Positions 1-64,000 of a DNA stretch of 64,000 nucleotides are shown here, one piece after another (position 1 is the stretch's first letter; each line of letters starts with the position of its first letter). The stretch lies in assembly GCA_036867785.1 (NCBI GenBank), contig CP145421.1, positions 496,001 to 560,000 on the forward strand, in the 5' to 3' direction. The translations under genes were made by a program, and so were the position numbers. The notes beneath the pieces were generated by a model. It was not told the origin of the DNA and ran no database searches. It saw only the letters and a list, made by a program, of their open reading frames with translations. Source of the DNA: Plasmodiophora brassicae. Its lineage: Eukaryota.

Positions 1-1173
1 GCCGGGAACCTGACCGCTGCGCGTCTATTAACGGGCCTTGGGTAGGAACCCAATCGGTTCCTTGTTGCTAGCGTGTCTCACCCCGCAACACGTCCAGGGC
101 TATGTTTTCATGGATCACCATCGTCCAATACTTCGAGCACAGGTTCGTTTGCTAGCGTGTCGATCATGCTGTCATGGACTGACATTTCGCACAGTGCCTC
201 ATACTACGTCAGCCGCGGCTTCGTATTCTCGCTTAGCGTTTGCCGACGTGATATGGGTTACATAGGTGCTGATACTGACGCTGAAGCGAGGTACACCCCG
301 CGTCCTGAAATTCGCCACGAGTGCCATGTTGATCTTTCTGGGGTTCTGCCTGTTTGGGCTGGCGTTTTTCAGTGACAGTTCCCCAAACGTACGGTATGGT
401 GATCATGCTGGCGGCAATTTCTTATTTCTATCAATCAGTTCGCGACGATGGATGCGACCGCTGTCACCTTGTTCTCGCTCATCAACGGGGATGGCGTGCA
501 TGCCACGTTCGAAGAGCTGTATTCCGAGCACAAGTTCATCAGCCGACTGTACTTGTACTCGTTCATCTCGCTCTTCATCTACGCCGTTCTCAACATTTTC
601 ATCGTCATCATTGAGGACGCGTTTTCGTCGTGTAAAGAGGTCGGCTGCGGCCGTCTATCAATTAGGAATCGATTTTCTTACCTTCGATCACCAGCTCTCA
701 AAGCTGAAGGCAGCACCTGACATGGACCTGCTCGAGCTGCTCGACATGCCTGCCAGTTATACCGAAGAGGTATACGACGCGCGCTGAACAGATGATATCC
801 CCATTCACGATGGTTTCGCGCGATGCAGGCATGTCTCCGATACGAGAATGGTACGTCTTTGGAGTCAGACGCGACGTCGATTGCGACACCTCTCCTGTCC
901 GAATCGGATGAGTACGCCGACCCGGTCAGCTTGAAGGTGTTGGCCGACGACATCATCGCTGGCCTGCACGAAGACATCGAACGGGAGCTGGTCAAGCTGA
1001 GCGCGCAGCTGGACCCAGGCTCCATCCGGCCACCGCACGACATGCGCTTCTTCCCGTGCGATTTCCCTGATTGCATTCAGTGCCTCCTGCAGAGGTCGTC
1101 CAACGCCTCCGTCCTCTCATTCCGGGAGGAGCTGGACCGGTACCGACGAACGACGTCGGCAATCGTATACTGA
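1..1173 (+). CDS. MCOLN: Mucolipin/TRPML-type cation channel, 3' part (multi-exon, starts before the window)
   Basis: Pore-helix motif LFSLINGD followed by SRLYLYSFISLFIYAVLNIFIVII (S6), as in TRPML channels. Exons are joined by short GT-AG introns; stop at 1173. Confidence 0.8.
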
Positions 1174-1352
1174 ACAACGCCATGCGTTATCGACTCGGGA
1201 CGACGTACAGTCGCTGTGAAAGTAGACGGCGCCCAGACGCTTTCGCGGACGATTCCAGTCGTCGGAGGGCTGGCTGTGTAGGGGACTATCTCGCACAGGA
1301 GCGGCGTGAACAGCTGAGAGACGCGAACGCAGACGGGTTCATTAGCGGCACA

Positions 1353-1538
1353 TCATTGCGGCGGCGTCGCCGTGACGTCTGGTTCGGCATCGGCCGCCTG
1401 GCGCGACCGCTCCATCCGGCGCTGAACGATGTCGACCACGCCGCCCGTCACGAACACGCTCAGGACCACGGTCGTCACCATCAGCCCGGATACGATCACC
1501 TTGTGCGCCCCATTCACCACGCGCTCCATGAACGCCAT
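1353..1538 (-). CDS. Single-TM microprotein (61 aa), COX14-like
   Basis: MAFMERVVNGAHKVIVSGLMVTTVVLSVFVTGG...QRRMERSRQ. Size, central TM and the R-V-x-x-x-H-K/R pattern resemble Cox14. Confidence 0.45.
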   Translation of the reverse strand: MAFMERVVNGAHKVIVSGLMVTTVVLSVFVTGGVVDIVQRRMERSRQAADAEPDVTATPPQ

Positions 1539-1785
1539 CACAACGGGAAATGACGGCCGCCCCCCTCACCGCGCCGCTCCTTTACGCCGCTCCGTCCCCG
1601 AAAGTGGCGCTCCGCTCGATGACGGGGCCGTGGCGGCCCTCCGAATATTCTTCGACAGGTCGGGGGGGCTGTTCTGCCATTCATCCTCGAGTGTGACGTG
1701 CCGCCATCTGTATAGTACAACCGGCACACGCTGCTGCCGGCCCAGCTCGACATCGTAAGCGCGCGCCGCCGCCATCGTTCTCGCC

Positions 1786-2896
1786 ATGGACACGATACGC
1801 AGTTCGTTGTGGTCGGCGCTTGGCGCGCTAGGCGCGTCGACCACGACGACGACGGTCGACGACGGCGACCTGCCGTGCGACCTGATCGGCAACCTGGCGC
1901 AGGCGACGAACCTGATCGCCGAGGTGCGCGTCGCCGAGCGCAACCTGGGCAAGTACCAGGGGGCGGCCGGCGAGTTCGCATCGGCCGCCTGTCTGCTCGT
2001 CAACGATATCACGCAGCTGTGCACGGCGCCGAACAGCGCGGGCGGCCCTGCCTGCGACCTGATTGCCAAGGCGGCCGACCTGCAGGCCCTGGCCGAGACC
2101 AAGATCGTCGACGCGATCGCGTGCCGCGTCGTGCACCCGCTGACGCGATGGAAGGACGCGCTGGAATCGCTCGTCGTCAAGCTGGACGAGCTGAAGCGGA
2201 TGCATCAGCAAGCCAGGCGCCTGGCCGTCTACATCAAAGAGTTGCAGGAGTTACGCGTCAGACAGGTCAAAACGAACCGCTGGACGGCAACGTAAGCGCT
2301 GGAGCCGTTGCTGGCAGCGGTTCGCCTAACGATGGTCTGGCAGCAACGCTCAAGACCTGAAGAAGGCGCAAGACGCGCTGGTGGCCTGGCAGAGCAAATG
2401 CGATGGCATGGCGGTTGTCGTTGAACCGTTCGTGCAGCGGGACCTGAAGCAGGCCCGCGCACAGACGGGCCTGGTCCTGATGCGGGAGCTGAACGCCATC
2501 GAGGAGGAGTTCTGGAAGGCGGGCGCCGACATGTGCCACCTGCGCCGGCAGCTGATCGCCCAGCTCGAGGACGGTTCGTCGCCCGCCGACGACCTCGTTG
2601 CCCCGAGATCACAGAAGAAGGCGAAGAAGAAGAAGAAGCAGAAAAGCAGGGAGGAAGGCGAGGGACAGCCGTCTGCTGCACCAGGCGAGCAGCCGTCGGG
2701 TGCCGACTCGCCCGACATCTTAACGTCATTCGAATGGTATCGGCATGAACCGGACCCGTTCTCCGAACCGGCACCCGTTGCCAGCGAGCCGAACGACGAC
2801 TTCGCCAGGATTTCGAACGCTAAGTCCAGAGCGTCAGGAAAGCCAACGGACCCGTTCCAGTCGCTGGACCCGCTAAGGAACGGCAACCTGCCCTGA
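1786..2896 (+). CDS. Helical/coiled-coil protein, BAR-domain-like, 2 exons
   Basis: ORF 1786-2295 joins ORF 2381-2896 through an in-phase GTAAGC...CAG intron (~2292-2343). Long amphipathic helices, then a Lys/Pro-rich tail. Confidence 0.55.
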
Positions 2897-3070
2897 CGAA
2901 AGGGCCGCTGTCGCCTGCCTCATAATACAGCATGCGCCTGGTATAGCAGGGCAGGGGGAGGGCATTAAAGGCAGATGGGATCGTCGAGTACGCCGAGACT
3001 CGGGTTGGGTTCGTCGACCAGTAGTAGTTGTCGTTGTTAAGACCCACCGGCGGCGCCGGCGGCCGCGGCG

Positions 3071-5532
<2,462 letters not shown>

Positions 5533-5675
5533 CACAATACACGTCGGCATACCCAGTTAAACAGGCGGGGGGAGGAAGTGCTCAGTACGTCTGAAATGGT
5601 GTCAGCGGGGAACGCAGCACTGTCCGAGCTGCACACCGAGAAACTCCGTGGACGACTGCGCAACAAAATATTGTA

Positions 5676-7166
5676 ATGTCGTCTGTGTACGCTCTGGAGC
5701 CGGCAACGCTCGGCAAGGTCGTCCTGCACACGTCGGTCGGTGACCTTGACGTCGAACTATGGCCGAAGCAGGCGCCGCGCGCATGCCGGAACTTTGTGCA
5801 GCTCTGCATGGAGGGGTATTACGACCGTACGATCTTCCATCGCGTCGTCAAAGGGTTCATGGCGCAAGGCGGTGACCCGACTGGCACTGGCCATGGTGGC
5901 GAATCCATCTACGGTGCACCGTTCAGAATGGAAACCCATTCACGTCTTCGATTTTCACACCGAGGGTTCGCAATCGATTGCCTGTCAGCCGCCTCTGTTC
6001 GCTGGCTGACGACGTTGATACAGGGTTGTGGCCATGGCAACGCCACCCGACCAACCTGATGGCAATGGCAGGTAAGGCTGTTCTCCCGATAGAAAGAATG
6101 GCCAGCAGCCTGATTTGTGTCTTCGATTAGCCAATTCTTTATGACATTTGATGCCTGCGAGTGGTTGAACGGGAAGCACACAATATTCGGGAAGATAACG
6201 GGTGACACGATCTTCAACCTTCTGAAGATGCAAGATCTCGACGTTGACGAGTCGGAGCGCCCAGAGCATCCGCCCATTATCACTGGTGTCGACGTCCTGC
6301 TGTCACCGTTCGACGATATTGTCCCGAGGGATAAACGGGTACGGGAAGAACCAACCAAGAAGGTGAAGAAGAAGAAGCAGAAGAACACGACGCTGCTGTC
6401 GTTTGATGAGGACAATGCCGATAACATTGCGTCTGCACGCATGGTGAGCTCCCACGACGTCATCGACGACGCGACACCGCTGAAACCTACGGCCAATATT
6501 GACAACGCCTCTGAACCCGGGCCTGAACGGTCAGCTCGAAAGCCTCCTGTTTCAGAGCCTGCCGGCGAATTAGAGAAACTGGCTGAGACCCAGGGGCGAG
6601 GGTCGATTGTGGCAAGGGCAGCATCGTCTGTGAAATCAGATCTTCCTCCAGATAAAGAGAGCGAGCTGGCCGAACTAAGGAAGAAGGTCGCGTCGCTAAA
6701 GTCTCGAGCGTTCCACGTATCCAAACAGTCCACAACTGATCAAGCGCCGTCAGCTAGTTTGTTGTCTCCGCTCGAGCAACGACGTCAGATGTATTTGAGC
6801 AGGAAGACTGCCAGCAGGAAGCAGAGAGAAAAGGTATCGGTATCGGAGACCGCCCGGGATAACTGAACTGACTGAACTATGTCTTTGCAGGAGACGCTAG
6901 CCAAGCTTTCAAAGTTTCAACAGGCGCTGCAGACTGATAAGACTGAAGACAAGGTGAAAGCCAGTGCCAGTACTGTCAACGAAGACGAAGGCGACGATGA
7001 GTCCGGATGGATGCGGCATTCCCTAGCATTCAATAAGCGTCCGCAAGACTTCGATCCAATGGCACGCGATGTGACCTCGTACGAATACGTGCTGACCGAC
7101 CCGCTGGGTGAATTCCAGCACGATGCCAAGAAACGGCGCGTCGCACAGTCTGCCAAACAGAAATAG
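5676..7166 (+). CDS. CWC27: Spliceosome-associated cyclophilin CWC27
   Basis: MSSVYALEPATLGKVVLHTSVGDLDVELWPKQAPRACRNFVQLCMEGYYD, FHR, QGGDPTGTG, SQFF, KHTIFGKITGDTIFNL, PFDDIVPR, LLSF, and a C-terminal WMRHSLAF. Confidence 0.92.
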
Positions 7167-8445
7167 ACTCACCAACCACAATTATTATATGCAAGATCGG
7201 TGTAGGAGCCTTGAGCCCTTGACCCCCAGTGACGTAGTCCGAAGGGACGCCCCCGGACTTGTCTGAGTGTCTGTCTGCACAGGTGCAACGTGTCGGACAC
7301 GAACACGTCCTGTACCAGATTCCTTTACATATTCGATAATGGGACTTTCGGTATTCGGCCAGGTTTCAGCAGGCGCCGCGGTATCGGCAGCGGGATCGAA
7401 CGGTGACGTCCGTGTGTGATGGACGGCGTAGCAGTACTCCGCACCGTCTTGCACGGCGTCTAGAACGGTTCGGCGGAAACAAACGTATGAATTCTTCCCT
7501 GTCGTGGAAGCAATCATCGTCTCGCGTCGATTTATTCGCTCGCCCGCAAATCTTCAGGGTCGCCGGAAAATGTATTACCTACCGAATGGGGCGGCGGAGT
7601 GCGGCGAAGGCCCATAGCAGAGTGGGGGTGCGTGGCAAGTACAAAGGACCAAGCGGGGATGGGACAATGGCAACCTTCTCGGCCTTTTGGCTAAGATCAA
7701 GTGTAGTATCTGTTCTAAGACTCGTGACAAAGTCTTCCGGTCTACAAGACCGTCTTGTCATGATTATTTTTACAGCCGGGGTGCTGGGCTCTGGCTTGCT
7801 ATCCCAGCGCTCGTACGTGACCTCTGTATTGCAGTACAGCAGAGTGTCGCGGGCAACCCAATTTAAGCAAATCGAAAAAGTATCGGCAAATTCTTGGGGG
7901 CGTGAACTGCCGCGATGTGGACCATCGATAGTCAGTGTCGCTGACTGGATGTGCTGAGAAAATGTGAGAAACCGATGAGACCAGACACGCGCAACCTGGA
8001 CATGAGCTCCAAGAAGACGATAACAACCGAGTAATAGGAATAGTAACGCGGTGTGCGGTTGACTTCTTCGTGTAAACTCCAGGTGCCATGCTGATCGATG
8101 AAGGTATTCTACGTAGCGGGCCCTACAGGGGTAGGTAGCCGCACAACAGGGGCGGTTTGGTCGTATCTGTGTTCAGCACACTTTATGGAGCACGTCCAAA
8201 CCAGGATAGATGCGCACACAGGATTCCAGCATGTTGAGACCGGAACCCTGTGTGTGTATGTACCGTGGTCTGGACATGTTCCATCATTGTGCAGAACACG
8301 GGTATGACCAAATGTGATCATCACATCGAGAATTGTGATGATCCCGAGCGACCGGGCAGATCTATTGCGGAGTCCGCCACGGACTCCGTGGCTGACCGTT
8401 CGGGTCTGTCAGGCATTCCGTGACAGGGTGGCGGCGCCAGCGCAA

Positions 8446-10605
8446 ATGACGCCTAACGCACGGGAAGACCTGCAAGCATGTCGCGCGCTTCTGAACTCCA
8501 TCCTGGCGCTGCCAGATGATACCCTGTTCCGTGAAAACGCCCATATTCGCCGTGTGCTTGCCGACCGCGAAGTTCTGCGCGTCTGCGCTGATTGTCCAGA
8601 ATTCTCCCAATGGACTACCCGGTTACATCGCCTGTGCGCAGCTCGTCCTGCGCCTGCACCGGCAAGCCCATCGCCGGAAATTTCAGGCGACCTTGTCTCG
8701 CTTGCGACCGCCTCAGCGGCCGGATCGTTGTCTGAGTCTGTGTGCGAGCGCGGTTGGATCGCCGCAGCGGCGTACATTGAGACCACGGCGTGCTCCATGA
8801 AACCTTCTCCCGCGTTACGTCTCGACTGGGCCGTCCAGTTGCAACGCCTTATCAAGCTCCCAGGCGGGCACCGTCAGCGCGTTCTTCAGACGGCACTGCT
8901 GGTCCTCGCCAGTGATAACGGCGACAAGGACAGTAAGCCTAGCAAAGACGACAAGAAGCACAGCAGCGGCGACGTGAAGAACGGAGAAGTGCAACTGAGC
9001 GCACAAGTCGCAGCATTGTGTTCGGCTCTGATCACTGCCTTGGCCGATGAGGTTGACAGCGATCCGCAGTGGTTGCACGCCGCCCTGTCCGCTCTGCTGG
9101 ATCTGTTCCGACAGTTCCCATCTGCGACACGACCCCTGTCCCATCGTCTCATCCAAGCCACTATGGCGCTGGCCCAGCACGAGAACCGGTACGTCCGATG
9201 TGCTGCGTCCCTGACGGCATCGCAGGCATTGTCCTCCATCGACGATTACGTCATGGCGTTGCATGCGCTTCTGGATCGGTCTCTTCTGGCCTGCGTACCA
9301 GGCCGCCCTTCGTCCTCTGGCGGCTCCCTTCCCGATGAGATCGCGTCGTTCCTGGATTCCAAGCCGAAGACGATGCCGATTGTGCACGCCATCAGGCAAT
9401 GGGATTTCCTGTGCGGCGTCATCGCTGGATGCGTCAGCAACAGCCTCTCGTCGGTGACGGTGCCCATCGGCGACCTCCTATCGGCCCTGGAAAGGCTCAG
9501 CGATGTCGATCTTCGAATGGAGCAGCTGCGATCCGTATCGACGCATGGGATTACCCCTCTGGCCCTGTTCGGATCGTTGCCGCATCTCCACAACGCGCTT
9601 CTGGAGACGTTCGCATGCGTGTGCCATCGCCTTGGACGCCGTCTCCTGCCTCATGCCGACCGCATCGCGCGTGTTGTGCTTGCGCGTCAAAACTCGACCG
9701 CGATCGGCGCCGCTGTGGCCGCCCTGGGCGCCTCTGCCGTTAAGCCCATCGTCATCCCGATCCTGCCGACGCTGCTGCCGTCGATCGGCGAACACCTCGA
9801 CCTGATCTCGACGATCCTCACCCACTGTGGGACGCACCTGCGTCGCGAACCGGTCATGCACCAGGTTCAGTCGCGGCTGCTGTCCCTGGCCATGTCCTGC
9901 AAGGAAGGCGAGCAGCGCCTAGCGGCGTACTCGACCGTTCATCAGGCGCTCGTATGCAGTCCCGACCTGGCGTTCCTTCGCATCTGCACGCGCATGTTCA
10001 CGTCGGGCCAGAACGATCCCGACGCGCTGCTGGCCGCCGTCTGCGTCTCCGCTCTGCAGACCTGCAACAACCTGGCGGCGTCCAACGTCCCCGTGGCCAT
10101 TGTGCCGGAAGTCGCCCATGTCGCCGACAACGTCAGCGTTGTCCAGTTCGCCGAGGTTCTCGTGCGCCAGCACTCGCCGGCGCTGCGCCCCAGGAACGCG
10201 CCGGAAGACGGCACCGTCATCGAGGCCGCTGGCAACGTGGTTCTCGCAGAGGTCAAGGTCCAGGAATCGACTGAACCGCATGCCGATACGGTCGAGGTAC
10301 GGGATTCGGGCGCGCCCCCAGTGGACATGCAGGTGGACTCCGAGAAGGAACTGGAAGCGGCGTCGGTTGCCGTTGCCATGGCCATAACAGCATCGAACGG
10401 GCATGCCACGCCTGTGGAAGGCGCTGCGGCGATCGAGGAGGGCCCTCCGGAAGCGCCGGCGGACCCTGATCCCGACAGCGTTCCTGTTGCCGGCAGCAAA
10501 CGAAAGCAGGAAGACGGGGATGGGCCGACGGTCGATCCTGAAACCGGGCTTGTCGACGCGCGCCCAGACGGGACCGACGATCAGGCGCCGTTATGGTCGT
10601 TCTGA
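8446..10605 (+). CDS. PELP1/Rix1-like pre-rRNA processing protein (helical repeats, acidic tail), intronless
   Basis: Long Leu/Ala-rich ORF with VTVPIGDLLSALERL and LPHLHNALLETF...RRLLPHA motifs resembling Rix1/PELP1, plus a Glu/Pro-rich C-terminus. Start codon uncertain. Confidence 0.6.
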   Translation: MTPNAREDLQACRALLNSILALPDDTLFRENAHIRRVLADREVLRVCADCPEFSQWTTRLHRLCAARPAPAPASPSPEISGDLVSLATASAAGSLSESVCERGWIAAAAYIETTACSMKPSPALRLDWAVQLQRLIKLPGGHRQRVLQTALLVLASDNGDKDSKPSKDDKKHSSGDVKNGEVQLSAQVAALCSALITALADEVDSDPQWLHAALSALLDLFRQFPSATRPLSHRLIQATMALAQHENRYVRCAASLTASQALSSIDDYVMALHALLDRSLLACVPGRPSSSGGSLPDEIASFLDSKPKTMPIVHAIRQWDFLCGVIAGCVSNSLSSVTVPIGDLLSALERLSDVDLRMEQLRSVSTHGITPLALFGSLPHLHNALLETFACVCHRLGRRLLPHADRIARVVLARQNSTAIGAAVAALGASAVKPIVIPILPTLLPSIGEHLDLISTILTHCGTHLRREPVMHQVQSRLLSLAMSCKEGEQRLAAYSTVHQALVCSPDLAFLRICTRMFTSGQNDPDALLAAVCVSALQTCNNLAASNVPVAIVPEVAHVADNVSVVQFAEVLVRQHSPALRPRNAPEDGTVIEAAGNVVLAEVKVQESTEPHADTVEVRDSGAPPVDMQVDSEKELEAASVAVAMAITASNGHATPVEGAAAIEEGPPEAPADPDPDSVPVAGSKRKQEDGDGPTVDPETGLVDARPDGTDDQAPLWSF

Positions 10606-10697
10606 TTAAAATGGTTAAGTGTATGCTCATCTGTCTACCTGCTGCCCTGTGGGACGGGGATAAATATTAACAGCCGTCCGGCTTGATCTGTGCCCCG

Positions 10698-12471
10698 TCA
10701 AAGCGGCTGCGATGGTTGCTGTTCCCTTTGCAGCATGCTCGTCAGCGTCTTGTCAGTAATACTGATGCCCTGGATGGCTTGGAAGAGAAGGCGCTCGTCG
10801 ATCGTCTTCGGGATATGGTTCAGGAAGTGCAACGACTGCTCGAACGTGGACTGGAGTAGTGCTAACTCGTACAGTTTAAGGACGCCGAGTGCGGCCCGGA
10901 ACAGGAAGGCTTGGCCCTCCACCAGGAAGCAGTCCCAGATCCGGCAGGCAATGTCGAGGGGAAACGACCGGCTGAAGATCGTCAGGATCCAGTCGTACCT
11001 GCCGAGGGCGCTTAGACGCGAGCCGGACGTCACTGGAACCCGCACGCCCCCTACAGGTACATGTCGGGCGTGAGATTCATGGAGCAGAACCTGTCGAACA
11101 CCTTCGGGACATGCTTCTGCATAAGCTTGTCGAACACGGTCAGGTGCGATCGCCCGCTTCGGAAGTCCCGAAACAGTGTGAAGTAGAGCTCGCTGTTGAG
11201 GAGGTTGGCCAGCGCAACAAACGCGTTGAATTCGTCGTCGAGGTTGAGCAGCAGCATTGCAGCAATGTACGACATGCCTGCAGGGCCGCTCGCTTCAGGC
11301 TCGGCGAAAGGAGCGGGGGGGCGCCCGATGTCGCTCGTACCTTGGATGTATCCGACGTCTGGTCGGAAGGAGACGTACGTCTTGAGGATGTTGACTAGGG
11401 GAGCGCTCATGGGGCCGTCGCCGTGGAAGAACTGGGTAACGGCACATCAGACCACAGCCCAGGCACGCTCGGGAACGCTCCCACTTGAAGCTCCGGGAAC
11501 GTCCTGGGAACGTCGACCTCGATCAACGCGATCGATTCTTCGCGGCTGCATGCGTCGGATGCCGACGGGGACGTGGCTCGCGACGACAGAATCTTGTACA
11601 AATCTGTTGGCCGCCCCCGGAATAGGTTAGACGCGTGGGGAAGCAGTACGCCGAACGACTACCTCGAGTGATCTTGAGCTCGTTCCCAATGATGGCGACC
11701 CAGGCTTCTCCCCGGCAGGCGCTAGGGATGCCCCTCCAGCACATGTTCTTCAGGCGGCGCCTGCTGGGAACCTCTCTACAGGCACGCGGGCGCTTAGTCG
11801 ATTTCCAAACCCGGGTGGGTCGGCCACGGGACCGACATCCGGTTCTGCCAGCTGTGCAGCAGCATGCACCAAGCGGCTCGGTCGTCGGCCATCTGCGTCT
11901 CGCGCTGCTCGCCCGTGACATCATCGGAACCTGCCGCCCTTTGTCACCATTTAGCAATTCCGGCCCAGGGGTGTCCCCACCGTGTATCATCGCGGCCGCC
12001 GAAGGCGTTGCCCAGGTGTCCACCAGGCCTGCAAGACCGGGGTATTGAACACCCTGAGGGGGGCAGACAGACAAGGTGCCAGGCCGGAACGAACCTTGAA
12101 GGAACGCCTTGCCGCGCTTCTTCAGCTTGGCGACCTGGTCGACGACATTGGCGGGTTCCGATTTCGACTCGTCTTCAAACGAACGCTGCGATACCGGGGA
12201 CAGGTCTACGTCGGCGGGCGCCCTGTGCGCCCGTGACTGTCCAGACGATGGGGAAGCGTCCGCAGACGGGGGCGTTTGCTGCGATCGGATCCCCAATGCA
12301 CCAACCGGGGAGGAAAGCTCTGCAACGGGCTCCTTCTCGGTGTCCTCCTCTTTGCCCTTCCCGTTGGGCGATTGCAATTCGTGTGCGCCCACCCACTCGC
12401 TGTGTGGCCGTCAGTCGAATGGCCGACGGGGGCGGACGCGCCTATACCGACTTGATCGCATCCTTGCCCAT
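10698..12471 (-). CDS. TBC-domain Rab GTPase-activating protein (TBC1D12/14-like), multi-exon
   Basis: WRGIPSACRGEAW, IEVDVPRTFP (Arg finger), RPDVGYIQG|MSYIAAMLLLN (Gln finger), DWILTIFSRSFPLDIACRIWDCFL. Confidence 0.9.
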
Positions 12472-12827
12472 CGTCGCCGCCAGGGCGCCCTGAAGCTTAC
12501 GATGCCCCGCAGCGGCATCGCCGTCACCGGAAAAGTCGCCCGACATCGATCGGGCGCCGCGCCCGCCCCCCGCCGACCAGCAGCGATCCCGTCACTGACC
12601 GCCTATCGACTATCGTACGCTCTCTGCCGCCAGAGGAGGGCTGCTGCACCCGTCGCTGGTGGAGGGGGACCACCAACCCGATCCAGCGATATCTATTCCA
12701 GACTCGCTGTCTGAGTGCCACGCCTGCGAATGCGAACTGAATACGTCGGCCAGACGATCACAACAGGTGGGCGGGACGGCGCCCTCCCTCCCCCGAGACA
12801 CGCGCGACAATGATGTGTGTGTGTGCT

Positions 12828-14095
12828 TCAGTTCGTCCAGTGGCAGACCTTCGGCGCCGCGTCGACGTAGGTGACGTCGCCGGGGCGTGTCGGGACGGCA
12901 CGGTGCGGCGGGACGGCGACGTCGTCGTCGTCGTCGTGGGCCGCCAGGTGCGATCGGTCTCGAGCCGGGCCGGCCGGCGGTTTGCGCAGCGGGACGTTGC
13001 CTTCGAAGTCGGCGCGACGGCCGACGCCGCCTTTGGTCGGCGCACGGTGCCGCCGGGCGTCGTCGTCGTCGTCGTCGTTGACGGCGGCGGCGTTCCTGGC
13101 GAACCCGCTCGGCGATGTCGCCGCCCGGGCGGACGCGCTGATGGCCAGCGGGGGCTGGCGGCGGGGCGGCGGCGGCCTGAAATCCGACGCCGCCGTCGAG
13201 AGGGTCGTCGGCGGGATCGCCCCGGGCGCTGCGACGGCCGGCGCCGTGCACGACTTCGTGAAGCCGCTCGTCTGCGGCGGCCCGCCTGCGGACGCAACCA
13301 GCGATCAGCGCGCGCGCGCGCGTCCAACGACCATCGCCCGCGCGGCGCTTACTGGTCGGCATCGGCCACGCTGGCGGCACGGCCGCGTCCGGGACGGGCG
13401 CCCGGAAACGATCCTCGAACTCGGACACGGGCGCGACGTCGTCGTCGGTGACAGGGTCGTCGCCCGCGCGCTGATCGTTGTTGCGCGTGTACCCGTTTCG
13501 TGCGGTGCTGTGCGGGCCGACCTTCCGGCCTGTCGGCGGCGTCGGGGCGCTCCTCTGTGGCGGCCGGTACGCGGCGGCCGACTCCGACAGCGCCGGCGTG
13601 GGGATGTCGGGCTGTGCCGCCAACGCCCGCCCCAGGTCAGTCGCCGGGTATCACGCGCGTCCCAGACAGCGGGCGTTCGGCGCTTACCACGAAGTCGAAC
13701 GCGTTCATGCGCGCGAACGAGTACGGCTGCTTGCGCTGGCAGACGTCCGCCTCGGTGACGTGGCCGGCGTTGCCGAGCGGGATGCGCTGGTAGCTGGCCT
13801 TGTACAACGTCGTATGGTCCACTGGGCCGTCGCCGGCGGCGGCGACACGCGTCGTGTTTCGGGAGAAACCTGTCGGGCGACGCGCGACCGGCATGCATGT
13901 CATCCAGGGGACATTGGGCCGCCCAGCGTGCGCACGCGCGCGCGCACCTGTCTCGTTCGTCATGGCATCCGGGTGCCCGTTGCGCCCCCGGTACCGGAAG
14001 CTCGTGGCCGTCGTCGTACAGTAGAAGTCGAACACGTTGTCGGAGGCGCGAGGCGCCGCCGCCGACTGCTGCCGGGTGGACGGAGCGGCGCTCAT
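12828..14095 (-). CDS. SAXO4/PPP1R32-like ciliary microtubule inner protein, multi-exon
   Basis: N-terminal DNVFDFYCTTTATSF and recurring [ST]G[FY]x[RK]N-like motifs (PTGFSRN, NGYTRNN, SGFTKS, SGFARN). The spliced frame ends VCHWTN-TGA at 12828. Confidence 0.55.
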
Positions 14096-14265
14096 CGCTC
14101 GGTGAAGCCGCTAGATTAGTTAGCTCTCGGGGGGCGGCGGCGGGATCGCCAGGTGTACCACCAGCCTCGCTGCCGACAACGACGGTCAATCTTAGGATAA
14201 CGGAGACGACAATGTATATTTCGGGTAAACGAATGTGAATAATACATCATTTAGCTGATCATCAG

Positions 14266-15492
14266 TCAGGCTGCATCTGACGATGCGGTTGTTGGTTTCA
14301 CATCGGGAGACGGCTGATCCGCGGTGGACGAACAGGCATCGACCGCAGGCCCAACTTGGACAGGCGGCTTCGCGTCGATGCTAGGTTGCACGTCGGCATT
14401 ACGCTGCGAATCGCTGGCGGGTTTGACGCCCGGCTCGGACGATTCGGGCACCGGCGCCATTAACGACGACGGGCCATACGAACCCCGTCGATGCAGGAAC
14501 GACTGGAACGATGTTGTCGTTACGGATGCAGATGCAGAGATGGGGCTGGGCGTCATCCAGCATGTGATGGGACTCAGCGCGAACCCGGCAGGGAACCCGC
14601 CAGTCATTCCCGACTTGGGCTGCGACGACGACGATGCCCCCGTTGGGGTGACCCCAGCAGATCCGTTGCCGTACAGATTCGCCCAGGGCTGGATGACCTC
14701 GGCGGATGCGGGCATGGCGGTCCTGTTCGCCCCTGACGAGCCGCCACCCTCCAGGGTGGCACGCAGGGATATGGGCGTCTCCAGGCCATCGAACCCGAAC
14801 GGTCGCCCGCCAGTGAGTGCACCGACTTGCATGAAATCTGGAACGTCGGATGCACTCGGCTGAGCAAACGGCGGCAGGACAACCTGCAGGCCGGCCGGTG
14901 GCGACCGCTTGCGGTTGGCGTCTTGTGCCGCGCCGGCCGATGCGACAATCGGGAATCGGGCTGACATGCCACGATCGGGGCACGCCATGGCAGGGCGTTT
15001 CGCTGGGGGTTCCGTAGACGCGCTCGCGGGGACTAGGTTGGGCGTCACCCCCATCTCCCGGGCGCGCTTCGCCTTATCGTATTTGGCGGTGAGTTTGCCC
15101 TCCTCCAGCTCCTCCAGATCGTCTTTGGTCAGTTCCTGGACGTGGCCGCTGTACGAGACGTAGCGGTTCATGAGGACGTCGAGATCATCCGACGAGAACT
15201 TGTAGATCGTGTCCTTGCCAAACACGACCAGCGCAACGTCGACGCCACAAAGAACCTGGAAATATGATATCAGGTCGACCATTGCACGTTCGGACAACTG
15301 AACGCCAGGACGTACACTGAGTTCGATGGCCTTCTTCAACAGGCCGACTTTCCGCTTGTTGAATGTGACGGTCCGGTTCTTGGCGTCCGGTATCATCTCG
15401 ATCTTGATCTTCCGGCGCCCCACTACGACACCATTGCCAATGTTAGAACCTGCGCGCCGAGCCACGCCGACGAAGGTGACGGTCGCCTTACT
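14266..15492 (-). CDS. MADS-box (MEF2-type) transcription factor
   Basis: GRRKIKIEMIPDAKNRTVTFNKRKVGLLKKAIELSV|LCGVDVALVVF. The ATG is formed across the intron 15423-15491. Confidence 0.9.
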   Translation of the reverse strand, partial: SKATVTFVGVARRAGSNIGNGVVVGRRKIKIEMIPDAKNRTVTFNKRKVGLLKKAIELSVRPGVQLSERAMVDLISYFQVLCGVDVALVVFGKDTIYKFSSDDLDVLMNRYVSYSGHVQELTKDDLEELEEGKLTAKYDKAKRAREMGVTPNLVPASASTEPPAKRPAMACPDRGMSARFPIVASAGAAQDANRKRSPPAGLQVVLPPFAQPSASDVPDFMQVGALTGGRPFGFDGLETPISLRATLEGGGSSGANRTAMPASAEVIQPWANLYGNGSAGVTPTGASSSSQPKSGMTGGFPAGFALSPITCWMTPSPISASASVTTTSFQSFLHRRGSYGPSSLMAPVPESSEPGVKPASDSQRNADVQPSIDAKPPVQVGPAVDACSSTADQPSPDVKPTTASSDAA

Positions 15493-16015
15493 CGTCTATA
15501 TGGATCGTGTACGAAAATAGCAAGTGGCTGCAGCTTCTCGGTCTCTGATTTCGCCTTCGTCGCCACCGCAGACGACGCTTTTGGCAATGCCGCTGGCCGG
15601 CCGTGCTATTTTCGAGACCCCGCGTATTCCGCGCGGCCTCTCCCGACAGGTCCTGGCGGCGCAGTTTTGCTCGATCCCCGGCCGGCCGCCCAACGAGAAT
15701 CGCTGGAGGCCGCCCGCACCCGCTGGCCGCCCCCACTGGACGACCGTAGGCAAAGAGTGCACGAAGTCGACGATACGCGTCGGGCACGCCTCCCGACGAT
15801 CAGTGCATCAGTTCGGGAGCACGTCAGCCGATATAACCAGCTGGCCGACGTCTCCGGTCTGATGGCCGGCCGGCCGATTCAAAGCGTCTGCAGGCAACGA
15901 TAGAGCAGCATGTACGTCGTGTAGGGTCGCCGCCAGCATTCCAGCAAGTCATGGTAGTTGGAAAACACCCTGAGCATGTCGTATATAGGAAACGGCAGCA
16001 ATGTGACGGTTGGGA

Positions 16016-16284
16016 TCATAGCTGCGAAGTTGATTCCAGTGCTATGCTGATCTTCGTCGCGTACCCGCTCCAGACCTCCGCAACGGAGGCAATCTGCCTG
16101 TTGACCTTGTCGAGCGCCACGAGTTCCGCGTTCACCTGGTCGATGCTCGCGCCAAGCATGTCGATGGACGAAACGATGCGCTCCAGCAGCACCTGCTGCT
16201 GGTGGCGGTGCGGATCTGCGAACGAACTTAACAAACGTGATGATCGCGGCCCGAACTGCCTCGCAACCCGGCCATACTTTCCAT
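16016..16284 (-). CDS. DAD4: DASH/Dam1 kinetochore complex subunit Dad4
   Basis: Removing intron 16216-16277 gives MENPHRHQQQVLLERIVSSIDMLGASIDQVNAEL...VWSGYATKISIALEST, matching the Dad4 pattern (MENPH...LLxRI...N..L...W..Y...LE). Confidence 0.8.
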
Positions 16285-16672
16285 GACGACGAGCGCTCCG
16301 TCAACCTGCCAACTCCGCGACTGGGCGCAGCAGGATGCGGTTGCCGGACATGTTCGCCAGTACTCTAGCTAGACGGTGGCACACAAGACTATAGAGTGAC
16401 GGTTTCCATTAGTCCCGCCTCGTATAGCATAAACGCATTAAAAGTTACGTCTCATGCTGCTTGCGTTTCCGTTTGTATGGAATTTCAGCGTCAGAGGAAC
16501 TGCTTGAAAACCCGCTTGAAGACCTTTAATTGTTGAACGATTTGTTAAAGAATTTGAGCTTGAGATTATGTGTATTTTACCTTTGGGAACGCGTTCATGA
16601 AGACGGTCAAAGTCTTTCTGATCCCCGTTCATGCCCTGCCTTCCATCGCTGTTAAATAGCAGTCATGATGAA

Positions 16673-18446
16673 TGGAGATATGGGGATCAATTGCAGTTCG
16701 CAAATACCATGCTCCTTAACGACTCTTCTCACGTTTCTTGTCATGGTAGCGATGTATCTGCTCGCAGCGGCGTGCGTCGGCGCCAGATGGGTCAAGAAAA
16801 GTTGCAACGCAGCGGCAATGACAACGGCGGATCCCCGCTTGTTGCTTCTTGTTGCCACGCCATTTTTTGAACTCGATTGCGTTTGTGTTCCCCGCGCTCC
16901 TGTTGTACTGCTCAGCCTCCATGGAATCCAAAGTGCCTGGTGTAAGCCGACACACTTCGGATTTCGAATGTCCCTTTCACACGATTCCCTGAACACATCA
17001 TTTGTTGTTTTCCGGTGCCAACGCAGTCGTGGGATATCGCGACCCGTGAAGGGGCCATTTAGTGTCAGGAGACGTCGACATAGCAGGTCGGCGCCGGAAT
17101 AAGTCCGTGCGAGCGGGGACCGACGGCAGTCGGTCAACGCGTCGTCGTTGAGTCGTGACAGTTTGACCGACTTTCCCAATGGCACACACGCGAGGACGCC
17201 CTGAGACCCCCGAGACGCACCCCGAGACCACCGAGACGCGCCCCGAGACCCCCAAAACTCCTCGAACCACGTCGTCGCAGACATCGAATCGACCGAGACT
17301 ATCGACCCTGCGCGACCGCCGGCCGGTGCCTTTGTCGACAACGTCGTTTACAACACCCGTCCGGCTGCACTCGTTCACGGGCGATGACTCGGTAGATTCG
17401 ATGTCTGCGACGACGTGGTTCGAGGAGTTTTGCCGGTTTGCCGACGCTGACCCGACGTCAACTGCACCGTTGTCGAATACGGCCATGAACCTGTTGACCT
17501 CGAGTCTGGACGGCGTGGCGCTGAAGCTGTACGTGGCGATCAAGCCATCGTTCCCGCAGCCTCTCAAGGCCATGCTTCTGGAGAACTTTCCGGAGATCAC
17601 TGCTGCGAGTGCCAAGGCCGATTTCGACGCCCTGTGCCAGACGGACCCGTTCGCCGGGCATCTCGTGGAGTTTCGCCGCCGCTACTTTGTCGCTGTCGCC
17701 CGCGACCCGGACTGCCGTCTAAACGACTCCTCGCTGGCCGAGAAGCTTCGCACATCGCTGACCCCTGCCTTGGCCGAGGAATTGTACAAGTGGCAGCTCA
17801 GCACCTTCTCCGGCATGGTGGATAAGGCGGTCCATCTGGCGCCGCTGTTCCCGGTGCCGTCGACGGTTACTCTGAACGTGGTCGCAAGCGCTCTGCAGCC
17901 GCTGACCGACGAGGAGCGGGACCGTTGCCGCCGCGAAGGCCGCTGTTTTCGCTGTCGCGAACCTGGACAGATGTCGAGTCAGTGCCCTCGCTCTCAGCCG
18001 GGAAATGCCCGCGGGTGATCCGAGCCGGGTTCGCGGATCGCCCAGTACATCACAACATTCTTGAACCCGATTGCCTCTTCATCTCTTCTCTCTATTCCAG
18101 CGTACGATTCGTTCCGTCCGTCACTGTCCCCATTCAGATTTTTATCGCGTCACGTGTCATCTTGACTAATTAAGGCCCTTATCGATTGTGGCGCTACATC
18201 TTCGTTCGTCGACTGGTCCTTCTCTCGGTCGCACGACATTCCCTGCGTTGCGAAACTATCGCTTGCTTATATTTTCTCAAGCTGGGTGACCGCCGTTGTC
18301 ACCGCTGCTTTCGTTGCAACTTTTCTTGACCCATCCGGCGCCGACGCACGCCGCTGCGAGCAGATACATCGCTCCCATGACAAGAAACGTGAGACGAGTC
18401 GTTAAGGAGCATGGTATTTGCGAGCTGCAGTTGATCCCCATCTCCA
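16673..18446. repeat. Inverted repeat pair of ~155 bp (16673-16830 and 18290-18446)
   Basis: GGGGATCAATTGCAGTTCGCAAATACCATGCTCCTTAACGAC...GACAACGGCGG recurs as the reverse complement with scattered substitutions. Confidence 0.9.
17179..18270 (+). mobile_element. Ty3/gypsy LTR-retrotransposon gag-protease fragment (defective)
   Basis: Gag-like ORF ending LTDEERDRCRREGRCFRCREPGQMSSQCP (zinc knuckle, His to Gln). Slippery G GGA AAT at 18000-18006, an open -1 frame, then a frameshifted aspartic protease motif ALIDCGATSSFVD at 18175-18213. No RT or integrase. Confidence 0.8.
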
Positions 18447-19368
18447 GCCAGGTCGACCGGCTGGTTGTTGACAGTAGGTTGGGAAAATGCGACTAGGTAT
18501 CTAAAACCAATTACAGATTATATCACCAGTACAGGCGAACCTTGCACTGACGTTGATTATATCGAAGCACGAGGCGCCGTTCGCTGGGAATGAAAGAAAA
18601 AGGTCACATCAACAGCGTAGTTGCCAAATCTTGACTCAGCCTCACGAGCCGGTGGTGCAGGCGCAATTGCAGGCGAGGGCGCATTGGGGCATACGATCGG
18701 ACCAGGCGGGGACGCAACTCCAATTTGGAACAGCTGCATGCAGTCCTGGCACGCCCAGTGAGGCGCGCGGGTTCGGGTGATCAGGCGGGAGCATCCTCAT
18801 GCGATGGCCTGCCAACATGCCAAGTGCAGCAGATGCGGCGACGCCGCACTGAGTCAGGGATGGCAAAACGCGTTTCCTCAATCGGTTATAAATTGTTTAA
18901 AGTAAATATTAGAGTTATCTTATACCCTAGCCCTAAAGTCATCCCGGTTTTTATGGACATATCGGCAGCCCCGCCTCTGTAAATTGTGTTCGGACTCCGA
19001 AAATCAGCAGTGGTCTTCCTGCAAATTCCTAGCAGCTCCTGCTCATCATGCCTGTAGGGAGACGACATCGTCAAGTTTCAACAAGGCCCACTGCATCGCG
19101 CCCGGTCACAAGACCGTAGCCGAGATCCTGTGGCTCAGTGTTCTGTTCGACGCCAGTTGTATACGTTCTGTGGGGACGAGGGCAAAGTTGGCGCGAAGCA
19201 AACGAATACTGGTAACGTCAACTGAAATCCTGGAGTTGCGGCGCAATTGTGTCGCAAACGCCAAATACACAAACTCAGTTTGAGTGGATGAACTTTCGGT
19301 ATGTGAGACGTGACTTTAAATGTGTTTTACGCTACGCGAGACGGGACTAATGGAAACTGTCATTCCAC

Positions 19369-19400
19369 AGTAGGGACACTCCTATAGGAGCGTCCCTACT
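19369..19400. repeat. 32 bp near-perfect palindrome
   Basis: AGTAGGGACACTCCTATAGGAGCGTCCCTACT, one mismatched pair. Confidence 0.9.
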
Positions 19401-19542
19401 CAAGCAGCAACGAAATCGCAAAAGAGGCGCTGTGGCAAAATTTTGACCATGTTGGACTCCATATTGTAACTGCGGGGAGCCATCGCGCTTTGGTGGTCGT
19501 TGGCAATCGTCCGACAGACGCCGGCGCCCGGGTCACGCGAAC

Positions 19543-20450
19543 ATGGTATGAGTTCGGATGGGAGCGCCGCGTGCCCGAATGACATGCTGAGTCGGTGTCT
19601 CGCCGGGTGTTTCAGTCTCGTCGCTATGATAGCCGCACGACAATCTTCTCGCCCGAGGGCCGACTGTACCAGGTCGAGTACGCCATGGAGGCGATTTCGC
19701 AGGCCGGCAGCGCCATTGGCATTTTAGCCAACGATGGCGTCCTCCTGGCCGCTGAAAAACGTGTCACATCGAAATTGCTCGACATTCGAAAGGCGACCGA
19801 GAAGATTTATACGATTGATGATCATATCGCGTAAGCCCTTTGGTCGCACCTGCTGCGAAATCGTCGAATTGTGTTCATTCCGATTTCTTAGGACTGCTGT
19901 TGCGGGAATCACTGCCGACGCCAACGTGCTGATCAACTACACGCGCTTGAGAGCCCAGCAGTATGCATACCAGTACCAGGAGCCGATTCCTATCGAGCGC
20001 CTCCTTCATCACGTTTGCGATCTCAAGCAGGAGTACACACAGTTCGGCGGTAAGCGCCCGTTCGGCGTGTCGTTCCTGTTCTCCGGCTGGGACCAGCACT
20101 ACGGGTTCCAGTTGTACCAAAGCGACCCGAGCGGCAACTACAACGGCTGGAAGGCCACCGCCATCGGCAGTAACAGCCAGGCGGCGCAGTCGATCCTCAA
20201 GAGCGACTACAAAGAGGGCGAGATGACGTTGGAGCAGGCCAAGCTGCTCGCCATCAAGGTCCTCAACAAGACCATGGACACGACATCGCCGACGGCGGAG
20301 AAACTCGAGTTCTCCACATTGACGCGCGATGCGAAAGGCCAGGTCGTCCACAGCATCCTGACCAAGAAAGAGCTCCAGGCCCTGCTCGACGAAGCCGCCA
20401 AGCAGGGCCTGACGGGGTCGGGCGCCGGCTCCGCAACGTCATCGGTCTAA
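19543..20450 (+). CDS. PSMA4: 20S proteasome subunit alpha-3 (PSMA4/Pre9)
   Basis: ATG, intron 19546-19615, then [27 protein letters not shown]; also [15 protein letters not shown] and [17 protein letters not shown]. Confidence 0.96.
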
Positions 20451-20646
20451 ATCTCCGCCTCGTCGTCACTGAACCTATAATGAAACGCGCTCGACTGCTG
20501 TCGACCCAGTACCGGCGTCCATCCCAATCGACACACACGGTGGGCCTCCCGTCCGTGTGCGCCCCGGCCCGGTCGGCATCGTCCATGCCAGCGCGCCTGT
20601 GCGGTGGGATGGGACCGGACTGCGCAAGGACGACAAGCGATTCGTG

Positions 20647-21585
20647 ATGGCCTCCGATCAGGCGGCGCTGCAGGCGCGCGCCCAGGAGCGCGATGCGCTC
20701 GAGAAGGTCCGCCCGGCGCAGGTCGTCCGTGGCGTCGCCCCACTGAACCGTCGGCACAGGTCTGCTGCCGGCTGGCGTCGTGCCTGCAGCAGATGTGCAC
20801 GCGGCTGGCCACGATCGAGGAGGAGAACGAGCTGATACGCGCCCGGCTGAAGGCATACCCGGGGGTGGACAAGCCGGACCGGTTCTCGAAATCCAATATG
20901 GAACGAACTAAGTCAGTGGCGTATATATCCGCGTTGTGCCTGGCGGCGCCATTCGCTGACGACGGTCTCTGGCAGATATTACGCGTATATCGATTTCGAG
21001 AACCACTACAAGTTCGGGTCGCATCCGAACGTAAGAACCGAGTCGCATTTGTCCAGTAGGATGCTCGTTGCATCGTGATTCGTGACGTCGTCGTCTGAAC
21101 TGGGTCGCAGTCCCTTCCGTTATGCGGGAGATCCTGGATCGGCTTGCCGATGCACTCTGGGCGGACTGCCAGATCGACCTGCTGCCTACCCTTCACTCCA
21201 GGTTCATCCGAACCGTACGTCGTCATCTGGCTGGTCGGTTCGCCATGGCCCGTGCCTCTGACGGATTCGCGCTAGATGAACGGGTTCAAGAACAAGAAGG
21301 CTCCCAAGCAGATCATGACTTCGCGAACCGGCGAACAATTCTTCATTCGCGCCGACCGACGAGACCATTTACAGTCGCTGTATGGGGTAATGGGTCCAGC
21401 GTCGTGCGCGTGTGCTGGCACACGTTTGATTCGTACGGTGCAAACAGCCCGGGCGCGAAGGCATGCTGAACCAGCTCGGTCTGTGCCCACTACTGGTCCG
21501 CGTCGGATGCGAAGCATCGAAGATGGCGGAAGCTCAAGACGACGTGTGCGCCCCTCGCCCGTCTATCTGTACATGTAATATATAG
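20647..21585 (+). CDS. Hypothetical protein with N-terminal coiled coil, multi-exon
   Basis: A chain of short GT-AG introns links MASDQAALQARAQERDALEK|VCCRL..., ...MREILDRLADALW... and MNGFKNKKAPK... in compatible phases. No recognised family. Confidence 0.45.
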
Positions 21586-21660
21586 GAAGCGAACCCGTTA
21601 CGATGACGAAACGCAAGCGTGCCGCGCGTTGTAGTTCAAGTACGACGTGGGGAGGGCGCA

Positions 21661-22035
21661 TCACAGACGATTGATCGAGTCGAGCTCCAGGCGGCGAGCA
21701 CGAACGTTGACGAGCTCCTCGATCAGGCCGTATTTCTCGAACGGGTCATAGTCCTGCAGGTGCTCGGGCATGTACTCGTGCTTCAAGGACAGGTCGTGCG
21801 CGCGGCGGATGCGACGGACGCGCGCCTCGAGAACATCCGGCGGGAGACGCGCGATCGCCTCCTGGATATCCTCCCGCTCCAGCAGGATGTCCTCGAACAG
21901 CAGCCCTGCAGCGACGTCAGCCGACCTGCCCGCGTCACCACCTCATACGCGGGCCACACGACCATGCTTGCGTAGCTGGCGGGCCAGGCGCGGCCGCGTC
22001 AGGTCGCCTACCCATTTCGTGATCCGCCTCAGCAT
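21661..22035 (-). CDS. QCR7: Cytochrome bc1 complex subunit 7
   Basis: Spliced ...RQLRKHG|LLFEDILLEREDIQEAIARLPPDVLEARVRRIRRAHDLSLKHEYMP...DPF, typical of UQCRB/Qcr7. Confidence 0.9.
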
Positions 22036-22328
22036 CGTCACGGCGCTCCCTGCTCCAAGGTCAGGCAATCCTCCTTCCAAAAATACGCGAAGCCGTGTTA
22101 TAGCACAGAAGGCGTCAGTCAGTCAGTGACCCCAACACACCCGCACTCTGCGACGCGCCCGTTTCGAAACCGGCGGTTCGGGAATCGCCTGCACTCTCTC
22201 TCTCCAATGTGGAGACTACTTATTCCAGACTGTTCCAATGCCTTTCATACGGGGGCCGCCGCGCGTAATAACAACAACAGGGCTTTTATCGACAGGCGAA
22301 TAGGGGTTTCAGCTGGTACGCGCTGGGC

Positions 22329-23375
22329 TCAGTTCACGCGCGCTGCCTTCCGGACACGCCCGCGCACGTGCGCGTCCGACTCCAAGGGTTGCTTGCGGCT
22401 GCGGACCGCCTCGAGCTGTTTCTCCATCAGGCCCTGGATCATCTTGTCGTCCGACAGCTGTTTGACGATCTGCTTGGCGGCCGCCTCGTAGGCGGTGCCC
22501 TTGGCCTGTCCCAGGATCATCGGGAACAGGTGCATCTTGCGGAACGCCCACTGCGCCTGAATCATCTCAATGTTGGTCATCTTCTTCAGATCGTCGAGCT
22601 TCGCCTGCAATTCCACCGGCGCGCTCCTGACAACGCCCGAAACGCCTTCGATGAGCCGGATGGCGGCGTCCATAATCCCGCGCAGCTGGGCCTGCATGTT
22701 CGACGGCGTTTGCTCGATCAGGGCGTTGATCGCCGCCGACACCGTCATCTGCTTCAGCTCATCTTTACGTTGCAGCAGCGCCATCGCAGCCGACTCCAGG
22801 ACCGGCTGCGTCGTACGGTCCTTCATCAGACCAGCGAGCAGCTGGAACAGGTTCGTCGACTGCATAACCTTCTGGGCGCTGGAAATAATGGCAAGCAGTT
22901 GCGCCTTCGGCATGGCCTTCAGGTCGGCAACGATATCGCCCAGGCGGGACACGTAGGCGGCAACCTGTTCATCGCTGATGTCCGCTTTGCGTGCCTCTTC
23001 GACGACGGCACTGAGGACCGGGTCCTGCGTGATCTTCTTCTCCATGAACTTCAGGACGGCCCCAGGGTTCTCTTTTTCGATGGCCTGAATGATCGCAATG
23101 TCCTCATCGATGCCTTCCACGCTCTTGGCGACAGCAGTGACATCCGCTTCTTCCTGATCGTCGATGATGCCGTCGTTGGTCACGGCTTCCTTCAGCTTCT
23201 CAGCAACTTCCGGATGCCCGTCGAGCTTCTTGCTCATGTCCTCGACAACATGCTCCAGGATGCTTTCCGGGTTGCGCCTGACGGCCTCCATGGACACGTC
23301 AACAGGTGCGCGTGCAGCGACCTCATACACCGGCAGGGCAACGGCCATGACAGCCATCACCGCGAAGAACTTCAT
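22329..23375 (-). CDS. Predicted secreted all-alpha protein (348 aa), intronless, unknown function
   Basis: MKFFAVMAVMAVALPVYEVAA signal-peptide-like start, strong GC3 codon bias, no Cys, basic C-terminus. Confidence 0.8.
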   Translation of the reverse strand: MKFFAVMAVMAVALPVYEVAARAPVDVSMEAVRRNPESILEHVVEDMSKKLDGHPEVAEKLKEAVTNDGIIDDQEEADVTAVAKSVEGIDEDIAIIQAIEKENPGAVLKFMEKKITQDPVLSAVVEEARKADISDEQVAAYVSRLGDIVADLKAMPKAQLLAIISSAQKVMQSTNLFQLLAGLMKDRTTQPVLESAAMALLQRKDELKQMTVSAAINALIEQTPSNMQAQLRGIMDAAIRLIEGVSGVVRSAPVELQAKLDDLKKMTNIEMIQAQWAFRKMHLFPMILGQAKGTAYEAAAKQIVKQLSDDKMIQGLMEKQLEAVRSRKQPLESDAHVRGRVRKAARVN

Positions 23376-24144
23376 CGTGCGCGATGACGCGGGCAGACAG
23401 GCAGCGTACTGATACGAACACGATCGGGGAATGGAGCCAAATCGATGGCGCCGACCGCGCCGTTGGCCCGCGGCATTGGTGATGCTGCAATAATTAGAAC
23501 CGCGGAGCGGCCTCCATCCCAGTGGATTCGCGTTCCGCCAGATCCTGCCGTGTTTCACCAAAAATAGAAACAACTGCGAACGACACATCGCGACCGTCGA
23601 ACTGTACTGTGAATATTCTTCGATGAAGGCTTACCGATAAGGTAATTGGGGCGGCCGTGGCCTTTCTTCATCCTCGCAGGCTGTTCGTCAGCTGCTGTGT
23701 GGCCTCTCGCTGAACCGACGTCTGGCGCGATTCGCTGAAGGCGTGTTGCACAGCAAGCGCCAACGCTTACGCTTAGCCACATCGACTTCAGCGAATCGCG
23801 TCAGACGTCGGTTCCGCCAGGCGTCACAGAGTTATTGACGAACAGCCATTGTGGCTGAAGGCCCCGAGCCTGCAACGCCTTCCATCGCAATGTACATTGG
23901 ATGTACTGTTCAGTTCACGCGCCGCATCATGATTCATGATTCCTTCAAGAACGTATGCAAGATCCCCAATCGTTGGTCCGTACTGAATTACGACTCCTGA
24001 CTGTTGCGATATGGACGTTTCAGCTCCAATTGTACCAGTCAACCGAGCCCATAATGCGGCAGCCAATGATCAAAATAATAGGGTACGCTGTATTGACAGG
24101 TCTAGTGGCCGAATTGCACGTCGTTCGAACATAATCAGTGGCGG

Positions 24145-25066
24145 TCATTCCGTCGTAGGTTGCACCGGTTGCCCTAACGAACAAGAGCGTGAACAGGGGG
24201 ACACAGATTGCATAGCGGGCGCTTACGCTGCCTGAAGTGGCGATGATGTGATGGCAATTCGGAGGCCTCGCCCGCTTGCCCAGACGCCTCCCGGCGGCGC
24301 TTCTGAACCAGACATTAGTGAGGAAGTATGACGACAATGGGAACTCTGCAAACCAACCCGCCGCTTCTGGATGTTCTCAACGACTTTTGCCTGCTGGTGT
24401 TTCTCCATGATAAAGTCGTACTCTTTCTTTGCTGCTGACAATTCATTGCGATGCTTCTGAGCCCGTACAGCATTCTCGTAGGCTGCCATGGATGTCAGAA
24501 CGTGCAACAACCAAAACAGAACATCCTTACAGAGCTTCTCCGTCAGGTGATGCCATTTGAATCCTTTCAGATAGCGGATGTTCCAAATGTCGTCATGAAA
24601 CTTGGAGCGCTTCTTGCCACCGATTTGGGTATTGTTAAGCGACTCTGCCACTTGTTTCGCAATGCGTTTCTTGGCGAATTCAATCCAGCCGTCAACGTAA
24701 TTTTTCCTTGTCGATCCTGTGGCGAACTGGTGTCAGCGAGGCGCCGACCCGTTCACCGATTGAATATATTATTGGCTTACCTTTGAACTTCTTCCTTCTT
24801 CTCGCAGTGGCAGCGTCCTCTGGCGTAAGGTAAATCCTGCCAACTTCTCCGAACTGCGACATCATTCGACGAAGCAGGTGAACGGACATGAAAGGTGGAA
24901 TACGGCTTAGGTAGACAACCCCTGATTTCCGAGTGCGTTTCTCGAATTCCTCCCATGGCTTTTCATCGTCATTATCGATTGCAGTTTCATTCGAATCCTG
25001 TAAACCGATGTCCTTCACCTCCGAGATGATTTCGTTGGAATCCATAGAGGCGACATCGTGGTCCAT
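24145..25066 (-). CDS. ESF2: Pre-rRNA processing protein ESF2/ABT1, multi-exon
   Basis: GVVYLSRIPPFM, GRIYLTPED, GWIEF, LNNTQIGGKKRSKFHDDIWNIRYLKGFKWHHLTE. Ends approximate. Confidence 0.92.
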
Positions 25067-25169
25067 GGCGATGACCTTGTCGAAGTCCGCCACGGACTCC
25101 GCTGCGGATAGCTAACTTTGGTGTCGTAGTTGGGGCGGACTGCCTCAGGTCGTTTCCAGGATCCACTCA

Positions 25170-26300
25170 GCGCCGTACAATCGACAGCACGCACGCCCTA
25201 ATACGCGTCTGCGTTGCCTACCTATACGGATTCTACATGGTCGGCCTTAGCCGGCCGCAGTTGTCAATTATATACGGTCAGAGCCGGCCGATAGTCTCGC
25301 GCTGGATTGATCAGTATGAGAGTGACCGCACGTCAGTTGAAGAAGCACCACCAACAACAGCGCTATTGGGTCATACGTCTGTATTCGGATCAACGGACGC
25401 TTTTTCTGAACGAAACCAGGTCATTGGTTACGGCTCGCTTCGGGAATCAGTACATATCGTCGCCGGACATATCGAGAGTTGACGCGCATTGATACTCGAG
25501 CGATCCAGATTCGTACGCGCGCTTTTGTGATGAACTTCGTTTGTTTCCGTGGCTTCGTGAAACCCTGGTGTTCCTTGATGAGTTCCGTGTCGGCAACAGG
25601 GACATGCTTCGCTCGCATGGCCACTGCGCCTCGTTGGCCAGCGTCTCGTTACAGAGGCGAATTATGCCAGAAACCTACACAGGTAGGCGTTCATTGCTGG
25701 CTGTTGCCATCATTCCGAACAAGAACTCGATAGGGTTGAAGAAGGGCAATACGCCGAGAGGAGACGACGCCCAACGACCGAAGCTAGTTCACTTCTTCAA
25801 CCCTATCGAGTTCTTGTCCGGAATGATTACCAAGCGGCTTCGGCAGGTTTTCCAGGAGAACACCAATAATAACCTCGTTACCGTCATCAATAATGTCCTT
25901 GTTGATTTCAGCAATCGGTCGCTGGGGGTGTCTTCGCGAAATGCGGTCACCTTTGTGATTGCGTCTTCGACCCTGCTCGTGGAGTACGCCATGACGTTCG
26001 TGAGTTTGATGTCGATTTTACCATGGTATGTAGGACCTAATGTCTGTTGACTGTTGTACTGCACTTCCGGGTCTCACTATGTTGAGCAGGACGATAACTG
26101 AGTTGAATTATAAACGCGGGTTTGGTTTTATGTCGCGTAGCCGCATTTCACGAAGACATCCTCCAACGGCCGATTTGCTGAATTCAACAAGGACGTCATT
26201 GATGGCGGTAACGCTGGTGTTACCAGGATTGAAGATTGAGACCAAGAATAGCGTACGGTCAGGCGCCACGCTCAATACATAACGAGACAGGTTCGTTTGG
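25170..26300 (+). pseudogene. Degenerate, internally rearranged IS630/Tc1-mariner (DDE_3-type) transposase
   Basis: Frameshifted pieces in the expected order: HARPNT..CL/YGFYMVGLSRPQLSIIYG..IVSRWI (HTH), RAIQIR, WLRETLVFLDE (first Asp), YRGE, RSLL, FFNPIEFL.GMITKRLR (catalytic Glu), KCG. The region with the second Asp is missing. Confidence 0.75.
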
Positions 26301-26331
26301 TGTGTATGTACGGTGCAATTGCTAACAATAA

Positions 26332-27800
26332 TCACTCCGCACTGCTAGGGCGAGGTTTCGTCCAAGCGGCGCGCACGTTCTGGTTGCGAAGATACGTCAC
26401 GATCGCGTTCATGATGCTGATCATGACAGTTCGACGTTCCTCGCGCGTCTTGCATTCCAGGTCCAGCGTCCGGTCGTTCGTCACCAGCGACAGGCATAGC
26501 TGCGCATCCAGCACCCTGTTCGACCGTTTCAGCAGCACGTTCGTCTGCTTCCCGCTACGGATCTGCCGAACGTCCTCGATCAGGATCCGGCGCCTGCCTT
26601 CACCCCAGCGAATCACACCCGTCAGCGTGTCGACCGTCACGTACACTCGTTTCGGTCGCCCACGCCTGCCATGCTTGACCACCGGGTACTCGACAATGTC
26701 GACATCCCGTCCCTGCTCGCCCGACCTTGCCAGCCGCTCGTTCGCGGCGCTTGCCAATTGGGCAATCGACCCGTTCGGGTCATCGTCCGAGAACGTTAGC
26801 GACACAGACGACGTCGCAGGGTGCAACGCAGCACTCTTCGGGACCGACACCGCATCGCGTTCACTCGCTAGCGTCGTCTGCGACGTCGATGGCGACGCAG
26901 CGTGCTGCTGCTGCTGCTGCACCGAAGGGGCGGGTAGCGGCCGACGAGAAGCGGCGCTCTCAGACAAGGCCGCCGTCACGTTCGCCCGCACGGAGCGAGC
27001 CCCGAACAGGCCCGCTCGAGCGGCGTCCGGGCGCTGTTGCACGACAAGGTCGATCGACGCAGGTGCATCGTCGTCCGTATCCGCCATTTCGTCATCAGCA
27101 ACGTGGCTGCCCCCCTCGGCAACGTCGTCGGCGCCATTGCATCCTTCCACACGGCTAGCTGACGGCTCCTCCTGTACAGGGCCACGATGCAACGACCGGG
27201 TGCTGCTCCCCGTGTGCACCTCGGTGGTCACTTGCGGTTCGACCGGCTGATTGTCGTTGTCACCGTGGAACGATGATGCTTCGCTGACTGCGACATGGGC
27301 AAGGGGCCGGGTGCTGACACCCGCGGTGTCGCTCCTAACGAGACCGGAATCGAGGCCGGAGCTCTCGTTGCCAGCAGATCCCCCGACAGCATCGGCGGGC
27401 ATGACGAAGTCGAAGAAGTTCGTGGACGGCAGAGGGCGACGCGATCGAGTGGGCGCCTCCGTGATCTCGGTGGCGTTGCTGGCGACCGCGGGCTCAGGTT
27501 GCTGTTCGTCCAGCGGCAGGCGCGTCCATTTGACGCCGCCCGACTTAGTCCTCGCGAGGACCGGGCGCGTCTTGGGCGCCAACGGGTCGACGGTTTTACC
27601 CGAGTTGCACGGGTCCGGTCTGACGATCGACGTGCGGTTGCTGCGATTGGCCAGGTCGAGGCGATGCTGCCGGTGCTCGAGGAACCCGGCCCCGCTTTGG
27701 ATTTCGATCAGGTCCCAGGTGCCCATGCGCAGGTAAGCATGGGTGGATGACGACACGCTGCCCTGAATGGACGGGTCGCGTCGCGGGATGGACGACATGC
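26332..27800 (-). CDS. Disordered protein with C-terminal PH domain (PLC/Mcp5-type PH); 5' end uncertain
   Basis: VVKHGRRGRPKRVYV...IRWG...IEDVRQIRSGKQT...LCLSLVTNDRTLDLECKTREER. Confidence 0.75.
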
Positions 27801-27955
27801 CTCTGCGATTAGAATGCGAAAGATAACAATGGGGAGCGTATCGGGCCAAGGTCACCGGTGACGCCTCTGACGACTGCCAGTGTGACTCAACGATCGTCCA
27901 CCAGTGTGATTCCACCCGAAGGTCATATCGGCGGTGATTTAACAGGATGCAGGGC

Positions 27956-28428
27956 CTACCCGTTGCTGGCCGCTTCCGTGTCGACGACCGCACCATCATC
28001 AGGTGACGCATGCCAATCGTCATTGTCGGCGTCGTCGTCTCCGGCGGCGTTGTCATTGTCGAGCATCGGCGACCGCGGCGTATCGTCAGGCGCGTCCGGG
28101 CTTCGCGACAGCCGCGCCGGGCGCCTTCTCACCGACTCGGCGTCGTCGTCACCCAGATTCCTGCGATGCCACCGCTGCTTCTCGGCCGGCTCCTCCTGGT
28201 CCCGGTCGGGCACCCACCGATTCAACAGCATCTGCCCGACCTTCTGCCGTTTCCGCGACCACGTCCTCGCATGCGCCTGCGCAATCGTCAGATGGACCGG
28301 GTCAACCAACGCACACACGGAAGCCGTCTGGCCCGTACATCCAGCCCGAGCCTGCCCTGCGTCTGGCCGAGCGCCCGGATGCCCGTGAAGACGCCGCGCG
28401 TCGAGCTGCGCGTCCCGGTGCGGCTCAT
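27956..28428 (-). CDS. BCL7-like SWI/SNF (BAF) subunit; 3' end uncertain
   Basis: Spliced MSRTGTRSSTR...LD|AHARTWSRKRQKVGQMLLNRWVP resembles the BCL7 N-domain (TRS...RKWEKKWVTVG..L.I.KWVP), followed by an acidic disordered tail. Confidence 0.6.
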
Positions 28429-28609
28429 GACGGTTGCGTGGCGTTCCACGCGGGGCGCCCGGCCCGCCTGACGCTGCCCGCTGCCGCACTACCGACCTAC
28501 ACATAAGTCCGCGGGCCGCCGGGTGCGGAATAATTATTCGGCGCAGCGCAGGTCGCCCAGTCGACGATTGCAGTTGTTGCAGCGCGCGCGCGGACCTGTG
28601 TCGAGTGCC

Positions 28610-29488
<879 letters not shown>

Positions 29489-29642
29489 ACTCGTCGATAT
29501 TCGACGTGCTCTCGCCCAACTCCTAATATACATCGCACCATCACCTGCGACCTGGTAGCATCGTCACCAGCGCCTTTCATCAGCAGTGCGACACTGAGGT
29601 GGGCAAACATCGACCGGATCTGATCTAATCATCGTCAGTTGT

Positions 29643-30245
29643 TTAGTGCCTGGAGAGTTGCTCCAACGCCCTCGTTTCGGCGTCACTGATGGCGTTATCG
29701 TCCTGAAGAACGCTTCGGATGATGCCATGGGGTAAATTCCGGTTCGACGCAAGAACGATATTAGCCAGGGCGTGTGCGTGTCGTCGTCGCATGGTCAGCG
29801 TCCTTGTCAAACGATCGACCTGCCTCGTTAAGATTGCATTCGCTTCTGCACTGTCGCTCGCTTTCTCAGTCGTTAACGCCAACCTGCGCTGAAGAGCCGA
29901 TCTGTCTGTTCGGGCCTGAATCAGTTCCCGGCGAAGAGTTCGGATCTCGTCCTGCGCATCGAGGATCGTTGACTTCAGCTTTGCTTCTGCGCTGCGCATG
30001 GCACCGTTAACCGCCCACGTTTCTTCAAGGCGCAAGCGCTCTGCCTGTAGCTCATTCCTTGTCACTTCTAAGGCTAGCGAGTCGGATGACACAACAGGAA
30101 CGCAGACGCGCTCAACGCTGCTCCTAATGGCGCGCGCCGAAGCGTCTGCTGCATCCTCTGCAAGTGCATCCGCGATGACTCGCAACAGGTTCCGGCTCTT
30201 TAGGACGGCCTCACGTCTCGGGCAGAGCCTAACGTCGGAGGTCAT
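29643..30245 (-). CDS. Hypothetical coiled-coil protein (~200 aa)
   Basis: Open ATG-initiated ORF with heptad pattern (EVTRNELQAERLRLEE...AQDEIRTLRRELIQAR). Confidence 0.55.
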   Translation of the reverse strand: MTSDVRLCPRREAVLKSRNLLRVIADALAEDAADASARAIRSSVERVCVPVVSSDSLALEVTRNELQAERLRLEETWAVNGAMRSAEAKLKSTILDAQDEIRTLRRELIQARTDRSALQRRLALTTEKASDSAEANAILTRQVDRLTRTLTMRRRHAHALANIVLASNRNLPHGIIRSVLQDDNAISDAETRALEQLSRH

Positions 30246-30314
30246 CCGGTGGCAGTACTCGATGCGATCTCAGACAACGACTGGCAATAACAGCAGTATT
30301 CGGCGAGGCGAGGT

Positions 30315-31704
30315 TTATACGACTTGGATCGTCGTCGACGGGGGCAGCATCGGGTCACCCACTAAAGCAACGGTGCTGCTGGCCCCACATGTCGCCATTC
30401 GGAAGCGGGCAGCAGGGTCCGGGTTCACAGCGATGTCATACAATGGCGCCACAGGGTACGCGATTCGATTCTGTGTTCGAAAACGGTCAAGGCTAAACGA
30501 CGAATACACCAGGGTTAACAGGACATACCCTTTCGGTGCCGTCAGCATTCCAGACGTTGACGTACGGAGAACCGCCTGCCGATACCAACGACGAGTCGAC
30601 GTGGGACACGGCCAAGATGGGCGGTGCTGCTGTGTACGTCTGGACGAGAGACCGCGATGCAACGTGATACGTGAACAGGGACCCTGATCCCGAACCGCAC
30701 GACATCCAGTCTCCGTAACAGCAGATACTGCTGATCCAGTCTGCAGATCAAGTCAGACGTTACGCTCGTAACAGTCCGAAACAATACGACGCGTACGTTT
30801 GCCGCCAGGTTGGGCGAGCACCGCTTCACACTCGCCGCTCCGGATATCCCATAAACGAACGAAACCATCTTCAGATCCAGTCAAGATCGTGCTGGGTGTC
30901 ACCCCCATGGAGATGCAGTGCAGGTAGTCGTCATGCCCAGCGAACCTCATCACCACCTGCGGTATCTTTCGTTAGCGTAGCGCAAGACGATTGCCCGGGC
31001 GTCATACAGACCTGCCCCGTCGACAGGTCCCATTGAAAGGCCGCCGCCTGGCCGGACGCAGAGAACAACGCGCGTGTCTCCGAGCAGTAAGCAAGGCCAT
31101 TCGTCTCGGAGACAGCGGTCAGTCCACCAGCGGCAGTGGTGCCTTGCGGGTTGACAAGCTCAAGCAAAGGCTCTTCGACGCAGTCTATGTCCCAGACCTT
31201 GATGGACAGGTCGCCCCCGCTATCACAAAGAGCTCAATGGAGGCAGTATACGACGCAGTGTTGCAAGCGTACCTGACAAGGCGGTTCTCTGCAAATACAA
31301 CGGAATAGATTGGCCCTGCGCGGGCATTCGTCCGCATCCTGCACGTGGTGTCCAGTGGCCTGCGAGCACGGGTTGGTTTGTCGGCAACACGGAATAGACA
31401 AGCCTGGGCAGCCTGGCTCACATGGCGAATCGCTGGCACTTGTCGACCTCGCCCTGCCCGTGCCCGAGTCAGAACACGCACACACACACAAAGGTAACCC
31501 CGTCCCCCAGTTAGGTATTACCGCAACGCTCGACGTTTCCCACACATTCAGGGCAGATCTGCTATCGCCCGCAGCCAGCAGGGAACCGTCGTTCGAGAAC
31601 GCGCACGTGAACACGGTAGCAGGCGGCGTCATGCTGACGGACGTCGCAACGCTCCGCAACTCCGCGACTGTGGCAATTATCAATTGGACATTCGCCATGC
31701 CCAT
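30315..31704 (-). CDS. THOC6: WD40 protein, THO complex subunit 6-like, multi-exon
   Basis: GPIYSV, SETNGL, WDLSTG|..FAGHDDYLHCI, TGSEDGFVRLWDIR, DWMSCGSG. Confidence 0.78.
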
Positions 31705-32621
31705 TGACCCGACCCTGCCGACAACGCTGCTGCTCCTTGATTACTTACCTGACGGGTACTGCCCCCCGACTTAAGTTGTTCGCCTCTAGCAGCAATTGCA
31801 TCGAGCATCGCGGAACGTTGCCCGCGCGTCGCAGACTTAGTGCAGAAGCTATAACGAGTGATTCAAGAGGCGTGGATGTGTAATGGATGATTGCGATGAA
31901 CGGCGAGCCGTGCCGGCTATGGTTGCATGTGCCGGCGACTGCGGGAGAAATGGTCGATGATGTCCTGGATTGTCTCGCCGTTCTCAGCAACGCCTTGATC
32001 GAGGACGCTGCTGCTGCCGCTGCTTCCCGGGTCTGACATTCGAGACAGGTACCGTGCACGGAGCACGCGCCCTACCTCGAACGCGCTCTTCCTGACCAAA
32101 CTTGGCTCAGCACCTCTGCCACACAAAACGTTCGTCTATCCGCACTCAGATTCCGCTTGTGCAAGCCCTGTTTCCGCCGGTGTAGCGCCTGAACCAGCAG
32201 GCGCCTCCCCAACAACAACATCAGGTGCGACCGCCTCTCCACTCGCGACTGCCTTCTTCGACATTGCGTCCGTTCGTCCACACTGCTGCTCTGTGTGCTT
32301 TGCTGATGGTCACACAGCCGCCTACTGGACCGACCTATCCACCCCGTTGCTGCTGCTGTCAGAACTCCAGGTCTCCAGAACGTCGATATATGTGCACGTT
32401 TCCCAACTGATGATATTGCGTTGTCGCGCTGCACGAAATGATCCTCAAAAGGTATGTGAACAGCTATAACTCTCTGGAGCTCACGTGCAGCGCCTTTAAT
32501 AGAGGAACCACATTTGACTCACGACGTGGCCTCTTCCTTCACCTCACTATTACAGGACTGTTTATTAGTATGAGCTACTATACCGCAGTCCTACAGACGA
32601 TATGCGACGCGACAACCGGCC

Positions 32622-33855
32622 TTACGCAGAAAAGGCCTTGTCCAGTTCATCCAGGAACGGTCGAATCGCCGGGTTGGGTCCCAGGCTGCCCACAGTCGCG
32701 CCCGTCTCAGCGGCATGCGCTCGCCGTTCGTCGACACAGAAGATATTCCAAGAATTAGGCGGGATCACAACATCCTTGACTTGTTGCGCGACCGGGAAAT
32801 ACGGCGGCTGGAACTGGTAGTTCGTCGTGCACACGAACCCAAGCTTTCGTACCGTCCAGAGCAGCTTCTGCCTGGCGTCCTCGGACTGCACGTCGGAATT
32901 CACTTCCATTGCCATGTAGTGGATCGCGTGGTTGCGAAGGAGGTTGGTCATGCCATTAAGAACGTGCTCCTCGAAGCCTTCGACGTCCATCTTCATGACA
33001 TACACGTCGGAAAGAAGCAGCGAGTCGAGGCGGGCGATGTCCAGGTCCTGGACGTACATCAGTTCCTGGTAGGTACGGTCGGGGCTCTTCATGAATTCGT
33101 TGATGACATTCGGGTCGCATTCCAACTTGCCGTTCCCGATGTTGCGTTGGTGTGCGACAAGGATGCACTTGGACGCCTTACTGCCGAGAGCCTGGACGAA
33201 GACGCTTAGAGAACCGGTAAGGAAACGTGTCAAATATTACCACCTTGTTAAAGAACGTCACTCGTAGGCTAGGGTTCAAGCACAAACTACTCCTCAGCAG
33301 ATGTGCATTGTGTCGCATCGCATCGACAGCAAACACCCGGTACCCAAAGGCGGCAACCCCCAGTGTGTGCATGCCAATGTTGCTGCCGACGTCCAGGAAC
33401 AAGGGGTCCGCAATCCCCTCCGTCTCGGCCTGCTCCAGCAGCTTCAAGTACATCTGCACCTCGTCGACCTCGAACGCGCCGTTACCCATGATGATGTCGG
33501 AGACAATGTCCTTTCCTCCACCGATCACATACATCCCACGAAACGGCAACGGTTTACGCGAGATGCGCTCGCCAAGCTTGTCGACAGCTAACTTGGCGAT
33601 GGGGTACGTCGACCCGCCATGGGACGCAAGTGGGAAGAACTCCTGGCAGTACGTGGCCTGGAGGAAGTGCGAGCGCTCATGCTGCTGATGAGTGGTTTCG
33701 AGGCTGCTGAGGTACAGGGAGCGGGGCGACGAGCGCGCGGAACTGAAGAAGAGGTTCACGCTGAGCATGCAGGCGACAGCGGCCAGGCACATTATGGACA
33801 GGGCGAGCATGTCGCGAGGCATGATGCGCTTGGCCTTGCCGACAAGGACGGACAT
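32622..33855 (-). CDS. FkbM/Methyltransf_21-type SAM methyltransferase with N-terminal membrane anchor, 2 exons
   Basis: FLDVGSNIGMHTL..AAFGYRVFAVD and MKMDVEGFEEHVL; hydrophobic LALSIMCLAAVACMLSVNLFF near the N-terminus. Confidence 0.85.
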
Positions 33856-34077
33856 GTTGGACGTGACCGTCAACCGAAAAATGCAAGTATGGCACGATGG
33901 CGATCGGCGGTCGATGCGCAAACGGCAAAGCCAAAGCACTCTGACGGCGTGGGGGCGTCGGCGTTACATACAGTCAAGCCATCTAAGTATAGCCCCTCCC
34001 CCGCAAGTGCACGACGACGTTGGCGGCCGGGTTGCCCGGGTCTCGAAGGGGCCCAGCCGGAATAACAAAAAAACGGA

Positions 34078-34209
34078 GTGGCGACTGCCACGGGAACCCA
34101 AGTGTGCCCGTGGCAGGAACGTTGCTGCCACTTGATGCTTGCTGCCACGGAAAACCAGGTGGCAGAAAGGAAACCACGTGGCACCAGCGTTCGTGCCACG
34201 AGGTTTCCT
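34078..34209. repeat. Cluster of TGCCAC/GTGGCA motifs forming three adjacent stem-loops
   Basis: Seven exact hexamers plus one partial in ~130 bp. Stems 34085-34094/34107-34116, 34142-34148/34159-34165 and 34168-34184/34193-34209. Confidence 0.8.
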
Positions 34210-34929
34210 ATGACAGCAGGAGTTGCTGCGGCGCGAACAGTGTGTGTGTGCGGGACGCGGATGGGCGCCGCACTTTCTCTGTTTGCTGCTGTCGCGTGGG
34301 GGTTTCGTCGTCGCGATCGTGAGGGTTTCGTCGTCGTGGTCGTTGTCGACCGCAGCCACTGGCTCTGTTTTCTGTCGTCGCCGTCGGGTGCCGTCGTCAT
34401 CGTCGTGGGTTGTCGTCGTCGTTGTTCTGTTCTTGTTGCTACACGGCGTATGGTCTGCCGTGTTGTCACTAACGCTCCACTAAAAGGTGAAGCAGGGAAA
34501 CGCGGGTCGTCGTTAACGGTGAGGGTATTCTAAAGATCTATGCCAAACCCGATCAGCTAATCGATTTGTCTGATGCTAGCTGTAGCGGGGACCGCGATCC
34601 ACTCGTCCATGGTGGCAATTCAGAACTCGAGCGTCCCATGACTCTACCACTCAGAGGACGACCATAGCAACGGTACCGGTGAGCTGGACCCCCGCTGTGG
34701 TAAGGCGAAGCCCCCCCTCCCCCTACAGATGTGTATCCGATCCTGTCAGGTAGCCTCGCTGATCGAACACAAACCACGCATTCCCTGTGATGAGGTCCCA
34801 TGCGACCGTTTCGGGGCCAACTACCTAGCCAGTTGTCGCAACTCGCCAATTCGATCCGGCACGTCCCCCACTCACCATTACGTGTGACTCGGTCGAGGTT
34901 GGCCGGAACAGTACAAATGATTTGTAATT

Positions 34930-36501
34930 TCAAAACACGTAGATAATGGCAAGGCCGAGCAGCACAAAGACGTAGCTCGTTGCCGAAGGGAAGTTCTGAT
35001 GACCGCTGTTAGACCCAACTGCCAGTGGATTGGCTGATTCCGTCTTTGAGGTCATGGGCATCCGGGCGGGCGCAGTGCTCCTAGACCTCACAACCACATG
35101 GGAACGTTTCCTGGTACTTGCCACAGGTGGGGCTTGATGGATATTATTCGACGACTTTGCTGGCGCTTTCACAGTCGCCGCCCTCTTCTTCGAAGTCGAC
35201 TTTGGCCCGTTGGCAATCACGGTCCTCTTGATTGATGCCTTTGCCGTTCCCAAGGCCTTCTTCATCGATGTCTTCACCAGTCCCATGGTCTTCTTCTTCG
35301 ATGTCTGTGCCGACGCCAAGCTCTTCCTGGAAGTGTTCGCCTTTCTCGATGTCGGCGCTTTCACAGTCGCCGCCCTCTTCTTCGACGTCGACTTTGGCCC
35401 GTTGGCAATCACGGTCCTCTTCTTTGATGTCTTTGCCGTTCCCATGGCCTTCTTCATTGATGTCTTTACCGGTCCCAAGGTCTTCTTCTTCGATGTCTGT
35501 GCCGATGCCAAGCTCTTCCTGGATGTCTTTGCTGGTGAGTTCGCTGTTTTCGATGTCGAGCGCTTGACTTGGCCGTATGATCGTGAAGTGCTGGCGACGA
35601 ACAGTTTGAAGTTGCGAAAGTAGGAGTACTGCGTTGTCGGGCTGCTGAAACTGGAACTGCCCCCGCCGAAGAACGTATCGAACTTGATGCCGTTGAACAG
35701 GCGGATCGACCCGTATTTGACGATATAGCTGATGACGACCTTACCGTTGTGGATCACTTGTGTAAGCCCGTCTTGCAGGTCGACCATGACCGCCAGCTTC
35801 TGCCACTGCCCCGTGAGCAACGCGAAGTTCCTGCCGACAATGTCGCCGTAGGACGGGTCGCAGCAGGTCAGCACCTGACTGTTGGGACATATCGTAGGAG
35901 ACGGGCAGTACGCCTGGTTGTTGACAGCGTAAATGTAGGCGGCACCCGCCCCCGTTGCGTTTCGCCACATCAGTCGCGTCGAGAAGCAATTCGGGTTGCT
36001 GCGATTCACCGACCCGCCACCGCAATCGAATGTCGTAGACGAGATGCCATCAGCGCCCCAGATGCCAGGCAGTTTTCCTTCCTTGACGAAGATGAATCCG
36101 GTCGGGAAGAAGACTTCATATTCCAGGGTCATGCGAGTGACGTTCCAGTACGGGTACCCCGGGGCGCTGTACCATCCAGCGATGCCCAGTGCCGTCGACT
36201 GGCCAAAGTACCCGGGCCCGTACGTCACTTGGAGAACGCTGGTGTTCGTACGGCCCTCCGGATCGACGACGTTCGCACTGGATAGGTAGCCAGGGTACCA
36301 GCCGTCCTTGGAGTGCACCCAGCCCAATTGATCCAGGAACTGTTTCACCGTCGTGAACGACATCGGGCGAATCACTTGCCGGTCCTGGGTGTAGTCGAAC
36401 AGCTCGGCATGGTTGCCGATGTAGTCGTTCGAGAAGGACAGCGCGTCGGCGGCCTCGTTCACAACCCAGAATGCGAGCGTCCACACAAGCAGCAGCGTCA
36501 T
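34930..36501 (-). CDS. Polysaccharide lyase family 14-like secreted/surface enzyme, copy A (long Lys-rich linker, hydrophobic C-terminus)
   Basis: Signal-like MTLLLVWTLAFWVV; YEVFFP..F.FVKEGKLPG, CFSTRLMWR..GAG..YIY, GQWQ and FDTFFGG are PL14-type motifs. C-terminal YVFVLLGLAIIYVF (GPI/TM-like). Intronless. Confidence 0.82.
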   Translation of the reverse strand: MTLLLVWTLAFWVVNEAADALSFSNDYIGNHAELFDYTQDRQVIRPMSFTTVKQFLDQLGWVHSKDGWYPGYLSSANVVDPEGRTNTSVLQVTYGPGYFGQSTALGIAGWYSAPGYPYWNVTRMTLEYEVFFPTGFIFVKEGKLPGIWGADGISSTTFDCGGGSVNRSNPNCFSTRLMWRNATGAGAAYIYAVNNQAYCPSPTICPNSQVLTCCDPSYGDIVGRNFALLTGQWQKLAVMVDLQDGLTQVIHNGKVVISYIVKYGSIRLFNGIKFDTFFGGGSSSFSSPTTQYSYFRNFKLFVASTSRSYGQVKRSTSKTANSPAKTSRKSLASAQTSKKKTLGPVKTSMKKAMGTAKTSKKRTVIANGPKSTSKKRAATVKAPTSRKANTSRKSLASAQTSKKKTMGLVKTSMKKALGTAKASIKRTVIANGPKSTSKKRAATVKAPAKSSNNIHQAPPVASTRKRSHVVVRSRSTAPARMPMTSKTESANPLAVGSNSGHQNFPSATSYVFVLLGLAIIYVF

Positions 36502-37607
36502 CGCAGCACCGTCTACGATATCCGTATGAAATATCCAACGGCAGACTCGCGCCTTACTAACTATCTCGATCGAGATTGCGCCCGGCAGGTTTATAGCAAA
36601 TATGTGAGCATCGCCTCGATCTTCTGTCATCTCCCAGATCACGATACGTCGTCCATCACGATGTTTCGTTTTCGGCCATGCCAATGTCGACCCTGTCAGA
36701 ACGCAAACCCGAGCACCCAGTTTCCTGCAGCAATTCTTCACAACCGGCGGCGAAGATGGCGACGTCGTCTATAGAGCGGCACAAGTTCATACCGGTATTG
36801 AGAGCATCTCCACCGGTCATCCGTATCCATGTATGTCCCATAGATTTGCAGATATAGAGAATATGTACCCCACGCATTGCAAGATATGGAGTCCATAGCA
36901 GATTTGAACAGATCAGGAACGGATTTGGTGACGGCAATAAAGGGAGGACAACGCGACAACGTCGTCATCCTCGACTCCTGCTCGCCGCGGAAAGGCGCTC
37001 TGCCAGAAAAACTTCACGTCTTCTGAAGACACCATCAGCACCAAAGTGTATCAGGGCAGCAGACGCGTCAGTAGGCAGCGACAGGAACTTTACTCGTGAT
37101 ACTGACAAGTTCCTCCGCTTGACCAAGGTCACGCCGGCGTTTGTTCAAGGTCGTAATCCAGGTCAGGTAGCAGAACGACATTCAGAAGGTCCTCCTGCGG
37201 TTCTCGACCTGCATGAGTAAGGCGCTCGTTGACCCGCGACGCTGACTCCTGACATGTTATAGCAACAACGGGCCCAAGGTCCACATCGTCGTAGCCATCG
37301 TCGCTCTCGACGACAATAGGAACCCGTCAGACTCGTCCGATGACTCCATGAGCCCATGGCGTCGACACTTCTCCCGTGTGATGAATGCCTCGGACACCGC
37401 TGGGAGAACTCCCAATTCTCACTACACCAACCTTTATCTGAGCTTGCCGTCCAACTCTGAATCCCCATTTGTGACGTGAATGTCCCCAGCTGTGTGTGTG
37501 TGTGTATGCGTATGCAGGGTGTCGGTTGGGGAAACTGTGGCAGCAGGGAGCGGGAGGCGATTATACGGCGACACGTTGCACATAGTTGCGGCGGCCGCCG
37601 ACGGGGC

Positions 37608-39170
37608 ATGATGACGCCGGCGAAATGGGCGTCATCGTGGACCCGTGGCCTGATCAAGGGCCTGTCCCGGCACGTCCCACGATCGACGCGTGGCGGCCGC
37701 CTGATGGAGTCGGTGAAGGCGGCCGACGCGCCCCAGCTCAATGCGATCGCGTGCAGCACTGCCATGCGACGCTACGTCCTGCAGGTGAACAGGTCCATGT
37801 TCGGGCCACGGTTACGGTGCGTTCCTTGCTGCCCGTGCTGTCGCGCCCAATGCTAAGTCTGTTATGGCGCAGACGTGAATTCCTGGACGTTGTCGTTCGT
37901 GAGCGCGTCCAGGAACTGAACCTGGAGTCGAAGTTGGCGCTGGCCACGAACCTATCGCCAAAGTCGGCCAACGACCGCGCTGTGTACGTTGCACGGATTC
38001 GGTTTCGCCTCGTTTGCCGATTGTATCGCGCTGCATAGGCTAAAGACTCTCCTGTTGAGCACGTCGGGCCATGAACTGACGTGTCTCAAGCGCGGCATAG
38101 ACCTTAGCCAGCGGTACACCGTTGTCGATTGCGCCCGACTGTTCGAACCGGTTCGCAATGCCGTCTGCATGCCGGATACGCCCGGCGTCTCATTGTCGTC
38201 ACCGTGCAGGACGACCTGGAACAAATCTTCGATCACATCTCGAAACAGGAGACCGCTCCTGAAGACGAAAGGCCGATTCTGGCGATTTCCGATATCGACG
38301 ACACGCTCTACGCCTCCATCCACGACCGTAGCTTTCCGGCCAGGGTTCTGTATCCCGGAATGACCACGTTCCTTCGGGCGCTTGCTCAGCGGCCTGGTGG
38401 AGGCGTTGTTTTCCTTACCGCTCGACCTCGCGCTGTGACACTCTTCACCCACAAGCAGCTGGAACGTATGGGCGTGGAGACGTCGACCGTAGTGTCCGGC
38501 TCATTCTTCCATCTGGCCTCACACGCGCAGATGGCCGCGTTGAAGTTTGAATCGTTCACGTCGTTGGAGAAGTTTTATCCCGAATTCAGGTGATATGTCT
38601 GTTACTAGACGTCGTCAGTTGTGCTCACCGCGGATGTAGGTTCGTCTTTGTTGGGGACAGCGGGCAGGGCGACGTCCGACTCGCCGAAATGATGCTGAAG
38701 TCGAGTAGTCACGTAAAACTCGTTTTGATTCACGATGTCGTCAGCAAGCAGAACGTGTACAAGACGCCTGCCGACAAGTATCCGATAACGTCATCCTTTG
38801 CACATGTTTCAGGGACTGATGTATTAAATTTGCAGGCGAGCACAGCTGAGGTCCTCTGCCATCCTTGTGTTCGATAGGTACTTCTTCTTTCAGGTGCCGC
38901 GTGTCCTTTGCTAACCTATGCTGTCTGCAATAGTTACCTGGAGGCTGCCGTCGAATCGCTTAAGGCCGGGCTAATTGATCGTTCGTCGGTAGTTGAAATC
39001 CAAGAGGTGATTCAGCACGAGCTGGCCCGCTGCAAGCCGATGAAGGTCAGCAGCGGCTGTTTGCCTTCACAAGGAATTGAGCAGTAATTGTTCGATGGCA
39101 GGACGGGTTCCTAGAAGCACGTCTCCAAGAATTTGACAGGGCGAAGCAGTTAGCCAAAGACTATGTGTGA
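37608..39170 (+). CDS. App1-like phosphatidate phosphatase (HAD fold), multi-exon
   Basis: ISDIDDTL (DxDxT), LYPGM, VFLTARP, FVFVGDSGQGD. Confidence 0.8.
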
Positions 39171-39251
39171 CGTGGTTCGTCACAAGTCCTATAATTGTCT
39201 TAACTCATTGGGTAAACTTGCATTCATGTTTAATGGTGTGGTCGAAGTTTG

Positions 39252-40031
39252 TCAGGCGGCTGCCTTGTCTAGCTGGAGGACGTACTTAACGAAGCCGTTC
39301 AAGTGTTCAATGCCAACCTGCCGGCGCCTCCCTGCTGGCTCCTGTCTGCTTGGGATGATGTACTTGGGCAGATCGGTCTCTTCATCATTCTGGACCGAGC
39401 ACCCAGCAAACAAAGCGATCGTCTCGTCGGCCGAATCCGAACCTCCACAGAATAAGACGCACATCACGCGATGACGTGTTCGAGCACCCACATACCGAGA
39501 AACTGACTCGCATACGATATGTCGAGCCTCGAAAACGCTTCCGACAAGAATCGGATCAGACGTTCGCGAACGGCCACTATTGTCCACGTCAAACGCTTGA
39601 CACGGCAACCATTTCCATCCACCAACATGTCATATCGTTGATCATTGGGCGAAGGTCGTCGTCCCACGACATCGAACTCTGTTCGCTCCAGAACTGGGAC
39701 AGCATTAATCAGAACGCGCCCCAGTTGTGACGGCGACAAGCAATTTCACATTGGCGAACTCGCGCTTATGCAAACACGCCGCCAGGGTGTGCACCTGCAT
39801 CAGTTCTTTCACCGACCGGACGTCCTTTGGGGCACGCGCCCAGAGCAACTTGAACTGCAGGACCTCGTTGCGAATCAGGCAGATGACGGCGTGCTGCAGG
39901 TAGAACGCCGCCGCCTGGTCCCTATCCATCTGCGGCCACTGTCACCCTCCCGACCCCGGCTGAACGGGGCTGCATACCGATGGATCCAGCTCCGCCTCGT
40001 AGCATCGGTCCAGCGCGGCATCGTAGTCCAT
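39252..40031 (-). CDS. CSN8: COP9 signalosome subunit 8-like (CSN8/PSMD8/eIF3K family), multi-exon; start approximate
   Basis: CYEAELD, KLLWARAP, VRERLIRFLSEAFSRL, and C-terminal HLNGFVKYVLQLD. Confidence 0.72.
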
Positions 40032-40340
40032 GATCGGCCGCATCACCTACAGCGCGCCTGACTGCGTACGTACCAGCGGCAGCGCCACGATATCTATAGT
40101 CAACCCAAGTGCCCACGAACCTGCGTCAAACAAGCATTGGCCGACGCCGTCTTGTTTCACAATTTGCGTTGGCGCCGTCCATGTAGAGGAGCGGTACCTT
40201 TCAGCACTGTCGAAACGAACAACGTTGACGTTGCCGGGTGGTCCACGTCCCGTGTCGGGTTTCCGTTGAATGTTTTGGAGGGAGACAGCGCCAGAACTGC
40301 AGCTGACGGAGTTCGGCGAAGGGTTCGTTCGTCGCCGGTC

Positions 40341-41253
40341 ATGAGCGGTGGCGGGCCCTGTTGTGGCATCGGCGGCGTCCACTCACACATCGGTTCAGTG
40401 CATCGCCGTGGTGGTGAGTGCACGCGTGCCTGACACTGCATGTAGAGTCCGCTGTCGCGGGCGAGACGCTTCTGGTACAGCTTGCGTCCGCCGCCGGGCG
40501 ACAGTTACCGGGTGACCTAACGTCCCGCGCAGGGATGCATTGATATCGAAGGTGTCGTGTGCCTGAACGAACGCGTTCCGGATTCGGGGCGTAACGTGTT
40601 CCGCGCCTGGGAGACGCGGGACGAGATGTCGGCGGCAGCTCTTCTGGAGAGCGATGACGACGATCCCGAACTGCTTCTCTATGTGCCATTCACCCAGCAG
40701 GTTCGCCTTCGTAACATTACAGTCATCGGTGGCACTCCATCTACGTCCCCCAGCTCCGTTCGCCTGTCGGTATCGTCTATTGCGATATGCCTGCTTAGTT
40801 GACTGCTGACTAGGTCGTGTGTAGGTTCGCGAATCGCGACGACCTCGACTTCTCGACGGTCGCTGAGCTCACGCCTCTTCAGGTCATTGAACTTGTCGCC
40901 GATCCTTCCCGTGCGTCCAATGTCGAGTATCCTGTCAAGTCTGTCCGGTTTCGCCGCAGGTTCTTCTTGGGACTTAGCGGGATGTGCTGCCAGGCCTCAG
41001 AAATTCTTTAACGTCAGCAGCGTTACGATGCACTTCCCTGCGTCGTATGGTGGCGACAACACCCAGATCCGCTAGTACGTCGACTGAAATCATCCCCACT
41101 GGACTTGTCGACTGACAGCGTCTGCACAGCATTTGTTTCAGGGGTGAAGCGACTCAGAACCGGCGTGGCATTGTCGATGCCCGTTACGAGGCGACCGCCA
41201 TCCCGACGGATCACGAGAAGGCCGAAGACTTTGTCGCGCCTAGCATTCTGTGA
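40341..41253 (+). CDS. PITHD1: PITH domain-containing protein 1, multi-exon
   Basis: VVCLNE..SGRNVFRAW, LESDDDDPELLLYVPFT..VRL, LDF, EYPVK|..KFFNVSSVT, I...YE. Confidence 0.88.
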
Positions 41254-41354
41254 TACGCTTTCTCCGGTCAATCTGCTTCTAAACGAACGTTCACCATGGT
41301 CCACTTCCTCACGGTTGCTGTCTCCTTCAGTGCTCAGATGGTGGAATTAGCTGG

Positions 41355-44300
41355 CTAGGCTTCTTTACTGGTTGCTTTGGAGCCCTTGACCTTGTGGACT
41401 AGCTTCTTCAGGCCCGTAATGTGGTTAAGCTTGCCCAATGGCGTGAGTAGCCTGGTGGTGATGAAATCCTCGATTCGCGTATCGAGCTCGACGTACGGGT
41501 TCGGGATCTTCATGACGGCAATCGCCGCCAGGCCTTCTATGAACTCGTCGTAGACCAGCTCGGTGTGCACGTCGGCCGCCTCATCCTCCTCCATGCGCTG
41601 GATGTTGTTGAAGATCACGCCGACGTGCGACAGCGAGAACGTCGCGTCCACCCAGGCGCACTCCTTGACGAGCAGATGAAAATTCGTCATGCTGATCGTG
41701 TCGTCCTTGATCCACGACTTCTCCCGCCTCTCGCTCTTCTTCGGGTTCTTGCCTCCCGATGCTGTCCGACGTCAGGGGAAACGCCCACCACGAAGCCACA
41801 GGTCACGTACCGTAATATCGGAAGATGCATTTCAAGCAGGATCGGTAACGGTCGAACACATCCCTGACCTTCACCGAGCAAATGTCCTCACGGAAGCGTT
41901 CCGATCGCATGGCGTTCTTCAACACGTAGTTTTCCATCAGCATCTGCAGGCGGTCTGCGACCGACATCGGCTTGGCGAACTTGCGGACGGCCAACCGCAC
42001 CAGACATTCGACGAATTCCCGGGGGACCAGCTCCTCGTCGGGGTTCTCGACATCGTCGATCACGTCATCGTCGTCGGCGGCCTGCGCGCCCGCGCCGGCA
42101 TCGTCGGGCGCTGCAGGGGCCTCCGCCTCGACGCTGGCGTCGGAATTCGCCAACTGGAAGATGCGCTCCACCTGTGCAGGGGCACACGCACTGTGGTGAA
42201 CCTTCACTGCACGCAACCCAGCCACGGTCGCCGACCTGTGGCATCTTCAGCGTCTTGCCGACGAGCTTGGCGTCCTGGACGAACTTGACGAACTCGTTCA
42301 GGGACATGGTGCTGCCGACGCCTTCGGCGGCGGCATAGTGCCTGAAGATCTTGCGGTTGGCGACGGCGTACTTGTCCAGGAGGACCTGGACCCTGGCGAT
42401 CTCCTCCTGTGCCGACAGCACCTGCGGGACCAGCTCCTCGTACTTCCATCGCACAATCGTCCTGTACTGCGCCAGGTCCATGTTCTCCCGGGCGTCGTTC
42501 ACGACGATCGGGTCGCCGCGCATACGCGCCGCTAGCATCGTCATGGCCATCCCGGCCACCTTCGAGACGATCGCCTCCCATAGCCGGTGACGACTGTGCA
42601 ACTTCTGCACGGCGTCGCCGACCATTGTCACGGCTTCGTTCACCGATGTCGAGAACGCGGCCAGCTCGTCGGGCGTCTTGCCCTTCCTCGACCGGCGAAG
42701 CTTCTCCCAGCGGTGAATCGTGGCGTCCAGCGCGACCAGCTCCTCGTTGATGACCTGCTTCCTAGGGTGCACACCTGGGAACAGGGCCATCAGCCTCGCC
42801 AGCAAGACGAACGTCAGGTCGGCTTTGTTCTCGAACACGTCGGCGGTCACGGCAAGTGGGCCATCGTTCGCCCCAACGTCGGCGGCCGCTGCCAGTGCAT
42901 CTCGTAGGCGTTCGCGCGGGTCGGGATCCTCCAGCGAATGCAGCGTAATGACGGTGGGCGCCGCCAGGTTCAGCAGGAAGATCAGCGTCGTCCCGCTCTG
43001 GAACGATATCGACAGGTCATCGACGGGTCGAACGCGCTCGTCCTTGATGTGACGCAGACGGTGATTCACCCAGCGGAGGACGAGGTCCTCGGGGACCAGC
43101 GCCAGAAGGTTCGCCTCGCTGAACGTTTCTTCGCCGGGCGCGAGCAGCATGAACGCATCGCAGAGCGCTTCCGACTGGAACGTCGCGACCAGCTCTTCCC
43201 GTGCGGCGCGCAGGCGCTCGCCGATCGCGGCGATCGTGAACCGGAAGTACTCGACCTGGAACGCGGCCATGGCCGTCTTCATGTTGCTGACGACCTCGTC
43301 GGTCGACATGGCGAGCTGGCCGCGCAGCGCCTCGTTGTCGGCCTCGCTGACGGCCAGGCGCCCGGCGATCGCCACCAGCGACTGCTTCTGGACGTCGCGC
43401 TCCTCGACGAGCGCTTCGACGCGCGCCTCGAGCTGCTGCTGCATCTCACGGTGCCGCGCCTGCAGCGCGCGCAGCTTCACGCCCAGGCTCTTCGTCGTGA
43501 CCGCCTTCCACCGCAGGAACTGCACCGTGGCCCACAGTCAGAGAGACACGCCGCGCGGCCTGCATCGCCCTGTCCCGCGATATGCATATACCAGTTCTTT
43601 CTGCATGTTCGACTTGCGGAAGTATTTCTGCGGGGAACACGGGCGCGCGCGATGAGGAACCATGGGGGCATGTGCGGGCCACAATGGCGTACCGAGAGGC
43701 GCTTGAACTTGTCCTTGCGGCCGCCGACGTACATGCGCCATTGGCGGAAAGACGACACGAGGATCGACGACGACCACTTGTTGACGATCTTGTCGAGGTT
43801 GGCGACGGCCGTCTCCGCGCGCGCCTTCCGGATCTCAATCTCGTTCTGCAGGCGCGCGATCTCGTTCTGCTTGTCGTCGGCGACCTTCTTCATGTGACGA
43901 GTCTCCACGTAGAACGGGGTGCCCTGGAACACGTCGAAGGTTCCCGGTTGGTAGTCGCGGTAGATGGACCTGTAGATCTCCAGGGAGATCATCTCGAAGG
44001 CGTCGCGGAACCCGCCCATGCACGTGGCCAGTTTCCGCATCATGTCGCAGCAAACGGCGGTCCGGAACGCGTTCGGCATGGGCACGTTCCTGGTCGCATG
44101 GCGGACCTCCCGCATCTTGATCTCGATGTAGACGGCCAGTGACGTGAACATGGTGCTCTCGTCATGGTACGATTTCAGCCAGTCGCGCAGGCAGGCGCCC
44201 GTCAGCTCGCCGTCCTCGTCGTCGAGCGCCTCGATCTCCTTGGAGATGTCGGGACCGTCCAGCGGCCGGAATCGGCCACCGCTGACCACATGCCGGGCCG

Positions 44301-44858
44301 AGGCGTGCCCCGATGATCCTGTACGAACCGTCTCCCAATGCACCAGGTCCAGTTGGCCTGCCGCCGGCATCAGGGACCGAGAAGGACGCTGGCGAGTTTC
44401 GCAAACGCACCTTCGATACGCTTAGGCGTCATCGGGACCCTGGCAGCTTCGTTTTCCAGGTCCTGTTGCTGCTGGTGCAGGCCGAGCTTGATCTGGTCGA
44501 GAAGACGATGTCCGGCCGCGATGGGTGCCGTGTTGGGTCGGCGGTCCGTATCGGGCCGGGGCGTCCGTCGCGGTCGTCGCGACGGACGAGGAGTCGCCGA
44601 CGCCGGCGTCTGCGATCCGATGCCCAGACTGGCGTCATCCGGAGCGTTCGACAACGGGCGCGCATCGAGAACAGAGATGCCCCATGGCGGGGCACCGGAA
44701 CTTCGCAATCCGGTCTGGGGTCGCCGCACCAGATAACGATGCCGGCGCGGTGTCGGCGCCTTTGGCGACAGCGACCGGCCGGGCGGGATCTGAACCTGTA
44801 GGTCGTTGACGGTTGCCGCGTTCGCCTGCCGTTCGCCTTCCTGTCGCACATGGCGCAT
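41355..44858 (-). CDS. Large cytoskeletal/flagellar-type protein: coiled coil, calponin-homology domain, degenerate EF-hand-like C-terminus; multi-exon
   Basis: PEDLVLRWVNHRL...SFQSGTTLIFLLNLAAP (CH). Two repeats of KxIFRxY...MS..F...xFxExL. Confidence 0.65.
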
Positions 44859-44955
44859 GGCGGACGTCTATTAGGCCGAGCGAGGGATCGGTCGGTACCG
44901 CCAGAAAGGGGGGAACGCTACCTAGCCCCGTGTATGTAGGTATACGATAGGCGTG

Positions 44956-45586
44956 CTAGGGGGCCGCCAGGTCGTAGATCGACATTTGAATCTGGCGGTG
45001 CTCGAACCCGACCTTCTCGTAGAACTGCTTCAGCTCTGGTTTGCAGTCCAGAATCACCTACATTCAGGACCGTAAGGCACGCCTGCAGCATAAGGGTACC
45101 CTCCTGATATGCCTTATAGCATCCAGCTGCGAATGCCCATTTGACGCAGCTGTCGACAACGCGATGACCAAGCCTACGCGCAGACGTCCCATCACGTCAG
45201 CAATTCGAACAGCATGTCGTGGCCCGTGCGTACCTCTTGCCTCGGTAGTCGGAACTCGTAACAACGTCTTCAATATGGCCAACCTGGCGGGGTACCACAT
45301 CGTTAATGCCAAGGGCGGACCGTGCGGCAAGTCGCAGCACCTTTCCGCAGGAGTGGATGAATTTACGTTCGACGAAAACAGTGGCGCTGGCGATAACCTT
45401 GCTGATTGACGTGTCCTCGATAACGACGGTCTTGTACGAACCCCTGTCCATGGCGCTGAACTGGGCAGAGAACGCGGCGAAGTCGACATCGCCGACATCG
45501 GTCAACTGTTGCAGGAGGGCAATGTACCCCTTGTTGAAGTCGCCCGGTTCGAGATCCCGCAGGCGCAACGATGTGCCGTCATCCAT
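44956..45586 (-). CDS. GNA1: Glucosamine-6-phosphate N-acetyltransferase
   Basis: LRDLEPGDFNKGYIALLQQLT, ERKFIHSCGK|VGHIEDVV, CYK|VILDC, FYEKVGF. Confidence 0.93.
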
Positions 45587-45925
45587 CGTCCGTGTCTCAG
45601 GTTGCGACCCAGCCGGGCAACAACCAGATCGTATACTACTTACGTTCGGACTGTCAGCAGTCACACAGGCTAACTGTTCGTTCATTTTACTATACGCAGG
45701 CGTTGCCCGCCGATGTAGGACCCAGTAACATCTGCCATTTACAGGCAGAGCGGAATAGAAGATGTATGGCATATATACTACCGGACATGCCGATCTTAGG
45801 CAGCCAGGTCCTTGTTATGCCAATAGACGACGACAAGGCCGTTTGTTTGCTACTGGACGCACACTGAAAGACACGCTCACAACCTCGAGGAACCATGAAA
45901 CGATATAGATACAGACGGTATAATG

Positions 45926-47826
45926 TTAATCAAGTACAACTGGGCAATCGAAACTCGACCCGATCACCGCGGCATCAGCAAGGTCGCTCAGCACAACCGC
46001 ATCGTTCGATCCATCATCGGCGAGCGGCTGTGTGCCGTTTTCAGCCATAATCTTACGCCGCTTGTTCAGGCGCTCCAGCTGAGCCTCTTGGCGCTTCTTC
46101 TCCGCCTCCGGATCAACGTACTCAATGGAGCCATCAACATGGATATTCGCTAATTAACAGTCAATCCAAACAGACTCGCGCGACATAAGTAGGGACACCC
46201 ACCTTGTTCTATATCAGGGCCCGCGCCAGCAAGAACTTTGGCAAAGAAGGAATCGACTCGTAAGGTTTCGACTAACGGCACATCAATGAGTGGCGGCGGG
46301 CCGAATTCGATGATGGTTCGAGACACACCGTTCGTCGGCTGCTTGCAGACGGGACATGACCACTTCCTGTATTGCTTGCCGAACATGAGCATGGCTTCGA
46401 GATCGAAGCATTGTAGATGTTTGCAATGGATGCTCCTAACAGGAACCTGTTCACGCGCGCAATTAGAGCAGAAACCTATCGATACACGCGCAGAAGAACC
46501 TTCATGCGAGCCATCGACAGAGGGCACCGCAGACACACCAGCATATTCGAATCACAGACGTCGTCGTCCTCTGAATGGGGACCTCCGGAAGACTGGCTTC
46601 CGACAAGTTGATTCTCAAGCATGCCTTTCCCCTTGATCTTCTCTGCAATTTCTTCGATAGAGGTGACACTGACCACTTGCACCACCATGATCCCCGTCAT
46701 GACCGACGACGACATCACGAGATGCTGAATAATAGGATTTCGAACCATACTGGTAAGGTCGACAGGCTCGACATCAACAGGCCTCAACGGGTTCTCATAG
46801 ATATACTGCCAGAAATCAATCATATGCATCCGCAATAGACAGGAGGCAACGCGTACCCGTGGAACGCCGACGACGACCCCGTTTAGTCGAATGACGATTC
46901 TGGTGTCGATTTTGTCGTATCTGTTCATGGTCGGACAGAACCGTCTACAATCATCGGCATCAGAGCTTGGCACAGACGTCATCCAGGTTACCAATATACG
47001 ATCACCTAAGGACGACCTTCTTTTTACCAGATGCGATTCCGGATAACATATCCGTCGTTGCATTGAACGACAATTTCGTGACCTCATGGATTCGGAGGAA
47101 CCCGAGCGCGAGGACGACCGGTTCCTGATGGAAGATGCCGCAGACGCGGAACGTTGGCAGTTCCTGAATCTGTTTCAGAATATCGGCTTCGCCTACTCAA
47201 ACAGTCAGACCATGAGAAACGCAGTGACAGTGCATCCCCATGCCACCCGTTGCATCAATCTGGTTAGAGGACTTGATTGGATAGCACGTGCACGTCTTGT
47301 TGGGAACGGTAATGAAACGTGTGCCGATGACTGAAGGAGATTCCCGATTTCGTGGATGCGCTTCACAGGGTTTCGCAATCCCACAGAGATACGCGTGCAG
47401 GCCTGTCGTAATCGTTTAGACACGCGATCGGAGCATAATGAGGGGACGCGCCACGTACCATCAATGAGCACCTGCTTCCTGCCGTACGCGGGGAGGCCGT
47501 GGAAGCCGACCCTACTCATGTAGAGACGATCCCTGATAAACTTGATGATTGCTCGCAGCTCGTCAACTCTGAAACCATAAAACTCGCGATTCCTGAAACG
47601 TTCCACGAAATCGGGTGCCCGGTTCGCATACTACAGCAAAGGGTCGCAGTCAGGACTGGAGCGACGTCCGATCCAGCGACCGGCGCGACTCGATCCTTAC
47701 CACGGGAAGGACCTGGCTCATCATGACGATCTCGCTGACGGTGAGATCGTATCGGGGCGTGGCCGACACGGCCCGCTGTGCGGCGGCTGCGTACGGTGAC
47801 GCTGGCACCGGCGCCGGCGCTTGCAT
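45926..47826 (-). CDS. SIZ/PIAS-type SUMO E3 ligase (SP-RING), multi-exon
   Basis: SAP-like FRVDELR...GRKQVLID; LRCPLSMARMK|VPVRSIHCKHLQCFDL...WSCPVC; SIM-like VVLSD near the C-terminus. Confidence 0.85.
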
Positions 47827-48496
47827 TCCGCCAGCATACGACCCACCACGCACAGCTTCGGCGCAGTAGATGCACATTTTACGCAGTTTTGTCGGTGGGC
47901 TGGGCTGGCTGCGCCCTATAGGCCCTATGATTGTAGCGCACGCACCGCCTGCAACGGAAAAGGCCGCAAGCAGCTCCGAAGACTCCACTCGTGGCACGAC
48001 TAAAACCCGACATCGGGAATCCGGTGGACGACAACGTAGTACGTTCAGACGGGCATTCCGCTTGTGATCGTCTTTCATCAACGACAACTTAATATACGTC
48101 GTACGCGCACGAGTCGGACAGCGTCGCAGTAGGCGACCATTCTGCTCGGCAAGGTTCGCCAAAGGGTTGATGAAGGAAGTTACTTTCTGTAAGTCTGAAA
48201 ATCGAAGTCCACTCGACATGCAGGTCTCATGATGTGTGCAGTGAAATCGGCAAAGCAAACCAGTACGGATATGAAGAGGATTCGGACGGTGTGACAACTG
48301 AGTCGGAGAACTCAAGCCCGAGTCCGACCAGGCGGGCGAAAGCCGCCCACCTGGTAACTGAACTGGGGGTACCTACGCCCCTGGACCCAGTAGCCTGCGA
48401 ACTGCGTTCGAAGCCTGTGGCAGGACGATTGATGGATTACGGTGCGCTGCCATTGGGAGCCCCGCCGAACCTAAGACGTTCTGCAATGTTTATAGT

Positions 48497-48902
48497 CTAC
48501 AGCTCAGCCTTCTCTACGAGATCCTCTTGTCGAACCCGGTTTCGCTTCCCGATTTTCTGCAACGTCCGTTCCTGCTCTTCCGGCGTCAATTTGTTCCAGT
48601 TCGTGATTCGCCTCATCGTGCCTGACCAGAATTATTACTAAAGCGTAGCCGCAAATGCATAACACGCACCATCTGGGTTGACCACAATCGGGCCCAAGGA
48701 ATCCAGCTTGACGGCTTCTCCGCCTAGCTCTATCACCGGGAACTCACCACCTCCATCAGCTTTGTCAGGCAAGGCAGGCACTTCTACAGCAGCCTGTCGA
48801 CATCAGCGTATCGCCATCTAGCAAACGACACCGCATGCCTTCTGAATCGTCAGACGCCGCAAGGGCAGCTAGCACGACCACAAGCAGACGTGTGATCAGC
48901 AT
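48497..48902 (-). CDS. Small conserved hypothetical protein (~100 aa, 3 exons) with signal-peptide-like N-terminus; absent from the ORF track
   Basis: VKLDSLGPIVVNPDG|TMRRITNWNKLTPEEQERTLQKIGKRN, a motif family I recall from fungi and protists. Putative exon 1 is MLITRLLVVVLAALAASDD. Confidence 0.7.
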
Positions 48903-49498
48903 CGCCTTCGCACTCCGTACAGCAAATGACTGCTGGCCTTGTGCACTTTGGTGATGATGGTGTCTTCACTCTTCAGAAGACGTGAAGTTTTCTGGAAGAA
49001 CGCCTTTCCGCGGCGAGCAGGAGTCGACGACGTTGTCGCGCTGTCTTCCATTTTATTGCCATCATCAAATCCGTTCCAGATCTGTCCAAATCTGCTACGG
49101 GTTTAAAGGTAATCCATATCTTGCAACGAGTGGGGTGCAGTTTCTCGGTAATTATCTGCAGATTTACGGCCATATATGGATATGGATCACCGGTGGAGAT
49201 GCTCTTAAATGCTGAGCAGCTCTATAGCTAGACGACGTCGACATATTGGCCGTCGATTGAGAAGACCTGCTGCAGGAAACAGGGCGCTCGGGTATGTGTT
49301 CGGACCGGGTCGACAGTGGCATGGCCGAAAACGAAGCATTGCAATGGACGACGTATCGCGATCTGGGAGATGACAGAAGGTCGAGCCGCTGCTCAGATAT
49401 TTGCTATAAACCTGCCGGGCGCAATCTCGATCGAGATAGTAGGTAAGCCGCGAGCCTGCCGTTGGATATTTCATACGGGAATCGTAGCCGCTGCTGCG

Positions 49499-50728
49499 AT
49501 GACGCTGCTGCATGTGTGGACGCTCGCATTCTGGGTTGTATACGAGGGCGCCGACGCGCTGTCCTTCTCGAACGTCTACATCGGCAACCATGCCGAGCTG
49601 TTCGACTACACCCAGGACCGGCAAGTGATTCGCCCGATGTCGTTCACGACGGTGAAACAGTTCCTGGATCAATTGGGCTGGGTGCACTCCAAGGACGGCT
49701 GGTACCCTGGCTACCTATCCAGTGCGAACGTCGTCGATCCGGAGGGCCGTACGAACACCAGCGTTCTCCAAGTGACGTATGGGCCCGGGTACTTTGGCCA
49801 GTCGACGGCACTGGGCATCGCTGGATGGTACAGCGCCCCGGGGTACCCGTACTGGAACGTCACTCGCATGACCCTGGAATATGAAGTCTTCTTCCCGACC
49901 GGATTCATCTTCGTCAAGGAAGGAAAACTGCCTGGCATCTGGGGCGCTGATGGCATCTCGTCTACGACATTCGATTGCGGAGGCGGGTCGGTGAATCGCA
50001 GCAACCCGAATTGCTTCTCGACGCGACTGATGTGGCGAAACGCAACGGGGGCGGGTGCCGCCTACATTTACGCTGTCAACAACCAGGCGTACTGCCCGTC
50101 TCCTACGATATGTCCCAACAGTCAGGTCCTGACCTGCTGCGACCCGTCCTACGGCGACATTGTCGGCAGGAACTTCGCGTTGCTCACGGGGCAGTGGCAG
50201 AAGCTGGCGGTCATGGTCGACCTGCAAGACGGGCTTACACAAGTGATCCACAACGGTAAGGTCGTCATCAGCTATATCGTCAAATACGGGTCGATTCGCC
50301 TGTTCAACGGCATCAAGTTCGATACGTTCTTCGGCGGGGGCAGTTCCAGTTTCAGCAGCCCGACAACGCAGTACGCCTACTTTCGTAACTTCAAACTGTT
50401 CGTCGCCAGCACTTCACGATCGTACGGCCAAGTCAAGCGCGCGACATCGAAAACAGCGAACACACCCGCAAAGACATCCAGGAAGATCTTGGCGTCGGCA
50501 CAGACAACGAAGAAGACCCGTCCAGTGGCACCAGTGGCAAGTACCAGGAAGCGTTCCCATGTGGTTCGGAGCTCTAAGCGCACTGCGCCCGCCCAGATGC
50601 CCATGACCTCGAAGACGGAATCACCCAATGTACTGGCAGTCGGGTCTAACAGCGGTCGCCGGAACTTCCCGTCGACAACGAGCTACGTCCTCGTCCTGCT
50701 CGGCCTTGCCGTTATCTACTTGTTTTGA
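49499..50728 (+). CDS. Polysaccharide lyase family 14-like enzyme, copy B (short linker)
   Basis: Protein identical to copy A from IGNHAE to PTTQY; lacks most of the Lys-rich repeats. Confidence 0.82.
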   Translation: MTLLHVWTLAFWVVYEGADALSFSNVYIGNHAELFDYTQDRQVIRPMSFTTVKQFLDQLGWVHSKDGWYPGYLSSANVVDPEGRTNTSVLQVTYGPGYFGQSTALGIAGWYSAPGYPYWNVTRMTLEYEVFFPTGFIFVKEGKLPGIWGADGISSTTFDCGGGSVNRSNPNCFSTRLMWRNATGAGAAYIYAVNNQAYCPSPTICPNSQVLTCCDPSYGDIVGRNFALLTGQWQKLAVMVDLQDGLTQVIHNGKVVISYIVKYGSIRLFNGIKFDTFFGGGSSSFSSPTTQYAYFRNFKLFVASTSRSYGQVKRATSKTANTPAKTSRKILASAQTTKKTRPVAPVASTRKRSHVVRSSKRTAPAQMPMTSKTESPNVLAVGSNSGRRNFPSTTSYVLVLLGLAVIYLF

Positions 50729-51064
50729 AATTACAAATCATTTGTATTGTACTGGTAAACCTCGACCGAGTCACATGCAATATTGGCGCTCGGGGGACGT
50801 GCCGGATCGAATTGGGGAGTTGCCACTTGCGACACCTGGCCATGTACATAGGTAGCCCCGAACTCCGTTCGTAGATACCTAATATTTAAGGTCTCTGCCT
50901 CGCGCGATACCATTGTCGTCCAATTGGAGTACTAGACGCGGCACCCGGCAGCGTGCAGAATATTCTCGCCTTCGGTGTCCATTTGCCCCTGTGGGTGAGA
51001 GAGAAAGTCTGCCGTCGGGCGGCGTTTCCAAGAAAAATTCGACATTGGCCATCGACGCCGTGGG

Positions 51065-52624
51065 ATGGTGATGACGTCGTGCCTGGCTGTCGTGGGGTTG
51101 GCCGTCGGCCTCGTCACGGTCGGCGATTCCTCTGAGCTGTCGAGGGCAATCGAACCGGTCGGCCAGGATATGTTCACCGGGCGGCGGTGGCGCGGCTGAT
51201 CCGTGGTGTCGTAGGTGGATCACCTGGCAGATTGGTCGTCGCTGGCGAAATATGTCGTTCTGCTGGGCGATTCGCCGGCGGGAAAGACGTCGGCAAGCGA
51301 TGTTGATGGTGCCGCTACGACATACACAACGATGACGCCTCTTGGTCAGCGTGTTGTTTGCACAATACCGGCGAACTCGAAAACCGAATACGCTGATGAG
51401 GCCCAGGACGAGAGCGCCGGAGAGCTGTCGCTGGAGAATAGGCGATCCAAGGCACTGGCGAAGTTTAAGAAACAGGTGAAAAGAAAATGTGTACAGAAAC
51501 CCGCCGGCTTCTGGACCTTCGAGATATGCCCTTTCGTGTCTGTGCGGCAAATCCATTACGAGGACACAAAGGAGGTGCTGTCGTTCTCGCTCGGCACATT
51601 CGAGAGTGACAGATGGGAAGACGATGGCACCTACGCACAAGAGTATGCTGGGGGGACGGATGGACGGCATGCGAAGGTTATAATGGCGTGCCCGACTGGC
51701 GAGCGCAAGAAGACACCTGGCGTCCTGACATTCCTGAAAGCCGAGGAGCCTCATCCGTTTACGGTAAGTAAATCGACGCCGACGCCACGTTGGAACGCTT
51801 ACCTATGTGTAGTACGTTGCATATGTTGAGGTCGGCTTCGTGTGCACGCCCTCCGCCCCTGTCAACACTCCTTTCCATTTGCTTGGCCCTCTCGCAACTA
51901 AGTGCATATTCCTGGTTGGTTGGTGCGCTCTTCATCACAACCGCGACTGACTATTCTAGAGTAGAATAAGGGGTGGTGGTCGTACGAGTACTGCCATCTG
52001 AAGTTTGTTCGCCAGTTTCATGCCGAGAAAGTCAGGATTAGCGGCGCGGAAGATGACCTGATCATTCGGTTTGAAACCGTAACAACGGCGGCTTTCACGC
52101 TTGGGTCTTGGGAAGGGAGCACAGACGAGGAGTCTATTAATGCAAAGACTTCTCTTGTGGCATTCGATAACAGCCCTTCATCTTCGTACTTCATGCAGGT
52201 TGGGCTTGTTGGACTCTGCCAGTGTCACTAATGGAATAACCGCATTGTATAGACGTACCGGGATGGAACTGTCTGCGACCTAACAGGAACGCCGCGTGAG
52301 ACCGAGATCCGGTTCATTTGCAACAAGGATTTGGACAGTTCTCGTTTCGCCAGCATTAAAGAGACCACGACCTGTCACTACCTTGTTGAGATCGAAACGC
52401 CCCTGATATGCTCTCATCCCAAGTTCATTGTTAAGGCCCCAGGTTCGTACCGTCCTGCAAAACTGCTGCCACATGAACCCTTAAGGTTATGTGCAGTTGT
52501 TCACGAAATCATATGTCGCACGAAGCAAGACGAAGCGGAAAAATTAACTACAGCAGTCGTACCAGTTATTGCAAAAGACGAATCCAGCAAACACGAAACC
52601 ACTAAACAGAAAGACGAACTGTGA
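51065..52624 (+). CDS. ER lectin of the OS-9/ERLEC1 family with two MRH domains, multi-exon
   Basis: Signal peptide; GFWTFEICPFVSVRQIH and GWWSYEYCHLKFVRQFH; GTVCDLTGTPRETEIRFIC..ETTTCHY..ETPLIC; C-terminal KDEL. Confidence 0.88.
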
Positions 52625-52712
52625 CGCATAACTTCGCGTTGACATTTAAAGCTGTATTAGGGACTTGACTGGGATCAGAACCATCATGGCAGACAACAGC
52701 GCCAGACTGGAT

Positions 52713-53165
52713 CTACACCCGGCTGGGGTACATGAAGACGCGAACGTACTTTCCGAGCGCCTGAGGCGGCAAGTTCGTGCGGAAGCGGCAGCGAACAAGC
52801 CCGTTGTTGCCATGAGCGCGCTGGACCTTCCCCCAGATGACACGGTAACGGGAGGTCTTGGGGCCTGCGGCACCCTTGGTGATGGTCTTCTGCGGGCGCT
52901 TCGCCTTGTAAATGTAGGCGACGCGCTTGCCCAGGTAGAAGTCAGTGTCAGTCTTGTCGTTGACACCCTCAATCTTGATCAGCGCCTTGCTGTGGATCAG
53001 CGTGTGTGCGCGACGCTTGAATGAGACGAAGACACCACGGGTGTACAATCTGGACACAGTATTAGACCGAATTCATCGAAACTTTCCAGATGCGCTAGAC
53101 CTAGTCGGCTGCGCCGTCTCAGAGACGGCTGACGCGTGGTTACTCTGGGCGGCAACCTCAGTCAT
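52713..53165 (-). CDS. RPL35A: 60S ribosomal protein L35a (eL33), 2 exons
   Basis: RLYTRG...[43 protein letters not shown]...[10 protein letters not shown]. Confidence 0.96.
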
Positions 53166-53372
53166 GATGACGGACGGCAAGGCTGGATAGACCACACAAC
53201 CAGTTTGAGAACGGGAGACGCGTGATCTCGCGGACTCCGTGCGGACTGCGCGCCAACATTAGGGCACCGTCCTATATGTGTGTGGTGCTTAGCCTCCCAG
53301 CGGAAATTCGTCAGCACTCGTATTCTACTCTACATAGCACCGCGTATGTTACACCACGTACCAGTAGAATAT

Positions 53373-55466
53373 TTACCAGTAGTCTCCGCAAGAGCATTTG
53401 CCGTTGACGAAGCGGTGGTGACGAGTCAGGTCGCGCAGGAATATCTCCCTGTTTAGGACGGAAGATGCGTGCTTGACGGCGTCGTGGCAATCAGGACACA
53501 TCCGCGCAAGCTTGGCCATCCGGATTGGATCGTTGCAGTCCGGCTGCACCTTCATGACGTAGGCAATCGATATCTTCTCGCTGTGCAGAGACAGAGATCT
53601 TGCTTCGTCCTCGTAATGCGCGAGCGGTTTCATGATGAGCGACCCATCTGGTTTGTACCCGTCCTCCGCCAGCCGTTGCATCAGCTGAGTGTGGTTGTCA
53701 CGAAGTCCAGGGTCAGCATGGTACTGGATATCAGCGGTGACGAAGTTGATACTCTTGCTGGATTGCTGCAGAGTCGTGCGGCCGGTCTCCTTTAGCAGGC
53801 CTCGCGTCCGCATGCTTTCTCGGAGCCTGTTGACATCGTCGCTGCGGCCAGCTCGTGCGTACAGACTCATCATCAGGGCAAACGCGGACAGGTATTGAGG
53901 AACCGTGATGTCCGGCAACTGTAGAACCTTGGCAAACACACGCTCGGCGCGCTCCAAGTCGCTGTGTTCGCGGCAGCCAGTGAGTACCGCTAGCCATATG
54001 CGGATGTCGGGGCTTTCGATCTCAGACGCAAGCTTCTCGCACGTGTTGAGGTCGCCGGCTCGTCCATGGAGATCGACCAGGTACTCAACGTGCTGAACGT
54101 CGCGAGGAATCTTCCAGGTCTCATCGAATTCGGTCAGGAATTCTCTAGCGCGGCCGATATCGCCAACATGAGCGCAGGCCACCAGAAGACCGGACAGTGT
54201 CCACTTCGTCGGCGTCAGACCAGCGGCCTTGAGCTGGTTGAACACGTCAATCGCATTCTGAAGCGCACCTTGGTTGCCGTAAGCGCCAATCATCGCGTTG
54301 AACGTGACAAGGTCAGGTGTTGACGCTTCGCAATGGGAACGGAACAGTTCCTCGGCGCGGTACAAATGCCCAGCATTGGCGTAAGCTGACACCAAAGTGC
54401 TCAGAACGACGTCATCCAGCATGAGCTCCTTGCCGACGCAATACTGATGAACAGTTTGCAAAGGCGTGATCTCGGAAACGCGACCAGCGGCACTGATCAG
54501 GCTGCACAGAACGGGGATCTCGATGTCGTATCCTCTGGGCACCATCGAGTTGAATGCCTGCATGGCCTGCGATACGCGGTCGACCTTCGCCAGGGCAGAC
54601 AGGATCATGTGGAAGATGAGCGGGGTCGGCGGCACCTTCAGCGCGTCCATCAGCATGATCGAGTTCAGCGCAGACTGCCAGCGCTCTTGCTGTAGCAAGG
54701 CGCGAACAACGTTGGCGAACATGTCCATGTCCCTGAAGTGTGATACACAGTTCGTCCGGATCAGGCTCAGGATTCGCTCAGCGATGTCGGCGCCCTGCTT
54801 GCTGTTCGCCTCGACACACATCAACGCAAAGTTCCGCAGCAACTTCTGGCTGACCTTGACATGATGGTTCGACGAGTGTGCGACCAGCACAAGCGCATCA
54901 TTGGCACGCCCCGCTGCCCTGGCCAACTGCGACATGGCCATGATACCGTTGTGGGTCCGAACAGGCGGCCCGATCTTCATGTACATGTCGAATGCCTCCT
55001 GGAACATGGGCGGGTCCGTTTTCGTGCAGGCGTCCACGAACGCGCAGAACATATTGTCGTTGATGGGAACAGTCCTCTCGATGGCGTCCTTGAGCACTTG
55101 GATGCCCTTCGTGGGCAGGCACCGCTTGCAGAATTGCATCATCGGCAGGAACGTACGCGCATCGGCACGAAGCCCCGACTCGAGCAGTCGTTGATAAACG
55201 CTCCAAACCCGTTCAGCATCATTGTCGAGCTTGAAGATCTGCGCGGCCAACTGGACCGTCGGCCTCTTCATGAAATCCTCCGACATTTCACTGAGGGACA
55301 ACGTCGGTGCCATGTCCGGGGTCACCACCGCCGGGAACTTCTCGCTCTCGGGCACCGCCGATGACGTGAACCGCTGCCCGCGTACGAGTCGCTGAACGCC
55401 CGACGCCGCATCGACACGCCATACGCGCGAACAACGAACAGCGGATCGGGCAGTGGCGCGCATCAT
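53373..55466 (-). CDS. PLS-class pentatricopeptide repeat protein with E1/E2 and DYW cytidine-deaminase-like domain, intronless
   Basis: PPR motifs (LVTFNAMIGAYGNQG..., LLVACAHVG, LVDLHGRAG), E-domain IWLAVLTGCREH, then HSEK...CPDCH...HHRF..GKCSCGDYW-stop. Arg/Ser/Ala-rich leader. Confidence 0.95.
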   Translation of the reverse strand: MMRATARSAVRCSRVWRVDAASGVQRLVRGQRFTSSAVPESEKFPAVVTPDMAPTLSLSEMSEDFMKRPTVQLAAQIFKLDNDAERVWSVYQRLLESGLRADARTFLPMMQFCKRCLPTKGIQVLKDAIERTVPINDNMFCAFVDACTKTDPPMFQEAFDMYMKIGPPVRTHNGIMAMSQLARAAGRANDALVLVAHSSNHHVKVSQKLLRNFALMCVEANSKQGADIAERILSLIRTNCVSHFRDMDMFANVVRALLQQERWQSALNSIMLMDALKVPPTPLIFHMILSALAKVDRVSQAMQAFNSMVPRGYDIEIPVLCSLISAAGRVSEITPLQTVHQYCVGKELMLDDVVLSTLVSAYANAGHLYRAEELFRSHCEASTPDLVTFNAMIGAYGNQGALQNAIDVFNQLKAAGLTPTKWTLSGLLVACAHVGDIGRAREFLTEFDETWKIPRDVQHVEYLVDLHGRAGDLNTCEKLASEIESPDIRIWLAVLTGCREHSDLERAERVFAKVLQLPDITVPQYLSAFALMMSLYARAGRSDDVNRLRESMRTRGLLKETGRTTLQQSSKSINFVTADIQYHADPGLRDNHTQLMQRLAEDGYKPDGSLIMKPLAHYEDEARSLSLHSEKISIAYVMKVQPDCNDPIRMAKLARMCPDCHDAVKHASSVLNREIFLRDLTRHHRFVNGKCSCGDYW

Positions 55467-55712
55467 GCCGGCACGTCAGCTGCGCTGCAATTCGCGGTAT
55501 CCGCCGGGAAGACCGACGCGACGCTCTTCGGACTCGGGGGACCACCGTGGCAGGGTGCAGCTCTCGGCCAGCCGCATTTCCGGACGCATGTGCCAACTGG
55601 CTGCACGCCGAATCGGGAAGTGTGTGTATTCCCCCGTCTGACAGTGGCAGACTCTGCGCCACTTACCGAATGTCCGTCTCGCGACTCGACGGTAACGCGG
55701 AACTGCACATCG

Positions 55713-57101
55713 ATGCAGCGCACGCGGTCGGGGGGTGCCGGGTGTGGTCATTTTTCCGGAACGGGCGGGGCGGGCCGCCGTATGTTGGCGACAGCAGCGT
55801 CGGCGATAGCGGGCGGCGCGTGCGTCGTCGGCGGGTGCTGGACGCACTGGCGGTGCCTGGGTCGTCCGCCGGCGTCGTGGAAGCTGGCGCGGGCCGCGTT
55901 CGGTGGGTCGTTGCGTCCGCCGCATGAGGACGGGTGCGCGCCAGCAGCGCGGCATCTGGCGTTCGCCAGCGGTGCTGCCTTATCCGGATTCGCGCTGATG
56001 GAATCAGCGTTTGGTCACGTTGGGCTGAATGTCGTTGATGGGTTGCATCCTCTGCTTCCCACAATTGTCGGCAGTGGTTTGCTGGTAGGCATCACAAGAA
56101 GGGCTGGCTAGGCTGATCGACCACTGATACATTCACACCAGGCGGGGATTGGTGCTCAAATCGCACGAGGCAGCATGCTGACGCACATAATGCAGTGTGG
56201 GTTTCAGTCGTCGGGCAGACGCGAATCGGCTGTCAGTGCTATCACGGCGGGTGCTGCCGCTGTCGGAACATCGCTGGTCGGCCATCTGAACCCGGACCTG
56301 TTCTTCGTCGATCCCAGCGCCGCTAGGCACAGCATGGACGCTGCCATAATGTTTGATGGATCATCTATGGTCGCGTTTACCGCAGCCGGGCTACTGTTCA
56401 TTGCTCTCAGGTTGGTTCGAAACGTCACAGAAGCATGAAGAAAACGAACCGCGGTATAGGCAGCATGGTTTCACGAAATCGAACGTTATTCCAGTTCTGG
56501 GTGCATTCTCGTCAGGTGCCCTCGTTGGTCTCGGATGTGGACTCATGGGCCTGTAATCAACAGAATTGTCAAGTTCTCTACCGTGGATCCTGATAGTGGT
56601 TCTGGTCTAGAACTAACGCTCAGAACATCGCTGCGTTAACGAGCCTGTCTTCCGCAGCCGATCCCTCGGTTCTACTGGTACTTGTGTAACTGAAGTGTAC
56701 TGCGTTCTGTGCTCAATCTCGTTTAGGGCGTTGCGACGGCTGTTGCTGGCAACGTCTTTATTATGCCCCGCATCAAGCGGTTGCCAGACGATTCGTCCGC
56801 GTCTGTGGTGGTGGACTCGCACGCTGCAAGCGTGAACCAGTCGATCATAGGTTCAACGCTATTCGGCATCGGTGGGTTTGTGTCTTTGCGCATGCACTCG
56901 TTCTCACCTAAGCGCGTATCAGGGATGGGACTGACAGGGACAGTCCCGATTGCTGCATTAGTAAGCCTTAGCACTGGCTCGACAAGCGTATGGGTATGGA
57001 CAGCCTCGATGCTAGCGGGGACTGCCTCAGTCCAACTTGCCAAGCATTTGCGTTATAAGCGTCACAGTTCAACGCTATTGGAAGAATCGCCGGCAGCATA
57101 G
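55713..57101 (+). CDS. Multi-pass membrane protein, TauE/SafE (sulfite exporter)-like, multi-exon; start uncertain
   Basis: Several Gly-rich hydrophobic exons (AAAVGTSL, GALVGLGCGLMGL, SMLAGTASVQLAKHL). Family call is tentative. Confidence 0.5.
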
Positions 57102-57391
57102 CTGACGTTATCTTCACCATACATGCAATTATTATCATCGTACTGGGACGCGAATCGAGGCATTTCTGTGACCTGTGACGGTCGGATCGGTATTATCAGT
57201 CGCCCAGAGGCAGAACGCACTCACGGTCGTGCCCTTCTGGAACAGTACAGTACCGCCCTGCTCTGTAACGTGATCTTCCGAACGCGGCTCCGTTTGTCTT
57301 CCAGCGGGTACAGCGCCCGTGCGACCTGGAATCTGCCATACCGTTTTGGATACGTGCCGTCTTCACGCCAGTTCCCGGTTGTGGCACTCGT

Positions 57392-59236
57392 ATGTCACCT
57401 ACTGTGCTATTACTGATCTGTTGCATCGCATCATCTGCGGGGCGGCTAGTCGTCGTTGACCTGAGCGTCGATGTTGGGAGTGTCGCGCCCGACGGTGTTC
57501 CTGTTGACGCGCTGCTGGTGAACGGTCAATTCCCAGGGCCCGAGATCCACGCGAACGCTGGCGATCGCCTGGAGATCACCGTTCGCAACCAGCAACTCAA
57601 CGGCAGCATCTCGATCCACTTACAGTAAGCGACGCGGCCCGTCGAACGATCTGATCCTGCTTACACCGCGTAGCGGTATCGCACAGCATGGGACCCCGTT
57701 CTATGATGGTGCGGCTGGCGTTAATCAGGCCCCGATTCCTCCTTTGTCCCAGTACACACTCCGTGTCCAGGTTCGCGTCAGGGGTATCACATCCGTTCGA
57801 GCAATAGCTTCTGAGATCGCTCCACAGCTGGGGGAACGCGAATCCGGAACGTTCTTCTACCACGCCCACAGTGGCCTGGACCAGAGCGTGGTCGGCGCTC
57901 TCATTGTCCATAATGACGAACGCGATCACGCCGTGATGAACTACGACGACGAGCGAGTCATTCTGCTGTCAGACTGGTGGCATGCATCGATGGAGTCGCT
58001 GATCGACGGTCTTATGGGAACACCTTTCAAATGGATCGGCGATGCACAGTCCATCCTGACGAACGGCCGTTCTCCTCCGTCGTCCTGTTCTGATTCCACT
58101 GTGGCGAATGCCGCCTTGTGCCCTATGGACGCGTTCACCGCCGTCACGGTTGACCCGGACAGGACGTATCGGTTGCGTATTATCAACGCTGGCGGCCTCG
58201 GCTACTTCACGTTCTCCATCGTTGGCCATCCGATGACGATCGTTGAGGTCGAGGGCACCATTACGGAGCCTGTCGTCGTGGACCATCTGGAGATCAACTC
58301 TGGCCAGCGATACTCTGTACTGATCACAACGAACCAGACGTCCGCATCCAACTTCTGGATGAAGACTGGAGGTTATCCATCCTTGTCTAGTGCTGTAGCA
58401 TGAGCTGTTAGACTGACCGGACCATCACAGTGCGTTATCGACCGTCGGGCCCTACAAATGGGTACGCCCTGCTTCGGTACTCTTCTAAGTCAACAAACGT
58501 TCCTCCTGCATCAGAACTTCCAGTCCTGCCAAAGGAAAAGGTCGGGTGGGTTCTTGATCAGTTGCATCCGAAGTTCGACGAGGATCGCTGCCCGACGGGC
58601 GACCCTGACACGACGCTTGTACTAGTCGGGCGACAGAAATCCTTATCTCGTGGACGTGTCATCTGGGCAATCAATGATATCGCATTGGAAATGGAGGACA
58701 TTCCAGGGGGCTCCATGCTGAAACATGCATATGACGGCACTTTGGACACGCTTCCCGAGAACCAGCGCCCACTGGCTGCCGTTCCCGTCGGGTCTGTAGT
58801 CGATGTCGTTCTAGTGAATACGGCGGCGCTGAACGGCATCTGCGAAGAGCACCCATGGCACCTTCATTCGACGTCGTTCTGGGTGCTTGCACGAGGCAAC
58901 GGGTCGTTCGATCCGGAGGCAGCTGCCCGGGTCCAGAGGCATTCCCCAATTCGCAGGGACACGGAGACGCTGTACCCATTCTCCGGGGCGTACTTCCAGC
59001 ACCAGCTGTCGCCAGGGCAGCATTGCGGATGGACACTGCTAAGGTTTGTGGCTGACAATGCCGGTGTCTGGCCGTTTCACTGCCATGTCATATCTCATAT
59101 GGTAAGCCCTGAGCGCGCCTACGCAATTGAGTGATTCGCTAAGGTTCCGCAGATCATGGGCATGGCTGTAGCGATCAATGTTGTACCAAGTAACGGATAC
59201 GGGACTCTAGACCCACTGCCAAGCGACTTCCCGTAA
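57392..59236 (+). CDS. Secreted multicopper oxidase (ascorbate oxidase/laccase-like), multi-exon
   Basis: Signal peptide; NGQFPGPEI; all four Cu motifs (IHLH|G, FYHAH, HPWHLH, WPFHCHVISHM|IMGM); LLSDWWH. Confidence 0.93.
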
Positions 59237-59811
59237 ACAGCGCCGGCGAGCGAACTCCAGATAATCACACGATATAATACACCAAGCGCGGTGCGCATCT
59301 AGTAGAACGATCATTCATTGCAACTCCAACCTGCTGAGTCATACAGCGTGTTGCGTCAGGTACCACACGAATGGGCCGTGCGGCATAAAGTCTACGAATC
59401 ATTTCGGGCGCGTGCATTGACGTCGATCTGTGGGTGCTGAGAAGCGACATGACGACTGCAACGTAATCTGCCCACCGCTATCCATTAGCGATGCCCTTGC
59501 AACTCCGTCCGGTGCATCCTGATTCCGGGAGCAGCGTACTCCAATGGGAGATGCAACTTGTGCTCCCTAACGTTCTCCTTTCAGCATAGGTTTCACCGAT
59601 CTCGCGCCCCATGCTCATCGTGCCTCAGGCACCTCGATTGGATCTGGCTTCAGGTCAAACACGTCGAACTTATGTGTGGACCATATCTTTCCGCCTCCGG
59701 CGCTCATACCACGACTGGACACACACAAATCTGCCCCAATCTTGATAATTTGTGCAACGATATGTTATTTAAACATAATCCTGCGCATTGACGGTACATA
59801 ATGTCATCGAT

Positions 59812-59897
59812 GCCTCTGTGGCCGAGTTGGTTAAGGCGTCAGATTTAAGACCTGATTCGCTGAAAGGCGAGCACGGGTTCGATTCCCGTCGGAGGCA
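59812..59897 (+). tRNA. tRNA-Leu (anticodon TAA)
   Basis: Acceptor stem GCCTCTG/CGGAGGC, A box TGGCCGAGTTGG, anticodon loop TT-TAA-GA, long variable arm, GGTTCGATTCC B box. Confidence 0.93.
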
Positions 59898-59900
59898 TCA

Positions 59901-59905
59901 TTTTT
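59901..59905 (+). terminator. RNA polymerase III oligo-T terminator
   Basis: TTTTT three bases after the tRNA 3' end. Confidence 0.75.
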
Positions 59906-60051
59906 GCGAGCCGTAGCAATTTGTGCCGACGAAGGTGAACTGCTGGAGTCCTCTCTTTCGACTGTCCTTGCCCGCCTGGTGCTCAACCTTCCTGGTTTGC
60001 GTGCGCACTGTGACAAAGAACGTTGCTGCCACCGGACACGATTTGTTCTGA

Positions 60052-63000
60052 ATGCCACGTTATGCATCCGCAGAACCACCCCCGGAATCGTCTACTGCTT
60101 CCGCCAGGCCATGCTCTGCAGAACCGAACAAAATAGTATTCGAGATTACGGGAGAGGGGGCGCCGGCCGTCCAATCGCCAGAGTTCGCGCGGGATTTTGA
60201 TTCCGTTTTGGCACTGGCGGACCCGCCGCCGCTGTGCATGATCCGACATGGTGATCGTCGACATTGACAAGGAGAACAACCCGGACGCGGCGCGGACGTC
60301 GGACGAGGGATGCCTTGCACTGTCGGACAAGGCGCCCGGGTCGCGAGAATGTTCCCAGTGCGCGTGCTTGCGCGAGCAGTTGATCAACGTGACGGAGGAC
60401 GCCCGCGAGTTCGAACGGAAGTTCAGCGAAATCCGGAACGAGGGCGAGCGTCTGTATCAGTCGTACGAGATCAAGTGTTCGAAGTTGAAGGATGCCATCG
60501 AGTCGAATATCAGTCTGAGCGACGAGAACCAGCGATTGTATGATCAGAATCAGTCGCTGGCGGAACGGCTGGCAATGGCGCAGCAGAAGCTGGCGAATGT
60601 GGCGTGTAACGCCGCGCAACCGGTCAATTATTCGGCAGACTTCGACCGCGTTAACCGCCTATGCGAACAGCAGGCGAAAATGATCGATGAACTCAGAGCG
60701 CAGCTTAGCGAGGAGCGGCTGGAGGCCCAGCAGAAAATCATTGGCCTCAATGCCCTAGTCGAAGAATCGAAAAAGCCTCCGTTTGAGCTTAAACTTGAGG
60801 TAAGGCATTTCGTCATTGCTCCAGCAAGCTGTCTTAATGTCAGTTGCGCAGGTTGTCGTTCCAAATCGAATTTCGGCCGCTGAAGCTCGGGCGGCGGAAT
60901 TGTACACCGTTGCCGACTCGGAGATCCTCCAAGGCATGTCGTCGCAAGAACTTCGCGAGCAAATCGACCAGATCTGTATCAGCAATCAACTGCTGCGAGA
61001 CGAGGCGCGCGAGCTCAATGCTAAGGTGATCGAGCTAGAGCAGAAGATCGCCAAGAAGGAAACGACAATCGAAGGTCTGCAGGCGAATGTCCAACGCACC
61101 AGTGATTTCGAGGCTCGAGCGTCGGCTCATGAAAACGGTATGCGCGCGGGACCGGCGCCTGGATTACATGGCGTGTCTTGACAGTTGGCACCCAGAGCTT
61201 CACGCTGTTCAAGGCGACCTGAACTCTGCGCTGAAAGCGTGTTCCGAGTTACAACGCGAACGGGAAGACCTTATCAGTCGTATCGATAGGCTCAGTCACC
61301 AGATAGATAGGTCGGTACCGACGTGCAATCATGATCCAGAGTGGCATCTGACGATGAGTATGTAGTGAGCGACGGACGTTCCAGGCTGAAGCAGAAACGA
61401 GCGTTGCGACTATCAGCGACCTTGAAAGGCAGGTCACGGAAGCAAAGGTGCGTTTCCAAGCTGTTAGCGCCGTCGAAAACCTGTTGTTTCATCGTCGCGC
61501 TCTAGGCGGAAATATCGCGTATCCGAGGTGCCGAAGTCCAACTTGGAACGATTCGTGAGGAAGAGCAGAAACTAAGAGCGCAACTGGTGCAGCAGGAGGC
61601 AGCATACAAGAATGCACAGGTGCGCCGGTTCTGCGCTTGTTGCATAAGTTGTACCCAGAATTCAACTCTGCGGTACAGGCCGATCTGAGGCGTGTATATG
61701 CTAAGCATAAGAAAGACTTGGCGGATCTTGAGGCCACCTATCGTCAAGGAGATTACATCCAGCGATATGAGCGCCTCGCGTTGCGGAGTCGTCATGTCGA
61801 TACCCTAGCGAAGGCTGTTAATGTTGCCGTCCCTCGTGTGAAACGTCTCATCGAGGTACCGCTCTGAATCTGATGCGAATTGTCGCTAACTGTTATTTTA
61901 GATGAACCACGAAATCGCTAATGCTTTGTGTCAAAATAAGCAGCAATTGTCATCTGAGTGGCAAATGCTCGAGCAGCAACGAGCAGAAGCAGAGAAACGA
62001 GTTGACGATTTAGAATCTGAGCTGCAAGACGCGACACGTCAGCGCCACGATCTGTGTCGGCAGGCAAGTGAGCGATGCAGCAAGTGGCTCTTATCCGGTT
62101 TTGAAATTGTTTATACTAGTTGGATACATTGAAATCGAGGATGGCGTCCCTTGAACAGGACATCGAATGGGAACGCCAACAGAAACAAGAACTCGTTCTT
62201 GAGAAGGAGCGTGCGATCGCGGAAATTAAGTATGTTCAGATTCAGGTGGGCAACGTGACAAGCACTGTCATGAGTTATGGCTAATCGGTGCAGACGATTG
62301 TTCGCGCTACTGTTTCCGAAGCTGTGCACAAGAGCCAGACTTCCTCAATCGTTTCCTCTCTGAGGAAAGATATTGAGCAGCAGAAGAAGGAGTTCGAAGC
62401 GCAGACGTCGGCACTGGCGGACCGAGAATGGGAACTCTGCAAAGCCCGAACGGCAGTTGAAGAGGAAGCTGCTGCCAATAGTTTACGGCAGTCGCAGCTC
62501 GAATCTGGTTGGTTGGGAGTTGCTGGTGTTGGAGTTTATGTCGTGTGACAAATTGCTTTAGAGCTGGCGCGCCTGCAAGACCTGGAAATCAAGGCTGCCT
62601 CTGGCCAGTCAGAGTTGCGACGCTTGCGTCGTGAGAAGGAAGAGCTCACAGAGTTCATTGAGCAAGAACGTCAGATCAGCTGTCAACGGATCGTGGACTT
62701 GGAGTACAGTAACCGGATGCTCACAGACGAGCTCACAGCTGCACAGGTACGGTCACGATTGCTCAGCAGAACTCGCTCTGACGGTATGTTATAGGCAACG
62801 ATTCACTCCCTTCAAACCAGCATGGATTCTCGCGAGCCGGACAAAGAGCTTCAGATCGCACTGGAGACGATCGCTGCTCTGGAACAGCAGATTCAGGCTG
62901 TCAGGCTTCACCCTTTCGTCCGCCATTTCTTTCCTTGCTGACGGTTTTTCAGGACGCGGCTACTGCTGAAGAGCGACTCGAGATGAGCACCCAAGACGCG

Positions 63001-64000
63001 GCTGGTTTCCGCCAGCAAGTGCAAGAATTAGCCGTGTTGCTTCAGTCCCGTGATGCGACGATCATTGTTAGTAGGCGTCGCCGAGTACTGGCGCCACTCG
63101 CCTCGTAACCTCGTTTCGTCAGGCACTTCGCGAAGAGATAGCTCGTCTGAATGACCGCAGTGCGAACGATGCCCGCTCGTTTGCTGAACAGCTCGAGAGT
63201 GCTCGTGCGCAAACGGCAACAGCGGCGGAGCGTACTGCAGCGTTTGAATCGAAGATTGCCAAGCTCCGGCAAAAGGTATTCATTGGCTTCGCAGCGATAC
63301 TCAGCGACGTCATTGGCTAATTGCTGGCCGATATAGGTCAAGGATATATCGGACGAAAAGACTGACCTGGAAGCACGGAACAATGAGCTGACTGCGGAAC
63401 TAGAAGACGCGGAAGCACATGCTCAGCGTCAACTGGACATCTCGAAGGACACCATTGCCTGCCTCAAGGTGATGCTGGCCATGGTACGCTATTTGTCGAC
63501 CGTCTCAATTCCTTGGCACAGGTGGAGCGCGATGACCTCCAGCGCCGTTTAGAGGATTTATCCTCTCGTGCAGCGTCTCTCGAGGTACGCCTCTTCTAGG
63601 CCCTCAGTGTAATTTGCCCGTGTGTTAAGCAAATGCATGCAGGGACGTTGTGAAGCAACCGAAACGCGTCACGCCATGTTGATGGAGTCGCACAAGCTCG
63701 TCGACGGGCAAAGGCAGCACCTTCAGGTACATTGCAGTACTCGTCCCTGGTTTTCTATGGTCACAGTGCCTCCCTCAGTCAAGAGTCGAGGAGCTGGAAC
63801 GCCAATTGCGTTCAGACGTGGACGCATACAAGCAGAAGATGGCAGAGTTGGAACGGGTAAACGAATCCATTGTGGAACAGCTACGTGCCGCAGGTTCCAG
63901 TTCCGCTCCTCCCGACCTATCCGAAGGGTCACCGTTGCACGAGGAGCTTGCCAGATTGCGCGAAACGCTGGAGACTGAGCGGGCAGAAGCTGCTGCTAAA
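60052..64000 (+). CDS. Large multi-exon coiled-coil protein, runs off the window; start uncertain
   Basis: Successive E/Q/K/R/L-rich heptad exons separated by short GT-AG introns. No globular domain recognised. Confidence 0.75.

What the first reader, a model, noticed from the sequence alone, without database searches (positions are those of the whole stretch)
53373..55466. Plant-type PPR-E1-E2-DYW protein in a protist genome: candidate mitochondrial C-to-U RNA editing system
Seen: a single-exon 697 aa ORF with a mitochondrial-like leader, a PPR array ending in the P2-L2-S2-E1-E2 pattern, intact Zn/catalytic motifs (HSEK, CPDC) and a terminal CSCGDYW. The PG box is altered (KETGRTTL versus the plant KxPGxSWI), and there are no introns although most neighbours are intron-rich. 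Known: DYW-PPR proteins are the site-specific C-to-U editing deaminases of land-plant organelles and occur only patchily elsewhere (e.g. Naegleria, Physarum). Inference: this lineage may edit mitochondrial RNA with a horizontally acquired or retroposed factor. If the host is a plant parasite, acquisition from, or action on, the host is also conceivable.
Basis: partly seen in the sequence, partly recalled or inferred. Interest (0 to 1): 0.88.

Follow-up and report, generated by a model that had tools for sequence, protein, structure and literature searches.

The report
Clubroot-parasite PPR-DYW RNA-editing factor gene
This is a real, transcribed, intron-free gene for a plant-style RNA-editing enzyme (a PPR-DYW protein), one of at least 27 related genes in what is almost certainly the clubroot parasite Plasmodiophora brassicae, which suggests that this parasite edits its mitochondrial RNA although no paper I could search reports it.

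Summary
A 697-aa ORF lies at 53373-55466 on the minus strand. It has a full-length DYW deaminase domain with HSE, CPDCH and CSCGDYW intact, E1/E2 motifs and one P2-L2-S2 triplet. The PG box is degenerate (TGRTTL). Spliced transcript contigs from four studies cover the CDS without a joint, while nine 49-68 nt introns lie in the flanking 2.8 kb.

The gene is not a singleton. Together with 26 proteins that their sources name as Plasmodiophora brassicae, it forms a family of at least 27 paralogues. In the tree these form one clade (bootstrap 93), outside the sampled land plants (split 100/99). Grouping the family with Brassicales is rejected (p-AU 1e-23), so a recent transfer from the host and plant contamination are both excluded. 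GC3 matches the neighbouring genes.

All 27 share a collinear N-terminal module of eight degenerate PPR-like repeats that the sampled plant proteins lack. Ten of the 27 lack the catalytic glutamate; this gene keeps it.

The most likely function is site-specific mitochondrial C-to-U editing, inferred from homology and not shown. Databases already label the family "DYW domain-containing". A 2026 survey counts 31 DYW domains in Rhizaria without naming species in its text. I found no paper on editing in phytomyxeans.

It is a new member of a known kind, of moderate interest.

The parts
53373..55466 (-). Complete single-exon CDS of the PPR-E-DYW protein (697 aa plus TAA stop)
   Evidence: transcript contigs contiguous over 53361-55560
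55314..55466 (-). aa 1-51: Arg-rich, acid-poor leader, disordered in the model; putative mitochondrial presequence (inferred)
   Evidence: 8 R/K and 2 D/E in the first 40 aa; pLDDT below 50 for aa 1-51
54417..55289 (-). aa 60-350: family-specific N-terminal module, a cap helix plus eight degenerate PPR-like hairpins (r1-r8)
   Evidence: Collinear in 27 of 27 P. brassicae paralogues, and in P0140, P0017 and P0018. Below Pfam's PPR cut-off (23.6 against 30 bits). PPR-like by structure (Atlas TM 0.73)
54312..54413 (-). aa 352-385: S1-like PPR motif (34 aa; 5th residue S, last residue D)
   Evidence: alignment to 9kfx
54006..54311 (-). aa 386-487: P2-L2-S2 triplet (35, 36 and 31 aa)
   Evidence: Pfam PPR_2 aa 384-433; alignment to 9kfx; helices in the model
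53793..54005 (-). aa 488-558: E1 and E2 motifs; E1 carries the family's 4-aa insertion (PDITVPQY region)
   Evidence: Pfam E_motif
53376..53792 (-). aa 559-697: DYW cytidine-deaminase domain, starting with a degenerate PG box (KETGRTTLQ)
   Evidence: Pfam 9.3e-24; PDB 7o4e 3.5e-15 and 7w86 2.8e-17
53577..53585 (-). Codons for H628-S629-E630, the HxE zinc-ligand and catalytic-glutamate signature
   Evidence: H628 invariant in 96 sequences
53487..53498 (-). Codons for C657-P-D-C660 (the CxxC zinc ligands)
55467..55613 (-). 5' UTR; transcript contigs end at 55560, 55579 and 55613
   Evidence: table 8
53293..53360 (-). 68-nt minus-strand intron that starts 12 nt after the DYW stop. It is spliced in contigs of 3 of 4 runs that run on into the eL33 gene
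   Evidence: tables 5 and 8

Best explanation
The gene encodes a nuclear-encoded, mitochondrion-targeted PPR-E1-E2-DYW protein of a plasmodiophorid, almost certainly Plasmodiophora brassicae. The helical repeat tract would bind one or a few mitochondrial transcripts just upstream of a target cytidine. The C-terminal DYW domain, a zinc-dependent cytidine deaminase with HxE and CxxC, would convert that C to U, as in land-plant organelles and Naegleria mitochondria. It is one of at least 27 paralogues, which implies a multi-site editing system. Shown here: the gene, its domains and motifs, its transcription, its lack of introns, the family and its place in the tree. Inferred: mitochondrial location, RNA binding, deaminase activity and the existence of edited sites.
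For: Domains: the DYW domain matches Pfam over the full model at 9.3e-24, with E_motif and PPR hits. The protein matches the synthetic PPR-DYW 9kfx at 4.9e-86, aligned over aa 338-697, and the OTP86 and DYW1 DYW domains.

Structure: the AlphaFold model built on a 96-row alignment has pLDDT 91.7 and pTM 0.86. It shows 12 PPR-like hairpins, then E1, E2 and an alpha/beta DYW domain. Its best fold match is 9kfx_A, a PPR-DYW bound to its target RNA (E 3.3e-25, TM 0.57/0.64).

Catalytic residues: H628, H661, H684, C691 and C693 are invariant in 96 sequences, and C657 and C660 are at least 90% conserved. E630 is present.

Transcription: spliced contigs from 3 runs of 3 studies include the whole CDS with no differing letter.

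Family: at least 27 P. brassicae paralogues form one clade. Most full-length members have Arg-rich, acid-poor N-termini.

Native gene: GC3 is 0.73, against 0.72 and 0.61-0.65 in neighbouring genes.

Precedent: related Endomyxa (paradinids) have mitochondrial C-to-U editing together with PPR-DYW transcripts (PMC11946409, abstract and passages seen).

Background knowledge, not a call: plasmodiophorids have no plastid, so the mitochondrion is the only organellar target.
Against: No editing site, localisation or activity is shown. The PG box, which I recall as important for plant editing, is TG and lacks the SW that follows PG in most of the sampled plant proteins; only 10 of 27 paralogues keep PG. 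Only 3 of 12 repeats carry plant-type code residues, so sequence-specific RNA reading by the known code is unproven. Ten of 27 paralogues lack the catalytic glutamate, so part of the family cannot be deaminases. The P. brassicae mitogenome paper I read in passages (PMC6823432) reports 54 introns and odd splice sites but no editing, and its only use of the phrase is in a reference title. A role in intron splicing or RNA stabilisation is therefore a live alternative. No dedicated targeting predictor was run.
Confidence: 0.68

Rival explanations
1. It is a mitochondrial RNA-processing factor that does not edit. It would act in group II intron splicing, transcript end formation or stabilisation, with the DYW domain retained for binding or as a vestige.
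For: The P. brassicae mitogenome is reported as strikingly intron-rich, with 54 introns (PMC6823432, passages seen). Ten of 27 paralogues lack the catalytic glutamate and 17 of 27 lack PG. The N-terminal eight repeats are collinear across all paralogues and do not carry code-type residues. I recall that some plant and moss DYW or E-class PPRs act in splicing.
Against: This particular paralogue keeps every zinc ligand and the catalytic glutamate. The DYW domain matches the Pfam model end to end. Seventeen of 27 paralogues keep HxE, which suggests selection for catalysis.
Confidence: 0.17
2. It binds RNA as a specificity factor, but its own deaminase is impaired by the degenerate PG box, so editing at its site depends on another, active DYW paralogue acting in trans.
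For: The PG box is TGRTTL against PGxSW in most of the sampled plant proteins. The family mixes intact and glutamate-less members, as do plant E+ and DYW partner systems (recalled).
Against: PG is missing from 17 of 27 paralogues, including many with intact HSE and CxxC. The relaxed box therefore looks like a family trait and not a lesion. The two beta strands that follow the box are modelled with confidence (E563-567 and E572-576; pLDDT 92-97 in that stretch).
Confidence: 0.1
3. It is a parasite effector delivered into the host cell, where it edits or binds host organellar RNA.
For: The parasite lives inside plant cells, and the domain type is the one plants use. A 2026 study links clubroot to changed expression of host PPR and editing genes (PMC13247141, passages seen; that study concerns host genes).
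Against: The N-terminus has no hydrophobic signal-peptide core and looks like a presequence. The family is far from plant DYW proteins, at 29-36% identity and on the other side of a 100/99 split. A family of 27 with conserved architecture fits a housekeeping organellar role.
Confidence: 0.03
4. It is contaminating plant DNA, or a very recent transfer from the Brassica host.
For: The domain architecture is plant-like, and samples of an obligate root parasite contain host DNA.
Against: One transcript contig joins the gene to the flanking eL33 gene, and in run X15 also to the gene upstream, with 49-68 nt introns. The stretch is held in 20 runs of 9 studies. GC3 equals that of the neighbours. The best plant identity is about 35%. 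The AU test rejects a clade with Brassicales, with delta lnL 141.5 and p 9.7e-24.
Confidence: 0.01

Closest known systems
Land-plant PLS-class DYW-type PPR editing factors (solved examples: OTP86 DYW domain 7o4e, DYW1 7w86, synthetic PPR-DYW with RNA 9kfx)
   Same: The C-terminal order is the same: S-like, P2, L2, S2, E1, E2, DYW. HxE, CxxCH, H..CxC and the DYW tail are present. The gene is intron-free and has an organelle-type leader.
   Different: Identity is only 29-36% in E1-E2-DYW. The PG box is degenerate and E1 carries a 4-aa insertion. There are no upstream P1-L1-S1 triplets; instead there is a conserved module of eight degenerate 32-40 aa repeats, which the sampled plant proteins match only through short, weak repeat hits. 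In the tree it lies on the other side of a 100/99 split from all 26 sampled plant sequences.
The other 26 Plasmodiophora brassicae 'DYW domain-containing proteins' (for example PBRA_006614, PBRA_007680, PBRA_004219, PBRA_008312)
   Same: They share the architecture and the collinear N-module (29-39% identity). E1-E2-DYW is 38-45% identical for the eight paralogues checked. They form one clade.
   Different: This member is among the shortest, with no extra repeats between the N-module and the last triplet. It keeps the catalytic glutamate, which 10 of 27 have lost, but lacks the PG that 10 of 27 keep.
Naegleria gruberi DYW-type PPR proteins, with demonstrated mitochondrial C-to-U editing (Knoop and Ruedinger 2010; Ruedinger et al. 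2011; seen only as citations in PMC11946409 and PMC13386178)
   Same: A non-plant protist with a DYW-PPR family and plant-type mitochondrial editing. This is the functional precedent for the reading given here.
   Different: No Naegleria sequence was in my tree, so the relationship is untested.
Paradinid (Ascetosporea, Endomyxa, Rhizaria) PPR-DYW transcripts with massive mitochondrial C-to-U and A-to-I editing (PMC11946409)
   Same: It is the closest organismal relative with shown C-to-U editing, and DYW proteins were detected there.
   Different: That paper groups paradinid DYW domains with fungal ones through a shared 2-residue deletion. Against plants, the P. brassicae family shows a 1-residue insertion before HSE and no deletion that I could see. 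No paradinid sequence was available, so a common origin is untested. The paper does not mention plasmodiophorids: a search within it for 'plasmodiophor' and 'phytomyx' gave 0 occurrences.
Balamuthia mandrillaris PPR-DYW protein (P0010)
   Same: It is the third-best hit to the E1-E2-DYW query (E 9.9e-52).
   Different: It has a plant-type PG box (PGRSWI) and no E1 insertion. It falls on the land-plant side of the tree and not with this family.

Membership tests
DYW-type PPR RNA-editing factor (plant type) | DYW cytidine-deaminase domain with the HxE...CxxC zinc and catalytic signature | tested here: met
   Pfam PF14432 at 9.3e-24 over model positions 1-93 of 93. H628, S629, E630 and C657-x-x-C660 are present. 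PDB 7o4e matches at 3.5e-15 over aa 569-697.
DYW-type PPR RNA-editing factor (plant type) | C-terminal H...CxC cluster and DYW tail (the second zinc site; that role is recalled) | tested here: met
   H661, H684, C691 and C693 are invariant in 96 sequences. The tail is CSCGDYW.
DYW-type PPR RNA-editing factor (plant type) | PG box (PGxSW) at the start of the DYW domain | tested here: not met
   The sequence is KETGRTTLQ: the G is kept, P is replaced by T, and there is no SW. All 26 of 26 sampled plant proteins have PG, against 10 of 27 paralogues.
DYW-type PPR RNA-editing factor (plant type) | E1 and E2 motifs between the PPR tract and DYW | tested here: met
   Pfam E_motif at 28.6 bits against a cut-off of 27.3. 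The region aligns column by column to E1 and E2 of 9kfx. It forms two helical hairpins in the model. E1 has a 4-aa insertion.
DYW-type PPR RNA-editing factor (plant type) | PLS-class array of alternating P, L and S motifs along the tract | tested here: not met
   Only the last triplet (35, 36 and 31 aa) and one S1-like motif fit. The eight upstream repeats are 32-40 aa, fall below Pfam's PPR cut-off and are not arranged as triplets.
DYW-type PPR RNA-editing factor (plant type) | PPR code residues (5th and last) that specify the bases upstream of the edited C | tested here: inconclusive
   Three of 12 repeats have code-type pairs (S/D, N/T, S/D) and the rest do not. The repeat register was taken from predicted helix starts.
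DYW-type PPR RNA-editing factor (plant type) | Targeting to an organelle | not testable with these tools
   The leader is Arg-rich, acid-poor and disordered. No predictor or localisation data were available.
DYW-type PPR RNA-editing factor (plant type) | Site-specific C-to-U conversion in organellar RNA | not testable with these tools
Plasmodiophora brassicae DYW family (defined here) | Collinear N-terminal module of about 290 aa, the E1 4-aa insertion, and placement in the clade | tested here: met
   The N-module matches 26 of the 26 other paralogues at 1e-34 to 1e-60. The insertion was seen in the 17 paralogues aligned. The clade has support 93/86.
Paradinid and fungal PPR-DYW clade (PMC11946409) | Shared 2-residue deletion at DYW alignment positions 43-44 | tested here: inconclusive
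   I saw no deletion relative to plants. However, no paradinid or fungal sequence was available, and the paper's numbering could not be mapped.

The most novel reading that the evidence does not exclude
Plasmodiophorid mitochondria run a plant-like C-to-U editing system served by a lineage-specific family of at least 27 PPR-DYW genes. The family is built on a conserved N-terminal PPR-like module, not on PLS triplets. About a third of its members are catalytically dead and would depend on active paralogues in trans, which would be an independent parallel to the plant editosome. The family is old and not derived from the host.
Probability: 0.4. Interest if true: 0.7.

Novelty: new member of a known kind. 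Interest (0 to 1): 0.5.

Why it matters
If the inference holds, Phytomyxea would join the few non-plant lineages with plant-type mitochondrial C-to-U editing, and with one of the larger protist DYW families. It would also matter for annotating the 114-kb, intron-rich P. brassicae mitogenome, whose authors reported reading-frame problems (PMC6823432). In addition, it offers a natural PPR-DYW design that lacks PLS triplets and a canonical PG box, which is of interest to people who engineer RNA editors. The test is cheap, because public RNA and DNA data of the parasite already exist. The limit on novelty is that databases already label these proteins as DYW-domain proteins, and a 2026 survey counts 31 DYW domains in Rhizaria.

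Tried and rejected
- Own genome: none is held for this window, so paralogues were counted from protein databases only, and their gene structures could not be checked.
- Word-index searches with the single protein: one was swamped by generic PPR hits and the other found only 4 proteins. The exhaustive search and a profile search were needed.
- Single-sequence AlphaFold gave a poor model (pLDDT 51.9) and was replaced by the alignment-based model.
- No RNA holder is listed on record for the stretch. The runs I laid are only guessed to be RNA, and I rely on their spliced joints.
- Run X20 has no contig with the 53292/53361 joint, and its DYW contig shows no splice, so that run alone does not prove transcription.
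- Editing could not be tested. No mitochondrial DNA was available as a locus, and the one read-laying run was used on the gene.
- Target prediction from the PPR code was abandoned because only 3 of 12 repeats are readable.
- Spongospora and Polymyxa orthologues: none was named among the 30 clusters I looked up or the 120 rows. Word limits and 50% clustering make this no evidence of absence.
- Papers. 'Plasmodiophora' + 'DYW' gave 2 papers, which I took to concern host or crop genes (one checked in passages, the other judged from its title only). 'Plasmodiophora' + 'C-to-U' gave 3 and 'Phytomyxea' + 'RNA editing' gave 6; none appeared, from titles and the passages I read, to report editing in the parasite. 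'Plasmodiophora' + 'pentatricopeptide' + 'mitochondria' gave 14, of which one (PMC8298192, passages) mentions two nitrogen-responsive parasite PPR genes without DYW.
- Knoop 2023 (J Exp Bot) is not held.
- Table S10 of PMC13386178, which may list these very genes, is a supplement and could not be seen.
- Earlier scan notes: none for this genome or sequence.
- Retroposition hallmark: no poly(A) remnant in the 60 nt after the stop. This is uninformative for an old duplicate.
Full report
**Observation.** The window holds an ATG-to-stop ORF of 697 codons at 53373..55466 on the minus strand. The finding gave no strand. An in-frame stop lies three codons upstream of the first ATG, and the ORF ends ...CSCGDYW followed by TAA. 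Pfam finds a DYW_deaminase domain over its whole model (9.3e-24, aa 603-697), an E motif (28.6 bits against a cut-off of 27.3) and PPR repeats (PPR_2 2.9e-22). Among solved structures the best sequence match is a synthetic PPR-DYW protein, 9kfx (4.9e-86). It aligns continuously from aa 338 to 697, through an S1-like motif, P2, L2, S2, E1, E2 and DYW. The DYW domains of OTP86 (7o4e, 3.5e-15) and DYW1 (7w86) also match. HSEK, CPDCH and CSCGDYW are intact. The PG box reads KETGRTTLQ where plant proteins have PGxSW.

**Transcription and gene structure.** The stretch occurs in 20 public runs of 9 studies. I laid four runs from four studies on 52000-57000. Their contigs lack nine short segments of 49-68 nt that have GT..AG ends (CT..AC for minus-strand genes), so they derive from spliced RNA even though the runs are only guessed to be RNA. 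In three runs a single contig contains spliced exons of the downstream gene and the entire DYW CDS. No joint and no differing letter falls between 53361 and 55560. The flanking 2.8 kb holds nine introns, about one per 310 nt. By my own rough Poisson estimate, about seven would be expected in the 2.2-kb DYW transcript, giving P of about 1e-3 for none. The contigs place the 5' end at 55560-55613.

**Which organism, and is the gene native?** No genome is held for the window. The nearest natural relative in the first searches is PBRA_006614 of Plasmodiophora brassicae, which is 40% identical and collinear over 623 residues. An exhaustive search with aa 481-697 gave 2563 hits at E up to 0.001. I looked up 30 of the best 150 by name:

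- 24 are P. brassicae proteins, mostly named 'DYW domain-containing protein'.
- One is from Balamuthia and one from Ananas.

With PBRA_006614, PBRA_008312 and the window's own protein, that makes 27 distinct paralogues. The unnamed P0140 may be a 28th. Two named P. brassicae paralogues lie on a contig of 1,123,131 bp, the same length as the longest contig that carries the window's protein. Only one DYW gene lies in the window itself. GC3 of the gene is 0.73, against 0.72 for the PL14 lyase ORF and 0.61-0.65 for the multicopper oxidase exons nearby. Together with the transcript contigs that bridge to the neighbouring genes, this excludes plant contamination.

**Family features.** I aligned E1-E2-DYW of the paralogues with plant, Balamuthia and metagenomic sequences. 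The 17 paralogues aligned share a 4-residue insertion in E1 and a relaxed PG box whose consensus is PGRT[ST]L. Across the 27 paralogues:

| Feature | Paralogues that keep it |
|---|---|
| H of HxE | 27 of 27 |
| Catalytic E | 17 of 27 |
| CxxC | 25 of 27 |
| C-terminal CxC | 27 of 27 |
| PG | 10 of 27 |
| Final W | 24 of 27 |

All 26 sampled plant sequences keep H, E, CxxC, CxC and PG. The window's protein belongs to the catalytically intact subset but lacks PG.

**The N-terminal module.** Residues 60-350 form a second family hallmark. They match all 26 other paralogues collinearly (E 1e-34 to 1e-60, 29-39% identity), and also P0140 and the metagenomic P0017 and P0018. The sampled plant proteins match only through short, weak repeat hits. 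Pfam does not reach its PPR cut-off there (23.6 against 30 bits). By structure the region is still a PPR-like superhelix (Atlas TM 0.73 to P-class PPR proteins).

**Structure.** A single-sequence model was poor (pLDDT 52). With a 96-row alignment the model reaches pLDDT 91.7 and pTM 0.86. In that model:

- Residues 1-51 are disordered.
- A cap helix is followed by 12 PPR-like hairpins, then E1 and E2.
- The DYW domain is a mixed alpha/beta domain.

Foldseek's best match is 9kfx_A, the synthetic PPR-DYW bound to its target RNA (E 3.3e-25, TM 0.57/0.64 over 637 columns). Taking helix starts as the repeat register, only three of the 12 repeats carry plant-type code pairs: S/D, N/T and S/D. The eight N-module repeats do not. 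The target cannot be predicted with plant rules.

**Origin.** A FastTree of 149 E1-E2-DYW segments put all 26 P. brassicae rows then in the set into one group. I had dropped P0002-P0004, which lack DYW, and a few partial hits. I then ran a careful IQ-TREE on 59 rows of my own choosing: 27 paralogues, 5 metagenomic sequences, Balamuthia and 26 named plants from lycophytes, gymnosperms and angiosperms.

- The paralogues form one clade (bootstrap 93, SH-aLRT 86; found in 94% of 200 bootstrap trees).
- All plants plus Balamuthia lie across a branch of length 0.60 with support 100/99.
- Metagenomic P0017 is sister to the family.
- Forcing the family together with the two Brassicales sequences costs 141.5 log-likelihood units (p-AU 9.7e-24).

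Acquisition from the present host lineage is therefore rejected. Bryophytes, ferns, charophytes and the other protist, fungal and rotifer DYW proteins were not in the tree, and the tree is unrooted. An ancient transfer from an early plant lineage, a shared origin with the paradinid DYW proteins, or vertical descent all remain open.

**Mechanism.** By homology, the protein would enter the mitochondrion, which I know from background to be the only organelle with a genome in plasmodiophorids. It would bind a transcript with its repeat tract and deaminate a cytidine a few bases downstream of the bound stretch. The leader has 8 R/K and 2 D/E in 40 residues and no hydrophobic core. Most full-length paralogues have similar leaders. 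None of these steps is shown.

**Main rival.** The main alternative is a non-editing role in RNA processing. The P. brassicae mitogenome is reported to hold 54 introns (PMC6823432, passages seen), and a third of the family has lost the catalytic glutamate. I put editing at about 0.68 for this paralogue.

**What is known.** DYW-type PPR proteins outside plants are well documented; I saw the citations to Knoop and Ruedinger 2010 and Schallenberg-Ruedinger 2013 in PMC11946409 and PMC13386178. PMC11946409 (abstract and passages) shows C-to-U and A-to-I editing with PPR-DYW transcripts in paradinids. It states that C-to-U editing had never been reported in rhizarians, and it does not mention plasmodiophorids. 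PMC13386178 (passages) counts 31 DYW domains in Rhizaria in a supplementary table that I could not open. Public databases already name the P. brassicae proteins as DYW-domain proteins. My searches found no paper in the held library that discusses them or any editing in Phytomyxea.

**Verdict.** The editing-factor reading is reasonable but unproven. The host-transfer idea is rejected. The real finding is larger than one gene: a family of at least 27 members with its own architecture. It is a new member of a known kind with variant features, of moderate interest, and it can be tested directly with existing data.

Noticed in passing
window 52713-53165 (-), intron 53050-53100; upstream intron 53293-53360: The gene directly downstream on the same strand is ribosomal protein eL33 (Ribosomal_L35Ae, 7.2e-36). 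A 68-nt intron begins 12 nt after the DYW stop codon. In 3 of 4 runs, contigs join the DYW CDS to the eL33 exons, which suggests read-through transcripts or an eL33 start site inside the DYW 3' end. In run X20 the two are separate contigs with depths 194 and 4336.
   Followed up: partly
window 55536-57000 (+): A plus-strand gene with at least five 49-58 nt introns starts at 55536-55685, while DYW transcript contigs end at 55560-55613. The two divergent transcripts therefore abut or overlap head to head. I did not identify its product, and the ORF at 55365-56108 has no Pfam hit.
   Followed up: partly
window 49232-50725 (+): An uninterrupted 498-codon open frame carries a Polysaccharide lyase 14 domain (8.6e-42). 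It is also free of stops over 1.5 kb in this intron-rich genome. It could be a cell-wall-degrading enzyme of the plant parasite and another possible transferred gene.
   Followed up: no
window 57522-59131 (+): A multicopper oxidase gene is split over at least two open frames (Cu-oxidase_3, Cu-oxidase and Cu-oxidase_2 domains).
   Followed up: no
paralogues P0012, P0026, P0027, P0028, P0029, P0040, P0051, P0052, P0059, P0110: Ten of the 27 P. brassicae DYW paralogues have the catalytic glutamate of HxE replaced (by D, T, V, P, C or A) while keeping the zinc ligands. This recalls plant editing factors that need a DYW partner in trans.
   Followed up: partly
proteins P0017, P0018, P0014, P0034, P0129 (metagenomic): Unnamed environmental proteins sit next to the P. 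brassicae family in the tree. P0017 and P0018 share its N-terminal module, so organisms not yet named in the databases carry the same architecture.
   Followed up: partly
window 12001-14000: This is the local GC maximum of the window (0.70, against 0.52-0.65 in the other 2-kb windows).
   Followed up: no
database names of P0019, P0173, P0026, P0191: Some NCBI records call these proteins 'unnamed protein product (mitochondrion)', although the same clusters sit on contigs of 1-2 Mb. This looks like a labelling artefact of one assembly submission.
   Followed up: no
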